Below the pieces are notes generated by a model. That model did no database searches, was not told where the DNA came from, and saw only the letters and a program-made list of their open reading frames with translations. A stretch of DNA of 54,833 nucleotides from NCBI GenBank assembly GCA_016939375.1, contig JAFGHF010000012.1:1-54833 (forward strand). Direction: 5' to 3'. This document shows positions 1 to 54,833 of this stretch, in pieces. The translations under genes were made by a program, and so were the position numbers. How positions within the stretch are numbered: position 1 is the first letter of the stretch; each line of letters begins with the position of its first letter. The DNA is from Candidatus Omnitrophota bacterium. GTDB taxonomy: Bacteria; Omnitrophota; Gorgyraeia; JAFGHF01.

Positions 1-1594
1 ATGATACTTCTTTGCTGATAATCTCTCTAAGGTCATCGGTCATAAGCATGATTTCATATATAGCCACTCTTCCCCGATAGCCTGTTTGGTTGCAGTAATC
101 GCATCCCCGGGCCCTATAGAGCAGATCTGTGTTTAGCTTGATCTTACCCAAGTTTTCTGAAGTCGGCTCATAGGCTTCTTTACACTCCGGGCAAAGCTTA
201 CGCACTAACCTCTGGGCACCTACAAGTAGCAGCGAAGGGGCGATTAAATAAGTGGGCACACCGATATCAGCTAACCGGCCTACTGCAGTAGGAGCGTCGT
301 TAGTATGTAAAGTACTTAAGACCAAGTGACCGGTAAGTGAGGCGCGCACGCACATCTGGGCAGTCTCTAAGTCTCTTACCTCCCCGACCATGATTATGTT
401 TGGGTCCTGTCTTAAAAAAGCACGCATACCAGCGGCAAAGTTAAGCCCTATATCCGGTTTAGCTTGAACCTGATTGATGCCGTCAAGACGATATTCTACC
501 GGGTCCTCAATGCTAAGTAAGTTCACTTTCGAGCTCCTGATCTCATTCATCGTGGCATATAATGTGGTCGATTTTCCGCAACCGGTGGGACCGGTAAGAA
601 ATATCAAGCCCCATGAGCTGTGGATGGCCTTACGATAATTTTCCAATTCCCACTGTTCAAATCCAAGCTTGGACAAATCTAGAGGTACTTGGCTTTTATC
701 CAGAATCCTTAATACGGCTTTCTCCCCATATACAGTGGGAATAGTAGAAACTCTCAGATCGATGATCCTGTTTTCCACTTTGACCACAAAGGCACCGTCT
801 TGAGGAAGACGTTTTTCGGCTATGTCCAACCTTGATAAGATTTTAATACGGGAAACGATCGCTAAAAGCAGATGTCTGGCCGGAGGGGGTATCTCATAAA
901 GGATTCCGTCGATGCGGTAGCGAATGCTGATCTTATCCTTATGCGGCTCGATGTGGATGTCACTGGCCCTGTCTTTGATAGCCTGGCGCAAGATTAAATC
1001 TACCAGCTTGACTACCGGGGCCTCTTCGGCCTTAGCCACCAAAACGTCTAAGCTGAGACTTTCCTCATCTTCCGGCCTTTCTATTTCAACTACGACCTTC
1101 TCGTCTTCATAAGATTTGGAAATAGCCTCTCTTAGCAGGTTCTTCTCACCGTAAAATTGGTCGATCGCTTGGATGATATCCGTCTCGCTGGCTACAATAG
1201 GATTGATATCACAAGCAGTCATTTTCTTCAGATTATCCATCACGATTATATTAAGGGGATCGGCAAAGGCAACTGTAAGAGAGTTCAGGTTGCGGGATAA
1301 AGGAATCAAGACATACTGGCGGGCAAAAGTCTCTGGCACTAACCTTTCTAAATCTTGATTAGGATCGGGTTCAAGTAGGCCTTTGGCCAAAGAGGCATAA
1401 GGAATACTGAGCTGCTTGCCCAGAGTGACTACAATATCTTTTTCAGTGACCAGGCCCAGCTTGACCAAGGTCTTACCGAACTTCTCACCCTCTCTCTTCT
1501 GGACCTGTATAGCTTTTTCTAATTGTTCCTCAGTGATTAAACCTTCTTTGACTAAGAGTTCGCCTAATTTTAAACGGGACTTGCGTAAAGCCAT
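1..1594 (-). CDS. pilB: Type IV pilus/T2SS assembly ATPase (PilB/GspE family), 3' end outside window
   Basis: Not in the ORF track because it has no stop in the window. Manual translation from ATG at 1594 gives MALRKSRLKLGELLVKEGLITEEQLEKA (MshEN-like N-terminus), Walker A LTGPTGCGKSTT (~565-600), EDPVEY, LRQDPNIIMVGEVRD and TGHLVLSTLHTNDA. Confidence 0.93.
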   Translation of the reverse strand, partial: MALRKSRLKLGELLVKEGLITEEQLEKAIQVQKREGEKFGKTLVKLGLVTEKDIVVTLGKQLSIPYASLAKGLLEPDPNQDLERLVPETFARQYVLIPLSRNLNSLTVAFADPLNIIVMDNLKKMTACDINPIVASETDIIQAIDQFYGEKNLLREAISKSYEDEKVVVEIERPEDEESLSLDVLVAKAEEAPVVKLVDLILRQAIKDRASDIHIEPHKDKISIRYRIDGILYEIPPPARHLLLAIVSRIKILSRLDIAEKRLPQDGAFVVKVENRIIDLRVSTIPTVYGEKAVLRILDKSQVPLDLSKLGFEQWELENYRKAIHSSWGLIFLTGPTGCGKSTTLYATMNEIRSSKVNLLSIEDPVEYRLDGINQVQAKPDIGLNFAAGMRAFLRQDPNIIMVGEVRDLETAQMCVRASLTGHLVLSTLHTNDAPTAVGRLADIGVPTYLIAPSLLLVGAQRLVRKLCPECKEAYEPTSENLGKIKLNTDLLYRARGCDYCNQTGYRGRVAIYEIMLMTDDLREIISKEVS

Positions 1595-1603
1595 AGGTAA
1601 ATT

Positions 1604-3202
1604 TTACTCCTCAAATTGATCGAGTATCCTATCCATTGCCTCCTCTTTTAACTCAAAATCTTCATACCCCCAAGGATCTCCCATGTTTAATGCCAATCCA
1701 GGCATGTCTTCTCTAACCATGCGAGGGGTGATAAAGATAACTACCTCTCTGTCAGTTACCTCATCGTCTTTTTTACGAAATAGGTTTCCTAATAAAGGGA
1801 TATCTCCCACCCAAGGTACCTTTCTCATGCTTTTTGTACCTTCGCTGCTGATCAATCCACCGACTATAACAGTCTCTCCATCGCGTACTCTGACTATAGA
1901 CTGCGTACTTTTCACTTCGGCGTCCGCTCCTACAGTGGGAAATAGAGGGCTGAGAAACGCTCTGCTTACTTTGGGATTGATCAGCATAGTGATCTCTTCG
2001 GTCCTAGGATTTATCTGTGGGGTCACCTGCAGAAAAACACCCACACCTTCGCTTACCAGAGAAACATCAGAGGCACGTTCAGCCTCTGTGGTGCGGTTTC
2101 CGTCAGCATCGACTTCCACTCTCACGCCCAAGACCTCGTCACTGACAATCTTTATTTCTGCTGTCTCATTGTTTAACGCCAGCACTTTAGGTTGGGCCAA
2201 GATCTTTGTATCGGTATCTTGTTTAAGCATCGCCAAGATGCCTCCTAGGTTTGCTGCTGAAATATAACCTAAGGAGACAGTCACAGGGACACCATCATAA
2301 CCGACTTTACCTACTCTTTCTAATGAAGGATGTTCATTCGGTTTTGTGAAAGGATAAGTGCTGCTACGTACCGAACCCCAGGCTTCAGCTAAATCCCCCT
2401 CCGCAGCAGTTCCCCATTCTATCCCTAATTTATCAATAGTATTGGTGGTAGTTTCTATTATTTCCACTTCTATCATCACCTGAGGAAGCTTGACATCCAG
2501 CTCCTTTATCGCTTTCTCGATCTGAGCAAATTGCGAAGGTACATCAGAAACGATCAAGCTATTGGTGCGTGCGTCCTCGATTACCGCCCCGATGAGTTTG
2601 CCTTGCCCATCTTTGGAAAGCAAGCCTGTGATGATGTCTTTGATGCCGGAAGTAGTCTTATCGGACTTCTGGCTAGAGGAAAGTTCATATCCTTTCACCC
2701 GGGCATACTGCAAAGGATATATCTTGGTAATAGTCTCTATCTCTGGCCGGTCCAAGACTTTTACTATGAATATGTTTCCTTTTTGTTCATAAGTGAGGTT
2801 ATTTGCCCTCATCAGAGTATCCAACGCGTCTTTCACAGGGACTCTATCCAAATAAAGGGTAACTTGCTGCCCCCTGACCCTTGGCCCCTGAGAAACAAAA
2901 TTCAAACCAGCCTGTTGGGAAAATATTTTTAATACATCTTCTAGGGCAGCGTTCTGAAAGTCCATTGAAATAACCGTATCGCTACTCTGTATAAAATCAG
3001 CGCCAGTTGAACTTGTGGCTGTAGCCGCAACTGCCGTCGTGGCTGAAGTCGCAGTCGGATATTCACCAGCCAATAACTCAGAATTCGGATTATTTTCGGA
3101 TTGAGCGAGACTTAAGCTAAAAGACAGGCCAAATAACATAAAAAACATTGCTAAGGGAATAAACAAAATATACTTCTTTATTCCTGCTAAAGATAACTTC
3201 AT
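1604..3202 (-). CDS. pilQ: Secretin (PilQ/GspD family)
   Basis: Signal peptide, STN/N0 domain (ISMDFQNAALEDVL), N3 (DARTNSLIV), PQVMIEVEI, QPKVLALNNETAEI, VRDGETVIVGGL, KVPWVGDIPLLGNLF, EVVIFITP. Confidence 0.93.
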   Translation of the reverse strand: MKLSLAGIKKYILFIPLAMFFMLFGLSFSLSLAQSENNPNSELLAGEYPTATSATTAVAATATSSTGADFIQSSDTVISMDFQNAALEDVLKIFSQQAGLNFVSQGPRVRGQQVTLYLDRVPVKDALDTLMRANNLTYEQKGNIFIVKVLDRPEIETITKIYPLQYARVKGYELSSSQKSDKTTSGIKDIITGLLSKDGQGKLIGAVIEDARTNSLIVSDVPSQFAQIEKAIKELDVKLPQVMIEVEIIETTTNTIDKLGIEWGTAAEGDLAEAWGSVRSSTYPFTKPNEHPSLERVGKVGYDGVPVTVSLGYISAANLGGILAMLKQDTDTKILAQPKVLALNNETAEIKIVSDEVLGVRVEVDADGNRTTEAERASDVSLVSEGVGVFLQVTPQINPRTEEITMLINPKVSRAFLSPLFPTVGADAEVKSTQSIVRVRDGETVIVGGLISSEGTKSMRKVPWVGDIPLLGNLFRKKDDEVTDREVVIFITPRMVREDMPGLALNMGDPWGYEDFELKEEAMDRILDQFEE

Positions 3203-3228
3203 GACCCCCTCCTTGTCATCTGATTAAG

Positions 3229-3654
3229 CTATTCTATCGTTTCAGGCCTTAAAATATACTGATTATCCTGGTATAACAAATATACACCCTCTTTACGAAC
3301 ATCCAAAACCTGAGCACCTTCGATAACATCGCCCTTGCGCACTACTTTATTATTTATTATAGCCTGAGGGGACTTTGAGCCCCAAACCATCCCTTGAATA
3401 TGCAAGTGAGTCAAAGGAACTTTGATTTTAGGAAAATCATCTTTTGTTTCTTGCGTCGGTCTGATAATCATTTCATCCGGACTCATAAACGGATCGCGTA
3501 GACTTATAGCTGTATATTCCACTCTTGGCCAAGAAGGCTCTTTAGAGTCTTTCTTTTCATCCTGCGCAAAAGCAAAATGGGAAACAACCCCGATCGGCAA
3601 AAGGGCTAAGAAAACCAAATATGGAATGAGATTTCTTTCAATTTTTTTTATCAT
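3229..3654 (-). CDS. PilP/GspC-HR-like exported assembly protein
   Basis: N-terminal hydrophobic segment, RDPF motif, LHIQGMVWG..AIINNKVVRKGDVI; located between pilO and the secretin. Confidence 0.75.
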   Translation of the reverse strand: MIKKIERNLIPYLVFLALLPIGVVSHFAFAQDEKKDSKEPSWPRVEYTAISLRDPFMSPDEMIIRPTQETKDDFPKIKVPLTHLHIQGMVWGSKSPQAIINNKVVRKGDVIEGAQVLDVRKEGVYLLYQDNQYILRPETIE

Positions 3655-4169
3655 TCTTCAAATAAATAAAGCCCGTTTAACGTCAAATTCACTTGAAGCA
3701 TACCCACGCCTGCACCTTCAATATCATCTAGCTTCCCCAGCCTCACCGACTGCACCCGGATCAGTTCTTTATTGCTTTCCAATAGACTGATAAATTTACC
3801 TACCTGATGATATCCGCATCTGAGAGGAATCTCTAGGGGGATGTAGGCAAATCCTTCCTTATGGCTCAGGGGACGCGGGCTGAAAGTTTCGATCGCTATA
3901 CCGCATTCTTTGGCTAATGGAGTAATCATATCCAGCAAGGGAGTAATTTCTGTCGATGGAAAAGACCTGCTTCTAAATGTTTTCATCTTTCTATCTAATA
4001 TGCTGATATCTATCAGAAGTTCTCCCTTTTTCTTCTCTTTCTCTATTTCTTCCTTTACCGAGGCTATCTTTGTCTGATTATACTTCAATACCAGGTTATA
4101 TCCGATGAAACACACAAGCAAAAAGACTAGAATGAATATTGCCTTATTCTGATATTTGGTAAAATCCAT
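3651..4169 (-). CDS. pilO: Type 4a pilus biogenesis protein PilO
   Basis: N-terminal TM, coiled coil, PSTEITPLL, CGYHQVGKFISLLE ferredoxin-like periplasmic domain. Confidence 0.85.
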   Translation of the reverse strand: MDFTKYQNKAIFILVFLLVCFIGYNLVLKYNQTKIASVKEEIEKEKKKGELLIDISILDRKMKTFRSRSFPSTEITPLLDMITPLAKECGIAIETFSPRPLSHKEGFAYIPLEIPLRCGYHQVGKFISLLESNKELIRVQSVRLGKLDDIEGAGVGMLQVNLTLNGLYLFEE

Positions 4170-4193
4170 TTTTACTCCTAATTAAGCTGTTTT

Positions 4194-5747
4194 CTATTCA
4201 CGTACACAGTTGACGGTAAATGTCTTTGCGGGTGCCCCTTTTACCTCAATAGCATCCATCCCGCCTAATTTTATTTCAGTGAAACCTTTTGAGAAAACCT
4301 CGTTTTGTTTAAGATTTGCCATCAAAGTAGTGATAACGCTTATCTGTTGCACGGAGTCTTCATGGTAGACAACACCCCTTATCACTAAAGATGGGTTTTC
4401 CAGCAATCTATCTGATATTTCGAGGCTGGTCAACCAGACTCCCGGAGGCAACACTCTGGGTATCTCATTAAATTTTTCTGTCCAAAAGATCCTTTTGTCA
4501 ATGACCTGACTTAGTCTCTGTACTTTTTTGTTCAATTTAATCTTTTCGGTCTCGATATCTTCATAGGGAAGCGAATCTATATCCCCTTTTAAACTTACTT
4601 TTGGCCTGGTAGCGATTGCTTCATCCAGCTTTTTCTTTTCCTTGAGGATGTTATTATACATAAATAGATGCAGGCCCACAAGACAAGCAATAGACGCCAA
4701 TATGGCTTTCGTGATAACACGCTGCAATTCCGGGGTAAGCTTGATCGCTTCACCAGGCTTGGCAGCTGCTGCTGTCGCCTTTGGTTTGACTTCTCGCACT
4801 TTACAAAGATTTACCGAAGGGATGATATTAGTGAGGTCTCTTAATCCCAGGCCGATGGCTACGCTAGTACTGACAGGAGGCATGACCTTTTTCACTTTTA
4901 TAGCTTTTTTCAAGTCGACCTTGTTTACAGGCACTTTTAATTCTTCCATCAAAGTCTTGTCCCAATCCTTAAGGTCGACAGCACCGCAAAGTAATATCTT
5001 GTTGATCGTCTCCGCGGGAAAAAGTTTTTCATAATAGTCCAAAGACATGCGAATCTCATTAAGCAGACTTTCAAAGACAATATCCTCTTCCCAAGGCAAA
5101 GAGACATCACGTGTAAGATAACAGATCTTATCTTTTACAATGTTTATATCCGCCATCCCATAGTCTATGTCGACAATAGCTGCTGATTTATTTTTGTCCA
5201 ATTGATGGGCCAGCGAAAAAAGCCTCAGCAAACTAAAAGGCGCCGGCTCCATCGCGGAGATCTGCAGGCCTGCCTGTTCTAATAAAGACATATACCACTG
5301 TGCAGTCTCGGTCTTCACGGCCACAAAGGTAACATCCATTTTATTGGCTTTGCTCCTGGGCATCACTACATGGTAATCCCACATCAGCTCTTCGATCTTG
5401 AAAGGGATGTATTTTTTAGCCTCGAATTTTATTGCCGTCTCACATTCGTGTTTGGATATCTTGGGGATCTGGAAATACCTAATCAATACATCCTTCCCGG
5501 ACAAAGCAAGGACTACCTTCTTAGCAGAAATATTGTTCTCCCGCACAGACCTTTTGATCGCCTGTACTATTGCCGCGGCCTGTTCCTTGGTGGTTTCAGA
5601 TCTTTGTTGGGATTGCAAAGGAGCTTGGATTTCGGTCTTGCCGAACTTGACTAAACGTAGGCCGGAGAATGCCCCTTTTAGCTGGGCTATATAGACATCT
5701 CTAGTGCCTACATAAATACCTGTGGATGTTTGTAGGTTAAAATTCAT
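4194..5747 (-). CDS. pilM: PilM-PilN fusion protein
   Basis: Actin-like PilM part (GIYVG, FEAKKYIPF, VDIDY, ILLCG, VAIGLGLR), then VNL motif, a TM segment, coiled coil and PilN-like WTEKFNEIPRVLPPGVWLTSL. Confidence 0.85.
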   Translation of the reverse strand: MNFNLQTSTGIYVGTRDVYIAQLKGAFSGLRLVKFGKTEIQAPLQSQQRSETTKEQAAAIVQAIKRSVRENNISAKKVVLALSGKDVLIRYFQIPKISKHECETAIKFEAKKYIPFKIEELMWDYHVVMPRSKANKMDVTFVAVKTETAQWYMSLLEQAGLQISAMEPAPFSLLRLFSLAHQLDKNKSAAIVDIDYGMADINIVKDKICYLTRDVSLPWEEDIVFESLLNEIRMSLDYYEKLFPAETINKILLCGAVDLKDWDKTLMEELKVPVNKVDLKKAIKVKKVMPPVSTSVAIGLGLRDLTNIIPSVNLCKVREVKPKATAAAAKPGEAIKLTPELQRVITKAILASIACLVGLHLFMYNNILKEKKKLDEAIATRPKVSLKGDIDSLPYEDIETEKIKLNKKVQRLSQVIDKRIFWTEKFNEIPRVLPPGVWLTSLEISDRLLENPSLVIRGVVYHEDSVQQISVITTLMANLKQNEVFSKGFTEIKLGGMDAIEVKGAPAKTFTVNCVRE

Positions 5748-5974
5748 GGCTTCTTTTTAGAGCCTTTTGCCTTTCGCGTCTCTTTTTTCTCTGGTTCTGT
5801 TCTAGCTTCTCTTATTTGGGAACGCAACCACGCGTCGATAGCCCGCTTATCAAACCTCCAGACATGTCCGACTTTTATCCCAGAAATCTTTTTTGCATGC
5901 AACCAGTTGTAAATAGTCTGCTTCTGGAGTTTTAGATAAGCAGCTAACTCATCTACATCCATAAGCCTGCTCAT
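5744..5974 (-). CDS. Excisionase-like HTH_17 (MerR-type) DNA-binding protein
   Basis: LMDVDELAAYLKLQKQTIYNW...GIKVGHVWRF...IDAWL with a basic tail; ATGA overlap with pilM. Confidence 0.92.
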   Translation of the reverse strand: MSRLMDVDELAAYLKLQKQTIYNWLHAKKISGIKVGHVWRFDKRAIDAWLRSQIREARTEPEKKETRKAKGSKKKP

Positions 5975-5990
5975 TAAGGGGCCTCCTTGA

Positions 5991-6044
5991 ATTTACTTAC
6001 ATTTATGTATACTTACATATACCATAAAAATATTACCTTGTCAA
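5991..6044 (-). promoter_or_regulatory. sigma70-like promoter of the HTH-pil operon with overlapping repeats
   Basis: Minus-strand TTGACA (6044-6039), 17 bp, TG-G-TATATG (6021-6016). TACTTACAT direct repeats at 5994-6002 and 6010-6018; TACAT-TT-ATGTA inverted repeat at 5998-6009. Confidence 0.55.
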
Positions 6045-6077
6045 GTGAATTTTTACTTTTAGGCTGCAAAAGGAGAT

Positions 6078-6111
6078 AAAAAAACCACACCCCTACAGTG
6101 TGGTTTTTTTT
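6078..6111. terminator. Intrinsic terminator (potentially bidirectional)
   Basis: AAAAAAACCACAC-CCCTACA-GTGTGGTTTTTTT perfect 13-bp inverted repeat just downstream of the PilX-like gene. Confidence 0.85.
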
Positions 6112-6136
6112 GCTATACTTATGATAATACTAGACT

Positions 6137-6529
6137 TTAATATTCGACTCTACAATAAATACAGTATGGTGAAAGGCCAGCTGGACAGGTATAGTTTTCA
6201 CCCGGACCCACAGCTGCGCTAGTCCCCGCCTGTAAAATGACGATTTTGGTATTAAGTTGGTAATTGGGGTCTTGTATGGTCAGAGAGCTATCTATAAAAG
6301 GATAGGTCAAATTCGGCAGATCATATCCTCCTGAGGCACCCAAACGACACTTAGTCAAAGCATAGTTCATCGCTGCCTCAGCGGCATAGTAGGCTCTTTC
6401 TCTCTGCATCTGAAAAGCCGTGCTGGTAAAATGGCCGCTAGCCAACCTGACTATCGCGGCCGAGAGCACAAGCATCATCAATATCATGCTTGTCACTATT
6501 AAATAGGCAATACCTTTTTTACCATTCAT
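6137..6529 (-). CDS. PilX/GspK-like minor pilin
   Basis: Class III-like signal MNGKKG/IAYLIV (no Glu5), hydrophobic helix, RAYYAAEAA motif typical of PilX N-termini, C-terminal Cys residues. Confidence 0.7.
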   Translation of the reverse strand: MNGKKGIAYLIVTSMILMMLVLSAAIVRLASGHFTSTAFQMQRERAYYAAEAAMNYALTKCRLGASGGYDLPNLTYPFIDSSLTIQDPNYQLNTKIVILQAGTSAAVGPGENYTCPAGLSPYCIYCRVEY

Positions 6530-6546
6530 ATATTTTCCTTTTTTTT

Positions 6547-6576
6547 ATTTTAATAAATCCTGTCTGTAAAAGTCAA
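6547..6576 (-). promoter_or_regulatory. sigma70-like promoter of the PilX-like gene
   Basis: Minus-strand TTGACT (6576-6571), 18 bp, TAAAAT (6552-6547). Confidence 0.55.
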
Positions 6577-6577
6577 G

Positions 6578-7474
6578 TTAATTTTCCGGTGGCCAAAACC
6601 CGCGATGCAACCCTAAGGATTGAGCTATATTCAAAGCCCTAATATATTCCTCTTGGGTGAGAGGCCTGTTTAATTGGGGGATATCGCTTGCCTTAAAGCA
6701 AGGCCTGTACTGGTCCATAATATTTACATAACTCTCTGGCGATATCTCTGTTGCGATAAACCTCATATTTTGCTCTGTCCCCGATAGGTCATCGGGCAAG
6801 ACCAAATGTCTTAATAAAAGGCCTTTGCGGGCAATGCCATTTGCATCGATCTCTAAGTCGCCGACCTGGTTATGCATCTCTTTTATGGCCTGCCTGGCTA
6901 TCTTTGGATATTCAGCAACATTGGATAGCCTTGCTGCTATATCTTCATCCGCATATTTGATATCAGGCATATAGATATCTATCACACCTCTTAAGATCTT
7001 TAGACTCTCTAAAGATTCATATCCACCGCAATTATAGACCAGGGGTATCTTTAGACCTTTTTCTTTGGCCATAAAAACTGCCTCTAGGATTTGAGGCATA
7101 AAATGAGTAGGTGTGACAAAGTTTATATTATGGCAGCCTTTTTTTTGCAAAAGGAGCATTATCTGCACAAATTCATCTACAGAAACGGCCATGCCGGATC
7201 TTAACTGGCTTATATCGTAATTCTGGCAATAGACGCAACTGAGGTTGCAACTGTTCAAGAAGATCGCCCCTGAACCATACCTGCCCACCAAGACCTCTTC
7301 TTCGCCAAAATGAGGTCCGTAACTAGCAACTTCTATCGCTTGACCCACACCGCAATATCCCCTTTCTCCTTTTGTTCTGTTAACGTTGCATTTCCGGGGA
7401 CAAAGCGTACACTGTTCTAAAATCTTATATGCCTTATCAATCTTCTTTTCAAGGTCTTTCGCGGATAAATTCAA
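6578..7474 (-). CDS. Radical SAM protein, PflX-like
   Basis: CTLCPRKC N-terminal cluster, HFGEE, CNLSCVYCQN (CxxxCxxC), GCHNINFVTPTH, IDIYMPDIKY, RHLVLP, VNIMDQYRP. Confidence 0.92.
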   Translation of the reverse strand: MNLSAKDLEKKIDKAYKILEQCTLCPRKCNVNRTKGERGYCGVGQAIEVASYGPHFGEEEVLVGRYGSGAIFLNSCNLSCVYCQNYDISQLRSGMAVSVDEFVQIMLLLQKKGCHNINFVTPTHFMPQILEAVFMAKEKGLKIPLVYNCGGYESLESLKILRGVIDIYMPDIKYADEDIAARLSNVAEYPKIARQAIKEMHNQVGDLEIDANGIARKGLLLRHLVLPDDLSGTEQNMRFIATEISPESYVNIMDQYRPCFKASDIPQLNRPLTQEEYIRALNIAQSLGLHRGFWPPEN

Positions 7475-9012
7475 CTGATCTCCTCTTTAAGCTGCCTTTT
7501 GAGGATTTTGCCGGTGGGTGTTCTTGGTAGACTTTTTCTGAATTCGATCAAGTGAGGGATCTTATAATTAGCCAGTCGGCCTTTGCAATAATCAATAAAT
7601 TCGCTCTCCTGGGCATGGACATCTTCTTTTAATACGATAAAAGCGATTGCGATTTCGCCTTTAGATTTGTCTTGTTTACCCACTACCGCTACTTCGTTTA
7701 TCTTAGGATGTTCCTTCAATGCGTTCTCTATCTCGGAAGGATAGACATTCATCCCATGCATAAGGATCATTTCCTTCTTGCGTCCCTTTATATAGATGTA
7801 GCCTTCATCATCTATCTTGGCCATATCCCCTGTAAATAGCCATCCGTTTTTTATTGTCTTTTTAGTCTCCTCGGGATTATTATAATAACCGATCATCACA
7901 TTAGGTCCTTTGACTATCAATTCCCCGACCTCATCTACTTGTGCCTCCCCCTCATCTTCCCTTACTACCTTTACCTCCACTCCAGGGACAGGCAGTCCTA
8001 TAGAACCGGGCTTCTGCACGCCATTCAAAGGATTGATCGAGACAACAGGAGATGTCTCAGTCAAGCCATAACCTTCTAAAAGGACAAATTTCTTAAACTT
8101 CTGCTTAAACGCCTCTAAGGTGTGCGGGCTTAAAGGTGCCGCTCCTGAAATACATACCCTCACCCGTAACAACACATTTAAAATCGGCGGAATGTCTAAG
8201 TTTTTAAAGATATCGTAAAGATGCGGGATCCCCACTATCGTGGTTATACGGTTTAAGAAGATGCTGCGCAGGACCCGGTGAAACGGTTTCACCGACTTAA
8301 TAACAATTATCCTGGCTCCGATGTATATCGGTATCAAGATGCATACGGTCAGAGTAAAAGTGTGAAACATAGGCAATATCAATAAAATCCTATCTCGTGA
8401 GTTTAATTCAAGTGCCTGCAGAGAAGAAAGTACGTTAGAGCAGAGATTTCCGTGAGAAAGCATCACGCCTTTAGGAAAACCGGTCGTCCCTGAAGTATAA
8501 AGAAGCAAAGCCAAATCCTGAGGGTTTATCTCTGAGGAGAAACTTTTGAGCCCATTCTGGATTATCACTTCCGGCCAATAAAGAAACTCTTCTTTTTTCT
8601 TATCGGTCAATATTATATGTTTTAGATATAGCAGGTCCTCCGAACCTTCCTGCTTTTCTTTGATTGTATTTTCCAGAATCTCTAAAAAATCGCTTGAGCT
8701 GATTAATAACTTAGCCCTGCTGTCTTTGAGTATATACTTGATTTCATTAAAGGTAAGAAATACATTGATGGGAATGCAGACCGCTTTCAGTTTTAAAATA
8801 GCAAAAAGGGCTATAATGAATTCGGGGCAATTACCTAAAAGCACGGCCACCTTATCTCCTTCTTGCACTTGGAGGTTTTCTTTTAAGCCATAGGCCAACT
8901 GGTTTACCTTCTTGTTTAAGGCGCGAAAGCTCAAAACAGCATTTTCGGAGATAATACACTTACGCCAAGAAAATTTGTTCGCACTTTCTTCTAATAAACG
9001 GACCAAGTTCAT
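7471..9012 (-). CDS. fadD: Long-chain fatty acid-CoA ligase (AMP-binding family)
   Basis: YTSGTTGFPKG, EGYGLTE, GWLFTGD, NVYPSEIE, LPRTPTGKI. Confidence 0.92.
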   Translation of the reverse strand: MNLVRLLEESANKFSWRKCIISENAVLSFRALNKKVNQLAYGLKENLQVQEGDKVAVLLGNCPEFIIALFAILKLKAVCIPINVFLTFNEIKYILKDSRAKLLISSSDFLEILENTIKEKQEGSEDLLYLKHIILTDKKKEEFLYWPEVIIQNGLKSFSSEINPQDLALLLYTSGTTGFPKGVMLSHGNLCSNVLSSLQALELNSRDRILLILPMFHTFTLTVCILIPIYIGARIIVIKSVKPFHRVLRSIFLNRITTIVGIPHLYDIFKNLDIPPILNVLLRVRVCISGAAPLSPHTLEAFKQKFKKFVLLEGYGLTETSPVVSINPLNGVQKPGSIGLPVPGVEVKVVREDEGEAQVDEVGELIVKGPNVMIGYYNNPEETKKTIKNGWLFTGDMAKIDDEGYIYIKGRKKEMILMHGMNVYPSEIENALKEHPKINEVAVVGKQDKSKGEIAIAFIVLKEDVHAQESEFIDYCKGRLANYKIPHLIEFRKSLPRTPTGKILKRQLKEEIS

Positions 9013-9029
9013 GGCATTAAACTCCCTTG

Positions 9030-9935
9030 CTAATTAAAGATTTCTATCGCCTTTTTTATAGTATTGTATTGGATAAGGACTGTATCCTCTATATCCTGGG
9101 CATATCCTCCTCCGAAAACAACGCAACAGCAAGCGCCGCTTTCCCTTGCCAGAGAAAGAACATATTCATCTCTTTTCTCCAGACCAGCTATGCTAAGCGC
9201 CAATCCTCCCAATTGGTCCTTCTCATAGGGATCGGCTCCGGCAATATAAAAGACCAATTGCGGTTTAAATTCGGCAAAGATTCCAGGCAGGTTATTCTCT
9301 AAGGCGGCAAGATATCTCTGGTCATCTGTCTTATCGGCAAGCCCAAGGTCTAAATCGCTGGGTGGTTTTAGCACAGGATAGTTATTCTCTTGGTGGATGG
9401 AAAAAGTAAAGATGTTTTTATTTTTTTTGAAAATGTGGGCGTTGGCATTCCCTTGATGTAAGTCGCAATCTACGATTATGATCTTTTCTATGCCCTTTTT
9501 TTTGTTACAGAATGTAGCCGCACAGGCCACATCGTTCAAAACACAAAAGCCTTCTCCGTGATCGGCAAAGGCATGATGGAATCCACCGCCTATATGCGCA
9601 CAGGCTGAGGTCTCTAATGCTAATTTAGCAGCCAGGATGGTCCCGCCTACGCAATAACGCGCAGCCCGGACTAAGGCAGGAGAATAAGGAATCTCTAGGG
9701 TGAATATCTCCTGCAGAGAGAGGGTCCCGTTATCCAACTTATCGAGATATTCTTTGGTATGCACTAAAAGGATTTCTTCGGATGATGCTTCAGGTGCCAG
9801 CACGCAATCATCTTCCGTAATCAGTCTGTCCTTGAGAAGCCTTTCGCGGATGAGGCGGAATTTGACGGTAGGAAAAACGTGTGCGCCGATATCTACTTCG
9901 TATGCATCTGAATAAACCGCTTTGACCTTGCTCAC
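9030..9935 (-). CDS. Zn-dependent histone deacetylase family protein
   Basis: GGGFHHA..HGEGFCVLND, DCDLHQGN, SIHQ, AGADP, GGGY. Confidence 0.93.
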   Translation of the reverse strand: MSKVKAVYSDAYEVDIGAHVFPTVKFRLIRERLLKDRLITEDDCVLAPEASSEEILLVHTKEYLDKLDNGTLSLQEIFTLEIPYSPALVRAARYCVGGTILAAKLALETSACAHIGGGFHHAFADHGEGFCVLNDVACAATFCNKKKGIEKIIIVDCDLHQGNANAHIFKKNKNIFTFSIHQENNYPVLKPPSDLDLGLADKTDDQRYLAALENNLPGIFAEFKPQLVFYIAGADPYEKDQLGGLALSIAGLEKRDEYVLSLARESGACCCVVFGGGYAQDIEDTVLIQYNTIKKAIEIFN

Positions 9936-9936
9936 T

Positions 9937-10203
9937 TTATTGCTGCATCTTGGGCAATAGCTCTTCTACGGCTTCGGATATCTGATCCCATTTTTCCGGA
10001 TCATGAATAGTGAATTTTTGTTTTCTCTTCCAGCCTTCCTTTTTTCTCTGCCAAAGATAAAGGCAGATCTGTTTGCGACCCCATGATTCGACTAAGACTG
10101 CGGCTGCCCACCAGCCAAATCCCTTGCTCAAAGTGCGGTGGTCAACTGCCTTTAGAGGAGCCTCTATAGGTATCTTCTCTTCTCTCCTTGTGCCTTCTTC
10201 CAT
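9937..10203 (-). CDS. Small Trp-rich hypothetical protein, possible PC4/YdbC-like ssDNA-binding fold
   Basis: Strong RBS (GGAGG). Beta-strand-rich segment with W residues and a basic patch (GWW...SWGRK...YLWQ...WKRKQKFTI), followed by an amphipathic C-terminal helix. Fold call is by eye. Confidence 0.5.
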   Translation of the reverse strand: MEEGTRREEKIPIEAPLKAVDHRTLSKGFGWWAAAVLVESWGRKQICLYLWQRKKEGWKRKQKFTIHDPEKWDQISEAVEELLPKMQQ

Positions 10204-10251
10204 TAAAACCCTCCTCCCTTATTAACCTAAAATTCAAAAAGGGTTTTTCTC

Positions 10252-10452
10252 TTACTTTCTTAATTCTATCGAATAGTCTTCCTCCTGCTGGTCCAATATA
10301 ACATGCCCCTCTCTGGCCAGCCAGCCTAAGCTCATTAAAATGGTGTCGCGGGATTTATCTAAACTAGAAACTATTGTTGAGAGCCTGCTTGCGCCGTGCT
10401 CATCAAGAAAATGCCAAATCTCTCCAGCAACTATTCCCAATTCCGTTATCAA
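10252..10452 (-). CDS. Winged helix-turn-helix protein (DUF2582 family)
   Basis: LGIVAGEIWHFL ... LGWLAREG signature. Confidence 0.85.
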   Translation of the reverse strand: MITELGIVAGEIWHFLDEHGASRLSTIVSSLDKSRDTILMSLGWLAREGHVILDQQEEDYSIELRK

Positions 10453-10703
10453 TGTCCACCTCCTTCTCTATCATTATAACTCCCACATCTGGGGCAGACA
10501 GAAAGTTTTTTGTGCTTGCTGTCCACGTAGATATAGGTACATATTGAACACTGCCAAATAGATTCCAAGTCCATCTTGCGCTGCCGAGGGACTTCGATCT
10601 TCGAAAATAAAAACCAAAGGCCAAAAAAACCAAAGATAGTTAATAAAAGATATAGAAATACCGCTATTTCAAACTCGAGCTTTATCATTTTAAGACCACT
10701 CAA
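10449..10703 (-). CDS. Single-TM protein with C-terminal Cys4 zinc finger
   Basis: TM IAVFLYLLLTIFGFFGLWFLF, then CSIC...CPRC. 4-nt overlaps with both neighbours; alternative ATG at 10688. Confidence 0.8.
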   Translation of the reverse strand: MSGLKMIKLEFEIAVFLYLLLTIFGFFGLWFLFSKIEVPRQRKMDLESIWQCSICTYIYVDSKHKKLSVCPRCGSYNDREGGGH

Positions 10704-11368
10704 CCCTCGCCTAATTCGATGGAAAGAGGCGTTGAGCTGGCAAAATCAAGCCTCATCTTGACTCTCTGCCATTGCCCCTGATTATCGGGTACAGGCGCAA
10801 AACGCCATCTTCTCAGATAACGGGCTAGGGCCGTGTCTATTTCCGGATCGCCGCTAGCCTGTAGATTAACAACTTCCTCAACCAATCCATCTGCTGAAAC
10901 AAATATATTAAAGACTACCGCACCAACTTTTAGCGCCTGCTGGCCCCATTCTGGATAAGCTCTGAAATCGGGCTGAAAGATTATTTCTCGTGTCGATGAA
11001 ACCATTTTCTTAGCTAAAAAACTCTGCGCAAATTCTTTCTGCTGTTTATCGACATCGACTATGAATCTGTCGGGGGCGAATGTCTCTTTTTCAGCAGCCA
11101 AAGAATCTAAAGGCATATCTAAAAAACCATCTACCCTAGCAGCCTTTGCCTCAAACGGAAGCTCCAAGAAGGCCTTTCTCTGCGGCCCCGTCTGTTCCTT
11201 GGTTACCGAACCATGTAAAATCGAACCCAAAAATATAACCGCGGTATGTTGATTCAAAGCAAACCTGTTAGGCAAAAAGACCACGGACACTAAGCAGATC
11301 AAGAGCACGTGGCATAAAAAAGAAAACAAAAACGCTACTCTAAACTCTTTGCTGATCATCACTATCAT
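10700..11368 (-). CDS. TonB-like energy transducer
   Basis: TM with SFLCH (S..H motif). C-terminal YPEW...VFNIFVSADGLV...SGDPEIDTALARYLRRWRFAP TonB_C domain. Confidence 0.85.
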   Translation of the reverse strand: MIVMISKEFRVAFLFSFLCHVLLICLVSVVFLPNRFALNQHTAVIFLGSILHGSVTKEQTGPQRKAFLELPFEAKAARVDGFLDMPLDSLAAEKETFAPDRFIVDVDKQQKEFAQSFLAKKMVSSTREIIFQPDFRAYPEWGQQALKVGAVVFNIFVSADGLVEEVVNLQASGDPEIDTALARYLRRWRFAPVPDNQGQWQRVKMRLDFASSTPLSIELGEG

Positions 11369-11379
11369 AAGCCTTATGT

Positions 11380-11781
11380 CTATTCCATGGACTGGTTAGT
11401 GGCGATATTGATCTGGGTTAAGCCTACATCTCTGCAAAGATCCCAAATCTGCACTACCTTACCTAAAGAGGAACTGCGATCGGCCTTGATCAAAAGAGGA
11501 CGGTCTTCTTTTGAGAACCCTTGTAAATACTCTCTCAACTGATTCAAGGTAACTGGCTTATCATTTAAATAGATCAGATCTTCAGCGCTGACAGCAATGA
11601 TCAGATTTTTTTCCTGAATCACCTCGCTAGTCACCGCTTTAGGCAGATTTATTTTGATCCCCGGTTGAAAGATATAGCTTGAGGTAAGCATAAAAAATAT
11701 CAAGAGCAGAAATACTACGTCGATCAGCGGCGCTATGTCTAAATGCCCACTTTCAAATTCCAAATGTTTTTTGAATCTCAT
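11380..11781 (-). CDS. exbD: Biopolymer transporter ExbD/TolR
   Basis: DIAPLIDVVFLLLIFFM, INLPKA, LIKADR. Confidence 0.95.
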   Translation of the reverse strand: MRFKKHLEFESGHLDIAPLIDVVFLLLIFFMLTSSYIFQPGIKINLPKAVTSEVIQEKNLIIAVSAEDLIYLNDKPVTLNQLREYLQGFSKEDRPLLIKADRSSSLGKVVQIWDLCRDVGLTQINIATNQSME

Positions 11782-11801
11782 CTTTTTCTCACCTCATTTG
11801 C

Positions 11802-11834
11802 AGCTGAGAGCTGAGAGCTGACAGCTGAAAGCTC
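11802..11834. repeat. 7-bp tandem repeat (AGCTGAN x ~4.7)
   Basis: agctgag agctgag agctgac agctgaa agctc between exbB and exbD. Confidence 0.9.
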
Positions 11835-11836
11835 AA

Positions 11837-12463
11837 TTAATATTCATCTGACCGACGCGATAGAATATTGACCAATTCCGTAGCCGACCTATCCATATCC
11901 AGAATAAAGTTCTTTACCCTGCTAACCAAATAGTTATAAGCCACAAACGTAGGTATAGCCACCACTAATCCGGCAACGGTAGTAATCAAAGCTTCCCAGA
12001 TACCTCCGGCTAGATCCCCAGGGCTTACCGGATTTAAAGTAGTCGCTTTCTGCTGGATGACTTGAAAGGCCCTGACCATACCCGTAACCGTGCCCAAAAG
12101 GCCTAAAAGCGGAGAAATATGAGCAATGGTCGCCAATGTCCCTAGATTCTTTTCCAAAGACGGAACTTCGTATATCCCGGCATCTTCTATAGCCTCTTTG
12201 ATTTCTCCTCTAGAACGGTCGTGTTTCAAGATTCCGGCTTTTATAATTCGGGCTATGGGACTAGGGGTCTTTTCGCATAAGTCGATCGCCTCCATGATCC
12301 GGTTGCGCCTCAATATATTCCCGATAGTCTCCATGAACTTATTGATGTCTATCCTTATACGATATAGATGAAACAGCCTTTCGATCACTACCGCCATTGC
12401 TACTATTGAGCAAAGTATGATCAAATACATCAAAGGCCCGCCTTTTTGGATAATATCCCACAT
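11837..12463 (-). CDS. exbB: MotA/TolQ/ExbB proton channel protein
   Basis: GGPLM, IER, SPLLGLLGTVTGM, LAGGIWEALITTVAGL. RBS GGAGG before the ATG at 12463. Confidence 0.95.
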   Translation of the reverse strand: MWDIIQKGGPLMYLIILCSIVAMAVVIERLFHLYRIRIDINKFMETIGNILRRNRIMEAIDLCEKTPSPIARIIKAGILKHDRSRGEIKEAIEDAGIYEVPSLEKNLGTLATIAHISPLLGLLGTVTGMVRAFQVIQQKATTLNPVSPGDLAGGIWEALITTVAGLVVAIPTFVAYNYLVSRVKNFILDMDRSATELVNILSRRSDEY

Positions 12464-12537
12464 CTTACCCTCCTTCAAAAGTAAAACATCAAGATAATCT
12501 ACGTTAATAAATGGCTAATAAACGCAAATTTCCCTTA

Positions 12538-12855
12538 TCAATAATAAAATATGATTACGAGTAGCGCAATAGTGATAATAACCGCGATGATGTAAAAATC
12601 CCAAAAATAGAAAAAGTCTCTGATCCTCTCGCCCCTGGTGTATGAAATGGGGCGCGCCGCCTCTTTGTCTAAGCTAGAGACTCTAGGCAACCCTCGGGCC
12701 TTGATTTCATCGATCTGGTCTTTTTTAAACCGTAAAATAGTCCCCCCTAAACGGTATGCGGGCAATTCTCCTCTTTCCACTAAAACCTTGATCTCGTGCT
12801 CCGGTATACCTAAGTATTGAGAGACTTCCCTTGTGTTAAGCAACTTCTCTGACAT
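12538..12855 (-). CDS. HTH_17 DNA-binding protein with C-terminal membrane anchor
   Basis: LLNTREVSQYLG...GELPAYRLGGTILRF HTH_17; C-terminal hydrophobic FYIIAVIITIALLVIIFYY. The ORF can be extended to TTG at 12882. Confidence 0.88.
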   Translation of the reverse strand: MSEKLLNTREVSQYLGIPEHEIKVLVERGELPAYRLGGTILRFKKDQIDEIKARGLPRVSSLDKEAARPISYTRGERIRDFFYFWDFYIIAVIITIALLVIIFYY

Positions 12856-12956
12856 TTTTGCTTTTTCTTTTTTTAAAGTCAATTCTAGCTTCTCTTGAAG
12901 ACAGTATTCTTGCCTTAAGAGCTTTGACTTTGGACTATTATTCAGTTAACCAGCTG

Positions 12957-13526
12957 TTATTTTATTCTTTCGCTGGCGATCCAAGAATCTACCTTAGTTC
13001 TGTCAAATCTCCAGCTGTTTCCCTCTTTTTGAGCCGGGATCCTTCCAGCCTTGGCCCAGTCTACCACAGAGTTAGCGTCCACTTCCAAGTACTTAGCCAG
13101 CTCCTCGACGTTCATCAGCATCTCGTTTACAGTAGAGCTGCTGATCTTTTTGGCCTGCTCGCTCATGTCACACTTACCTTGCAGTACCGCTCCCCCTGTA
13201 ACATCCAGCTTAGGAGTCTTGATATCCCCTTGAAGATAAGCAGTACGGGTAAGGCTTAAGCTACTGGAAGCGTTCACGTTGCCGTAGACTTTTCCCGATA
13301 TCACGATATCCTCGCCGTTTATATTCGCGTGGACCTGGGCATTTTCACCTACAGTCAGATTCCCCTTGGTATCTAGACTGCCCTCAAATCTACCGTTTAT
13401 ACGTAAGTTGACTGGGTCGCGAAAAGTCATGCTACCCTGCATACTGGCATCGACATCGAGGATTTTTTCTTTCACCGGCCGAACTTCCACCTCTTCTTTC
13501 TCCTTCTTCTTGTTTCTGAAAGCCAT
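12957..13526 (-). CDS. Bactofilin (polymer-forming cytoskeletal) domain fused to HTH_17
   Basis: Beta-helix repeats LRINGRFEGSL...LTVGENAQVHANING..IVISGKVYGNV...LQGDI..PKLDV..GAVLQG, then LMNVEELAKYLE...GRIPA...WRF...VDSWI. RBS AGGAGG. Confidence 0.92.
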   Translation of the reverse strand: MAFRNKKKEKEEVEVRPVKEKILDVDASMQGSMTFRDPVNLRINGRFEGSLDTKGNLTVGENAQVHANINGEDIVISGKVYGNVNASSSLSLTRTAYLQGDIKTPKLDVTGGAVLQGKCDMSEQAKKISSSTVNEMLMNVEELAKYLEVDANSVVDWAKAGRIPAQKEGNSWRFDRTKVDSWIASERIK

Positions 13527-13545
13527 GCTTTCACCTCCTTATGTT

Positions 13546-13600
13546 TCGTCGTTCGTAGTTCGTCGCTCGTGGATCGTAAGCGAACCACGAATCACGAGTT
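13546..13600. repeat. 7-bp TCGTNNN tandem array followed by inverted copies (hairpin)
   Basis: tcgtcgt tcgtagt tcgtcgc tcgtgga tcgtaag cgaacca cgaatca cgagtt; TCGTGGATCG and CGAACCACGA pair with one mismatch. Confidence 0.85.
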
Positions 13601-14271
13601 TACACTTCTTTCCAACTGGCGCCTTCTACGCCCTCTATGCGCATTGCCCCATCTATTATTTGATCGCTTTGCTGAGGACTGACAAGCTTCAGCTCAAATT
13701 CGACTATCATGTTGTGGCTCTGCGGTTTCTTCTTTATCTCTAAGTCCTTGATCTCGCAGTTATGCTCGGCTAATACCCTGCGCACTTCCTTCAGCTGCTC
13801 GGCATGCCCTTTGGTCTCCAGAGAAAGCACTCGATATTGATCCTTGCGCACTATTGACTTCTCTACTTTAGTCAAAACAAGTAGAACGACAAGCATCAAA
13901 GCTGCTGCTATATATGCGCCGCTGGTGAATCCACTGCCGATAGCCAGACCTATACCGGTGACCGCCCAAAGACTGGCAGCAGTAGTCAAGCCGCGTACCG
14001 AAGCCCTGAAGCGCATGATAGTCCCCGCTCCCAAAAATCCTATGCCGGTCATTACCCCTGCGGCCAAGCGTGTAGGGTCTATATTGCAATCGGCACCGTA
14101 AGCGGTAAGCATATATATCGAAGTAAGCATAAGCAGCGTTGAACCCAGACAGACTAACATATGCGTACGTAGGCCCGCAACCCGGCCATGCAATTCTCTC
14201 TCAAAGCCAATTAAGCCGCCGATTATAAAAGATAGGGTCAAGCGAACAATGAGGTCTGTGACAGTAAACAT
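13600..14271 (-). CDS. MgtC/SapB family membrane protein with ACT-like C-terminal domain
   Basis: IGFERE, AGLRTH, DPTRLAAGVMTGIGFLGAG, GLTTAASLW. Confidence 0.95.
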   Translation of the reverse strand: MFTVTDLIVRLTLSFIIGGLIGFERELHGRVAGLRTHMLVCLGSTLLMLTSIYMLTAYGADCNIDPTRLAAGVMTGIGFLGAGTIMRFRASVRGLTTAASLWAVTGIGLAIGSGFTSGAYIAAALMLVVLLVLTKVEKSIVRKDQYRVLSLETKGHAEQLKEVRRVLAEHNCEIKDLEIKKKPQSHNMIVEFELKLVSPQQSDQIIDGAMRIEGVEGASWKEV

Positions 14272-14283
14272 ATTACCTCCCGA

Positions 14284-15285
14284 TTAAATCTTGAGATTTG
14301 GATTGACTTCCAGATCTAGCCTGGAACGCTTTCCTCTTTTGTAAAGCTGGTAAGCTAATCCAGCAACCATCGCCGCGTTATCCTGGCAAAGCGCAAATTC
14401 AGGAACATGGACATTTATCCCCAATGGCTTTAACTCTTTTTCTAATCGCTCTCTTAACCTGCCGTTTGCCACCACTCCCCCACCGATCACTACATCCTGC
14501 ACATTTTTAAAAAGGCACGCTTTAAGCGTTTTTTTCACCAGGACATCCACTACCGCTTCCTGAAAACCCGCCGCTATATTTCGTCGTTCGTGATTCGTGA
14601 CTCGTGATTCGTGGTCTTTTACATAATACAATACAGCGGTCTTTAACCCGCTAAAACTGAAATCCAGGCTATCTTCCCCCAAATACGAACGGGGAAATCT
14701 AATCTTATCGGCATCCCCTTTTTTAGCTGTTTTTTCTATGATCGGGCCTCCGGGATAACCCAGATCCAATATCTTGGCTACTTTATCAAAGGCCTCTCCG
14801 GCTGCATCGTCGAGCGTACTTCCCAGCTTCCGCCATTTTAAGAAACTCTGCACATAAAAAAGGCTGGTGTGCCCTCCGGAGACGATCAAGGCCACAAAAG
14901 GAAACTTATTCTTGCGCTGGTTCATCATGCCTGCGTACACATGAGCCTGCAAATGATTTATTCCCAAAAGCGGTACGCCCAAAGCCAAACTCAAAACTTT
15001 ACCTAGCGTCAGCCCGATTAAAAGCGCTCCCACCAAACCAGGGCCGTATACCGCAGCTATCAGGTCGACATCATCCAAGTCGATCCCGGCTTCTTTTTCG
15101 GCCTGCTCCAGGACATAATCGATCAGTTCTACATGGTAACGTGTCGCTATCTCTGGAACAACGCCTCCATACTTCTTATGTAAATGCAAGCTGGAAGCGA
15201 CTACATTAGAAAGTATTTTCTTGCCGTTTTCTACCAAAGAAATGGCTGTCTCATCACAAGAAGTCTCAATGCCAAGTACCAACAT
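14284..15285 (-). CDS. tsaD: tRNA threonylcarbamoyladenosine transferase TsaD
   Basis: LGIETSCDET, GGVVPE, GPGL, NHLQAH, SGGH, DDAAGEAFDK, FSFSGLKTA, DNAAM. Confidence 0.97.
   Translation of the reverse strand: MLVLGIETSCDETAISLVENGKKILSNVVASSLHLHKKYGGVVPEIATRYHVELIDYVLEQAEKEAGIDLDDVDLIAAVYGPGLVGALLIGLTLGKVLSLALGVPLLGINHLQAHVYAGMMNQRKNKFPFVALIVSGGHTSLFYVQSFLKWRKLGSTLDDAAGEAFDKVAKILDLGYPGGPIIEKTAKKGDADKIRFPRSYLGEDSLDFSFSGLKTAVLYYVKDHESRVTNHERRNIAAGFQEAVVDVLVKKTLKACLFKNVQDVVIGGGVVANGRLRERLEKELKPLGINVHVPEFALCQDNAAMVAGLAYQLYKRGKRSRLDLEVNPNLKI
14581..14615. repeat. 7-bp TCGTNNN tandem repeat inside tsaD
   Basis: tcgtcgt tcgtgat tcgtgac tcgtgat tcgtggt, encoding DHESRVTNHERR. Confidence 0.88.
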
Positions 15286-15290
15286 ATGTC

Positions 15291-16079
15291 TTATTCCATC
15301 AATTCGGAAACAAATATCAATTTTATCCCCTGCTCATACATAAGGGGGATCTCTTCTTTTAAAACTTTCATTGTCGCCGGTCGGGCATGTCCTATGCCGA
15401 TAGCCGCACCGCCCGCCAAAGCTACCTGGCATAATCGCTTAAACTGGCCCCGGATATATTCTTCGTCATCTTCATTATCCAAGAACACATCTCTGGCTGA
15501 ACACCTGATCCCTTTTTCCCTGGCCACCCTTCGACAAATTGATTCAGATGTCACAAGATTATCCAGAAAAAACAGGTCTCTCTTTTTCAACTCAGTGAAG
15601 ATAATCGCCATTAGCCTCTCGTCCTTGGTAGCTAAAGAACCCATATGGTTAGATACGCCTTTAGCACTGGGGGCGTCATCTAAGGCCTTGTCCAAGACCT
15701 CGATCACCCTCTCCCTATCCATATCACAAGTCAAAGTATCTTCTTCCAGGCCTATATAATCCCTTCCACCTTTTTCCGGTTCAAGAGGAAGATGCAAGAT
15801 GATCTCCTGGCCTAAATTTTTAGCGATGTTGGCGATTTTGGCAGAATATAGCAGATTCGGCAATATTGATATAGTCACAGGCACATCTATCTGGCGCAAT
15901 GTTTTCACGCAGTTGAGGTTATAGCCCCAGTCATCGATAACTATAGCTACCCTTGCCCTGACCTGTTCTTGCTGTAGCGGAGGTCTCCCTAATGAACCTT
16001 TAAGTAAAATAAAGGCCGCGCCGTTTAATAGCAAAATAAAGGCTATGATAAAAACTACTATTTTTCGCCTATTTGTCAT
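15291..16079 (-). CDS. Divergent polysaccharide deacetylase (YibQ family)
   Basis: AIVIDDWG, LHLPLEP, GVSNHMGS, RDVFLDN, IGIGH; N-terminal TM. Confidence 0.93.
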   Translation of the reverse strand: MTNRRKIVVFIIAFILLLNGAAFILLKGSLGRPPLQQEQVRARVAIVIDDWGYNLNCVKTLRQIDVPVTISILPNLLYSAKIANIAKNLGQEIILHLPLEPEKGGRDYIGLEEDTLTCDMDRERVIEVLDKALDDAPSAKGVSNHMGSLATKDERLMAIIFTELKKRDLFFLDNLVTSESICRRVAREKGIRCSARDVFLDNEDDEEYIRGQFKRLCQVALAGGAAIGIGHARPATMKVLKEEIPLMYEQGIKLIFVSELME

Positions 16080-16080
16080 T

Positions 16081-17478
16081 TTAATTGAGCGAACCTTGCG
16101 TCACCTGCTCCTGCTTTTCTTCTTGTTTTTGATAAAACATGATCCCTTTAAGCAGATCTACAGCCCGCACCAGCTGGTTGTCGTAAAACCCCTGCTCCTT
16201 CATATATTCCTCCAGCGTGGTCTTGACTTCATTTTTATCATTATCTTCTTCTTTTTCGTCATTATCCTGGTTTACTACTTCCTCAAACACCTTTTCGCTT
16301 TCATCCTCTTGATACATATCCGCTTGCGTCTCGTCAAACTCGACCACCACATCAGGCTCTATGCCCTCTTCATGGATGCACCTTCCGCTGGGGGTAAAAT
16401 ATTTGCTGGTAGTTAAACGCAACGCCGAGCCGTCACCCAAAGGCACTACCGTCTGCACCGAACCCTTGCCAAAGGATTTAGTGCCTAAAAGGATCCCTCT
16501 TTTGTAATCCTGTATGGCTCCAGCTACGATCTCCGAACCGCTGGCGCTACCTTTGCTGATCAAGACGATCATAGGGCATGTACGGTGTTTACCTCTGCCT
16601 CCCGATTTAAAAACCATGTTTTGTCTGCCCATTCTGCCGCGGGTAGAAACTATCACCTGGCCGGCGGGAATAAATTTCTCTGTCACCTTTACGGCCGAAT
16701 CCAAGAGTCCGCCGGGGTTGTTACGCAGGTCCAGGATCATGCTTTTCATATTCTCTTTTTCTAATTTGCGCAAAGCCTCCTCTAGCTCCTGCGGGCTTCT
16801 TTCTTGGAACTCGGATAATCTTATGTATCCGATATCTCCCTCAAAGACTTTTGCCTTGCGGATACTTTTGATCTTGATGATATCCCTGGTGATAGTGAAA
16901 TCCAGAAGCTTGGCTACGCCTTCACGCATTACAGTGATATTAACCTTGGTCCCCGGTTTTCCGCGTAGTTTTTTTACCGCCTCCATCAAGGTGATCTCTT
17001 TGGTCAATTCGTCTTCAATCTTGACTATTTTGTCATCGGCCTTTAAACCCACTTTAAAAGCGGGTGTATCGTCGATAGGCGAGATGATAGTCAAGATTCC
17101 GTCTTTTACGGTGATCTCTATACCTAAACCGCCAAATTCGCCTTCTGTCTCTACCTTTACTTCTTTGTACGCATCTGGGTCCAAAAATTGGCTATAGGGA
17201 TCTAGTGAAGAAAGCATACCTTTAAGCGCTCCGTAGATTAAATCTTTGTATTTCGTGTCCTCGACATAATCGGAACGGATCAGAGTAAGGGCATCGGTAA
17301 ATAATTCGATTTCCTTATAAAAATCGTCCTCTGTCTCTGACACTTTTTCTTCAGCCAGCTCCAATGGACCCATAGACTCCAGCTGCTCCGGCTCATTTTG
17401 ATCGCCGATAATCAACTGAGGACGAAAAATAAACACTATGCCAAAAATGATCAAGCAGACAAGTACAAACTTACGCAT
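16081..17478 (-). CDS. ctpA: Carboxy-terminal processing protease, S41A family
   Basis: LDPYS, GEFGGLGI PDZ domain, DLRNNPGGLL, SASGSEI, GKGSVQ. Confidence 0.95.
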   Translation of the reverse strand: MRKFVLVCLIIFGIVFIFRPQLIIGDQNEPEQLESMGPLELAEEKVSETEDDFYKEIELFTDALTLIRSDYVEDTKYKDLIYGALKGMLSSLDPYSQFLDPDAYKEVKVETEGEFGGLGIEITVKDGILTIISPIDDTPAFKVGLKADDKIVKIEDELTKEITLMEAVKKLRGKPGTKVNITVMREGVAKLLDFTITRDIIKIKSIRKAKVFEGDIGYIRLSEFQERSPQELEEALRKLEKENMKSMILDLRNNPGGLLDSAVKVTEKFIPAGQVIVSTRGRMGRQNMVFKSGGRGKHRTCPMIVLISKGSASGSEIVAGAIQDYKRGILLGTKSFGKGSVQTVVPLGDGSALRLTTSKYFTPSGRCIHEEGIEPDVVVEFDETQADMYQEDESEKVFEEVVNQDNDEKEEDNDKNEVKTTLEEYMKEQGFYDNQLVRAVDLLKGIMFYQKQEEKQEQVTQGSLN

Positions 17479-18919
17479 CTTCTCCCCTTTCCAGTTTTTG
17501 CTTCAACAGTTTATTAACTATTTGCGGATTGGCTTTACCGCGGCTCTTCTTCATGATCTGCCCTACTAAAAATGAAAGGGCATTGGCCTGACCCGCACGA
17601 TAATCGGCCGCGGGCTTAGGGTTATCTCTTATTACCTCCTGTGCCATTTTATCTATTTCACTTGTATCGCTGATCTGGACTAAGCCTTTTTCTTTGACGA
17701 TATCACGGGCCTGCTTTTCGCTTTCTAACATCTCCGGCAGAATCTGCTTGGCCACCTTACCGGAAATAACACCCTCATCCATCAACCTGAAGATCTCTAC
17801 GAAACTTCTAGGCTTGAGCTTAAGATAGCGGACCTCCAGATTCTTTTCTCTGATATAGGCCAATAATTCAGACATTATCCAATTGCTGATCGTCTTTGGT
17901 TTAGAATAAAGCTTTGCACACTCTTCAAAATAGTTGGCCAAATATTTATCAGCGGTCAGGACCCCGGCGTCATATTCAGGGATATTATATTCTTCTACAA
18001 AGCGCTCTTTCTTCTCTTGGGAAAGCTCAGGTAAAGATTCCCCAATCTTCTGGATGTATCCGTCATCTAAAACAAAGGGGACTAAATCCGGTTCAGGAAA
18101 ATAGCGATAATCATGGGCATGTTCTTTGCTGCGCATAGAAATAGTAATTCCTTTTTGTTCATGCCAAAGCCTTGTCTCCTGGACTACTTTTTCTTTGCCC
18201 TCCAATGCCTCGATCTGCCGCTTGGCTTCATATTCAAGAGCTATCTTTACGAAACGAAATGAGTTCATATTTTTAAGCTCGACCTTCTCCCCTAATTCCT
18301 TGGCACCAGCAGGCATCACCGAGATATTGGCGTCACAGCGCAATGAACCCTGTTCCATATTGCAATCGGAGACTTCGAGATATTCTAAAATACCCTTAAG
18401 CCGCGTAAGATATTCATAAGCCTCGTCTGCGGAATTGATATCCGGTTCACTGACGATTTCCAAAAGTGGCGTGCCGGTACGGTTAAAATCGACAAAGCTC
18501 CTTGAGCCACCTTGCTCGTGGATCAGCTTTCCGGCGTCTTCTTCCAAATGCGCGCGTTTGATCCTGATCTTCTTCTCGCCACCTGGGCCAGAGATCATCA
18601 GCCATCCGTCATGCGAAACAGGCAAATCGTATTGAGAGATCTGGAAGTTTTTGGGTAGATCCGGATAAAAATAGTTTTTGCGGTCGAACTTGATAAATTT
18701 AGATATCTGGCAGTTCAAAGCCAGGGCCGCCTTGATCGCTAGTCTCAATGCCTCTTCGTTTAATACCGGCAGGCTCCCCGGAAAACCAAGACAGACAGGA
18801 CAGACCTGTGAATTGGGCTTTCGCCCGAATTCAGTCGAGCAACCACAAAAACATTTGCTCTTAGTGGCCAACTGGACGTGCACTTCTAAGCCGATAACTG
18901 TCTTATATTCTTTGCTCAC
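17471..18919 (-). CDS. gatB: Asp/Glu-tRNA amidotransferase subunit B
   Basis: IGLEVHVQL, RKNYFYPDLPK, HLEEDAGK, RCDANIS, YRYFPEPDL. Likely GTG start at 18919 overlapping the gatA stop. Confidence 0.97.
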   Translation of the reverse strand: MSKEYKTVIGLEVHVQLATKSKCFCGCSTEFGRKPNSQVCPVCLGFPGSLPVLNEEALRLAIKAALALNCQISKFIKFDRKNYFYPDLPKNFQISQYDLPVSHDGWLMISGPGGEKKIRIKRAHLEEDAGKLIHEQGGSRSFVDFNRTGTPLLEIVSEPDINSADEAYEYLTRLKGILEYLEVSDCNMEQGSLRCDANISVMPAGAKELGEKVELKNMNSFRFVKIALEYEAKRQIEALEGKEKVVQETRLWHEQKGITISMRSKEHAHDYRYFPEPDLVPFVLDDGYIQKIGESLPELSQEKKERFVEEYNIPEYDAGVLTADKYLANYFEECAKLYSKPKTISNWIMSELLAYIREKNLEVRYLKLKPRSFVEIFRLMDEGVISGKVAKQILPEMLESEKQARDIVKEKGLVQISDTSEIDKMAQEVIRDNPKPAADYRAGQANALSFLVGQIMKKSRGKANPQIVNKLLKQKLERGEDA

Positions 18920-20364
18920 AGCCTGGGTTTTTCCTTGTGCCATTTTGTATTCTTTTCGAAAGTATAGGCGGTGCGAAATAGCATCTCTTCGTCAAAGGGC
19001 TTGGCGATTATCTGTAAACCTATAGGTAAACCCTCTTGGCTCAATCCGCAAGGGACAGATATCCCCGGCATCCCAGCTAAATTAGCCGAGATGGTAAATA
19101 CATCGGAAAGATACATCGCCAGCGGATCATCTATTTTCTCACCGATCTTAAAGGCAACTGTCGGCGAAGTAGGCGTAATAATGCAATCGACATGGGAAAA
19201 TGCCCGGTCAAAGTCCTCCTTGATTAAACGTCTCACCTTTAAGGCCCTTAAGTAATAGGCATCGTAATATCCGCTAGAGAGCACATATGTACCTAAGATG
19301 ATCCTTCTCTTTGCCTCTTCGCCAAATCCTTCTCCTCTGGTCTTTTTGTACATATCGATCAACGAACGGGGACTAGCGCTTCTGTGGCCGTATTGCACTC
19401 CGTCAAAACGGGCTAGGTTTGAACTTGCTTCGGCGGTGGCCACAATATAATAATCGGCGACAGCGTAATCTGTATGCGTCAAGGATATCTCTTTGACTTG
19501 TGCACCTAGGCCTTTTAATACGTCCAGGGCCTTCTCGACAGCGTCTCTGACCTGAGAATCCAATCCTTCACTAAAATATTCCTTAGGCACACCGATTTTG
19601 ACACCTTGGACATTATCGACTAAAGATTTAGTGTAATCGGGTACCTCTCTATCCACGCAGGTCGAATCCATGATATCGCTACCGGCGATAACGTTTAAAA
19701 GAAGAGCGGCATCGGCCACATCCTTAGTGACCGGACCTATTTGATCCAAAGATGAGGCAAAGGCAATCAATCCGTAGCGAGACACTCTTCCATATGTGGG
19801 CTTAAGCCCCACGACCCCACACAGGCTTGCCGGCTGACGTATTGAACCTCCTGTATCCGAGCCTAAAGCCATCACGGTCTCATCCGCGGCTACGCTGGCA
19901 CAAGAACCTCCGCTTGAGCCTCCGGGTATTCTTTGCAAATCCCAGGGATTGTGAGTAGCACCGTAACAAGAGGTCTCACAAGAAGAGCCAAAGGCAAATT
20001 CGTCCATGTTGGCTTTGGCGAATATGACCGCTCCCGCCTGTTTTAAACGGGAAACCACAGTAGCGTCATAAGGAGGTTTAAAACCCTTCAAAATCCTCGA
20101 TGCACAGGTAGTATCTTGACCCTGAACGCAGATATTATCCTTAATTACTACCGGTATGCCAAAAAGCGGACCGTGCTCTGAGCGTTTTTCCAATTCACGG
20201 CACTGAGTAAATATATCTTCTTTGTCTACCAAACAAAGCGCTTTGACCTTGTTTTCCGTCGCTTCTATTCTGGAGATCAAGGACTCAGCGACTTCTTTAG
20301 GGGAAGTCTTCTTGTCTTCTATTAAATCTTTTATCTGGCGGGCTGTTAGTTTATATAATTCCAT
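18916..20364 (-). CDS. gatA: Asp/Glu-tRNA amidotransferase subunit A
   Basis: IKDN, NMDEFAFGSS, PGGSSGGS, LGSDTGGSIRQPA amidase signature. Confidence 0.97.
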   Translation of the reverse strand: MELYKLTARQIKDLIEDKKTSPKEVAESLISRIEATENKVKALCLVDKEDIFTQCRELEKRSEHGPLFGIPVVIKDNICVQGQDTTCASRILKGFKPPYDATVVSRLKQAGAVIFAKANMDEFAFGSSCETSCYGATHNPWDLQRIPGGSSGGSCASVAADETVMALGSDTGGSIRQPASLCGVVGLKPTYGRVSRYGLIAFASSLDQIGPVTKDVADAALLLNVIAGSDIMDSTCVDREVPDYTKSLVDNVQGVKIGVPKEYFSEGLDSQVRDAVEKALDVLKGLGAQVKEISLTHTDYAVADYYIVATAEASSNLARFDGVQYGHRSASPRSLIDMYKKTRGEGFGEEAKRRIILGTYVLSSGYYDAYYLRALKVRRLIKEDFDRAFSHVDCIITPTSPTVAFKIGEKIDDPLAMYLSDVFTISANLAGMPGISVPCGLSQEGLPIGLQIIAKPFDEEMLFRTAYTFEKNTKWHKEKPRL

Positions 20365-20367
20365 TGC

Positions 20368-20640
20368 TCATTCGATGACCTTGGGCACGCTAAAACTATC
20401 CCCTTCACGAGAAGGGGCATTATTTAAGACCTTATTTAAGGGTAGCGATGGCCGAATTTTGTCTTGGCGAAAAACATTTTTTAAGGGAAGTACGTGGCTG
20501 AGCGGTTGAACCGTGGAAACATCTAGCTCTTTAAGCTTCTCTATGTACGCTAAAATATCACTTAACTGCTTGGAAAGCTTACTCTTCTGCTTATCCGTCA
20601 ATTCCATCCGCGCCAGTTGCGAAACATATTCTATATCCAT
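20368..20640 (-). CDS. gatC: Asp/Glu-tRNA amidotransferase subunit C
   Basis: VSQLARM, ILAYIEKL, NVFRQD, NAP, FSVPKVIE. Confidence 0.95.
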   Translation of the reverse strand: MDIEYVSQLARMELTDKQKSKLSKQLSDILAYIEKLKELDVSTVQPLSHVLPLKNVFRQDKIRPSLPLNKVLNNAPSREGDSFSVPKVIE

Positions 20641-20705
20641 TAGCAATCACCTTAATAAGTATCACTATTATAATATAATAGGCAGCATTATTCTAAGCTT
20701 GATAT

Positions 20706-20734
20706 AAAATAACATAAAAAAAGTAAAAAGTCAA
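20706..20734 (-). promoter_or_regulatory. Putative sigma70 promoter of the gatCAB operon
   Basis: Minus-strand TTGACT (20734-20729), 17 bp, TG-T-TATTTT (20711-20706). Confidence 0.45.
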
Positions 20735-20800
20735 CCAAAATGACTTAACTCTATAAATATCTTTGGGTTGAATAAAAGGCCTTAGGGCGTGAAGGCAGGC

Positions 20801-21196
20801 TTATTGTGATATGAGGACTGAACCTTTCTTGACCTTGCTGGATTCCTGAGACTCATCTTTAGCTTCCTCTTCGGTCTTGGTCATCTGCTCCTCATAGTAT
20901 GTTTCGGATAAGACTTCTTGAAAAGCATATTTTAGACTTACCAACTCTATATCGTTGCCTTTCTTTGTAACCTGGAGTATTACATTATCCCCTACTGCCA
21001 AAAGGGAACTTTTGACGACCTCTGCCAATGTAATGATCTTTGCCCCCTCAACGACTATGTAGCTTCCGTCTTCAGCTATCTCTTCTACTGCACCTCTAAT
21101 TTCTTGTTCGGCCTCTGAAGGCTGAGCTAATCCAAACAGGGCAAAGATCAAAATCAAAGCAAGCTGACACTTCAAAAAGATTCTCAGCGAGAACAT
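20801..21196 (-). CDS. Exported hypothetical protein (OB-fold/DUF5666-like)
   Basis: Signal peptide from ATG 21196; GAVEEI..GSYIVVEG...LAVGDNV pattern; acidic tail. Confidence 0.6.
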   Translation of the reverse strand: MFSLRIFLKCQLALILIFALFGLAQPSEAEQEIRGAVEEIAEDGSYIVVEGAKIITLAEVVKSSLLAVGDNVILQVTKKGNDIELVSLKYAFQEVLSETYYEEQMTKTEEEAKDESQESSKVKKGSVLISQ

Positions 21197-21735
21197 CACT
21201 TCTCTCCTTTTTCTTTGGCAATGAACCTCAATGCCAGGGAATTTATACAATAGCGTTTATTTGTAGGCAGGGGGCCGTCATCAAATAGATGGCCCAAGTG
21301 GGCATCGCACCTGACGCACAAGACTTCCGTGCGTTTCATGAATAGGCTCTTGTCTACTCTAGTATAAATATTTTCTTCTGCCACCGGCCGCCAAAAACTG
21401 GGCCAGCCAGTCCCTGAATCATATTTATCAGAAGAATAAAATAGATCGTTGCCGCAACAGACACATTCATAAATGCCTTCTTCTTTGTTATCCGCGTACT
21501 CTCCGGAACAAGCTATCTCTGTCCCCTTTTCTCTGGTGATGCGGAATTGTTCGGGAGTGAGGACTTCTCTCCACCCTTCATCGGTCTTGATCGCTTTTTC
21601 TACCGTCTCCAAGGTTTTCTTCTCTGCATTATATATCGTGACTGTATTCATCGGCTTTGACTCTTGGGCGATGCCCAGAAAAATGAAGCTGATATAAAAG
21701 GCAAATATTGAAATGACTATTATGTATCTTTTCAT
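21196..21735 (-). CDS. msrB: Peptide-methionine (R)-S-oxide reductase MsrB with signal peptide
   Basis: LTPEQF..TREKGTE, CVCC, SGTGWPSF, RTEV.CVRCDAHLGH.FDDGP, RYCINS. Start at ATG 21735 or TTG 21753. Confidence 0.95.
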   Translation of the reverse strand: MKRYIIVISIFAFYISFIFLGIAQESKPMNTVTIYNAEKKTLETVEKAIKTDEGWREVLTPEQFRITREKGTEIACSGEYADNKEEGIYECVCCGNDLFYSSDKYDSGTGWPSFWRPVAEENIYTRVDKSLFMKRTEVLCVRCDAHLGHLFDDGPLPTNKRYCINSLALRFIAKEKGEK

Positions 21736-21749
21736 TCTCCGGTGGAAGA

Positions 21750-22019
21750 TCAATATTCAAACACCGACTTCGCCATCGACTCCGCTTTCAGACTCTCGCC
21801 CAAACGCTCCAGGGTCCAGACTTCTATTAAGCTTCCGTCAGTCTCGGAATATTTGTATATCTTTCCAGTCTGGGCGTCGAAAAACTTGATTACCCCCTGA
21901 GTAGAGCTAAATTGTAGCCTGTTTGCCGCATCCATCTGCTGCGAAAAAGAGCCTGTCAGAAAAACGCCAAAAACAAAGACAAAGACCAACAAAAATACGA
22001 TGAATTTTCTTTTATGCAT
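21750..22019 (-). CDS. Small exported hypothetical protein
   Basis: RBS, signal peptide, beta-rich FFDAQTGKIYKY. Confidence 0.7.
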   Translation of the reverse strand: MHKRKFIVFLLVFVFVFGVFLTGSFSQQMDAANRLQFSSTQGVIKFFDAQTGKIYKYSETDGSLIEVWTLERLGESLKAESMAKSVFEY

Positions 22020-22037
22020 CTTGCCTCCCTTTGGATA

Positions 22038-22472
22038 CTAAAAAGCTTTAAGCTTCATCAATACCCTTTGCGCCTCAATTGATTTATAATCTTTCTTCTT
22101 GAATAAAACCACTAAATTATGGCTAACGTGGGGGATCAATTTCACATCTTCTAGGCCAGGCGGAGGCACTGCCTTGCTTTCAAACTCCACATATCTTTTT
22201 GCCGAGGCAGCGTCTTTTCTCTCTACAATCATCACCGTGATTCCCTCTACAGTGACATCTACAGTCCGCCCTCCCATTACCTGGGCTATCTTCTTGGTAT
22301 CCCGCGATTCGCTATAGTCGAATACGCTCTGTACGTCAAGACCTTTTGAGTTAAAATAACTTATAAGTTGATCGGGGGTGCGATGTTCCACTCTTTGCCC
22401 GCAACTCGAGATAAAGAAAATAGCTACTAAAAAAAGCAGGATTAACGAGATAGCATCAGCTTTCTTCATCAT
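22038..22472 (-). CDS. Putative lipoprotein
   Basis: Hydrophobic leader ending in the lipobox-like ISSC; RBS GGAGG. Confidence 0.7.
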   Translation of the reverse strand: MMKKADAISLILLFLVAIFFISSCGQRVEHRTPDQLISYFNSKGLDVQSVFDYSESRDTKKIAQVMGGRTVDVTVEGITVMIVERKDAASAKRYVEFESKAVPPPGLEDVKLIPHVSHNLVVLFKKKDYKSIEAQRVLMKLKAF

Positions 22473-22489
22473 ATTACCCTCCCCTGTTT

Positions 22490-22795
22490 TTAGATAATCC
22501 CGCCTATCCGGTAATATTCCCTAAGAGTGCCTATTGCCCAACTAAGCCAGAGTATTAGAAGGTAACTTAAAATTAGCACGATCACAGTGCCGATTATCTT
22601 GGTGTTGCGGTTGTAAAAGGGATTGACCCATAAAAGGATCAACGCCAATGGCCCCAGACAGATAAAGGCCAGATAAAATACATAGGGCTGAAAATACCAC
22701 GGCCTTGGTTCTCTTTTTTGCAAAAACTCACCGCAATATCTACACTTCACCGCCTCATCTTGGATGTATTCTGCGCAAAAAGGACACTTTTTCAC
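22490..22795 (-). CDS. Zinc-ribbon membrane protein
   Basis: KKCPFCAE..QDEAVKCRYCGE followed by two TM segments. Confidence 0.85.
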   Translation of the reverse strand: MKKCPFCAEYIQDEAVKCRYCGEFLQKREPRPWYFQPYVFYLAFICLGPLALILLWVNPFYNRNTKIIGTVIVLILSYLLILWLSWAIGTLREYYRIGGII

Positions 22796-22807
22796 TTAAC
22801 CCCTCGA

Positions 22808-23416
22808 TCACTGCGACACAAAAGCTTCCACTTCATCATAATCAATAGCTTCGGCATAACCAAGCATCTCGGATTCGGAACAATTCCTGGCTTCTATAGC
22901 CACCATCACTTTATTGGCCACTACCGTCTGAATGCTTCCTCTTGAACTATCCTGATCCCACTCCACAACAGCGTTTACCCCTTTGATTTTTTTCACTGTC
23001 CTTCCTGTCTTACCGGCCATGGTCATCATCGCTGGGTTAGACATCATTCCAGATACAAAAGTGATCATAGGGTTATCTGTGGCGATATTGATATCCACGG
23101 AGGCGCTTCCTTTAGCATATCTTCTGTTTGCTGAGATAACGCCTCCAAAAAGCATAGACCCCGCGGCCATGCTCTCCACCTCTTTGGCCTGCCAGCCTTC
23201 TAGGGGCTCAGGGAATAATATCTCTATCTTCTGGGCCTTTAACTGCCGGATCTGTCCTACGGCATATTCCAGAGATTCAACAGCTTTGGAAAACTCTCCC
23301 GCTTTATATGCGGTCAATCCGGCATTGATCTCCTCTTCCACCTCATCTGCCCATATAATAGGACTAATAAGACAAATGACCGATAAACAAATCAGCGTCT
23401 TAAACATCTTATTCAT
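22808..23416 (-). CDS. Exported hypothetical protein
   Basis: Signal peptide, helical N-domain, LFPEPLEGW; overlaps the upstream stop. Confidence 0.75.
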   Translation of the reverse strand: MNKMFKTLICLSVICLISPIIWADEVEEEINAGLTAYKAGEFSKAVESLEYAVGQIRQLKAQKIEILFPEPLEGWQAKEVESMAAGSMLFGGVISANRRYAKGSASVDINIATDNPMITFVSGMMSNPAMMTMAGKTGRTVKKIKGVNAVVEWDQDSSRGSIQTVVANKVMVAIEARNCSESEMLGYAEAIDYDEVEAFVSQ

Positions 23417-23984
23417 CTGTACCCTCCATCATTGCGTCCTCTTCCATTATGCCCTTTTCCATTTCAATAGTCTTTTCCCTTAAGCTCTTGGCTATCTGCT
23501 CGAACTCAGGAATGCTTCTGTCGAAATCGTCTACTTTATCCGAAAAAATAATCGAATAGGCACGGCTTGTCTTTTTGTCTTTATCTTCAAATTCAAATAT
23601 ATAGTGTAAAATACGGGAGGCGGATTTGCTTCCAGTCCTGGCCCATGTCTGACCGGCATTGTATTCAGCAATAAATCTGATGGCCTTCACCTGGTTAACG
23701 CTCACTTCCGTAATAGGTTCCACCATGGTAGCGCGGGCATAGAGAAGATCGATTATATATTGCGCGTAATCCGCTAGCGTGGAGCGCAATTCATCAGACA
23801 TAAATTTGATCTTGGGAAACACCTCCTGGTCATCGATGCTCTTGTTATAATACGTCCCGTGTCTGCTCCAGCCTTCCGGGACATCGATAACATAACCGTC
23901 AAAGGCGATGGTTTCGGCAAAGGCAAAGTAAGATATAAATAAAAAAGACAGTAAGATCAAAGCACATGATCCTCTATTTATCAT
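23409..23984 (-). CDS. Exported hypothetical protein (PsbP/DcrB-like fold possible)
   Basis: Signal peptide (AFA), YVIDVPEGW and C-terminal FEQIAKSL patterns. Confidence 0.6.
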   Translation of the reverse strand: MINRGSCALILLSFLFISYFAFAETIAFDGYVIDVPEGWSRHGTYYNKSIDDQEVFPKIKFMSDELRSTLADYAQYIIDLLYARATMVEPITEVSVNQVKAIRFIAEYNAGQTWARTGSKSASRILHYIFEFEDKDKKTSRAYSIIFSDKVDDFDRSIPEFEQIAKSLREKTIEMEKGIMEEDAMMEGTDE

Positions 23985-24588
23985 TTTCCCCCTCTCCTTG
24001 TTTACCTTTCAAGTTTTCTATACGAGACAATATCCAATCTCTGGCCTCCTGGTCTTCAGCGGCCAGGAACACAAGGGCACGCTCCAAATTACTTAGCGCA
24101 CCCTCTATGTCATTCATCTTCTCTTGTGCCGCGGCTATATTGGCGTAGACCACGGGACTCCCGGGGTCATATTTCAAGGACTTACGGCAACTCTCAAGGG
24201 CTTGCTCATATCTTCCCATCTGGATTAAAAGCCAGCCTTTATTGTTATAAAGAGGTGCGTAAGCCACGGCTGCCTCTATGCCTTGGTCGAAACAATCCAG
24301 TGCCTCTTGCTCATACCCCAACTCAGCCAGACAGATCGCCTTATCATTATAGACCTCTCCGTCTGCGGGGTCAAATTGTATTGCCTTGTCAAAATGCTTA
24401 AGCGCAACATCAAAATCATCCTCAATCAAAGCAAGCTCACCCTGAAAATATTCCATCGGCCCCAAAAGTTCTTTTTGGCGAGCGACAAAAAACCCCTCCC
24501 GGGCCAGTTCCTTTGCCTGCTCTGTTTTATTAAAAGTCAAAGCCTCATTTAAAAGCCTTCTTATCTCTTCGATGCTCCTCGGGTTCAT
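23974..24588 (-). CDS. Tetratricopeptide repeat protein
   Basis: About four TPR units (FDKAIQFDP, YNNKG, YANIA). Confidence 0.9.
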   Translation of the reverse strand: MNPRSIEEIRRLLNEALTFNKTEQAKELAREGFFVARQKELLGPMEYFQGELALIEDDFDVALKHFDKAIQFDPADGEVYNDKAICLAELGYEQEALDCFDQGIEAAVAYAPLYNNKGWLLIQMGRYEQALESCRKSLKYDPGSPVVYANIAAAQEKMNDIEGALSNLERALVFLAAEDQEARDWILSRIENLKGKQGEGENDK

Positions 24589-24611
24589 AGCTGCCGCCTG
24601 TCTGTGCCTAT

Positions 24612-24657
24612 ATTATACCTCATAAGGGCCAAAAAGCCTCAAGAATAATCTTGAGGC
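24612..24657 (-). promoter_or_regulatory. Palindrome GCCTCAAGA-N4-TCTTGAGGC with adjacent TATAAT (copy 1)
   Basis: Perfect 9-bp inverted repeat at 24636-24657 next to an A-run; minus-strand TTGAGG, 19 bp, TATAAT (24617-24612). Confidence 0.65.
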
Positions 24658-24684
24658 AAAATCATACACGATTAAAAAGGATGA

Positions 24685-25065
24685 CTAGTTATCTTGACAT
24701 GCCCCTTCTAAAACCGGCCTTCTTATCCGCTCCCAAATCCTATATCCTATATACATTAACACCGCCGGGGCAAGGATAAAGACTAATCTGATCGCTTTTA
24801 TTGTCAAGGGACGGCCCTCCCTGATATTGGCATACCAATAGGCCCAAGCGATCATCATAATACAATAGCCGGCAAATGCAGGCCCGACCAAATCTGCTTG
24901 AGCCGAATAATAGAAATAAAATAAGGTGAGCACTACAGATAAGCTGAGTAAAAGCCCATATGTCATATTCAGCTTTCTGGTAGTGCAATAGAGGAAGAAG
25001 GCCGCGACCAAAATCCCGCCACTCAAACCTAAAAAAACTTTTCTCTTTCTTGAGCTCTCCATCAA
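24685..25065 (-). CDS. Four-TM hypothetical membrane protein
   Basis: Four hydrophobic segments; own putative promoter upstream. Confidence 0.65.
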   Translation of the reverse strand: MMESSRKRKVFLGLSGGILVAAFFLYCTTRKLNMTYGLLLSLSVVLTLFYFYYSAQADLVGPAFAGYCIMMIAWAYWYANIREGRPLTIKAIRLVFILAPAVLMYIGYRIWERIRRPVLEGACQDN

Positions 25066-25120
25066 ACTGGACCTTAGGTTTCCTGATCTTTCGAGTTTAT
25101 GCTTATGCCGATATAATGAA

Positions 25121-25148
25121 AGTATAACACATTTCCAGTTGCTTGCAA
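25121..25148 (-). promoter_or_regulatory. sigma70-like promoter
   Basis: Minus-strand TTGCAA (25148-25143), 16 bp, TG-T-TATACT (25126-25121). Confidence 0.5.
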
Positions 25149-25159
25149 AGGCTATAAGA

Positions 25160-26830
25160 TCAATATTCTTTTTCTCTTAAGGCCCTCATACCTAAATATA
25201 AAGGGACTACACAACATATAGCGCTCAATATGACTACGCCTAAAGCGCAAAGTACCAGGTATTTCTTTAAAATCACGATCCCCGCGATCCGGCCCAGGGC
25301 ATTAAAGTGGAATACCCCTCCTACCACCCCTACGGTGAGCAAAAGATAGATCAGATTCAAGGCAAAATTCAAAGTCCCGCCAAAGCCGGAAAAAATCGCC
25401 GCCGGATTTTTTACCGTAAAATCGGCAAACACCGCTCCCAGCCCACAGCTTAATCCTACTGAAGATATACAAGACAATATAATCAGGCTCAGCGAGACCA
25501 CCCAAATGGTCTTTGAAACTTCCAGCATATGATTTGAAAGGCATATCAGACCCACGCTTATAAACAGGCTAAAAAATAAGCTCAACCAGAATTTCTGCAA
25601 AAGTATTTTCTTGAAACTCACCGGCGCCAGGCCTAAGACCCAAAAACTCCTTCCCTCCAGGCTTAACTGAGGAAATACAAACCTCGCTCCCAGTGAGGCC
25701 AAGACTAGTGCAGTAGCAAAGATATTTAAAAAGCTGATTAGGCTTTTCCACATCGGGCTGTAGAGATGGTAGGAATAACTCTGCAGGTTTCCGAAATAGA
25801 TCGCCAGGATACCAAAAAAGATAAGAAACTGCGACCATTGTACGGCATCCCGGGAAAAAAGTTTAATGTCTTTGATTACCATCGCCCTTGAGTCAGGGCT
25901 AATAAATTTAAAACGGTTGACCATACTGTCGATAGAACTCTTTGAGTATATTTTTGTCGCGCTGGGAGACTGTATCTTCTCCCAGACCGGGTAATAGATC
26001 CTCCTAGCCAAGCTATGGATGACCAAAATCCCCATGCAGACATTGCTAAAAAGCAAGAGCCACCAAAACAAAGCCTGTTCGTATCTGCCCTGGATCACAG
26101 CAGTGATTCCCTCGGCTACCCAAAAGTTAGGTAAAAACAGACTGTTTGAAAGGTTGGTGTAAGGCAACAGGCGCCTGAGAAAAAAGGAAGTCTCATCAAG
26201 AGCTGGAGGCCGCACGACATCGACTCTGATAATGGCAAAGATAGCGGCTATAGTTATACCTACCAATATAGCAATAAGCGTCCTTTTATTGGGTATGATC
26301 TTAAGCAACAACATCATCACCGCTGTGCCTATTATAGCCGCTAAGACTATTAGGGGGAGAAAAAACATGATCGAAGCTAGATAGAAATCAAGGCCCAAGT
26401 TGCCATGTATGCCAAACGCGAGCAAGAACGGTCCTAGGATGAAAAAGAAAGCCCAGGAGCTCAAGCCCATGGATTCCAAAAACTTGACCATGAAGATCTT
26501 GGAATATGTCAGGGGATGCTTTAAAAAGAATTTGACCTCCGGTGAGCGATAGATAGTGGCGTAACTGATGATGATATTGCTAAAGACCAACATAAAAAAA
26601 AGCCCCATAAAGTAAAGATAAAAAAGACGGTTGACCACTATTATGCCCACTCCGCCCAAGTTATCAAAAAACTCCAAGGCCTTCCAAAAAAGAAAAAAAC
26701 CTCCCGCCAAAAGAAAAGTCACGAAAAAACCCACAAAGGCATCTTTCAAGATAGGCTCTTTGGGCAAAAGCGTAAGGGTATTCTTGAGGATATTAAATCT
26801 TGTCTTTAAAATTGCTGAATTCTGACTCAT
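25160..26830 (-). CDS. ABC exporter permease (ABC-2-type, duplicated membrane domain)
   Basis: About 12-14 TMs, KDIKLFSRD, SLEGRSFWVL..APV...ILLQKF; overlaps the ABC ATPase gene. Confidence 0.88.
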   Translation of the reverse strand: MSQNSAILKTRFNILKNTLTLLPKEPILKDAFVGFFVTFLLAGGFFLFWKALEFFDNLGGVGIIVVNRLFYLYFMGLFFMLVFSNIIISYATIYRSPEVKFFLKHPLTYSKIFMVKFLESMGLSSWAFFFILGPFLLAFGIHGNLGLDFYLASIMFFLPLIVLAAIIGTAVMMLLLKIIPNKRTLIAILVGITIAAIFAIIRVDVVRPPALDETSFFLRRLLPYTNLSNSLFLPNFWVAEGITAVIQGRYEQALFWWLLLFSNVCMGILVIHSLARRIYYPVWEKIQSPSATKIYSKSSIDSMVNRFKFISPDSRAMVIKDIKLFSRDAVQWSQFLIFFGILAIYFGNLQSYSYHLYSPMWKSLISFLNIFATALVLASLGARFVFPQLSLEGRSFWVLGLAPVSFKKILLQKFWLSLFFSLFISVGLICLSNHMLEVSKTIWVVSLSLIILSCISSVGLSCGLGAVFADFTVKNPAAIFSGFGGTLNFALNLIYLLLTVGVVGGVFHFNALGRIAGIVILKKYLVLCALGVVILSAICCVVPLYLGMRALREKEY

Positions 26831-27554
26831 CGTCTAAGGCCTTGGTCAATTTTAAAAAAATGTCTTCTAATTTCCCGCTTACCCCGCTGGTCTTGGTCAA
26901 TTCATCGAAAGTCCCTTGAGCGATCATCTCTCCCTTATCGATGATGCCGATCCTATCGGCCAATTCCTCGGCGATAGAAAGGATATGCGTGGACATAAAT
27001 ATCGTCGTGCCCTGAGATGTCCTCTTCTTAAGCAGCCTTTTGATCAGGTGAATACTGTGCGGGTCAAGTCCTACTAAAGGCTCATCGATAAAGATCACTT
27101 CCGGTCTATGGATCAAAGCAGCGATATAGACTATTCTCTGTTGTAGTCCGTGAGAAAGGTTCTCGATCAATATATCGGCCACCTCATTTAAGCTGAAAAA
27201 ATCGAAATAGTCCTGGGCGGCCTCTAAAAGATAGCCTCTTTCCAGCCCATAGAGTGTTCCCACCAGTTCCACAAATTCCCTGGGTGTCAATTTATCATAA
27301 AGAAAAGGCGTATCGGGAATATAGCCGATTATTTTCTTGGCCTCTAAAAAGTCTTTCTGAATATCTTTATCTTTCACATAGGCGCAGCCGCTGGTGGGTT
27401 TAAGCAGTCCGGTGAGCATCTTTATGGTAGTGGTCTTACCAGCAGCATTGGGTCCTAAAAAGGTAAAGAATTCTCCCTTCTTTATTTCAAGGTTTAAGTT
27501 CTGCACCGCCTTTTTTTTACCAAAATGTTTACAGAGCCCGACTGTTTTTATCAT
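26793..27554 (-). CDS. ABC transporter ATP-binding protein
   Basis: GPNAAGKTT, LSHGLQQR, IFIDEP, MSTH. Confidence 0.95.
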   Translation of the reverse strand: MIKTVGLCKHFGKKKAVQNLNLEIKKGEFFTFLGPNAAGKTTTIKMLTGLLKPTSGCAYVKDKDIQKDFLEAKKIIGYIPDTPFLYDKLTPREFVELVGTLYGLERGYLLEAAQDYFDFFSLNEVADILIENLSHGLQQRIVYIAALIHRPEVIFIDEPLVGLDPHSIHLIKRLLKKRTSQGTTIFMSTHILSIAEELADRIGIIDKGEMIAQGTFDELTKTSGVSGKLEDIFLKLTKALDDESEFSNFKDKI

Positions 27555-29044
27555 CTATACTCCTTTATCTTGATTTCCAGCTTGCCGATTACCTTTACCA
27601 GGGCCAACTGGTCTTTGATCTCTCCCTCCAATAATTTGATATGCGTAGCGCAGGCCACATCCTGGCCCAGCGTAGGGTCCATATCCACCCAGCTTCCTAC
27701 ATACACCTGCGGCCAGGCATGGTAATAAAAACCTCCTTGTTGATAGAGAAGGCCGTATGCAATCTTGGTAGGAATACTTAGACTTCTGGCTAAAGCAGTA
27801 TAAAGAAAGGCGTGTTCGTTGCAATCGCCCTGCATATGATGCAATACCTCTAAAGACGAAGGTATGCTCATCGCGGGCACCTTCTTGACATGCTTATACA
27901 CCCAGCGGTTTAACAGCACTGCCGCCTGCCAGCTATCTTTAGTATTACCGACGATATTCTTGGCTGTCTTGATGATCTCTTGGTCATCGGATTGTATGAA
28001 AATAGAAGGTGCTAAAAATTCTCTTAGTTCGTCTTTTTCTATCGGTAAGGAAAGCGCCTTATCCGGAGGCCCCAAGGCATCGACGCTTAGGGTTATCTTA
28101 TCATCATCAGCGGCGATTATATTCTGGCGGCTGCTCTCTAGATTTTTTTTATCCAGGACATAGCCTTTCAAGTCCGCCTTTAAAAAACGCGATTCCCTGG
28201 CGTTCTCGATCTCGACATTACTGCGCACTGATGTAGAGGCAATCAGATCGATCATCACTGTGGGTTTTTCCCTCATAAAATCAAGTATCTCCTCGGCATC
28301 CTCCTTAAGGATCAACCATCCGAGCGGAGTCTCCTCTTTAAGCAATTCTCCTTCTTCGTTGACCCAGGCAAAAGTCTCGATCCCCTTGTAATCTATTTTT
28401 AATTTTGTGGCCCGGAAGTCCTTTTTCATTACATGCAAAGTCTCCTTGCCCAGCGGCTCTATAAACACTTCCTCTGCCGACATAGATATCGGGTCAAACA
28501 TCTTCACGGTGAACTTTCTGCCGGAACTCAGCTTTCCTGTAGGCAATGGCGCCAAAGGAGAATACAGCACGGAATCTTTAGGCAGACTAAGACGGGTGCT
28601 CCTTTTTTTACCGGCTGACTCTACGACCAGCAGCCAATCTTCTTCTTCGAGCAATTGGCCCGTCAATTTAGTGGAATAGCGGGCAGAGTTTAGGTCTACC
28701 CAAAAGTTTTTCAGTCTGTGGCCGGCATCGATAAGCGCCTCGGTATTAAAGTATATCTGCTCCGACCGGCCCAATATAGGCACCTGTAAGAATGTATTAT
28801 TTCTGATCAAAAACTGGCTGATCTGCTTTCCTGGCGGTACGCTCACGTAAGTATGCATATAGCCGATCTTGACCCCTTGAAAATAGACCCCCATCCAGTT
28901 ATCTTCTAACATAAGGTCCTGAGGGATCAACTCAAGATAGCTCAACTGTTTATGGCCGAATAACCCGGGAAATACCTCAAAATGAAAAAGCAGGGTCATC
29001 ATCACTGCCCAAAAAACCACTACTATTACTTTTACTATCTTCAT
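27551..29044 (-). CDS. Membrane-anchored transglutaminase-like domain protein
   Basis: N-terminal TM; catalytic triad motifs GDCNEHA, YHAW, DMDPT. Confidence 0.9.
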   Translation of the reverse strand: MKIVKVIVVVFWAVMMTLLFHFEVFPGLFGHKQLSYLELIPQDLMLEDNWMGVYFQGVKIGYMHTYVSVPPGKQISQFLIRNNTFLQVPILGRSEQIYFNTEALIDAGHRLKNFWVDLNSARYSTKLTGQLLEEEDWLLVVESAGKKRSTRLSLPKDSVLYSPLAPLPTGKLSSGRKFTVKMFDPISMSAEEVFIEPLGKETLHVMKKDFRATKLKIDYKGIETFAWVNEEGELLKEETPLGWLILKEDAEEILDFMREKPTVMIDLIASTSVRSNVEIENARESRFLKADLKGYVLDKKNLESSRQNIIAADDDKITLSVDALGPPDKALSLPIEKDELREFLAPSIFIQSDDQEIIKTAKNIVGNTKDSWQAAVLLNRWVYKHVKKVPAMSIPSSLEVLHHMQGDCNEHAFLYTALARSLSIPTKIAYGLLYQQGGFYYHAWPQVYVGSWVDMDPTLGQDVACATHIKLLEGEIKDQLALVKVIGKLEIKIKEYR

Positions 29045-29060
29045 ATTATTCCTTAAAAAA

Positions 29061-29450
29061 CTACTCTAAGGCCTTCCAGCGCGCGTCTATTTTCTCTGCC
29101 TGGATCTTTCTGCCTGTCTTTTTATATAACTCTGCGAGCCTCTTTAAGAAAGGCATTAAATCTACGCTATCCTCTCCCAAAGACCGCTCTATCAGCTCGA
29201 TTCCTCTATTTAGTGCCTCTTCGGCCTGTTCATATTTCTCCTGCTCGATACAATCAGTGCCGAGCGCAAGCAGATCTTCGGCGGAGCCATTTCCCTCTTG
29301 GCTCTCAAAACGGTCGAGGATCTCATCATATGCGTCAGCGGAGAACCCTTCGAAATATTCTTCCTGCTGTACTTCCATCACCGCGTCCGGGTCCTGGGCA
29401 AAGCAGGTCAAGGGAAAAAGAAAAATCAAGATTATCAATAATCTCATCAC
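29061..29450 (-). CDS. Exported TPR protein
   Basis: Signal peptide; LGTDCIEQEKYEQAE and LAELYKKTGR (kinesin-light-chain-like TPR). Confidence 0.8.
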   Translation of the reverse strand: MMRLLIILIFLFPLTCFAQDPDAVMEVQQEEYFEGFSADAYDEILDRFESQEGNGSAEDLLALGTDCIEQEKYEQAEEALNRGIELIERSLGEDSVDLMPFLKRLAELYKKTGRKIQAEKIDARWKALE

Positions 29451-29475
29451 GCCTCCTGTCTTTTTTCAATGGCTC

Positions 29476-31401
<1,926 letters not shown>

Positions 31402-31437
31402 ATTGACCTGCTTTCTCGTTAAGACATGTCCGTCTGT

Positions 31438-31983
31438 TTAAAACCTTACATCCGGCGACTTTCTTTCAGTCGCGTATTCTATTTCAAAGAAATCCCGCGG
31501 TTTATAATTTAAGAGATTGGCTATTAGGTTACTGGGAAAGGCCTCCACGCATATATTATAGTCCCGCACTGTGCCGTTGTAGTATCTGCGCGCCATCTGT
31601 ATCTGGTCTTCTACTTCCGAGATCATCTTCTGTAACTCTAGAAACCCCTGATTGGCCTTAAGGTCAGGGTAGTTCTCGGCCAAGGCAAAAATACTCTTCA
31701 ATGTATGCGAAAGGTGATTTTCCACATTACCCTTTTCTCCTGCCCCGTTCATCTGTAAAAGCCGGGAGCGGATACTTGTCACTTCTTCCAATAAATTTTT
31801 TTCATGCTCCGCGTATCCCTTTACAGTATCTACAATCTTGGGAATAAGGTCATAGCGTCTTTTAAGCTGTACATCGATACCGCTCCAAGCCTCTTTGGTG
31901 AGGTTGCTTAAGCGGATGAAGCGGTTGTATATCCCCACAAACACGACCGCCACCACTACGAGAATGGCAAGCAATATGTACAT
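31438..31983 (-). CDS. lemA: LemA family protein
   Basis: AWSGIDVQLKRRYDLIP, AENYPDLKA, RRYYN, FPSN. Confidence 0.95.
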   Translation of the reverse strand: MYILLAILVVVAVVFVGIYNRFIRLSNLTKEAWSGIDVQLKRRYDLIPKIVDTVKGYAEHEKNLLEEVTSIRSRLLQMNGAGEKGNVENHLSHTLKSIFALAENYPDLKANQGFLELQKMISEVEDQIQMARRYYNGTVRDYNICVEAFPSNLIANLLNYKPRDFFEIEYATERKSPDVRF

Positions 31984-32031
31984 CTCCCCCCTCCTTAACA
32001 AATGTGTTGCCTTTTTTTCAACAATACTTCT

Positions 32032-32162
32032 TTACGTTTTTTTTATTTCCCGTACGGCAAACTTGACATAAGTCACGGTAAAGACAATACCGCAAAAAGA
32101 AATCCCGGTCCCAGAAAAAGACAAATCAAAGCCACTATACTGGATAATTGTTCTTTTTTTAT
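32032..32162 (-). pseudogene. Possible frameshifted small membrane-protein remnant
   Basis: ATA-initiated IKKEQLSSIVALICLFLGPGFLFA continues in another frame as GIVFTVTYVKFAVREIKKT*. Confidence 0.25.
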
Positions 32163-32164
32163 CG

Positions 32165-33004
32165 TTATCCTTCTTTCCATTTAAGTACATAGCTGTAAAA
32201 AACATAGTAATCCAAGGCCAGAAGTGGAAAACCTAGAAATCCGAGCAGAGGCATCTCAAAGATCTTGGGCCCGGCAGGATAAGGCAGCTTATATACCCAC
32301 TTCGCCCCTGCCCAATAGTTCCAGAACTCCCAGAGAAAACCGCAGATCAATCCTGCCACAAAAAGACATAAGAAGCGCTGCCAATTTCCGGCCTGCCAGT
32401 CTCCTAAAATCGAACTCCGCCCTTTTAGATAATTCACGGGGTCAAGAAGAAATATAAAACCAAGCCAAAGCGGGATAGCCAAGTATCCTGCTATATTAGT
32501 AGGTGTGACTAATATAGAAATCAGACATCCTGCTCCAAGTATACTAAAAGTATATAATATACTCCTAGAAATTTTGAATCCTTTCATCTTCAGCCTGAAT
32601 GCCCCTGCGCTTTCAAGTAAATCCGAGGTCTCCAGCATCCCCGGCCCTATTGTGGCAAAGGACCAGGTCATTCCCACTATCGTGATCCAGGGTGCCGGCA
32701 GTCCGATATAGGCCCAGTTTTTAAGAAAAAGATTGAAAAATTCAAAGACATACCAATAAACAGCCGAAAGCACGGTTATCAGCAAAAACTCCCGACCATC
32801 TGTGGCTATTCGGGAACGGCCTCTTATTTTAAACACTACGGCGTCGATAGCTAAGATGTAGCCGGTCCAGACCAGCGGTGTGAAAAAAATACGTGCCCAT
32901 TTTACTCCAGCTAGTAACAGTACTTCGGAGGTCAATAGTATCCCTAGACCTAAGTAAAAGCGAGGCTTCATTTTATAAAGCATCAAGTAATTCCTTAATA
33001 ACAT
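32165..33004 (-). CDS. Conserved-type multi-pass membrane protein
   Basis: About 8 TMs; two related motifs (FEFFN..LKNWAY and WEFWNYWA..KWVY), FEMPLLG.LGFP. Start may be 32971. Confidence 0.8.
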   Translation of the reverse strand: MLLRNYLMLYKMKPRFYLGLGILLTSEVLLLAGVKWARIFFTPLVWTGYILAIDAVVFKIRGRSRIATDGREFLLITVLSAVYWYVFEFFNLFLKNWAYIGLPAPWITIVGMTWSFATIGPGMLETSDLLESAGAFRLKMKGFKISRSILYTFSILGAGCLISILVTPTNIAGYLAIPLWLGFIFLLDPVNYLKGRSSILGDWQAGNWQRFLCLFVAGLICGFLWEFWNYWAGAKWVYKLPYPAGPKIFEMPLLGFLGFPLLALDYYVFYSYVLKWKEG

Positions 33005-33010
33005 ATTAAA

Positions 33011-33817
33011 TCATACATTCAGATCCATTTTTGTTATTAGCTTATGAGTAAGTGCTTCTTTGAGTTCTATCTTCTCTTTATGGCAAGCTACATAGGTCGG
33101 CTCTGCATCATCTACCCAAGCACCGCAGTTTGCGTATATGCCGTTTTCTATAGTATTCAACTGGCATTTATGGATATGGCCGAAGATTACTATTTTCGCA
33201 CCCGATTTTATATGATTTTTTACCGCTTGTTCGAATTCCCCAAAGTGTCCGCCTCTTTGGAAGTATTCCTTGGAAGTAGGAGTGACCTTGTTTCTTACAA
33301 ATATGGCCTTTTGCAAGAAATCATCTAGGCCCTCGATAGCCTTTTTGGTCCAAGTATCTACATTGGGATGGATAAGCTTTTCCAGGCTGGCTATAAATAG
33401 CGCTAGATGTTTTCCCGAAGGCCATTTGATCGATAAGAGGGGGTCGCGATAGCGGTTGAATATATCGTATCTGTGACCGTGTTCGCCGACGATGCCATAT
33501 TCGCTATCACGGTATTCCAGGCGTATATCGTTGCCTTGATCTACGAATTTTATAAAAGGTATGTAGTCGTGATTTCCTATCACATAAGTGACTTTTATTT
33601 TTTTCTTCAAATAAAAGAGTCTGTTGATGACATCGCTGTGCGTAAATATTACTCTATCTAAATCGGCCTGCCATAGCTCAAAAAGGTCGCCCAGAATTAT
33701 CAATTCTTCAGCCTGGTTTTCGGCGAAGTCAAAAAAATCCAGAAGTTCCTTATCGCGATGAAAATCATCGCTCCTTGAGCCGTCACCCAAATGCAGGTCG
33801 CTTATGAATATCTTCAT
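33011..33817 (-). CDS. Calcineurin-like metallophosphoesterase (LpxH/YbbF-like)
   Basis: ISDLHLG, GDLFE, GNHD, EHGH, FGHIH, NCGAW. Confidence 0.9.
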   Translation of the reverse strand: MKIFISDLHLGDGSRSDDFHRDKELLDFFDFAENQAEELIILGDLFELWQADLDRVIFTHSDVINRLFYLKKKIKVTYVIGNHDYIPFIKFVDQGNDIRLEYRDSEYGIVGEHGHRYDIFNRYRDPLLSIKWPSGKHLALFIASLEKLIHPNVDTWTKKAIEGLDDFLQKAIFVRNKVTPTSKEYFQRGGHFGEFEQAVKNHIKSGAKIVIFGHIHKCQLNTIENGIYANCGAWVDDAEPTYVACHKEKIELKEALTHKLITKMDLNV

Positions 33818-33822
33818 AAGGC

Positions 33823-35046
33823 TTAGTCTCGGGGATCCATTACCCTACCGATAAACAATATGCTCTCTGAGTGGATATCGCGGATGACAAAAATAAAGGG
33901 ATGGTCTGCTTTAAAGACAGGCGCCGGCTCCGGCATGCCTCTAATCTTCATGGTAACGGCGGTCGCGGCAGCCGCTTCAGTGCCTTCTTCGTTGACCTCT
34001 ACGAAAGCCTTGTGTATCACACTGGATATATACAGACCGACCGGATCCGGAGCCATCTTTGAAAAATCAGCTGATTTGCTACTAAAAGCATCTCTCATGC
34101 CTAATGTTTTCAGGGCATCTCCTAATAAAAATTCATCGCTCATCTTGAACTTGGGCATAGAAACAGAGACTTCTCGCTTTCTCAACGGCGCCAACCAATC
34201 TTCCAGGTCCTCGATTGTAAATGAGCCCTCGACCTCCTCTAACCCATCTACCTCTTTGGGAAGGATGATAACCATAGATAAAGCCTGCCCGTCATAAGGC
34301 ATCTCCAGCACCTGAAGCATATCATTTGCTGAATAATTGAATTCTTGCTGTTGTTTCATCATAGGTACTTCGACTTCTCTTCCATTACTTAAGGTAAACG
34401 GTCTATCTTGCGTATTGGCGGGATCAAACCGGGAGGCCCAATTCCCTTTAAAATAGATAGCGTTGGTCAAAACTAATCTTGTCAATGCATCGAGCGTGTC
34501 TTTGGCGATCAAGTCCTTGATCTTATTGTCCGTTTTATCTTCTACCCAAAGGTTGATCTTCTGTCTGGCCGCCTCACGCTCTACATCATCGACAAAATCG
34601 ACTTCCTCGAATCCGGCATTATAATAATTCTTGGTAATATTGATAAAATCATCGTAAAATTCATAATCCATCTGGGCCCATAGGGCGTTGGCGATAGATA
34701 GCTGATAAGCGTCTTCTTGCGGATCGGCATCTAAGCCGGTCATAAGCTCAGAAAAGGCATTATGCAGGTATGTCTCGTCCAGCTCAAAATGCAGCACATC
34801 GGCCATCTGAGAGGCGGTCTGGCCACTGGCCCCAACATAGGTCATGGCCAAGGCGCTGGATATACTGTAAGGCGAGAAAAAGAGATTACCGGAAGCTTTT
34901 TGTAATTGGCCATAGAGATCTAAGGCAAACATATTATTGCCTTCGGCTAGAATCTGCGCATCTGTCTGGTCTTGGGCATATAGACGGCCGCTGGCACATA
35001 ACAAAGATAACAAAAACAAAAATACTATTTTTGCCCTTCTTTTCAT
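33823..35046 (-). CDS. Secreted serpin (serine protease inhibitor)
   Basis: Signal peptide, NLFFSPYSI, INLWVEDKT, LTNAIYFKGNW, hinge EEGTEAAAATA, FKADHPFIFVI. Confidence 0.96.
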   Translation of the reverse strand: MKRRAKIVFLFLLSLLCASGRLYAQDQTDAQILAEGNNMFALDLYGQLQKASGNLFFSPYSISSALAMTYVGASGQTASQMADVLHFELDETYLHNAFSELMTGLDADPQEDAYQLSIANALWAQMDYEFYDDFINITKNYYNAGFEEVDFVDDVEREAARQKINLWVEDKTDNKIKDLIAKDTLDALTRLVLTNAIYFKGNWASRFDPANTQDRPFTLSNGREVEVPMMKQQQEFNYSANDMLQVLEMPYDGQALSMVIILPKEVDGLEEVEGSFTIEDLEDWLAPLRKREVSVSMPKFKMSDEFLLGDALKTLGMRDAFSSKSADFSKMAPDPVGLYISSVIHKAFVEVNEEGTEAAAATAVTMKIRGMPEPAPVFKADHPFIFVIRDIHSESILFIGRVMDPRD

Positions 35047-35624
35047 GAGTTCCTCCTTGAAATTAGATCTTTGATCGCCTTGACTATGGGAAAATACAGC
35101 GCAAAGCAGAAAATAGCGATCAACAAGACCAAGATCGCCTTTATTATTCTTCCGCCAAGGGTAAAATGGCCTATTTTAACCGAGATATCGGCATAATAGC
35201 CCTCGGGTCTTGCCATGAACTTTTTTATCTCCGGACCAAAGGTCCCACTCTCCAATCTGCTGAATACCTGGCCTCTGATCCCGGTCATCTCTAAATCGCC
35301 CTTGGCCTCTCTGGTCGTCCTGACAAATAAATCATCTTCCAGTGCATAGACCGCTTCTTCCGGGCTCTTTTTTATTTTAGTACTACCTGTTACCAGCTTA
35401 AGTTCATAAATATCGTTTCCCTCATTATCGACAGTGAGCTTGCGTACATTTTCAGCCTGCCAAAGACCGTTGACTGTAAGTGGCGCTACATAAAGAGGAG
35501 TCTTCTCTAAAATATCCTTAGGCAAACTGGCAAGAAGAAAAAATACTATTATCGGTACTATCAATAAGACTATAAGGCAAAGTAGCTTAAGGCCAAATAT
35601 AAAAAACTTCATGCATCCACCCAT
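35043..35624 (-). CDS. Two-TM hypothetical protein with a soluble loop
   Basis: N- and C-terminal TMs; directly downstream of the 1080-aa protein. Start at 35624 or 35612. Confidence 0.7.
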   Translation of the reverse strand: MGGCMKFFIFGLKLLCLIVLLIVPIIVFFLLASLPKDILEKTPLYVAPLTVNGLWQAENVRKLTVDNEGNDIYELKLVTGSTKIKKSPEEAVYALEDDLFVRTTREAKGDLEMTGIRGQVFSRLESGTFGPEIKKFMARPEGYYADISVKIGHFTLGGRIIKAILVLLIAIFCFALYFPIVKAIKDLISRRNS

Positions 35625-35652
35625 TTTTCTTTCCTTGCTTTTGTTCCGGTTT

Positions 35653-38600
35653 TTAAAAATCCACCCATTTACCTGTTGCCTTATCAAAGTATTGCAGCAT
35701 ATCTAAGGGAATGTAGTCCTGACCTTGAGATAAGTCCACTGTCTTACCATCGGGTAAATATTTTTTGCCATTTTTAAAATACTTAACACCCCAACCGTCA
35801 GGTCCTCTTTCAATGAAATGTATCTTATTTTCAAAACCTTTTTTTACTTTGACAGCCTCCCCGCCGCGTCGTGAAGGCCCAACGCCCTCAGCGCTAAAAT
35901 TTATATCTCCGGTGGTCAACTTGCCGTCTGCCTTAACCGCGTTAAAGGCCTCTTGATCCAGCACATGCATGGGAGGCATTTTTTCATTGGTATTGGCATA
36001 ACGTCTCTGTAGCGCCGCGTCGAGCTTCTGACCAGCGACTTCTAGTTCACGAAGCTGTGCATCAGTGATCGGTCTTCCCTTGCTATCAAGAAGCTGGATC
36101 TCCAGTTCGGTTTCTGGTACTTTAGCAGACTTAGCGCCACTACTTTGCGTCTTGGGCTCGACTGCCCGCGTAATCACTGTCTCGGCTTCAGCCTTAGCCG
36201 CTTGCTCGGGAGTCAGATGTTCAGCCATACTGGGAAGTTCAGCTGGAGTAGTTTCAGGTACATTTTTAAATCCAGGTCGCTCAAGGAGCTCCGGTTCAAA
36301 CAAATACATATGGTCCGGATCTATAGTCAATTTTTTGCCTTCGGCTCTAAGTTCGGCTATCTCGGCATCCATCCGGGCTTCTCTTTCTTCTAATGCCCTT
36401 ATTCCTTCTTCTGTGTCTAAATCAATGCGGAATTCTTCGTCAAACGCCGATGCGCCCTTTCTTACGCTTGAGCCTTGAGTCTCAGAGGGACGCATAACAT
36501 CCGTTTCCTGAAGACGAAAGGCATCATCGGCAATGGCCTCAGGAGACTCCATTATTGTGGTCGCATGCTGAGAAACCCCTGTTGCCTCCCTGCCTGCGGT
36601 ACTAGTTGCAGGCTGGCTGATACCCGGCGTCTCTTCCGGACTCAAAGCCGCGGCTGCTTCTCTTGCTGCCTGCGCTGAGGCCGCCCCAGATGGTGGCGTT
36701 GGCGGTGCCGGCGCCAATCTGGGTACTGATTGCGCTAGCCTCCTGGACATGTTTGGAAATAATTTTGGAAAAAGTGCCCTGGTAGCCCGGGCCCCGGCGC
36801 TGCCTACTCCAGCGGCTAAAAGATCAGAACCAGCGCCCGCGGCTATTATCATCTTATCATATCCGATCGCGCTATCGGCGTTTTCTCTTTCCATCAAGGC
36901 AACCTCAAGTATTTGTTCGGCGGCACGGCGCTGTTGGTCAGTCAAGTCCTCTCTTTGTAGATATTGCTGGGCTGCGATAACTTTATTATCCGCCCGCACC
37001 TTGACCCCTTGCTGATAAACCATATCTTCATCCACCATATCAACGGTCATGCCCGTAAAGGATAATTCGCGCAAAGAGGCCTCACCCCAAGAATCCTTTG
37101 CGCTAGCCGCTTCGATCTCTCTTTCTACTCTGGCCCTTGCGTCTGTACCGCCGTAGCTCTCAGCCATAAAGGAGATCTCTTGATGTACTTGATCGCGTAC
37201 CTGTTGATACCTCTCGGCCTGCGCTTTTTCATCTTCGGTAAATTCAAATAAGTGCGCTGTCTGGTCATGATGCTCATCCATCAGATTCTCAAGGCGCGTT
37301 ATTTCTTCTTGGTCGCCGGTGTTATAAGCCCAATCCAACTGTTGCTGCAGTTCGCTGGCTTTGGTCTGCGCCTCCAATCTCTCCAGCTCCAATTTTCTGC
37401 GTTCATCCCTGGCTGTTTGCTGCTCTTGTAGCTTCTGGGCCCGCTTCATCTCATCCTGCTCAAGTTGAGCTAAGCGTTCTTCTAATTGCTGCTGTTGCTG
37501 GAGCTGCCACTGTCTATCCGCCTCTTCCTGGGCCTGGCGCTCAAGCTGCTGTTGGTCCCTTAATGCCTGCATCTGGTTTTTCTCTATTAAACTTCTTTCT
37601 GAATTGCCATATTGCGATTTTGTCGAATCAGGAAGGCTATCCCAATCTTCTCCGCCTAAGACATTGCGGTAATAACGCTCGCCCGCCTCCGGAGGCGTAA
37701 CCCATTTTTCATCAGCGGAGATGACATTGTTCTCTTCATCTACAGTAGTAATCACTTGATTACCTTCCTTGTCTGTGACCACTACCGTCCTTGTGCCATC
37801 ATCGGCAACAGCCGACACCTCGACCTTATTGCCTTTTTCACTATCTACCATCATCGAGCTTCCGTCATTATATTGGGTGATTGAACCTGTGGTGTTTCCT
37901 TGAGGGTCTTTGGCCACGCGGTAAGTATGGCCAGCGGCGGTAGTAGTGGTCTCGACAATATTTCCTTCGGGAGCCTGTTCAACAGTACGCACTGTCCCGT
38001 CATCATACCTAGTAGTAGCTATAGAATTTCCTTCTGGATTGGTCTTTTTTATTGTGGTCACGCCCTCGGCAGTTGTAATGGTCTCAGTTTTATTGCCCGC
38101 GCTGTCTACTTCCATGACATGGTCTGAGCCATCGGAGTCCTGCCATGATTTAGAATGAGTAATATCATGAGTACCGTCGGTATTTTTTCTGCAAGTGGTG
38201 GTAATGCCAGCATCTCTATCATATGAACTGGCGTAAGTCGCTTTTTCATCTTCAGGTGATATTGTCTCCTCTGATAACACAAAACCGTCTTCATCGGTCT
38301 GGGTTATTGTCTTGGAGCCGTCTTCATTGCGTCTGACAGTAGTAGTGGTACGGGCCTGGGGATCATAGGAAGAAGCGCTGGCCATCTTGTCTTTATACGG
38401 TAGGGTCTCACTGGAAATGAGATTTCCGTCTTCATCGTATTGTTTGACCTGCGTGCGGCCATCGGGAAGCTTGGTCATCTCGGTAGTTAAACCATCCTCT
38501 TCCAAAAGCACCATATCCGCCTGGTCCCGGGAAAGCTCCATCTCAGAGATTATCTTTCCTTTATCATCTTTCTCCATCAGCTTTAATGTGCCATCGGGCA

Positions 38601-38895
38601 TCTTGACCAAACTTTTTGTATTTCCGGTATCCGGGTCGGTAAGCTGGGTTATTGTCTGGCCCGGATAGAACTCATCCCGCTCTTGCGCTGGCTGAGTTGC
38701 ATCAGAAGATGCGGGTGAGGCGGGGCTTTGGGCGGGGGCCGGTTGGCTTGAGACACCGCTTCTATTTTTCATCTGGGTCGCCTCCTCCAGCCTCTCTGTA
38801 AGGCTGCCCTGGCCATAGCAAAAATATGCAGGACAAAAACAACAAAAGAATAAAACACCTACTGCACATAACCAGATCAAATTCTTAGCTTTCAT
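35653..38895 (-). CDS. Large secreted repeat protein (polymorphic-toxin-like architecture)
   Basis: Signal peptide, ~320 aa of T..D..G beta-hairpin-like repeats, Q/E-rich coiled coil, Ala/Gly hydrophobic segment, low-complexity linker and a globular C-terminal domain. Confidence 0.75.
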   Translation of the reverse strand: MKAKNLIWLCAVGVLFFCCFCPAYFCYGQGSLTERLEEATQMKNRSGVSSQPAPAQSPASPASSDATQPAQERDEFYPGQTITQLTDPDTGNTKSLVKMPDGTLKLMEKDDKGKIISEMELSRDQADMVLLEEDGLTTEMTKLPDGRTQVKQYDEDGNLISSETLPYKDKMASASSYDPQARTTTTVRRNEDGSKTITQTDEDGFVLSEETISPEDEKATYASSYDRDAGITTTCRKNTDGTHDITHSKSWQDSDGSDHVMEVDSAGNKTETITTAEGVTTIKKTNPEGNSIATTRYDDGTVRTVEQAPEGNIVETTTTAAGHTYRVAKDPQGNTTGSITQYNDGSSMMVDSEKGNKVEVSAVADDGTRTVVVTDKEGNQVITTVDEENNVISADEKWVTPPEAGERYYRNVLGGEDWDSLPDSTKSQYGNSERSLIEKNQMQALRDQQQLERQAQEEADRQWQLQQQQQLEERLAQLEQDEMKRAQKLQEQQTARDERRKLELERLEAQTKASELQQQLDWAYNTGDQEEITRLENLMDEHHDQTAHLFEFTEDEKAQAERYQQVRDQVHQEISFMAESYGGTDARARVEREIEAASAKDSWGEASLRELSFTGMTVDMVDEDMVYQQGVKVRADNKVIAAQQYLQREDLTDQQRRAAEQILEVALMERENADSAIGYDKMIIAAGAGSDLLAAGVGSAGARATRALFPKLFPNMSRRLAQSVPRLAPAPPTPPSGAASAQAAREAAAALSPEETPGISQPATSTAGREATGVSQHATTIMESPEAIADDAFRLQETDVMRPSETQGSSVRKGASAFDEEFRIDLDTEEGIRALEEREARMDAEIAELRAEGKKLTIDPDHMYLFEPELLERPGFKNVPETTPAELPSMAEHLTPEQAAKAEAETVITRAVEPKTQSSGAKSAKVPETELEIQLLDSKGRPITDAQLRELEVAGQKLDAALQRRYANTNEKMPPMHVLDQEAFNAVKADGKLTTGDINFSAEGVGPSRRGGEAVKVKKGFENKIHFIERGPDGWGVKYFKNGKKYLPDGKTVDLSQGQDYIPLDMLQYFDKATGKWVDF

Positions 38896-38911
38896 GATCG
38901 CCCTCTTCTTG

Positions 38912-39346
38912 TTACTGGTTAATCAATCCATCTAACCTATAGATAGTCTCTTTGACCGGCTCAAGTTCAAACTGACCATGCACCAGATAAAAAATAAGTT
39001 TCTCCATATAGAGCTCTCTGATCCAATTAAGCGTATCTAGCGAAACCGTCTGCCGCTGCGCATCCTCGAGCGTATCGATCAGGGCCCTTTCTATTTTAAG
39101 CTCAAGCTCCCGGGCTTCTATTTCGGCCAATTCATGATTCATAAACCTTGCCGGCTGAAAGTGCTCTTTTGCACCACCGCATACCGGACATATCTGGGAA
39201 TTATCTTTGTACTTTTGCGGATACAATACCACGCATTCCTCACAAGGGATTATAGTGCCCTGCTGCGGCTCATCTGTAAAACCCATGCTCATGCCGAGCA
39301 AAGATAATATTACCACCGCCATTATGAATCTATATAAACAATTCAT
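38912..39346 (-). CDS. Exported protein with rubredoxin-like Cys4 site
   Basis: Signal peptide, CEEC...CPVCGG..EHF, helical C-terminus. Confidence 0.7.
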   Translation of the reverse strand: MNCLYRFIMAVVILSLLGMSMGFTDEPQQGTIIPCEECVVLYPQKYKDNSQICPVCGGAKEHFQPARFMNHELAEIEARELELKIERALIDTLEDAQRQTVSLDTLNWIRELYMEKLIFYLVHGQFELEPVKETIYRLDGLINQ

Positions 39347-39353
39347 AAATGGA

Positions 39354-39381
39354 TTGCCTCCGCTACTATATGTGATATAAT
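39354..39381 (+). promoter_or_regulatory. sigma70-like promoter for the MORN-repeat gene
   Basis: TTGCCT (39354-39359), 16 bp, TG-A-TATAAT (39376-39381). Confidence 0.5.
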
Positions 39382-39433
39382 GTTTTATAGGACAACTAGT
39401 ATATTTTACCCCTTAAAATATGGAAAGGCAAGA

Positions 39434-40048
39434 ATGAATAAGAAAGTTAATTTCAGCCTATATCTTGACATGGTCATACTGGCTTTGTTTAGCCTTTGCC
39501 TGACTGCCACAGCCCAGATAGCAAACGGCCCACATAAGACCTACTATGACGATGGCACGCTCAAGACCGAAGCCATCTATGAAGATGGGAAACTAAACGG
39601 AGAAGCCAAGGCATATCATCCTAACGGCCAAATTAAAACAGAGGTTAATTTCAAAGACGGAAAACGCCACGGCCAGAGAAAGGTATATAATGAGTTGGGC
39701 CAGCTGCAAGCCAAAGAAAACTACAACATGGGAGTGCTTGATGACATAAGCTGCTCCTATGTACCGGAAACAGGAAGAATATTTGTGGTCTATCCCTATA
39801 AAAACGGCAAATTACACGGCACGCACACTGTATATTCCCGCCAAGGCCTGGAAGGACAGAAGTTCATTGAAGAAGAATACGTTGAGGGAAAAAAAGAAGG
39901 CCGTAGCGTTATGTTTAACTTAAATGGCACCCTTTCCAAAATCTCGACCTACAAAAACGACCTCCTTGATGGCCCCACCACACATTACGATGAAAAAGGC
40001 TTACCTATCCGCTCGGAGATCTACAAGGAAGGCGTAAAAGTAGAATAA
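39434..40048 (+). CDS. MORN-variant repeat protein (YwqK-like), exported
   Basis: Repeats Y..G.L..E..Y..GKL.G (about 7 copies); signal peptide. Confidence 0.88.
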   Translation: MNKKVNFSLYLDMVILALFSLCLTATAQIANGPHKTYYDDGTLKTEAIYEDGKLNGEAKAYHPNGQIKTEVNFKDGKRHGQRKVYNELGQLQAKENYNMGVLDDISCSYVPETGRIFVVYPYKNGKLHGTHTVYSRQGLEGQKFIEEEYVEGKKEGRSVMFNLNGTLSKISTYKNDLLDGPTTHYDEKGLPIRSEIYKEGVKVE

Positions 40049-40080
40049 AAAAGCCCCAAGGAATCATCCTTGAGGCTTTT
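40047..40080. terminator. Bidirectional intrinsic terminator, related to the CTCAAG palindrome family
   Basis: AAAAGCCCCAAGGA-ATCA-TCCTTGAGGCTTTT between convergent genes. Confidence 0.8.
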
Positions 40081-40099
40081 AAATTTCTAAAAAAGCTAT

Positions 40100-40465
40100 T
40101 TATGCCGCGTAAATAAGCAAACCGCCGATTACCAATGCCGAAATAGCGAAAAGACGAAGAATGCCCGCCGACCTGGAAGAAAGCCATTTAATGCGGTCTT
40201 TCATCTTATCCGGACCAAGCACGATTATGCCTATTCCTTTGAGCAATGCTATAATGCCCATCAGGATCACATACCACCTGACCTGGCAACGGGAAGCGGC
40301 CAATAACATTACAATGCCGAATAGAATGCTTATCACCGCACATACGTAGAGATTATTCTTCTTAACTGCCAGACTCCAGGATTTTTTCATCAGGTCCTGG
40401 CGCACAAAAAACACCACTCCGGCAGCCAAAATAAGAATACCCAAAAGCTTTACCAATGCGACCAT
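40100..40465 (-). CDS. Four-TM hypothetical membrane protein
   Basis: RBS AGGAGG before ATG 40465; four hydrophobic helices. Confidence 0.8.
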   Translation of the reverse strand: MVALVKLLGILILAAGVVFFVRQDLMKKSWSLAVKKNNLYVCAVISILFGIVMLLAASRCQVRWYVILMGIIALLKGIGIIVLGPDKMKDRIKWLSSRSAGILRLFAISALVIGGLLIYAA

Positions 40466-40490
40466 AATCTGACCTCCTTTTCTTACACAA

Positions 40491-40530
40491 ATTATACCCC
40501 TAAAGCCTGGAAATCTCAAGAACTATCTTA
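40491..40530 (-). promoter_or_regulatory. sigma70 promoter with degenerate CTCAAGA palindrome (copy 2)
   Basis: Minus-strand TTGAGA (40519-40514), 17 bp, TATAAT (40496-40491); plus strand CTCAAGA-ACTA-TCTTAAT. Confidence 0.65.
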
Positions 40531-40562
40531 ATGCCTGTTTTTAAAGACGCCCTTGAAATATG

Positions 40563-40591
40563 TTGCCGTTTTCGTCTTTTTGCTGTACAAT
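40563..40591 (+). promoter_or_regulatory. sigma70-like promoter giving a probable leaderless transcript
   Basis: TTGCCG (40563-40568), 17 bp, TACAAT (40586-40591); ATG at 40598 without an SD. Confidence 0.5.
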
Positions 40592-40597
40592 ATTGCC

Positions 40598-41305
40598 ATG
40601 AAAACGAATAGATTCTTTATTATCATAATAACATTTACCATTTTACTCTCACTTTTTCCCCAAATCTCCTATACAGCTCCTACCAACGGCACATATTTTC
40701 CCGAACAAGGAAAGAGCGAAGCGGGTTATGAATATAACTATATGCATAAAAGGCAGCTACGCCGCGATTACGGGGCCTTAAGGATACGCGACCATTTTTA
40801 TGTCTGTTCTGTAGGCGTGTTTGACTGGCTTGCGGTCAATGGAAAAATAGGCTTGGGCGACATAAGGCATACTGACGACATACATCGTCCGCAAATAGAT
40901 TATGAACCCGGCTTTGCCGGAGGATATGGCTTTAGGATTAAGGCCTATGAGGACAAAGAGAAAAAGCTCTCTTTGATTTTTGGGTTTCAGCACATAAGCG
41001 TACACCCGCTTGATGAGGAAATGGAAGAAGATAAGTTCGAGGGAGTCGCTGACGATCAACATGTCTCTGCTATAATAGCCAAGGAATTCACTAACTTCAC
41101 TGCTTATGCAGGGATCAGGGGTGCAGAATGCGATATCATCTATGGAGTGAACGGTCAGGCAAGAAAAAGACGCACTTCTAAAAAGTTCTTTGGCGTGACC
41201 AGCGGTGTAGATATTTATCTATTTGACCATAAAATGCGCTTAAACTTTGAAGGCCGGTTTATTGACGAGACCGCCGTCTCCACTACAATAACCTACCTCT
41301 TTTAA
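40598..41305 (+). CDS. Putative outer-membrane beta-barrel protein
   Basis: Signal peptide, alternating amphipathic strands, C-terminal TITYLF (BAM-type terminal Phe). Confidence 0.7.
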   Translation: MKTNRFFIIIITFTILLSLFPQISYTAPTNGTYFPEQGKSEAGYEYNYMHKRQLRRDYGALRIRDHFYVCSVGVFDWLAVNGKIGLGDIRHTDDIHRPQIDYEPGFAGGYGFRIKAYEDKEKKLSLIFGFQHISVHPLDEEMEEDKFEGVADDQHVSAIIAKEFTNFTAYAGIRGAECDIIYGVNGQARKRRTSKKFFGVTSGVDIYLFDHKMRLNFEGRFIDETAVSTTITYLF

Positions 41306-41316
41306 AAACACTCTCT

Positions 41317-41742
41317 TTAAGTAGACAACCCATAAGAAGGATCCCATATCATAGTCATATCCACAAACTCGACTATTTTAAACCTATCATCATCAGAGAC
41401 CTGGGTAAAAACAATGCCCAGGCGGTATGACCTCTCCCTTAAGGGCATATTGTATCTGACTTCCCCTTCTATCTGCATTGTCCGCGATTGATTATTGAAT
41501 TCATTGTTTAAGGTAAAGCTAATTGAAAGCACAGCCCCTTTAGGGATATTCTTCTCTGTCAAGATAGCCATTCCATCCGCGCTTAAATCTATCATTATCG
41601 AAGAAAACTCCCGGCCCTCAAGCCACATCTCCGTCTCTATATGTTTGGAAAGCTTATAAGTGACGGTAAAGGCTGCTTTTATCCTTTTAGACTTGCGCCT
41701 ATCGGGCCCACTATATACTCCAGCTACAGCTTCGCTCTCCAT
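41317..41742 (-). CDS. PilZ domain (c-di-GMP receptor) protein
   Basis: DRRKSKR (RxxxR) and DLSADG (DxSxxG), GEVRY, LGIVF. Confidence 0.92.
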   Translation of the reverse strand: MESEAVAGVYSGPDRRKSKRIKAAFTVTYKLSKHIETEMWLEGREFSSIMIDLSADGMAILTEKNIPKGAVLSISFTLNNEFNNQSRTMQIEGEVRYNMPLRERSYRLGIVFTQVSDDDRFKIVEFVDMTMIWDPSYGLST

Positions 41743-41755
41743 CTTATCAACCTTT

Positions 41756-43006
41756 CTATATTATAATCTGGTTAGTCCTGCATATCTCGGCATAGCTGCG
41801 GGCGCTGTCCCTGATTGTGCGCTGCTGGCTCTGATAATCGACTTCCACCAGCCCAAAACGGGCCCTGTAACCGTCTGCCCACTCAAAGTTATCCAGCAAA
41901 GACCAGTGCAGATAACCTATTATATCCGCGCCGTCTTCAATAGCTTGGTGTATCTGGACCAAGTGATCGAGAATAAACTTAGCCCGCTTTTTATCTTCTT
42001 TATCGGCCAGTCCATTTTCGGCCACAACAATGGGTATGCCGTATTTTTTCAGTTTGACCAAAGCCTGATATATCCCAAAAGGATATATCTCCCAGCCCAG
42101 ATCAGTTACATCAGCCCTTTTACTCCTACTTTCCCTAAAAAGCTCTTTGGGATTTAAGATATCCAGGCTTGCAAATTCACGAGTATAATAGTTAAGTCCG
42201 ATAAAGTCAATAGTTTTTGCCGAAGACTTAAAGATTTTGGCCATCATATAGTCATTAAAGAAATAATCCTTAAACTTTGCCGCCAACTTATCTAAGATAG
42301 AACCGCCCCTGTAGGGTTGAAAGATCCTGACGTTTTTGGTAAGACCGACATAGGTATTTTTGTCGGGGAACTGCTCGCTTATTTTATGGATAGCAAAATA
42401 TGCCTGGTTGTGCGCCTGAACCATATGCCTTATTATACGGAAAAACTGAAAACCGATATTTTTACCCGGCGGCCAGGTCTTATCAAAATAGCCCTTGTAT
42501 AAAAAGACCATCGGCTCATTAATCGTAAACCAGTAATTGATATGCTCGCCTAATTCCCGGCATACCTTAGTGACATATCTCTGAAAAAGAGAGACTATCT
42601 CCCGGTTCTCAAAACCCCCCATCTCTGATACCCAGATAGGAAGGCAAAAGTGAAAAAGCGTCACCGCGGGGGTCATCCCCCGCTCCTTTAAGGCCAATAT
42701 CACCCTTCGGTAATGCTCAACGGCTTCCTGGTTCCACTCACCGCGCTTGGGCTCTATCCTGCTCCATTCCAAAGAGAAGCGATGCATATTATGGCCCAAC
42801 TCTTTGGCAATATCAAAGTCTTGGTTATAAAGATGGTAATGGTTGCAAGCAAGTGCACAACGCTGGCCGTCGGCTATCCTGCCATCCTGCTGTTCCCAGA
42901 GCCACCAGTCATTGTTGGTATTTGCCCCTTCTACCTGATAGGAAGAAGTGGCCGCTCCCCAGAAAAAGCCTTCCGGAAATATCAGAGCCTTTGTCTTTTT
43001 ATCCAT
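41756..43006 (-). CDS. Glycoside hydrolase family 1 (beta-glucosidase-like)
   Basis: FFWGAATSSYQVEG, RFSLEWSRIEP, TINEP, LNYY, VAENG, WSLLDNFEW. Confidence 0.95.
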   Translation of the reverse strand: MDKKTKALIFPEGFFWGAATSSYQVEGANTNNDWWLWEQQDGRIADGQRCALACNHYHLYNQDFDIAKELGHNMHRFSLEWSRIEPKRGEWNQEAVEHYRRVILALKERGMTPAVTLFHFCLPIWVSEMGGFENREIVSLFQRYVTKVCRELGEHINYWFTINEPMVFLYKGYFDKTWPPGKNIGFQFFRIIRHMVQAHNQAYFAIHKISEQFPDKNTYVGLTKNVRIFQPYRGGSILDKLAAKFKDYFFNDYMMAKIFKSSAKTIDFIGLNYYTREFASLDILNPKELFRESRSKRADVTDLGWEIYPFGIYQALVKLKKYGIPIVVAENGLADKEDKKRAKFILDHLVQIHQAIEDGADIIGYLHWSLLDNFEWADGYRARFGLVEVDYQSQQRTIRDSARSYAEICRTNQIII

Positions 43007-43012
43007 AATCCT

Positions 43013-43423
43013 CTATTGAAACCACAAACCTGTTACTAAGTATTCACCGTCTCTTTTGGAGATCACAAGTTTGATCAATATATCGTCTTCTGTATTATCA
43101 AAATCGCCCTTCCAGAGCACTACCGTCATCTGTCCTTGATCCAAAAATCCAAAATATTCTCTTGATACATATTCTCCGATCGAACTCTCTATCTGGCTGT
43201 CGGTCTGGGCAAATTTCGCCTCCGAGACGGCCTCTTTGAGCGTCTGATCCAAGTGAGTGGAATATTTGACGTAATCATTGTTCTTAAAACCCTCTAAAAT
43301 AGTATCCAATATAGGCTCCGCTACCGCCCGCACCTCTTCATCGCCCCCGCCTATTACATCAGCAAATACAGGCTGCGCAATAATGCAAAACAAGGCTAAG
43401 GAAAAAAACACGATACCCTTCAT
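43013..43423 (-). CDS. Exported protein, DUF3887-like (paralog A2)
   Basis: 136 aa with signal peptide; VLWKGDF...DDILIKLV...GLWFQ. Confidence 0.75.
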   Translation of the reverse strand: MKGIVFFSLALFCIIAQPVFADVIGGGDEEVRAVAEPILDTILEGFKNNDYVKYSTHLDQTLKEAVSEAKFAQTDSQIESSIGEYVSREYFGFLDQGQMTVVLWKGDFDNTEDDILIKLVISKRDGEYLVTGLWFQ

Positions 43424-43442
43424 GAAACACCCCTTCCTGATT

Positions 43443-43853
43443 TTATTGAAACCACATCCCGGCCGCATAATATTTGTCCCCTTTTCTGTTTATCACCAGC
43501 TTGATCAATACATCATCATCGATCTTAGTAAACCGCGCCTTCCAGAGCGCTACCGTCATATTACTCTGATTCAAAAAACCTATATATTCCCGGGAGATAT
43601 ATTTGCCCATTTTTTCCTTGACCTGAGTATTGGCCTGAATATACTTGTCTCTGGTCAAAAGGTCTCTATGTGCTTCATCCGCCTGGCTTAAATACTTCTG
43701 ATAATCGTTTTTCTCTAAACATTCCAAAAGGACTTCCAGGACCGGATTTGCTATTTTCTCGACTTGCTCATCTGCGCCCTCTATCACATCAGCAGATAGA
43801 GGCTGCGCAATAAGGCAAAACAGAGCCGCCAGAAAAACTGCAATATTTCTCAT
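43443..43853 (-). CDS. Exported protein, DUF3887-like (paralog A1)
   Basis: 136 aa with signal peptide; ALWKARF...DDVLIKLV...GMWFQ. Confidence 0.75.
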   Translation of the reverse strand: MRNIAVFLAALFCLIAQPLSADVIEGADEQVEKIANPVLEVLLECLEKNDYQKYLSQADEAHRDLLTRDKYIQANTQVKEKMGKYISREYIGFLNQSNMTVALWKARFTKIDDDVLIKLVINRKGDKYYAAGMWFQ

Positions 43854-43899
43854 AAATTACCCCTTTCTCGCTCAAAAGTAATATTTTTGCGTACCTATA

Positions 43900-43942
43900 A
43901 TTATATCCCTAAAGATAAAAAGCCTCAAGAGTTATCTTGAGA
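43900..43942 (-). promoter_or_regulatory. sigma70 promoter overlapped by CTCAAGA-N4-TCTTGAG palindrome (copy 3)
   Basis: Minus-strand TTGAGG (43928-43923), 17 bp, TATAAT (43905-43900); palindrome at 43924-43941. Confidence 0.7.
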
Positions 43943-44006
43943 GCTAAAAAGGGACACTTTCCTGCTTGAGAGCCAAACACTTTCCCGATTAGGCTGGAAA
44001 GCGTTT
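43936..44006. repeat. Short duplicated motifs plus hairpin
   Basis: CTTGAGAGC at 43936 and 43965; ACACTTTCC at 43954 and 43977; hairpin AAACACTTTCC/GGAAAGCGTTT at 43975-44006. Confidence 0.6.
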
Positions 44007-44028
44007 CTTACACTTACATGCGCTACCC

Positions 44029-44265
44029 CTAAGGTTGTTCCTCAAGCTTTTGCAGTTTCATGCCCACTAGGGCCAGCTCTTCCGTAAACTCCACCACCAA
44101 CCGTCCAAGCATATTTACTTCTGATTTCAAGTCTGCAACTTCTTTCTCAAGGGCGGCCACCTTTTCCTTCAGGACTTCCATATCGTCTCGCGGTCCGATT
44201 GGTGCTGCAGAAACAACTCCCACGATAACACAAAAAGCCAATACCACCAATAACACTTGCTTCAT
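44029..44265 (-). CDS. Small exported coiled-coil protein
   Basis: Signal peptide, heptad LKEKVAALEKEVADLKSEV; RBS AGGAG. Confidence 0.8.
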   Translation of the reverse strand: MKQVLLVVLAFCVIVGVVSAAPIGPRDDMEVLKEKVAALEKEVADLKSEVNMLGRLVVEFTEELALVGMKLQKLEEQP

Positions 44266-44344
44266 ATTCCACTCCTTTTATTGATAGCGTGAATTTTGTA
44301 CCTAAGAAACAGAGAAAACGTTTCTTGTATGTATTTTGATAATC

Positions 44345-44740
44345 TTACTCTATCTCGGGACATATGGTTTCCATGGTCTCTGCGAGTTCTCTGGCATGAT
44401 CTCTATTTTGGATGGAGAAATTCTGCATCGCCATTGTACAATCCATCATCGCCTGAAGGCCCTGACTCTGAGATTCTGTATCAAATTCAGCCTGTGCATC
44501 CGACTCTTGCGCACCCTGTAATATGGCCGACAATTTTTCTATCTCCGCCTTGTGTCTCTGGCCAAATTGCTTTACCTGCGTAATACACATATTGGGATCA
44601 TTCATATTGCTCTCGATGATATCCGCCAAGCCCCCATATATAGTAACCATCATCTCTCCCTGGTCCTGGGCACAGGTTGTAGGCACCAATGAAAACATAC
44701 AGGTAAGTCCGGCAAGAAAAAATATTAAAGACTTTGTCAC
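44345..44740 (-). CDS. Exported helical hypothetical protein (paralog B2)
   Basis: GTG start with GGAGG; IYGGLADIIESNMNDP..C. Confidence 0.8.
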   Translation of the reverse strand: MTKSLIFFLAGLTCMFSLVPTTCAQDQGEMMVTIYGGLADIIESNMNDPNMCITQVKQFGQRHKAEIEKLSAILQGAQESDAQAEFDTESQSQGLQAMMDCTMAMQNFSIQNRDHARELAETMETICPEIE

Positions 44741-44784
44741 CTTGGATACCTCCCCTTTTTGATCTGTTTCAAATAGCCTGATGG

Positions 44785-44816
44785 AAAAAGCGGCAGGAGC
44801 ATGTGTCCTGCCGCTT
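44785..44816 (-). terminator. Intrinsic terminator
   Basis: Minus strand AAGCGGCAGGA-CACATGC-TCCTGCCGCTTTTT after paralog B1. Confidence 0.85.
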
Positions 44817-44833
44817 GTAAAACAACTCTAATA

Positions 44834-45280
44834 TCAATAAGTTTCCTCGGGCTGGGGGAAAACTTCTTCTATGGCACTGCCGAGTTCTTCGGCGTAATCC
44901 CCATTCTGCATAGAGAAGTTCTGCGTAGCCTCCATAAACCTGTTCATCTCCTGAAAGCCCTTACTCTTGGCCATCTCTTCCATGGCGTCCTGTATCTCCC
45001 CCATGTCCACATCTTCATAGGAATACTCTTCCTGCATCGCTTGTTCTCTATTTCCCTGAGAGACCTCTGTAATCCTATCGATCGCGCTTCTGTGTTTTGC
45101 GCCAAAGGCCCTGATCTCGGAAATGCATCGGTCTGGATCATTCATATTGCTCTCGATGATATCCGCCATCCCTCCGTAGATCTCTACCATCAGAGCCTGC
45201 GGATCCTGGGCACTGGCTGTAGGCACTTGGGAAAACACACAAGCTGCGGCTATAAGAGCACATGCCAAAAACTTTGCCAC
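44834..45280 (-). CDS. Exported helical hypothetical protein (paralog B1)
   Basis: GTG start with GGAGG; IYGGMADIIESNMNDP..C. Confidence 0.8.
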   Translation of the reverse strand: MAKFLACALIAAACVFSQVPTASAQDPQALMVEIYGGMADIIESNMNDPDRCISEIRAFGAKHRSAIDRITEVSQGNREQAMQEEYSYEDVDMGEIQDAMEEMAKSKGFQEMNRFMEATQNFSMQNGDYAEELGSAIEEVFPQPEETY

Positions 45281-45306
45281 TTGGACACCTCCTTTTTTTC
45301 TTTTAT

Positions 45307-46503
45307 CTATTTTAGATACTTGGTCAAAAGCCGACTTATATGCTTATTCTCAGCGTACTTTTCCGTCTTCCAAGATGTGGCGATCTGCTTTTTGTTCTTC
45401 TTCCAAAGCCCATAAAAATTCTCCCAGCCGTATATCGGCCCTGCCCTCCTTACCCAAGCTGGATCGGGCAGATACTGCCATATGCCGTCGGGAAATACAT
45501 TGTGGGCTACGCACTTATAGGACCAATATGTCCAGTGAAAGCCGAACTTATTAAAACATTGTAACACATCTTCTAGATAATGCAACTCCCCAAAATCTTT
45601 TGGCGAGCGGTAATTGATGCCGAACTCACCTACATAAATGGGCACCTGCCATCTTTTGGCCTGGCGGGCGTAACCGGCAATATAGTTATAGACACGTTTT
45701 TTATCCCAATATAGGCCATCGACCTTGCCCGGATACTTAAGCTGGGGTTGCAGGTTAAAGGTAAAGCTCAATGGTAGATAGACATGGATGCTGTAGGCTA
45801 TGTTTTTTCCTTTTGCTTTTCCTAAAAAGGATAGTTTTTGACCGTAACAGTTGCCCTCTAGGAAGATGATGTGTCTTTGATCTACTTCCCTGATCGCTCT
45901 GATCGCTTGGTTATAGAGACGGGAAAGCAACTTATCATTGTCTATTACCGCTTCATTTAAGATATCGTATCCGGCCACAGTGGGTTCATTACTATAGCGG
46001 CGGGCGATCTTGCGCCAGAGAGAAAGATATAGCTTTTGGTATTTTTTCTCTCTCCAGAAACGGGCCCGGCCGTCTGAGTCACTGTGCCAGTCGTGGTTTT
46101 GTGCACCCGGCGCGGCATGCATATCAATGATACACCAGATCTTTTCTTTCTTGCACCAGGAAATGACCCGGTTCAAATAATCCCATCTGCCTTCATAGGC
46201 CAGCAGGCGGTAATTAAAGGGGATGCGCAGGCAATTGGCGCCCATTTTCTTTATACGCCGGATATCGCGACAAGTGATGAAGTTTTGCCTGTAGAGTGAT
46301 AGGAATTCTTCAAGCTCTCTTGCCGAGTTTTGACGGATAAAATTGCGTTTAAAGATATGGGCGGCGAAATTGCGGCCGCGGAAGAAATACCCTTCAAGCA
46401 TCAGCCAAGAACCTAAGTTTACTCCGCGCAAGAAGACTTTCTTACCCCGCTTATCGACTATATCTTTTCCCCTGACTTCTAACCAGGGCATTTGTCTTTT
46501 CAA
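45307..46503 (-). CDS. Glycoside hydrolase family 5
   Basis: LRGVNLGSWL, NCLRIPF, IDMHAAPGAQN, YDILNEA, SIHVY, VGEFG, WTYW. Confidence 0.92.
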   Translation of the reverse strand: MKRQMPWLEVRGKDIVDKRGKKVFLRGVNLGSWLMLEGYFFRGRNFAAHIFKRNFIRQNSARELEEFLSLYRQNFITCRDIRRIKKMGANCLRIPFNYRLLAYEGRWDYLNRVISWCKKEKIWCIIDMHAAPGAQNHDWHSDSDGRARFWREKKYQKLYLSLWRKIARRYSNEPTVAGYDILNEAVIDNDKLLSRLYNQAIRAIREVDQRHIIFLEGNCYGQKLSFLGKAKGKNIAYSIHVYLPLSFTFNLQPQLKYPGKVDGLYWDKKRVYNYIAGYARQAKRWQVPIYVGEFGINYRSPKDFGELHYLEDVLQCFNKFGFHWTYWSYKCVAHNVFPDGIWQYLPDPAWVRRAGPIYGWENFYGLWKKNKKQIATSWKTEKYAENKHISRLLTKYLK

Positions 46504-47354
46504 AGCCAGACCTCCTTTGTATGAAAGATATTCTCTATTATAGCAAATTCCTGAATAGAAAGCTCCTCCGGCCTGCGCGCGGAATCTATCCCTGCCTTGC
46601 GTAAAATATTGTGTAAGTCATCTTTTTTTATATTTTTTAGCTTATGGAAAAGCGAATTGAGTATCGTTTTTCTTCTTTGGTTGAAACAGGCGCGCACTAT
46701 TTTAAAGAACTGCTCTTCGCTGTGTACCTGAACCGGTGGCTCGACCAGCATAGAAAAGTGCACAAAGACAGAGTTGACTTTGGGCTGGGGATAAAAGGCC
46801 CGTTTTGGTATAGTAAAAAGAAGCTTCGGGTTTGTATAATACTGCACCAGGACACTTATTGAGGCATAATCCTTTGTGCCTCTTTTGGCTGCTAGGCGCC
46901 GGCCGACCTCCTCCTGTAGAGTCACATAAATATCATGTACTTGCATACGCTCTTTCTCAAGCAAATAAATAATGATCGGGGTGGTAATATAATAAGGAAG
47001 GTTTCCTACCACCTTAAAGACCTTGCGGCCCAAATCCGCTAGATCTGTCTCTAAGATATCCTCATGGATGACTTTTAGGTTCTTGCACTTGGCAAGGTTC
47101 TTCTGAAGTAAATGGGCCAAGGCCCGGTCCTTCTCAATCGCTACCACTCGGGCGGATTTATCAGCTAAATCATCTGTGAGCGCACCCAGACCCGGACCTA
47201 TCTCCAGGATATCCTCGGTCTCTTTTATATCGATGGCCTTGATTATTTTGTCCTTCATATAGGCATCGACAAGGAAGTTCTGCCCCCTGCGTTTGCTGAT
47301 AGAGAGCTTCTCTTCTTTCAAGATTTTTTTAATCTGTGCGGGGGTAAGTATCAT
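46500..47354 (-). CDS. rsmA: 16S rRNA adenine dimethyltransferase RsmA/KsgA
   Basis: GQNFL, EIGPGLG, IEKD, GNLPYYITTPI, FYPQPKVNS, FNQRRKT. Confidence 0.97.
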   Translation of the reverse strand: MILTPAQIKKILKEEKLSISKRRGQNFLVDAYMKDKIIKAIDIKETEDILEIGPGLGALTDDLADKSARVVAIEKDRALAHLLQKNLAKCKNLKVIHEDILETDLADLGRKVFKVVGNLPYYITTPIIIYLLEKERMQVHDIYVTLQEEVGRRLAAKRGTKDYASISVLVQYYTNPKLLFTIPKRAFYPQPKVNSVFVHFSMLVEPPVQVHSEEQFFKIVRACFNQRRKTILNSLFHKLKNIKKDDLHNILRKAGIDSARRPEELSIQEFAIIENIFHTKEVWL

Positions 47355-49113
47355 CTTCTTCTTGCCAGAGACGGATATTTTCTAAACCTTCTCTTGTTTT
47401 TTCATCAGCGGGTTTTAGTTTTGCCGCTTTTTCATAAGCGGCGATGGCCTGGTCTGTATTACCTAAGTGATTATAGATATTTCCCAGGTTATTATATGCG
47501 CTGACACAGCCTGGGTCAACTTTTATTGCTGCCTTAAGTGCGGCGATGGCCTGGTCATAGTCCCGGCTTTTAAAATAGAGGAATCCCAGATTGATATAGG
47601 CATTGATATAATTGGGATTGAGGGAAAGGGCCTTATTGTATGAATCTCTGGCTGCTTTATCTCTTCCTATTTGTTGATAGGCCCGGCCCAAATTATAATA
47701 GGCCTTTGCATAGGCGGGTTTTTTGTCAATGGCCCTATTAAATGAAGTTATCGCGTCTTCAAAGCGTCCGCTAGCATAATAGACATTGCCCAGGTTATTG
47801 TAGACCTCGGCATAATCGGGGTTTAGGTCTATCGCTTTTTTAAAGGCGCCCAGGGCCTTATCGATTTGGCCATCACGCAGATAGCGCTCACCCAGATTAT
47901 TATAGGTCTTGGCACTGTCCATAGAATATTCCAGGATAGTCTTATAAAATATGACGGGTGAGTTCCAGTAATGATTCTGCCTTATTGTCAGGCTTGAGTA
48001 GAAGACTAAAAAGGCTATGGCCATAGGTATAGCGATAAATCTCCCTTTTTTTGCGGCAAAGAGTACGCTTAATTCCCGGGCAATGATTAGGAAAAACCCG
48101 ATTGAGGGCACATAGAGCCAATGCTCGGCCATGTAGGCGTTTATAGGATAGAGATTGGCCTGGGGCAAAAGCGTAATCATAAACCAGGCCACACAGAAAA
48201 AATTAAACTTATCGCGCTTTCTTACCCTGAAAGCATAGACGAACGCAGCGACCATCATGGTTATACCAGCGAGCACCTTGGGGTCTTGCCATGAAAAAAG
48301 TTTGTCAGTATACTCCATGTGTAAATCAAAGGGCAGGACGATCAGCTTAAGATAACTGAAGAAAGCGGCAAAGAAACCCGGTATTCTCTGCGCCAGTGTA
48401 GTCTCCACTGCCAGATGGGCCAATAGAAAATGAAATAGGGTAAATCTTAAGGTAATATATACAAGGGCCAAACCGCTTATTGTGAAAAATTCTTTTTTGT
48501 GCAGCTTTTTTTGGAAGCTGTAGTGATATAAAAGCAAAAGCAACGGCAAAACAAGTACATTCTCCCGGGATAAAAGTGCAAAAACATAGCTTAAAAGCAT
48601 CAGCACATAGAACTTTGTATTTTTGGCGGATGAGTTCTTGATGTAAAAGATTATAGACAAAAGCATAAACAATAAAGACAGGGAGTCTGAGCGCCCGGAG
48701 ATATAGGTCACTGCCTCTGTATGCAGGGGGTGCACGATAAAAAAGAGGCTCGCTAAATATGAGGTGATAAAATCATCCCATAGCAGGCTCACCAACCAAA
48801 AAACGGCCAAGCCCGCCAGGATATGTAGAAGTATGTTGCTTAAGTGATAGCCCCGGGGATTAAGCTTCCAGAGGGCATGGTCAAACATATAAGTAAGCAT
48901 CTGAAAAGGACGGTAGAAGCCGTAGTTTTTACCTGAACCCTCGGCAATATCCTTGGTAAACACGCTCTTTAGATGTGTGTAACTTCTGATATATACATTA
49001 TCCCTGACTAGGACCTCATCATCCCAGATAAAAGGCCCGTTTAAGGAATTACCATAGACGATAAATCCTAAGACTGCGATAGACACTAAAGCGATGATGC
49101 TCTTTTTATTCAT
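47329..49113 (-). CDS. TMTC-like GT-C membrane glycosyltransferase with TPRs (copy 4)
   Basis: FIWDD, YRP, HPLHTEAVTYISGRSD, AEHWLY, about 6 TPRs; ATG 49113 overlaps the upstream stop. Confidence 0.88.
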   Translation of the reverse strand: MNKKSIIALVSIAVLGFIVYGNSLNGPFIWDDEVLVRDNVYIRSYTHLKSVFTKDIAEGSGKNYGFYRPFQMLTYMFDHALWKLNPRGYHLSNILLHILAGLAVFWLVSLLWDDFITSYLASLFFIVHPLHTEAVTYISGRSDSLSLLFMLLSIIFYIKNSSAKNTKFYVLMLLSYVFALLSRENVLVLPLLLLLYHYSFQKKLHKKEFFTISGLALVYITLRFTLFHFLLAHLAVETTLAQRIPGFFAAFFSYLKLIVLPFDLHMEYTDKLFSWQDPKVLAGITMMVAAFVYAFRVRKRDKFNFFCVAWFMITLLPQANLYPINAYMAEHWLYVPSIGFFLIIARELSVLFAAKKGRFIAIPMAIAFLVFYSSLTIRQNHYWNSPVIFYKTILEYSMDSAKTYNNLGERYLRDGQIDKALGAFKKAIDLNPDYAEVYNNLGNVYYASGRFEDAITSFNRAIDKKPAYAKAYYNLGRAYQQIGRDKAARDSYNKALSLNPNYINAYINLGFLYFKSRDYDQAIAALKAAIKVDPGCVSAYNNLGNIYNHLGNTDQAIAAYEKAAKLKPADEKTREGLENIRLWQEEDDTYPRTD

Positions 49114-50956
49114 CTTTGATATATGGTTTAAGGATCTCATCAAGCGTGGGGTTGTTGCTTCCTAACTCTTTTGCCTTTTTATAGGCCTGGACAGCCAGAT
49201 CATAGTTTTTTGTGCGATAATATGCCACAGCTAGATTGCCGTAGCCTTCGGCAAAGCCGGAATCGAGCTGGAGCGCCTTTTTATAAAAATCAATCGCCTG
49301 TTCATACTTCTTGTTAAGAAAATTGACATTGCCCAGGTTAAAATAGGCCTTCATGTATGTATGGTCCAGCTCTATTGCCTCTCTATAATATTCGCTGGCC
49401 TTTTGATACTCCCCCATAGCCTCATAGGCCACCCCTGAGTCATAATGGCTTTCAGCTATGTCAGGATTAAGCTCTATTGCCTTTTGATATTCACCGATAG
49501 CAGCTTTATATTGTTTCAGAGAGACATAGAGATTGCCCAGGTTTATGTGTACATCGGCTCTTCGGGGATCGAGCTCTATTGCCTTTTTAAAGGCAGCCAG
49601 GCTCTCTTTTTCCCTACCCGACTCGCGATAGGCCAATCCTAAATAGGTATGTGGCCGCTCGTATCCGGGATCGATCTCAATCGCCTTTTTATAGGCCGGG
49701 ATCGCTTTATCCGGTTTTCCTATATCGTCATAGGCCAATCCCAGTTCGCTATAGACCCTTGCGCTATCCGGGGCATAACACAAGGTCCTTTGATAAAAGG
49801 AAATAGGCTCGCGCCAATAATCATTCTGGTTTACGGTAATAAAGGTATAACATACCAGGATCAGAATACTTGAGATAATGACAAAGTTCCTCTTTTTATC
49901 ATAAAGGGTAGTTAAAGGCCTGGCCAGCAAAAGGCAGAAACCGATAGAAGGAATATACAACCAATGCTCGGCCATGTAGGCATTTAAGGGATAGAGGTTA
50001 GAAACAGGAAGAAGTGCCACAAAAAACCACAAAAGCGAAAACTTATAAATGTCTCGTCGCTCTCTATCCCTTAATATATATACCAGCGAGAGCACAAAGA
50101 TAAAAAGGCCAAAGATCGCCTTCGGGGCGGCCCAGCTAAATGTCTGATTGCCGTATTCCATGTGCAGGCCAAAAGGTAAAAACAACAGCCTGATATAGGT
50201 GGTGATGGCTACAAAGAATCCGGGAAGCCTCTGGAAAAAGGTAGTCTCTGCTGCCTGGGCCAAGATAGATCTAAGTAAAGTTGCTCTAATAATGATATAG
50301 ACAAACGCTATGCCCAGTATGGAAAAAAATGGACCACTTTTTAACTTCTCTTTGAAGATATAGTGATAGATGAGTAAAAGCAAAGGTAATATCAGGGTTA
50401 TCTCCCGGGATAAAAGGGCCAGGATATAGGCGATGAGCATTAAAAGTAGGCTTAAGATATTTTTTATCTTCAGGTATTTTATATAGTAGATAAAGGCCAA
50501 GAGCATAAACAGCAAGGCCAGAGGATCTGAGCGGCCGGAGATATAGCTTACTGCCTCAGTATGCAAGGGATGCAGCAAGAACAAAAGTCCGGTCAAAATC
50601 GAAAGGATGTGGTCATCATAAAGCATCATGATAAACCAAAAAACGCACAGTGCCGAGAGAATATGCAAGAGCACATTGATCAGATGATAGCCTATAGGAT
50701 TCAGCCTCCAGAGCTTAAAATCAAGCATATAGGTAAACATCTGCAGGGGTCTGAAAAAACCGCTGCCCTGCTTTGCGCTTGATGAGATATCTTTGGTGAA
50801 AAGCTTGGGAATATGCTTGAAGTCTTTTACGTAGACATTCTTCTCGATCAGATTGGTATCGTCCCAAACAAACTCTCCCTTTAGCGAATTGGCATAGGCT
50901 AAAAGGCCCAAGGCACAGATCAAGACACAGCTAAACAGGATTATTTTTTTATTCAT
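49106..50956 (-). CDS. TMTC-like GT-C membrane glycosyltransferase with TPRs (copy 3)
   Basis: FVWDD, FRP, HPLHTEAVSYISGRSD, AEHWLY, about 6 TPRs. Confidence 0.88.
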   Translation of the reverse strand: MNKKIILFSCVLICALGLLAYANSLKGEFVWDDTNLIEKNVYVKDFKHIPKLFTKDISSSAKQGSGFFRPLQMFTYMLDFKLWRLNPIGYHLINVLLHILSALCVFWFIMMLYDDHILSILTGLLFLLHPLHTEAVSYISGRSDPLALLFMLLAFIYYIKYLKIKNILSLLLMLIAYILALLSREITLILPLLLLIYHYIFKEKLKSGPFFSILGIAFVYIIIRATLLRSILAQAAETTFFQRLPGFFVAITTYIRLLFLPFGLHMEYGNQTFSWAAPKAIFGLFIFVLSLVYILRDRERRDIYKFSLLWFFVALLPVSNLYPLNAYMAEHWLYIPSIGFCLLLARPLTTLYDKKRNFVIISSILILVCYTFITVNQNDYWREPISFYQRTLCYAPDSARVYSELGLAYDDIGKPDKAIPAYKKAIEIDPGYERPHTYLGLAYRESGREKESLAAFKKAIELDPRRADVHINLGNLYVSLKQYKAAIGEYQKAIELNPDIAESHYDSGVAYEAMGEYQKASEYYREAIELDHTYMKAYFNLGNVNFLNKKYEQAIDFYKKALQLDSGFAEGYGNLAVAYYRTKNYDLAVQAYKKAKELGSNNPTLDEILKPYIKDE

Positions 50957-53309
50957 CTTTGATATATGGCTTAAGCACCTCGGCCAAAGAGGGGTTATTA
51001 AACCCCAGTTCCTTTGCCTTTTTGTAGGCCTCGACAGCTAGATCATACTTTCCCGCGCGATAATATGCCACGGCCAGGTTGCCGTAGCCTTCGGCAAAGC
51101 GGACGTTTAACTCTATTCCCTTTTTATATGTAGCGATGGCCTTATCGACCTGGCCTGTTCTTAAGTAAATATTTCCCAGATTATTGTAGGCGATCTCTAA
51201 ATCTGGCCTTAACTGGATCACCATCTGGTATGCGTTGATGGCCTCTTGGTCTTTTTCAGCGATATCATATAACATACCTAGATTATAACAGGCCTCTATG
51301 TAATCGGGCTTTATCTCTAATGCTTTTTTGCAGTGGAAAATGGCCTCTTGGTATTTGGTCTGTGATAGATATATACTGCAGAGTTTATTGTGGGCATCGG
51401 CATTTTGGGAGTCGCTCTCTAAAACATTTTTGTATGCGGCTATGGCTTCTTGCGGACTTCTGTGGGTATAAATAAGCCCCAGATTATAGTGTGCCTCGGT
51501 AATCTCAGGGTCAAGCTCGAGTGCCCTTTCATAGGCGGCGATGGCCTGTTTTTCTTTTCCTTGGGCCTCATAGACGCTACCTAGGTTGCTGTAGGCCTTG
51601 GCAAAACGGGGATTGATAGCAAGTGCCTTTTTATAAAAACCGATGGCCTTCTCATAGTCTTTGTTGTTAAAGTCTAAGTTGCCCAGGTTAAAATAGGCAT
51701 TGGCATGCCCGGGGTCTATCTGCAGGGCCTTTTTATAACACTGCCTGGCCTTATCTTCATCATTTGACTTTGCATAGACTAATCCCAAATTATTGTAGGC
51801 CTGGACAAAGTCAGCATCCACTTGGATAGCCTTTTTATAATACTCTATCGCCTGGGCATACCTTTGGCTGTTATCATAGACTATGGCTAAGTTATAAAAG
51901 CCTTCAGAGACTTCGGGTCCCAGCTCTATCGCCTTTTTGTAGGCGGCGATGGCCTGTTTTTCTTTTCCTTGGGCCTGGTAAATAGTACCGATATTATTAT
52001 AGGCGGAAGGATAGTCGGGCTTTAACTTGATCGCTTCGTTATAAGCGGATAGAGCTTCTTTGTGTTTTTCTCTTTCTTTATATTCGTTTCCTAAGTTGTA
52101 ATGTGCCCTTGAGCTGTCCGGGACATAGCTTAAGGTCCTTTTGTAAAAAGAGATCGGCTCGCGCCAGAAGGTGTTTTGTATTATGGTAAGGCTTGAATAA
52201 AGAATAAGCAAAAGCCCAAGCATAGTAATGGCTGTTGCTCTTCTTTTTTTAACGCTATATAGAGAATCAAGCCCTATAGCCATAAGCAGGAAAAATCCTA
52301 TCGAGGGAAGATACAGCCAATGCTCGGCCATGTAGGCATTTATGGGATAGAGATTGGATGAGGGAATCAGACCGATAAAAAACCACATTATCGCAAAAAA
52401 CACTACTGTCTTTGTCCTCTTTGCTTTGAGAGAAATCCCGGTCAATAAGACAAATATAAAAATACCCGCCAGGGCAGCCGGATCTGTGATGTTGAATACC
52501 CTGTTTCCGTATTCCATGTGCAGGTCAAGGGGCAAGAAAAGCAACTTTATATAATTTGCCAAGGCCTTAAAAAACCCGGGGACTCTCTGGAGAAAAGTGG
52601 TCGAGAAACTCACCTTCTCGATCAGAAAGCGCAGTAAAGTAAGGCGCAAGGCAATATAGAAAAGAGACACAACCACCAAAAAGCCAAATGACTTTTTCTT
52701 TATTTCTACCTTAAAGCTGTAGTGATATATAAGCAGGAGGATCGGTAAGATCAGGACTATCTCTCTGGATAAAAGGGCCAAGGTATAGGCAATGAGCATC
52801 AGCAAAAAAAATGAATTCTTACCCGTATTGATGTTCTTTAAATAAAAGGCTAAAGATAGCAGCATGAATAAAAGCCCAAGGGTATCGGAGCGGCCGGAGA
52901 TATAGCTTACCGCCTCTGTGTGTATCGGGTGCACCAAAAACAAAATGCTGCAACTTAAAGAAAGAAACATATTTTTAAATAAGATATTGAGCAAGTAAAA
53001 AAGCGCAAGCGCTACCAAGATATGCAAGATAATATTAGTCAGGTGATAGCCGAATACATTGAATTTCCAAATGGCATAATCAAACATATAGCTCAAGAGC
53101 TGTAAGGGCCGGTAAAAACCGTATTTACCCTCTACCCCGCTTATATCCTTACTGAAGATATCTCCTAGATGAGAGAAACTCCTGATATAGACGTTTTTCT
53201 CGATCAAGTGCTCATCGTCCCAGACAAACTCACCTTTTAAAGAGTTGCCGTAGACTACAAAACCTAAGGCGACGATCAATATTATAGAAAAGACAGTAGC
53301 TCTATTCAT
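50949..53309 (-). CDS. TMTC-like GT-C membrane glycosyltransferase with TPRs (copy 2)
   Basis: FVWDD, YRP, HPIHTEAVSYISGRSD, AEHWLY, about 11 TPRs; ATG at 53309. Confidence 0.88.
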   Translation of the reverse strand: MNRATVFSIILIVALGFVVYGNSLKGEFVWDDEHLIEKNVYIRSFSHLGDIFSKDISGVEGKYGFYRPLQLLSYMFDYAIWKFNVFGYHLTNIILHILVALALFYLLNILFKNMFLSLSCSILFLVHPIHTEAVSYISGRSDTLGLLFMLLSLAFYLKNINTGKNSFFLLMLIAYTLALLSREIVLILPILLLIYHYSFKVEIKKKSFGFLVVVSLFYIALRLTLLRFLIEKVSFSTTFLQRVPGFFKALANYIKLLFLPLDLHMEYGNRVFNITDPAALAGIFIFVLLTGISLKAKRTKTVVFFAIMWFFIGLIPSSNLYPINAYMAEHWLYLPSIGFFLLMAIGLDSLYSVKKRRATAITMLGLLLILYSSLTIIQNTFWREPISFYKRTLSYVPDSSRAHYNLGNEYKEREKHKEALSAYNEAIKLKPDYPSAYNNIGTIYQAQGKEKQAIAAYKKAIELGPEVSEGFYNLAIVYDNSQRYAQAIEYYKKAIQVDADFVQAYNNLGLVYAKSNDEDKARQCYKKALQIDPGHANAYFNLGNLDFNNKDYEKAIGFYKKALAINPRFAKAYSNLGSVYEAQGKEKQAIAAYERALELDPEITEAHYNLGLIYTHRSPQEAIAAYKNVLESDSQNADAHNKLCSIYLSQTKYQEAIFHCKKALEIKPDYIEACYNLGMLYDIAEKDQEAINAYQMVIQLRPDLEIAYNNLGNIYLRTGQVDKAIATYKKGIELNVRFAEGYGNLAVAYYRAGKYDLAVEAYKKAKELGFNNPSLAEVLKPYIKDE

Positions 53310-54833
53310 TGTTTTTCCTGTATGGCGTGAGTAACTCCAATAATCTTTTATTGGCATAGCCTAATTCTTCTGCCTTATCGCAATATGCGATGGCCTCTTC
53401 GTACCTTTGCTGGCGGTAATAACCAACGGCCACATTATAATAGGCCTGGGCAAGGTTTGGATCTGCTTCTATCGCCTTTAAATAGGCCTGTATGGCCTGG
53501 TCATTTTTTCCCAATGAGCGATAGCGGTTGCCCAGATTATTGTAGGCGGCGGCGTAATCGGGCCTGCACTCAACTGCCTTTTTATAATTTTCTATGGCTA
53601 GCTGGTCTTCGCCCAGCCTGACATACATATTAGCCAGATTGTAATAGGCATCTGCCTGTTTGGGGTCAGCGGCAATGGCCTTTTTATATTGTTCTATCGC
53701 CTCAAGGTGTTTTCCTTGCGCGGAATAGAAGTTACCTATATTATTGTAGGCCTCGACAAGCGCGGGGTCTAACTGGGCTGCTTTCTTTAAAGATGAAATC
53801 GCATTTTCTTTATCGCCCAGCATATAAAAAGATAGGCCCATGTTGTTATATGCCTTGGCAAAGCCGGGATCAATGGCTATCGCCTTTTTGTATTCGGCCA
53901 GCGCCTCTTTGTGCCTTGCCTGTTCTCTGTATTGGTTGCCCAGATTGTAATGGGCCTGGGCCAGGCTGGGGCTAGTAGAGATTGCTTTCTTGAATATCTC
54001 TTGCGCCAACTCGTCCTCTCCCAAGGCGCTATAGATATTGGCCAGGTTATTATAGGCATCTCCGTAATCAGGATTTAAAAAAATGGCCTTTTTAAACAGC
54101 TCAACGGCCTCTTCTTTCTTATTCAGCACCCCGTAGGCCAACCCCAGATTGTTGTAGGCCTCGGCAAGCCCGGGGCTAATCTGGATAGCCTTTTTAAAAG
54201 CGGCCACCGCCTGCTTCTCGGCATTGATAGCGCTGTAGGTAAGACCCAGATTGTTATATGCCCGGGCATAATCAGGATCAAGCTCTATGGCCTTATTAAA
54301 TGAGGCAAGGGCCTGGTCTATCCTTCTTAAATGATAATAGGAAAGGCCCAGATTATTATGTATCTTGGCGGAGTCAGACTTAATGGCGATGGCCTTTTCA
54401 TAGGCCGCAATGGCCTTCTGGTGCTCACCGGCCTTGGCCAGCACCATGCCCAGATTATTGTAGATCCTGGAAGTCCCTTGTGTATGCTCCAAGGTCTTTT
54501 GATAAAAGTTAAAGGCGCTTTGCCAGTATCTGTTTTGTCTTGCGGTCAAAGAGGAATAAAAGCCCAATAGAGCCAGACAAAGGACAATAGCCACAATACG
54601 GTATTTTTTATTGGCTATTGCCCGCTCAAAGATACGGGCTAAGACCAGAAAAAAACCTATTGCCGGGACATATAGCCAGTGCTCGGCCATGTAGGCATTG
54701 ATGGGATAGAGGTTGGATACAGGCATAAGTGCGATAAAAAACCAGAGTAGCGAAAAAAGATATAAGCTACGACCCGTCCTTCTTCTTTTGACATAGATAA
54801 ATGAAAGCCCAAGGAAAATCACCCCCGCCACGG
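53302..54833 (-). CDS. TMTC-like membrane/TPR protein (copy 1), 5' end outside window
   Basis: PVSNLYPINAYMAEHWLY, QNRYW, about 11 TPRs; frame open to the window edge. Confidence 0.85.
   Translation of the reverse strand, partial: VAGVIFLGLSFIYVKRRRTGRSLYLFSLLWFFIALMPVSNLYPINAYMAEHWLYVPAIGFFLVLARIFERAIANKKYRIVAIVLCLALLGFYSSLTARQNRYWQSAFNFYQKTLEHTQGTSRIYNNLGMVLAKAGEHQKAIAAYEKAIAIKSDSAKIHNNLGLSYYHLRRIDQALASFNKAIELDPDYARAYNNLGLTYSAINAEKQAVAAFKKAIQISPGLAEAYNNLGLAYGVLNKKEEAVELFKKAIFLNPDYGDAYNNLANIYSALGEDELAQEIFKKAISTSPSLAQAHYNLGNQYREQARHKEALAEYKKAIAIDPGFAKAYNNMGLSFYMLGDKENAISSLKKAAQLDPALVEAYNNIGNFYSAQGKHLEAIEQYKKAIAADPKQADAYYNLANMYVRLGEDQLAIENYKKAVECRPDYAAAYNNLGNRYRSLGKNDQAIQAYLKAIEADPNLAQAYYNVAVGYYRQQRYEEAIAYCDKAEELGYANKRLLELLTPYRKNNE

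Follow-up and report, generated by a model that had tools for sequence, protein, structure and literature searches.

Can a cytoskeletal filament bind DNA directly? [quoted passage not shown] A preliminary description of this gene proposed that polymerisation would display an array of DNA-binding heads and so make a filament that binds DNA by itself. It drew on the bactofilins BacNOP of Myxococcus, which were correctly said to position ParAB indirectly via PadC. Bactofilins are scaffolds that recruit their clients via disordered tails or via the core, and the Omnitrophota are an uncultured phylum of very small cells. Both domains of the fusion are textbook families and the protein is already named as a bactofilin in public annotation; what its heads do is the subject of the analysis below.

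The bacHTH gene lies at 12957..13526 on the minus strand, which the preliminary description did not give, and is a single ORF without interruption that encodes 189 aa plus a stop codon. A Shine-Dalgarno sequence, AGGAGGTG (13532..13539, minus strand), is read from the DNA 5 nt before the ATG; it supports a start at MAFRNKKK and thereby the N-terminal tail, and GGAGG-type motifs are found at the equivalent site in relatives L001-L007. The encoded protein consists, in order, of the tail MAFRNKKK (13503..13526), a bactofilin beta-helix (aa 22-119; 13170..13463), a flexible linker (aa 120-136; 13119..13169) and a C-terminal wHTH of the HTH_17/excisionase type (aa 137-186; 12969..13118), all on the minus strand. 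The strings quoted earlier (MAFRNKKKEKEE, LMNVEELAKYL, WRF and VDSWI) are all present in the translation, and the reading of a complete bactofilin domain with a complete HTH_17 fused C-terminally was borne out by Pfam scans, in which PF04519 matches aa 22-119 and PF12728 matches aa 137-186, both at full length.

Signals of transcriptional control were at chance level in a scan of positions 11700-14400 (5 promoter-like sites vs. 3.7 expected; 2 terminator-like sites vs. 2.1). The intergenic stretch 13540-13600 contains TCGT/ACGA heptad repeats and a possible hairpin, and was rejected as an operator because its fold z-score was only -1.83, with 11 of 200 shuffles as good, and because L001-L007 do not conserve this region. 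No repeat or operator is conserved in the intergenic DNA flanking the gene in these close relatives, and their upstream regions are not conserved.

The bactofilin module scores 86.9 bits against PF04519 (Pfam cut-off 27.9; E 1.2e-24) over positions 2-97 of the 98 in the profile. In the PDB it matches BacA (2n3d, E 1.3e-11) and TtBac (6ria, E 8e-9) by sequence, and Foldseek aligns the beta-helix to 6ria, 6rib and 2n3d at probability 1.00 and TMt 0.74-0.80, though the E-values are only 1.9e-3 to 5e-2. An AF2 model built on 98 orthologs (mean pLDDT 79.9, pTM 0.54) is confident for the beta-helix at aa 22-116, with pLDDT 82-97 for aa 21-120, and disordered (pLDDT <50) at aa 1-19 and 125-135; the pTM fits two domains joined by a flexible tether. 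The linker is 11-24 aa long in the 98 orthologs, with variable sequence, and being disordered in the model would expose the heads on a polymer, as the preliminary description had it. Residue L115 aligns with F130 of BacA and F105 of TtBac, located at the C-terminal interface, where substitution by Arg is reported to abolish polymerisation (PMC12448750; bioRxiv 10.1101/617639). Position 115 is hydrophobic in all 98 orthologs (L 51, F 32, I 8, M 5, V 2), and from this conserved interface residue together with family membership we infer that bacHTH polymerises. Filaments of the Thermus bactofilin are described as lacking polarity, their subunits meeting through N-N and C-C interfaces with a 5.7-6 nm repeat (bioRxiv 10.1101/617639); with that geometry, the heads would emerge as two-fold pairs approximately every 6 nm.

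The charged N-terminal tail resembles in sequence the bactofilin membrane-targeting sequence, a likeness missed in the preliminary description. The global consensus of this sequence is given as MFSKKKK (PMC12448750). Among the 98 orthologs, 76 have tails with a loose hydrophobic-plus-basic pattern, Phe stands at position 2 or 3 in 46, and in about 22 the tail is short and basic and lacks any hydrophobic residue. Judging from its likeness to the published sequence, MAFRNKKK may bind the membrane. The PF04519 beta-helix and the hydrophobic interface residue are shared with canonical bactofilins (BacA of C. crescentus and TtBac of T. thermophilus), and the N-terminal peptide, of hydrophobic-plus-basic type, resembles theirs. 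In contrast to these, bacHTH carries a folded wHTH of 50 aa in place of the usual disordered C-terminal tail, and is a single-copy gene in a housekeeping cluster.

The head matches PF12728 (HTH_17) with 49.4 bits (Pfam cut-off 27; E 5.3e-13; profile positions 1-50 of 51) and passes the cut-off of NCBIfam TIGR01764 "excise" (40.5 vs. 28.8). Its topology in the AF2 model comprises helices at 140-147 and 151-160, strands at 166-168 and 171-175 and a helix at 176-188, and a domain-only model gives identical elements, namely helix, turn, helix, beta-hairpin wing and helix. BldC is both the nearest solved relative by sequence (E 0.16 for the single sequence, 0.024 for the profile) and the nearest fold neighbour (6ama; rmsd 1.5-1.9 Å over 49-51 aa, 31% identity), the Foldseek E-values for the head being all above 1e-3, as expected of a 50-residue domain. 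Following BldC are the RacA-DNA complex (5i44), terminase wHTHs, RdfS, Pukovnik Xis, NmlR, gpNu1 and pSK1 Par (8csh), and further neighbours include the GIsul2 excisionase and CbpM in complex with the J domain of CbpA (3ucs). Matches to MamR (E 0.004) and RacR (E 0.033) in NCBIfam were discarded, being far under the cut-offs of those families.

Membership of a DNA-binding family may be compared with the residues and charge of the head itself. Across the 98 orthologs its net charge averages -1.37 and ranges from -5 to +1, whereas the BldC segment aligned to it has +6 by manual tally and eight other HTH_17 matches in the bacHTH-bearing genome have +4 to +7 (one of these is a partial match of 23 aa). 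DNA contacts of BldC are reported for T27, T29, K33, W31, K26, R30, H46, R47 and R48 (PMC5859096), and were mapped onto the 98 orthologs via the BldC-head sequence alignment. The equivalent of T27 is position 153 (S in 69 orthologs), that of W31 is position 157 (W in 98) and that of R48 is position 173 (K or R in 94). The base-reading R30 corresponds to position 156, which is D or E in 87 orthologs and never basic; R47 corresponds to position 172 (W in 98), R22 to position 148 (E in 98), T29 to position 155 (L, V, M or F in 85) and K26 to position 152, which is variable and never basic among the residues listed.

The helix that usually faces DNA is acidic at E148 and at position 150 (D/E), both in all 98 orthologs, as well as at position 156, and these residues form with D/E175 and D180 a conserved acidic face. 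The wing has a conserved set of basic residues (K/R), at position 162 in all 98 orthologs, at 167 and 173 in 94 each, at 176 in 96, and also at 178. Since acidic face and basic wing are both conserved, the head is bipolar rather than degenerate, a property well suited to head-to-wing contacts of the kind made by BldC; in the head-to-tail interface of BldC, F21, V23 and W31 occupy the places of L147, V149 and W157, which are conserved here. The head lacks an electropositive DNA-contact face, given its replaced arginines and negative charge, while S153, W157 and K/R173 are kept. As far as can be judged from sequence, the fused head by itself looks a poor DNA binder. The preliminary interpretation thus holds for the domains, for the display of heads and, as described below, for the occurrence of the fusion beyond one assembly; its "DNA-binding heads" are unsupported as written, as the head is net acidic and the equivalents of BldC R30, R22 and R47 are replaced. 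The family prior favours DNA binding, and the electrostatics and replaced arginines argue against it. We give roughly a third of our belief to direct DNA binding by the fused head, and consider the choice between DNA and protein as the ligand of the heads to be about even.

The fusion is found across the phylum. Both Pfam domains are present in all of the 120 best of 2244 homologs, far more than chance would give; those that bear a name in their source are called "polymer-forming cytoskeletal protein [Omnitrophota]" or "excisionase family DNA binding protein". A full-length ortholog (best E ≤1.5e-25) was found in 267 of 301 sampled Omnitrophota genomes, the remainder having only weak matches (28 genomes, 1.3e-10 to 3.4e-4) or none (6 genomes), so that some match exists in 295. 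In its own genome (1.74 Mb, 93% complete) bacHTH is the sole bactofilin match. The ESM Atlas contains four clusters with both domains (197, 85, 400 and 61 members), most commonly from Omnitrophota, and E ≤1e-30 was reached by 21 of 1.84 billion representatives (50% identity). Both domains are also present in the distant fused forms P0161, P0145 and P0141 (32-37% identity), of which P0161 is absent at E ≤1e-30 from the 301 Omnitrophota genomes; the bactofilin plus HTH_17 architecture may extend beyond the sampled phylum. Two other fused forms with extra N-terminal parts, P0172 and P0176, each form a cluster of one member on a contig of roughly 1 kb; they may be fragments or chimeras, and were left uncounted. 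Members of the phylum can dispense with the gene, since at least five near-complete genomes (97-100%) with weak bacHTH matches hold no bactofilin.

A comparison of 80 loci showed that bacHTH belongs to a fixed co-directional cluster in the order gatC-gatA-gatB-ctp-(polysaccharide deacetylase)-tsaD-mgtC-bacHTH. Within the limits of locus extent, tsaD was found in 76 loci, mgtC in 73, ctp in 67 and gatB in 65, and downstream ExbB-ExbD-TonB genes occur only in the seven closest relatives. Record titles assign 60 of these loci to Omnitrophota/Omnitrophica, 19 to "uncultured Planctomycetia/Planctomycetales" and one to "Margulisiibacteriota"; with the gene order common to all 80, the odd labels probably reflect coarse binning.

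A constant feature missed in the preliminary description is a partner gene, which lies directly downstream of bacHTH in 78 of the 80 loci, the other two stopping at a contig edge. In the window it occupies 12538..12855 on the minus strand and encodes a tail-anchored HTH_17 membrane protein of 105 aa, counted from an ATG at 12855 (the ORF list starts it at a TTG at 12882). The partner has an N-terminal HTH_17 (aa 5-53; net charge 0, when compared among the HTH_17 matches of the same genome), a linker of 16-53 aa that is often basic, an aromatic juxtamembrane motif, DFFYFNDFY, and a C-terminal transmembrane helix. The motif, in the general form DFFYF(N/W)DFY, and the helix extend over 12541..12618 (minus strand) and are defined by conservation in 63 aligned rows, where every row has D80, D86, F87 and Y88, and F81, Y83 and F84 reach 90% conservation or more; the last 18-20 aa of partner orthologs are hydrophobic. 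Partner ORFs were mis-parsed in 6 of the 78 loci (L017, L021, L028, L045, L049, L054), the L002 partner starts at an internal ATG, and L012, L018, L020, L033, L042, L057, L058, L062, L070 and L076 do not enter alignment A3, their start being uncertain or their ORF incomplete. The hhalign comparison of head and partner HTH (27% identity, probability 97.6) indicates ordinary homology only and gives no hint that the two arose by recent duplication.

One full-length partner copy is present in 114 of 121 Omnitrophota genomes. These genomes are related and hence not independent samples: 107 have both genes, seven have the partner without bacHTH, seven have neither and none has bacHTH without the partner, a distribution that overstates the coupling because a single deletion or assembly gap would remove both of two adjacent genes. 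The partner is retained in all five near-complete genomes that lack a bactofilin. Of four bactofilin-less loci that were read, three lack bacHTH cleanly between tsaD or mgtC and the partner, and the fourth (G018) has only a weak partner match. Retention of the partner in seven genomes without bacHTH indicates that it has a role of its own.

Taken with the intact and conserved domains, the constant partner, the acidic bipolar head and the precedents described below lead us to favour, tentatively and at somewhat less than an even chance, a reading in which bacHTH is a membrane-bound polymer whose paired wHTH heads mainly dock the tail-anchored wHTH partner, giving a two-protein scaffold. The MAFRNKKK peptide would place bacHTH on the cytoplasmic membrane, and its beta-helices would join at like ends, N-to-N and C-to-C, to build a non-polar polymer. 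Heads emerging from it in pairs on flexible linkers, with the spacing of the Thermus bactofilin, would couple the polymer to the neighbouring tail-anchored wHTH protein, head to head or head to wing. Polymer and partner would then form a membrane scaffold comparable to those of the RodZ HTH with MreB and of BacR with BacE/BacF, and DNA may be engaged by a composite array of both proteins.

Several systems provide precedents. The partner is similar to RodZ in outline, with a cytoplasmic HTH at the N-terminus followed by a linker and a single transmembrane helix, and in being encoded beside a cytoskeletal gene; the HTH of RodZ is reported to be required for MreB binding (PMC3599482). Unlike RodZ, the partner has an HTH of the HTH_17 type, its Pfam matches including no HTH family of the RodZ type, and has no periplasmic domain since it ends with the transmembrane helix. 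The CbpM-CbpA complex among the fold neighbours is a precedent for the head as a protein docker, and a client bound to the membrane is described as able to stand in for the membrane-targeting sequence of BacA (PMC12448750). A comparable system is BacNOP-PadC-ParAB of M. xanthus, where a bactofilin C-terminal extension serves as client hub, an adaptor gene follows immediately downstream and there is a link to DNA organisation. The link to DNA is indirect there, via a separate ParB-like protein, whereas bacHTH has a DNA-binding-type domain built in, and the gene downstream of bacHTH encodes the tail-anchored HTH_17 protein instead of a ParB-like one. The docking of a partner is made less certain by the fact that DNA binding is, to our knowledge, the function of nearly every HTH_17, excisionase and MerR-like wHTH domain so far characterised. 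In fold, moreover, the head comes closest to the DNA complexes of BldC and RacA, it retains S153 and W157 (the equivalents of BldC T27 and W31) and a basic wing, and the partner persists where bacHTH is missing.

These same points bear on the filament model of the preliminary description, in which the polymer displays DNA-binding heads, binds DNA directly and tethers or organises the nucleoid at the membrane. The head belongs to HTH_17 and TIGR01764 and has among its fold neighbours the DNA complexes of BldC and RacA, the RdfS, Xis and GIsul2 excisionases, gpNu1 and the centromere complex of pSK1 Par. Such wHTHs typically need oligomerisation for DNA binding, and the polymer could supply avidity in cis, its C-C interface presenting the heads as two-fold pairs; S153, W157 and the basic wing residues are conserved, and bactofilins already act in chromosome organisation via PadC. 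A filament of this kind would work like RacA of B. subtilis or pSK1 Par, both of them fold neighbours in which a MerR-like wHTH is joined to a self-associating region and DNA is anchored or segregated, with the bactofilin as self-associating part. In RacA and pSK1 Par that part is a coiled coil, not a bactofilin, and the anchoring of RacA goes through DivIVA. Arrays of monomeric wHTH domains are known from excisionase-type oligomers (Xis, and RdfS, which forms filaments) and from BldC, the best fold match, which is reported to bind DNA head-to-tail (PMC5859096). The bacHTH head differs from BldC in missing the cut-off of NF033787 HTH_BldC (21.4 bits vs. 77), in the replacement of base- and wing-contact arginines and in its negative net charge. 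That charge, never above +1 in 98 orthologs, the acidic, tryptophan and glutamate residues in place of R30, R47 and R22, the lack of a conserved repeat or operator in the flanking intergenic DNA of close relatives, and the near-complete genomes of the phylum that do without any bactofilin make the filament model possible but doubtful. We regard as unlikely its more elaborate form, in which bacHTH polymer and partner together constitute a membrane-to-nucleoid tether, with paired heads every 6 nm that would grip DNA cooperatively; such a tether would act in chromosome organisation or segregation and might also mark where the cell divides, in a phylum whose 121 searched genomes yielded no FtsZ.

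Another way in which the head could relate to DNA is as a transcription-factor module gated by polymerisation and membrane sequestration, serving for example in operon autoregulation or an envelope-stress response. The model for this is BacR, an HTH protein encoded upstream of Firmicutes bactofilins, which is reported to bind BacE/BacF and, with them, to be held at the membrane and to bind DNA more weakly (PMC13649987). As in bacHTH, an HTH is genetically tied to bactofilins in B. subtilis, there as a physical membrane-associated complex, and the Omnitrophota fusion reads as a Rosetta-stone form of this pairing. BacR (YhbD, DUF4004) and the bactofilins are, in contrast to bacHTH, separate polypeptides, and BacR is of a different family: DUF4004 (PF13171) has no Pfam match in head or partner, even at E up to 10. 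BacR can move from membrane to nucleoid, which the fused head cannot, its release needing proteolysis; the upstream regions of L001-L007 are not conserved, and the argument from acidic charge applies equally here. A BacR-like switch thus seems quite improbable. We give still less credence to an intramolecular regulator, in which the acidic head would bind the basic tail or cap the C-terminal end of the beta-helix and so gate membrane binding or polymerisation. The basic MAFRNKKK and the invariant acidic face would suit it, and membrane binding and polymerisation are described as coupled in BacA (PMC12448750). The AF2 model, however, leaves the head undocked on the helix, with a pTM of 0.54 and disordered linker and tail, and the hydrophobic-plus-basic pattern is missing from the short tails of about 22 of the 98 orthologs.

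The gene content of the phylum with respect to cell division was also surveyed. Tubulin/FtsZ (PF00091) was matched in none of 121 Omnitrophota genomes (117 of high quality), while 13 of 14 reference genomes used as control were positive, and FtsZ_C and TIGR00065 were also negative in the bacHTH-bearing genome. In published accounts, the dcw genes are stated to be highly conserved in Ca. Omnitrophota (PMC12283558), and an older paper reports FtsZ in just one of three "Omnitrophica" (PMC5147048). The bacHTH-bearing genome does encode MreB and has two ParB genes.

Our literature search, partly of titles and abstracts, found no paper describing a fusion of a bactofilin with HTH_17 or an excisionase, or a bactofilin in Omnitrophota in this sense, and the searched text of the bactofilin membrane-binding paper, which covers 14,337 homologs, does not contain the terms "additional domain" or "DNA-binding". 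Links between bactofilins and DNA have so far been indirect (PadC) or regulatory (BacR), whereas the bacHTH subunit itself carries a folded domain of DNA-binding type, in an arrangement that is fixed across most of an uncultured phylum and paired with a membrane-anchored relative of the head. By the Rosetta-stone argument, the fusion supports the recently reported interaction of BacR with bactofilins. If the heads bind the partner, this would be a new mode of bactofilin anchoring and a clear example of a wHTH that has become an adaptor for proteins. If they bind DNA, bacHTH would be a one-protein tether from membrane to nucleoid and, should the more elaborate reading with the partner be true, the first cytoskeletal filament with a DNA-binding domain of its own.

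The intergenic DNA between mgtC and bacHTH, the gene for the bactofilin with a C-terminal HTH_17 domain, contains a run of heptad repeats at 13540-13600, in which about three TCGTGnT heptads are followed by five ACGAnnn heptads, which together make up an imperfect palindrome. The region has a fold z-score of -1.83 and showed no conservation among the close relatives. On the other side, downstream of bacHTH and its partner gene for a tail-anchored HTH_17 membrane protein, a set of genes on the minus strand (10252-12478) encodes ExbB, ExbD, a TonB_C protein, an 84-aa zinc-ribbon membrane protein and a DUF2582 winged-helix protein. Of the 80 loci related to this one, just 7 carry homologs of these genes.

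A stand-alone HTH_17 gene, encoding 76 aa with a net charge of +4, is located at 5744-5974 on the minus strand and overlaps the start of a 517-aa ORF by 4 nt; three more co-directional ORFs, of 172, 141 and 532 aa, follow (1604-5747 for the four ORFs, minus strand). Locus L006, one of the close relatives, carries a homolog of the 76-aa HTH_17 gene with 85% identity, located 5.4 kb downstream of its bacHTH.

The tubulin/FtsZ domain (PF00091) was matched in none of 121 Omnitrophota genomes (the source genome and 120 others; 117 of high quality); the control search was positive in 13 of 14 reference genomes, and both FtsZ_C and TIGR00065 were negative in the source genome. This lack of matches conflicts with PMC12283558, where dcw genes are stated to be conserved in Ca. 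Omnitrophota.

The search of representative sequences at 50% identity also returned remote bactofilin and HTH_17 fusions with 32-37% identity, represented by P0161 (a 12-member cluster), P0145 and P0141, some of which have N-termini that resemble a membrane-targeting sequence (MKFFPQKKR, MFKRKPK). P0161 gave no match at E <= 1e-30 across 301 Omnitrophota genomes. Another of the search matches, P0170 (231 aa), has three HTH_17 domains in tandem.

Other HTH_17 proteins encoded in the source genome include two possible fusions. A 511-aa frame on contig C9 (plus strand) has an N-terminal HTH_17 domain at 7792-7914 with a net charge of +7, and the remainder looks, by eye, like glutamine synthetase. 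Such a fusion would be reminiscent of TnrA and GlnR, mentioned in PMC5859096 as MerR-type regulators that bind glutamine synthetase. A 325-aa frame on contig C32 (plus strand) has its HTH_17 domain at 8307-8447; after it come a hydrophobic segment and a region that resembles, on visual inspection, a polysaccharide-export protein. The C32 frame may be a further case of HTH_17 joined to a non-regulator protein.
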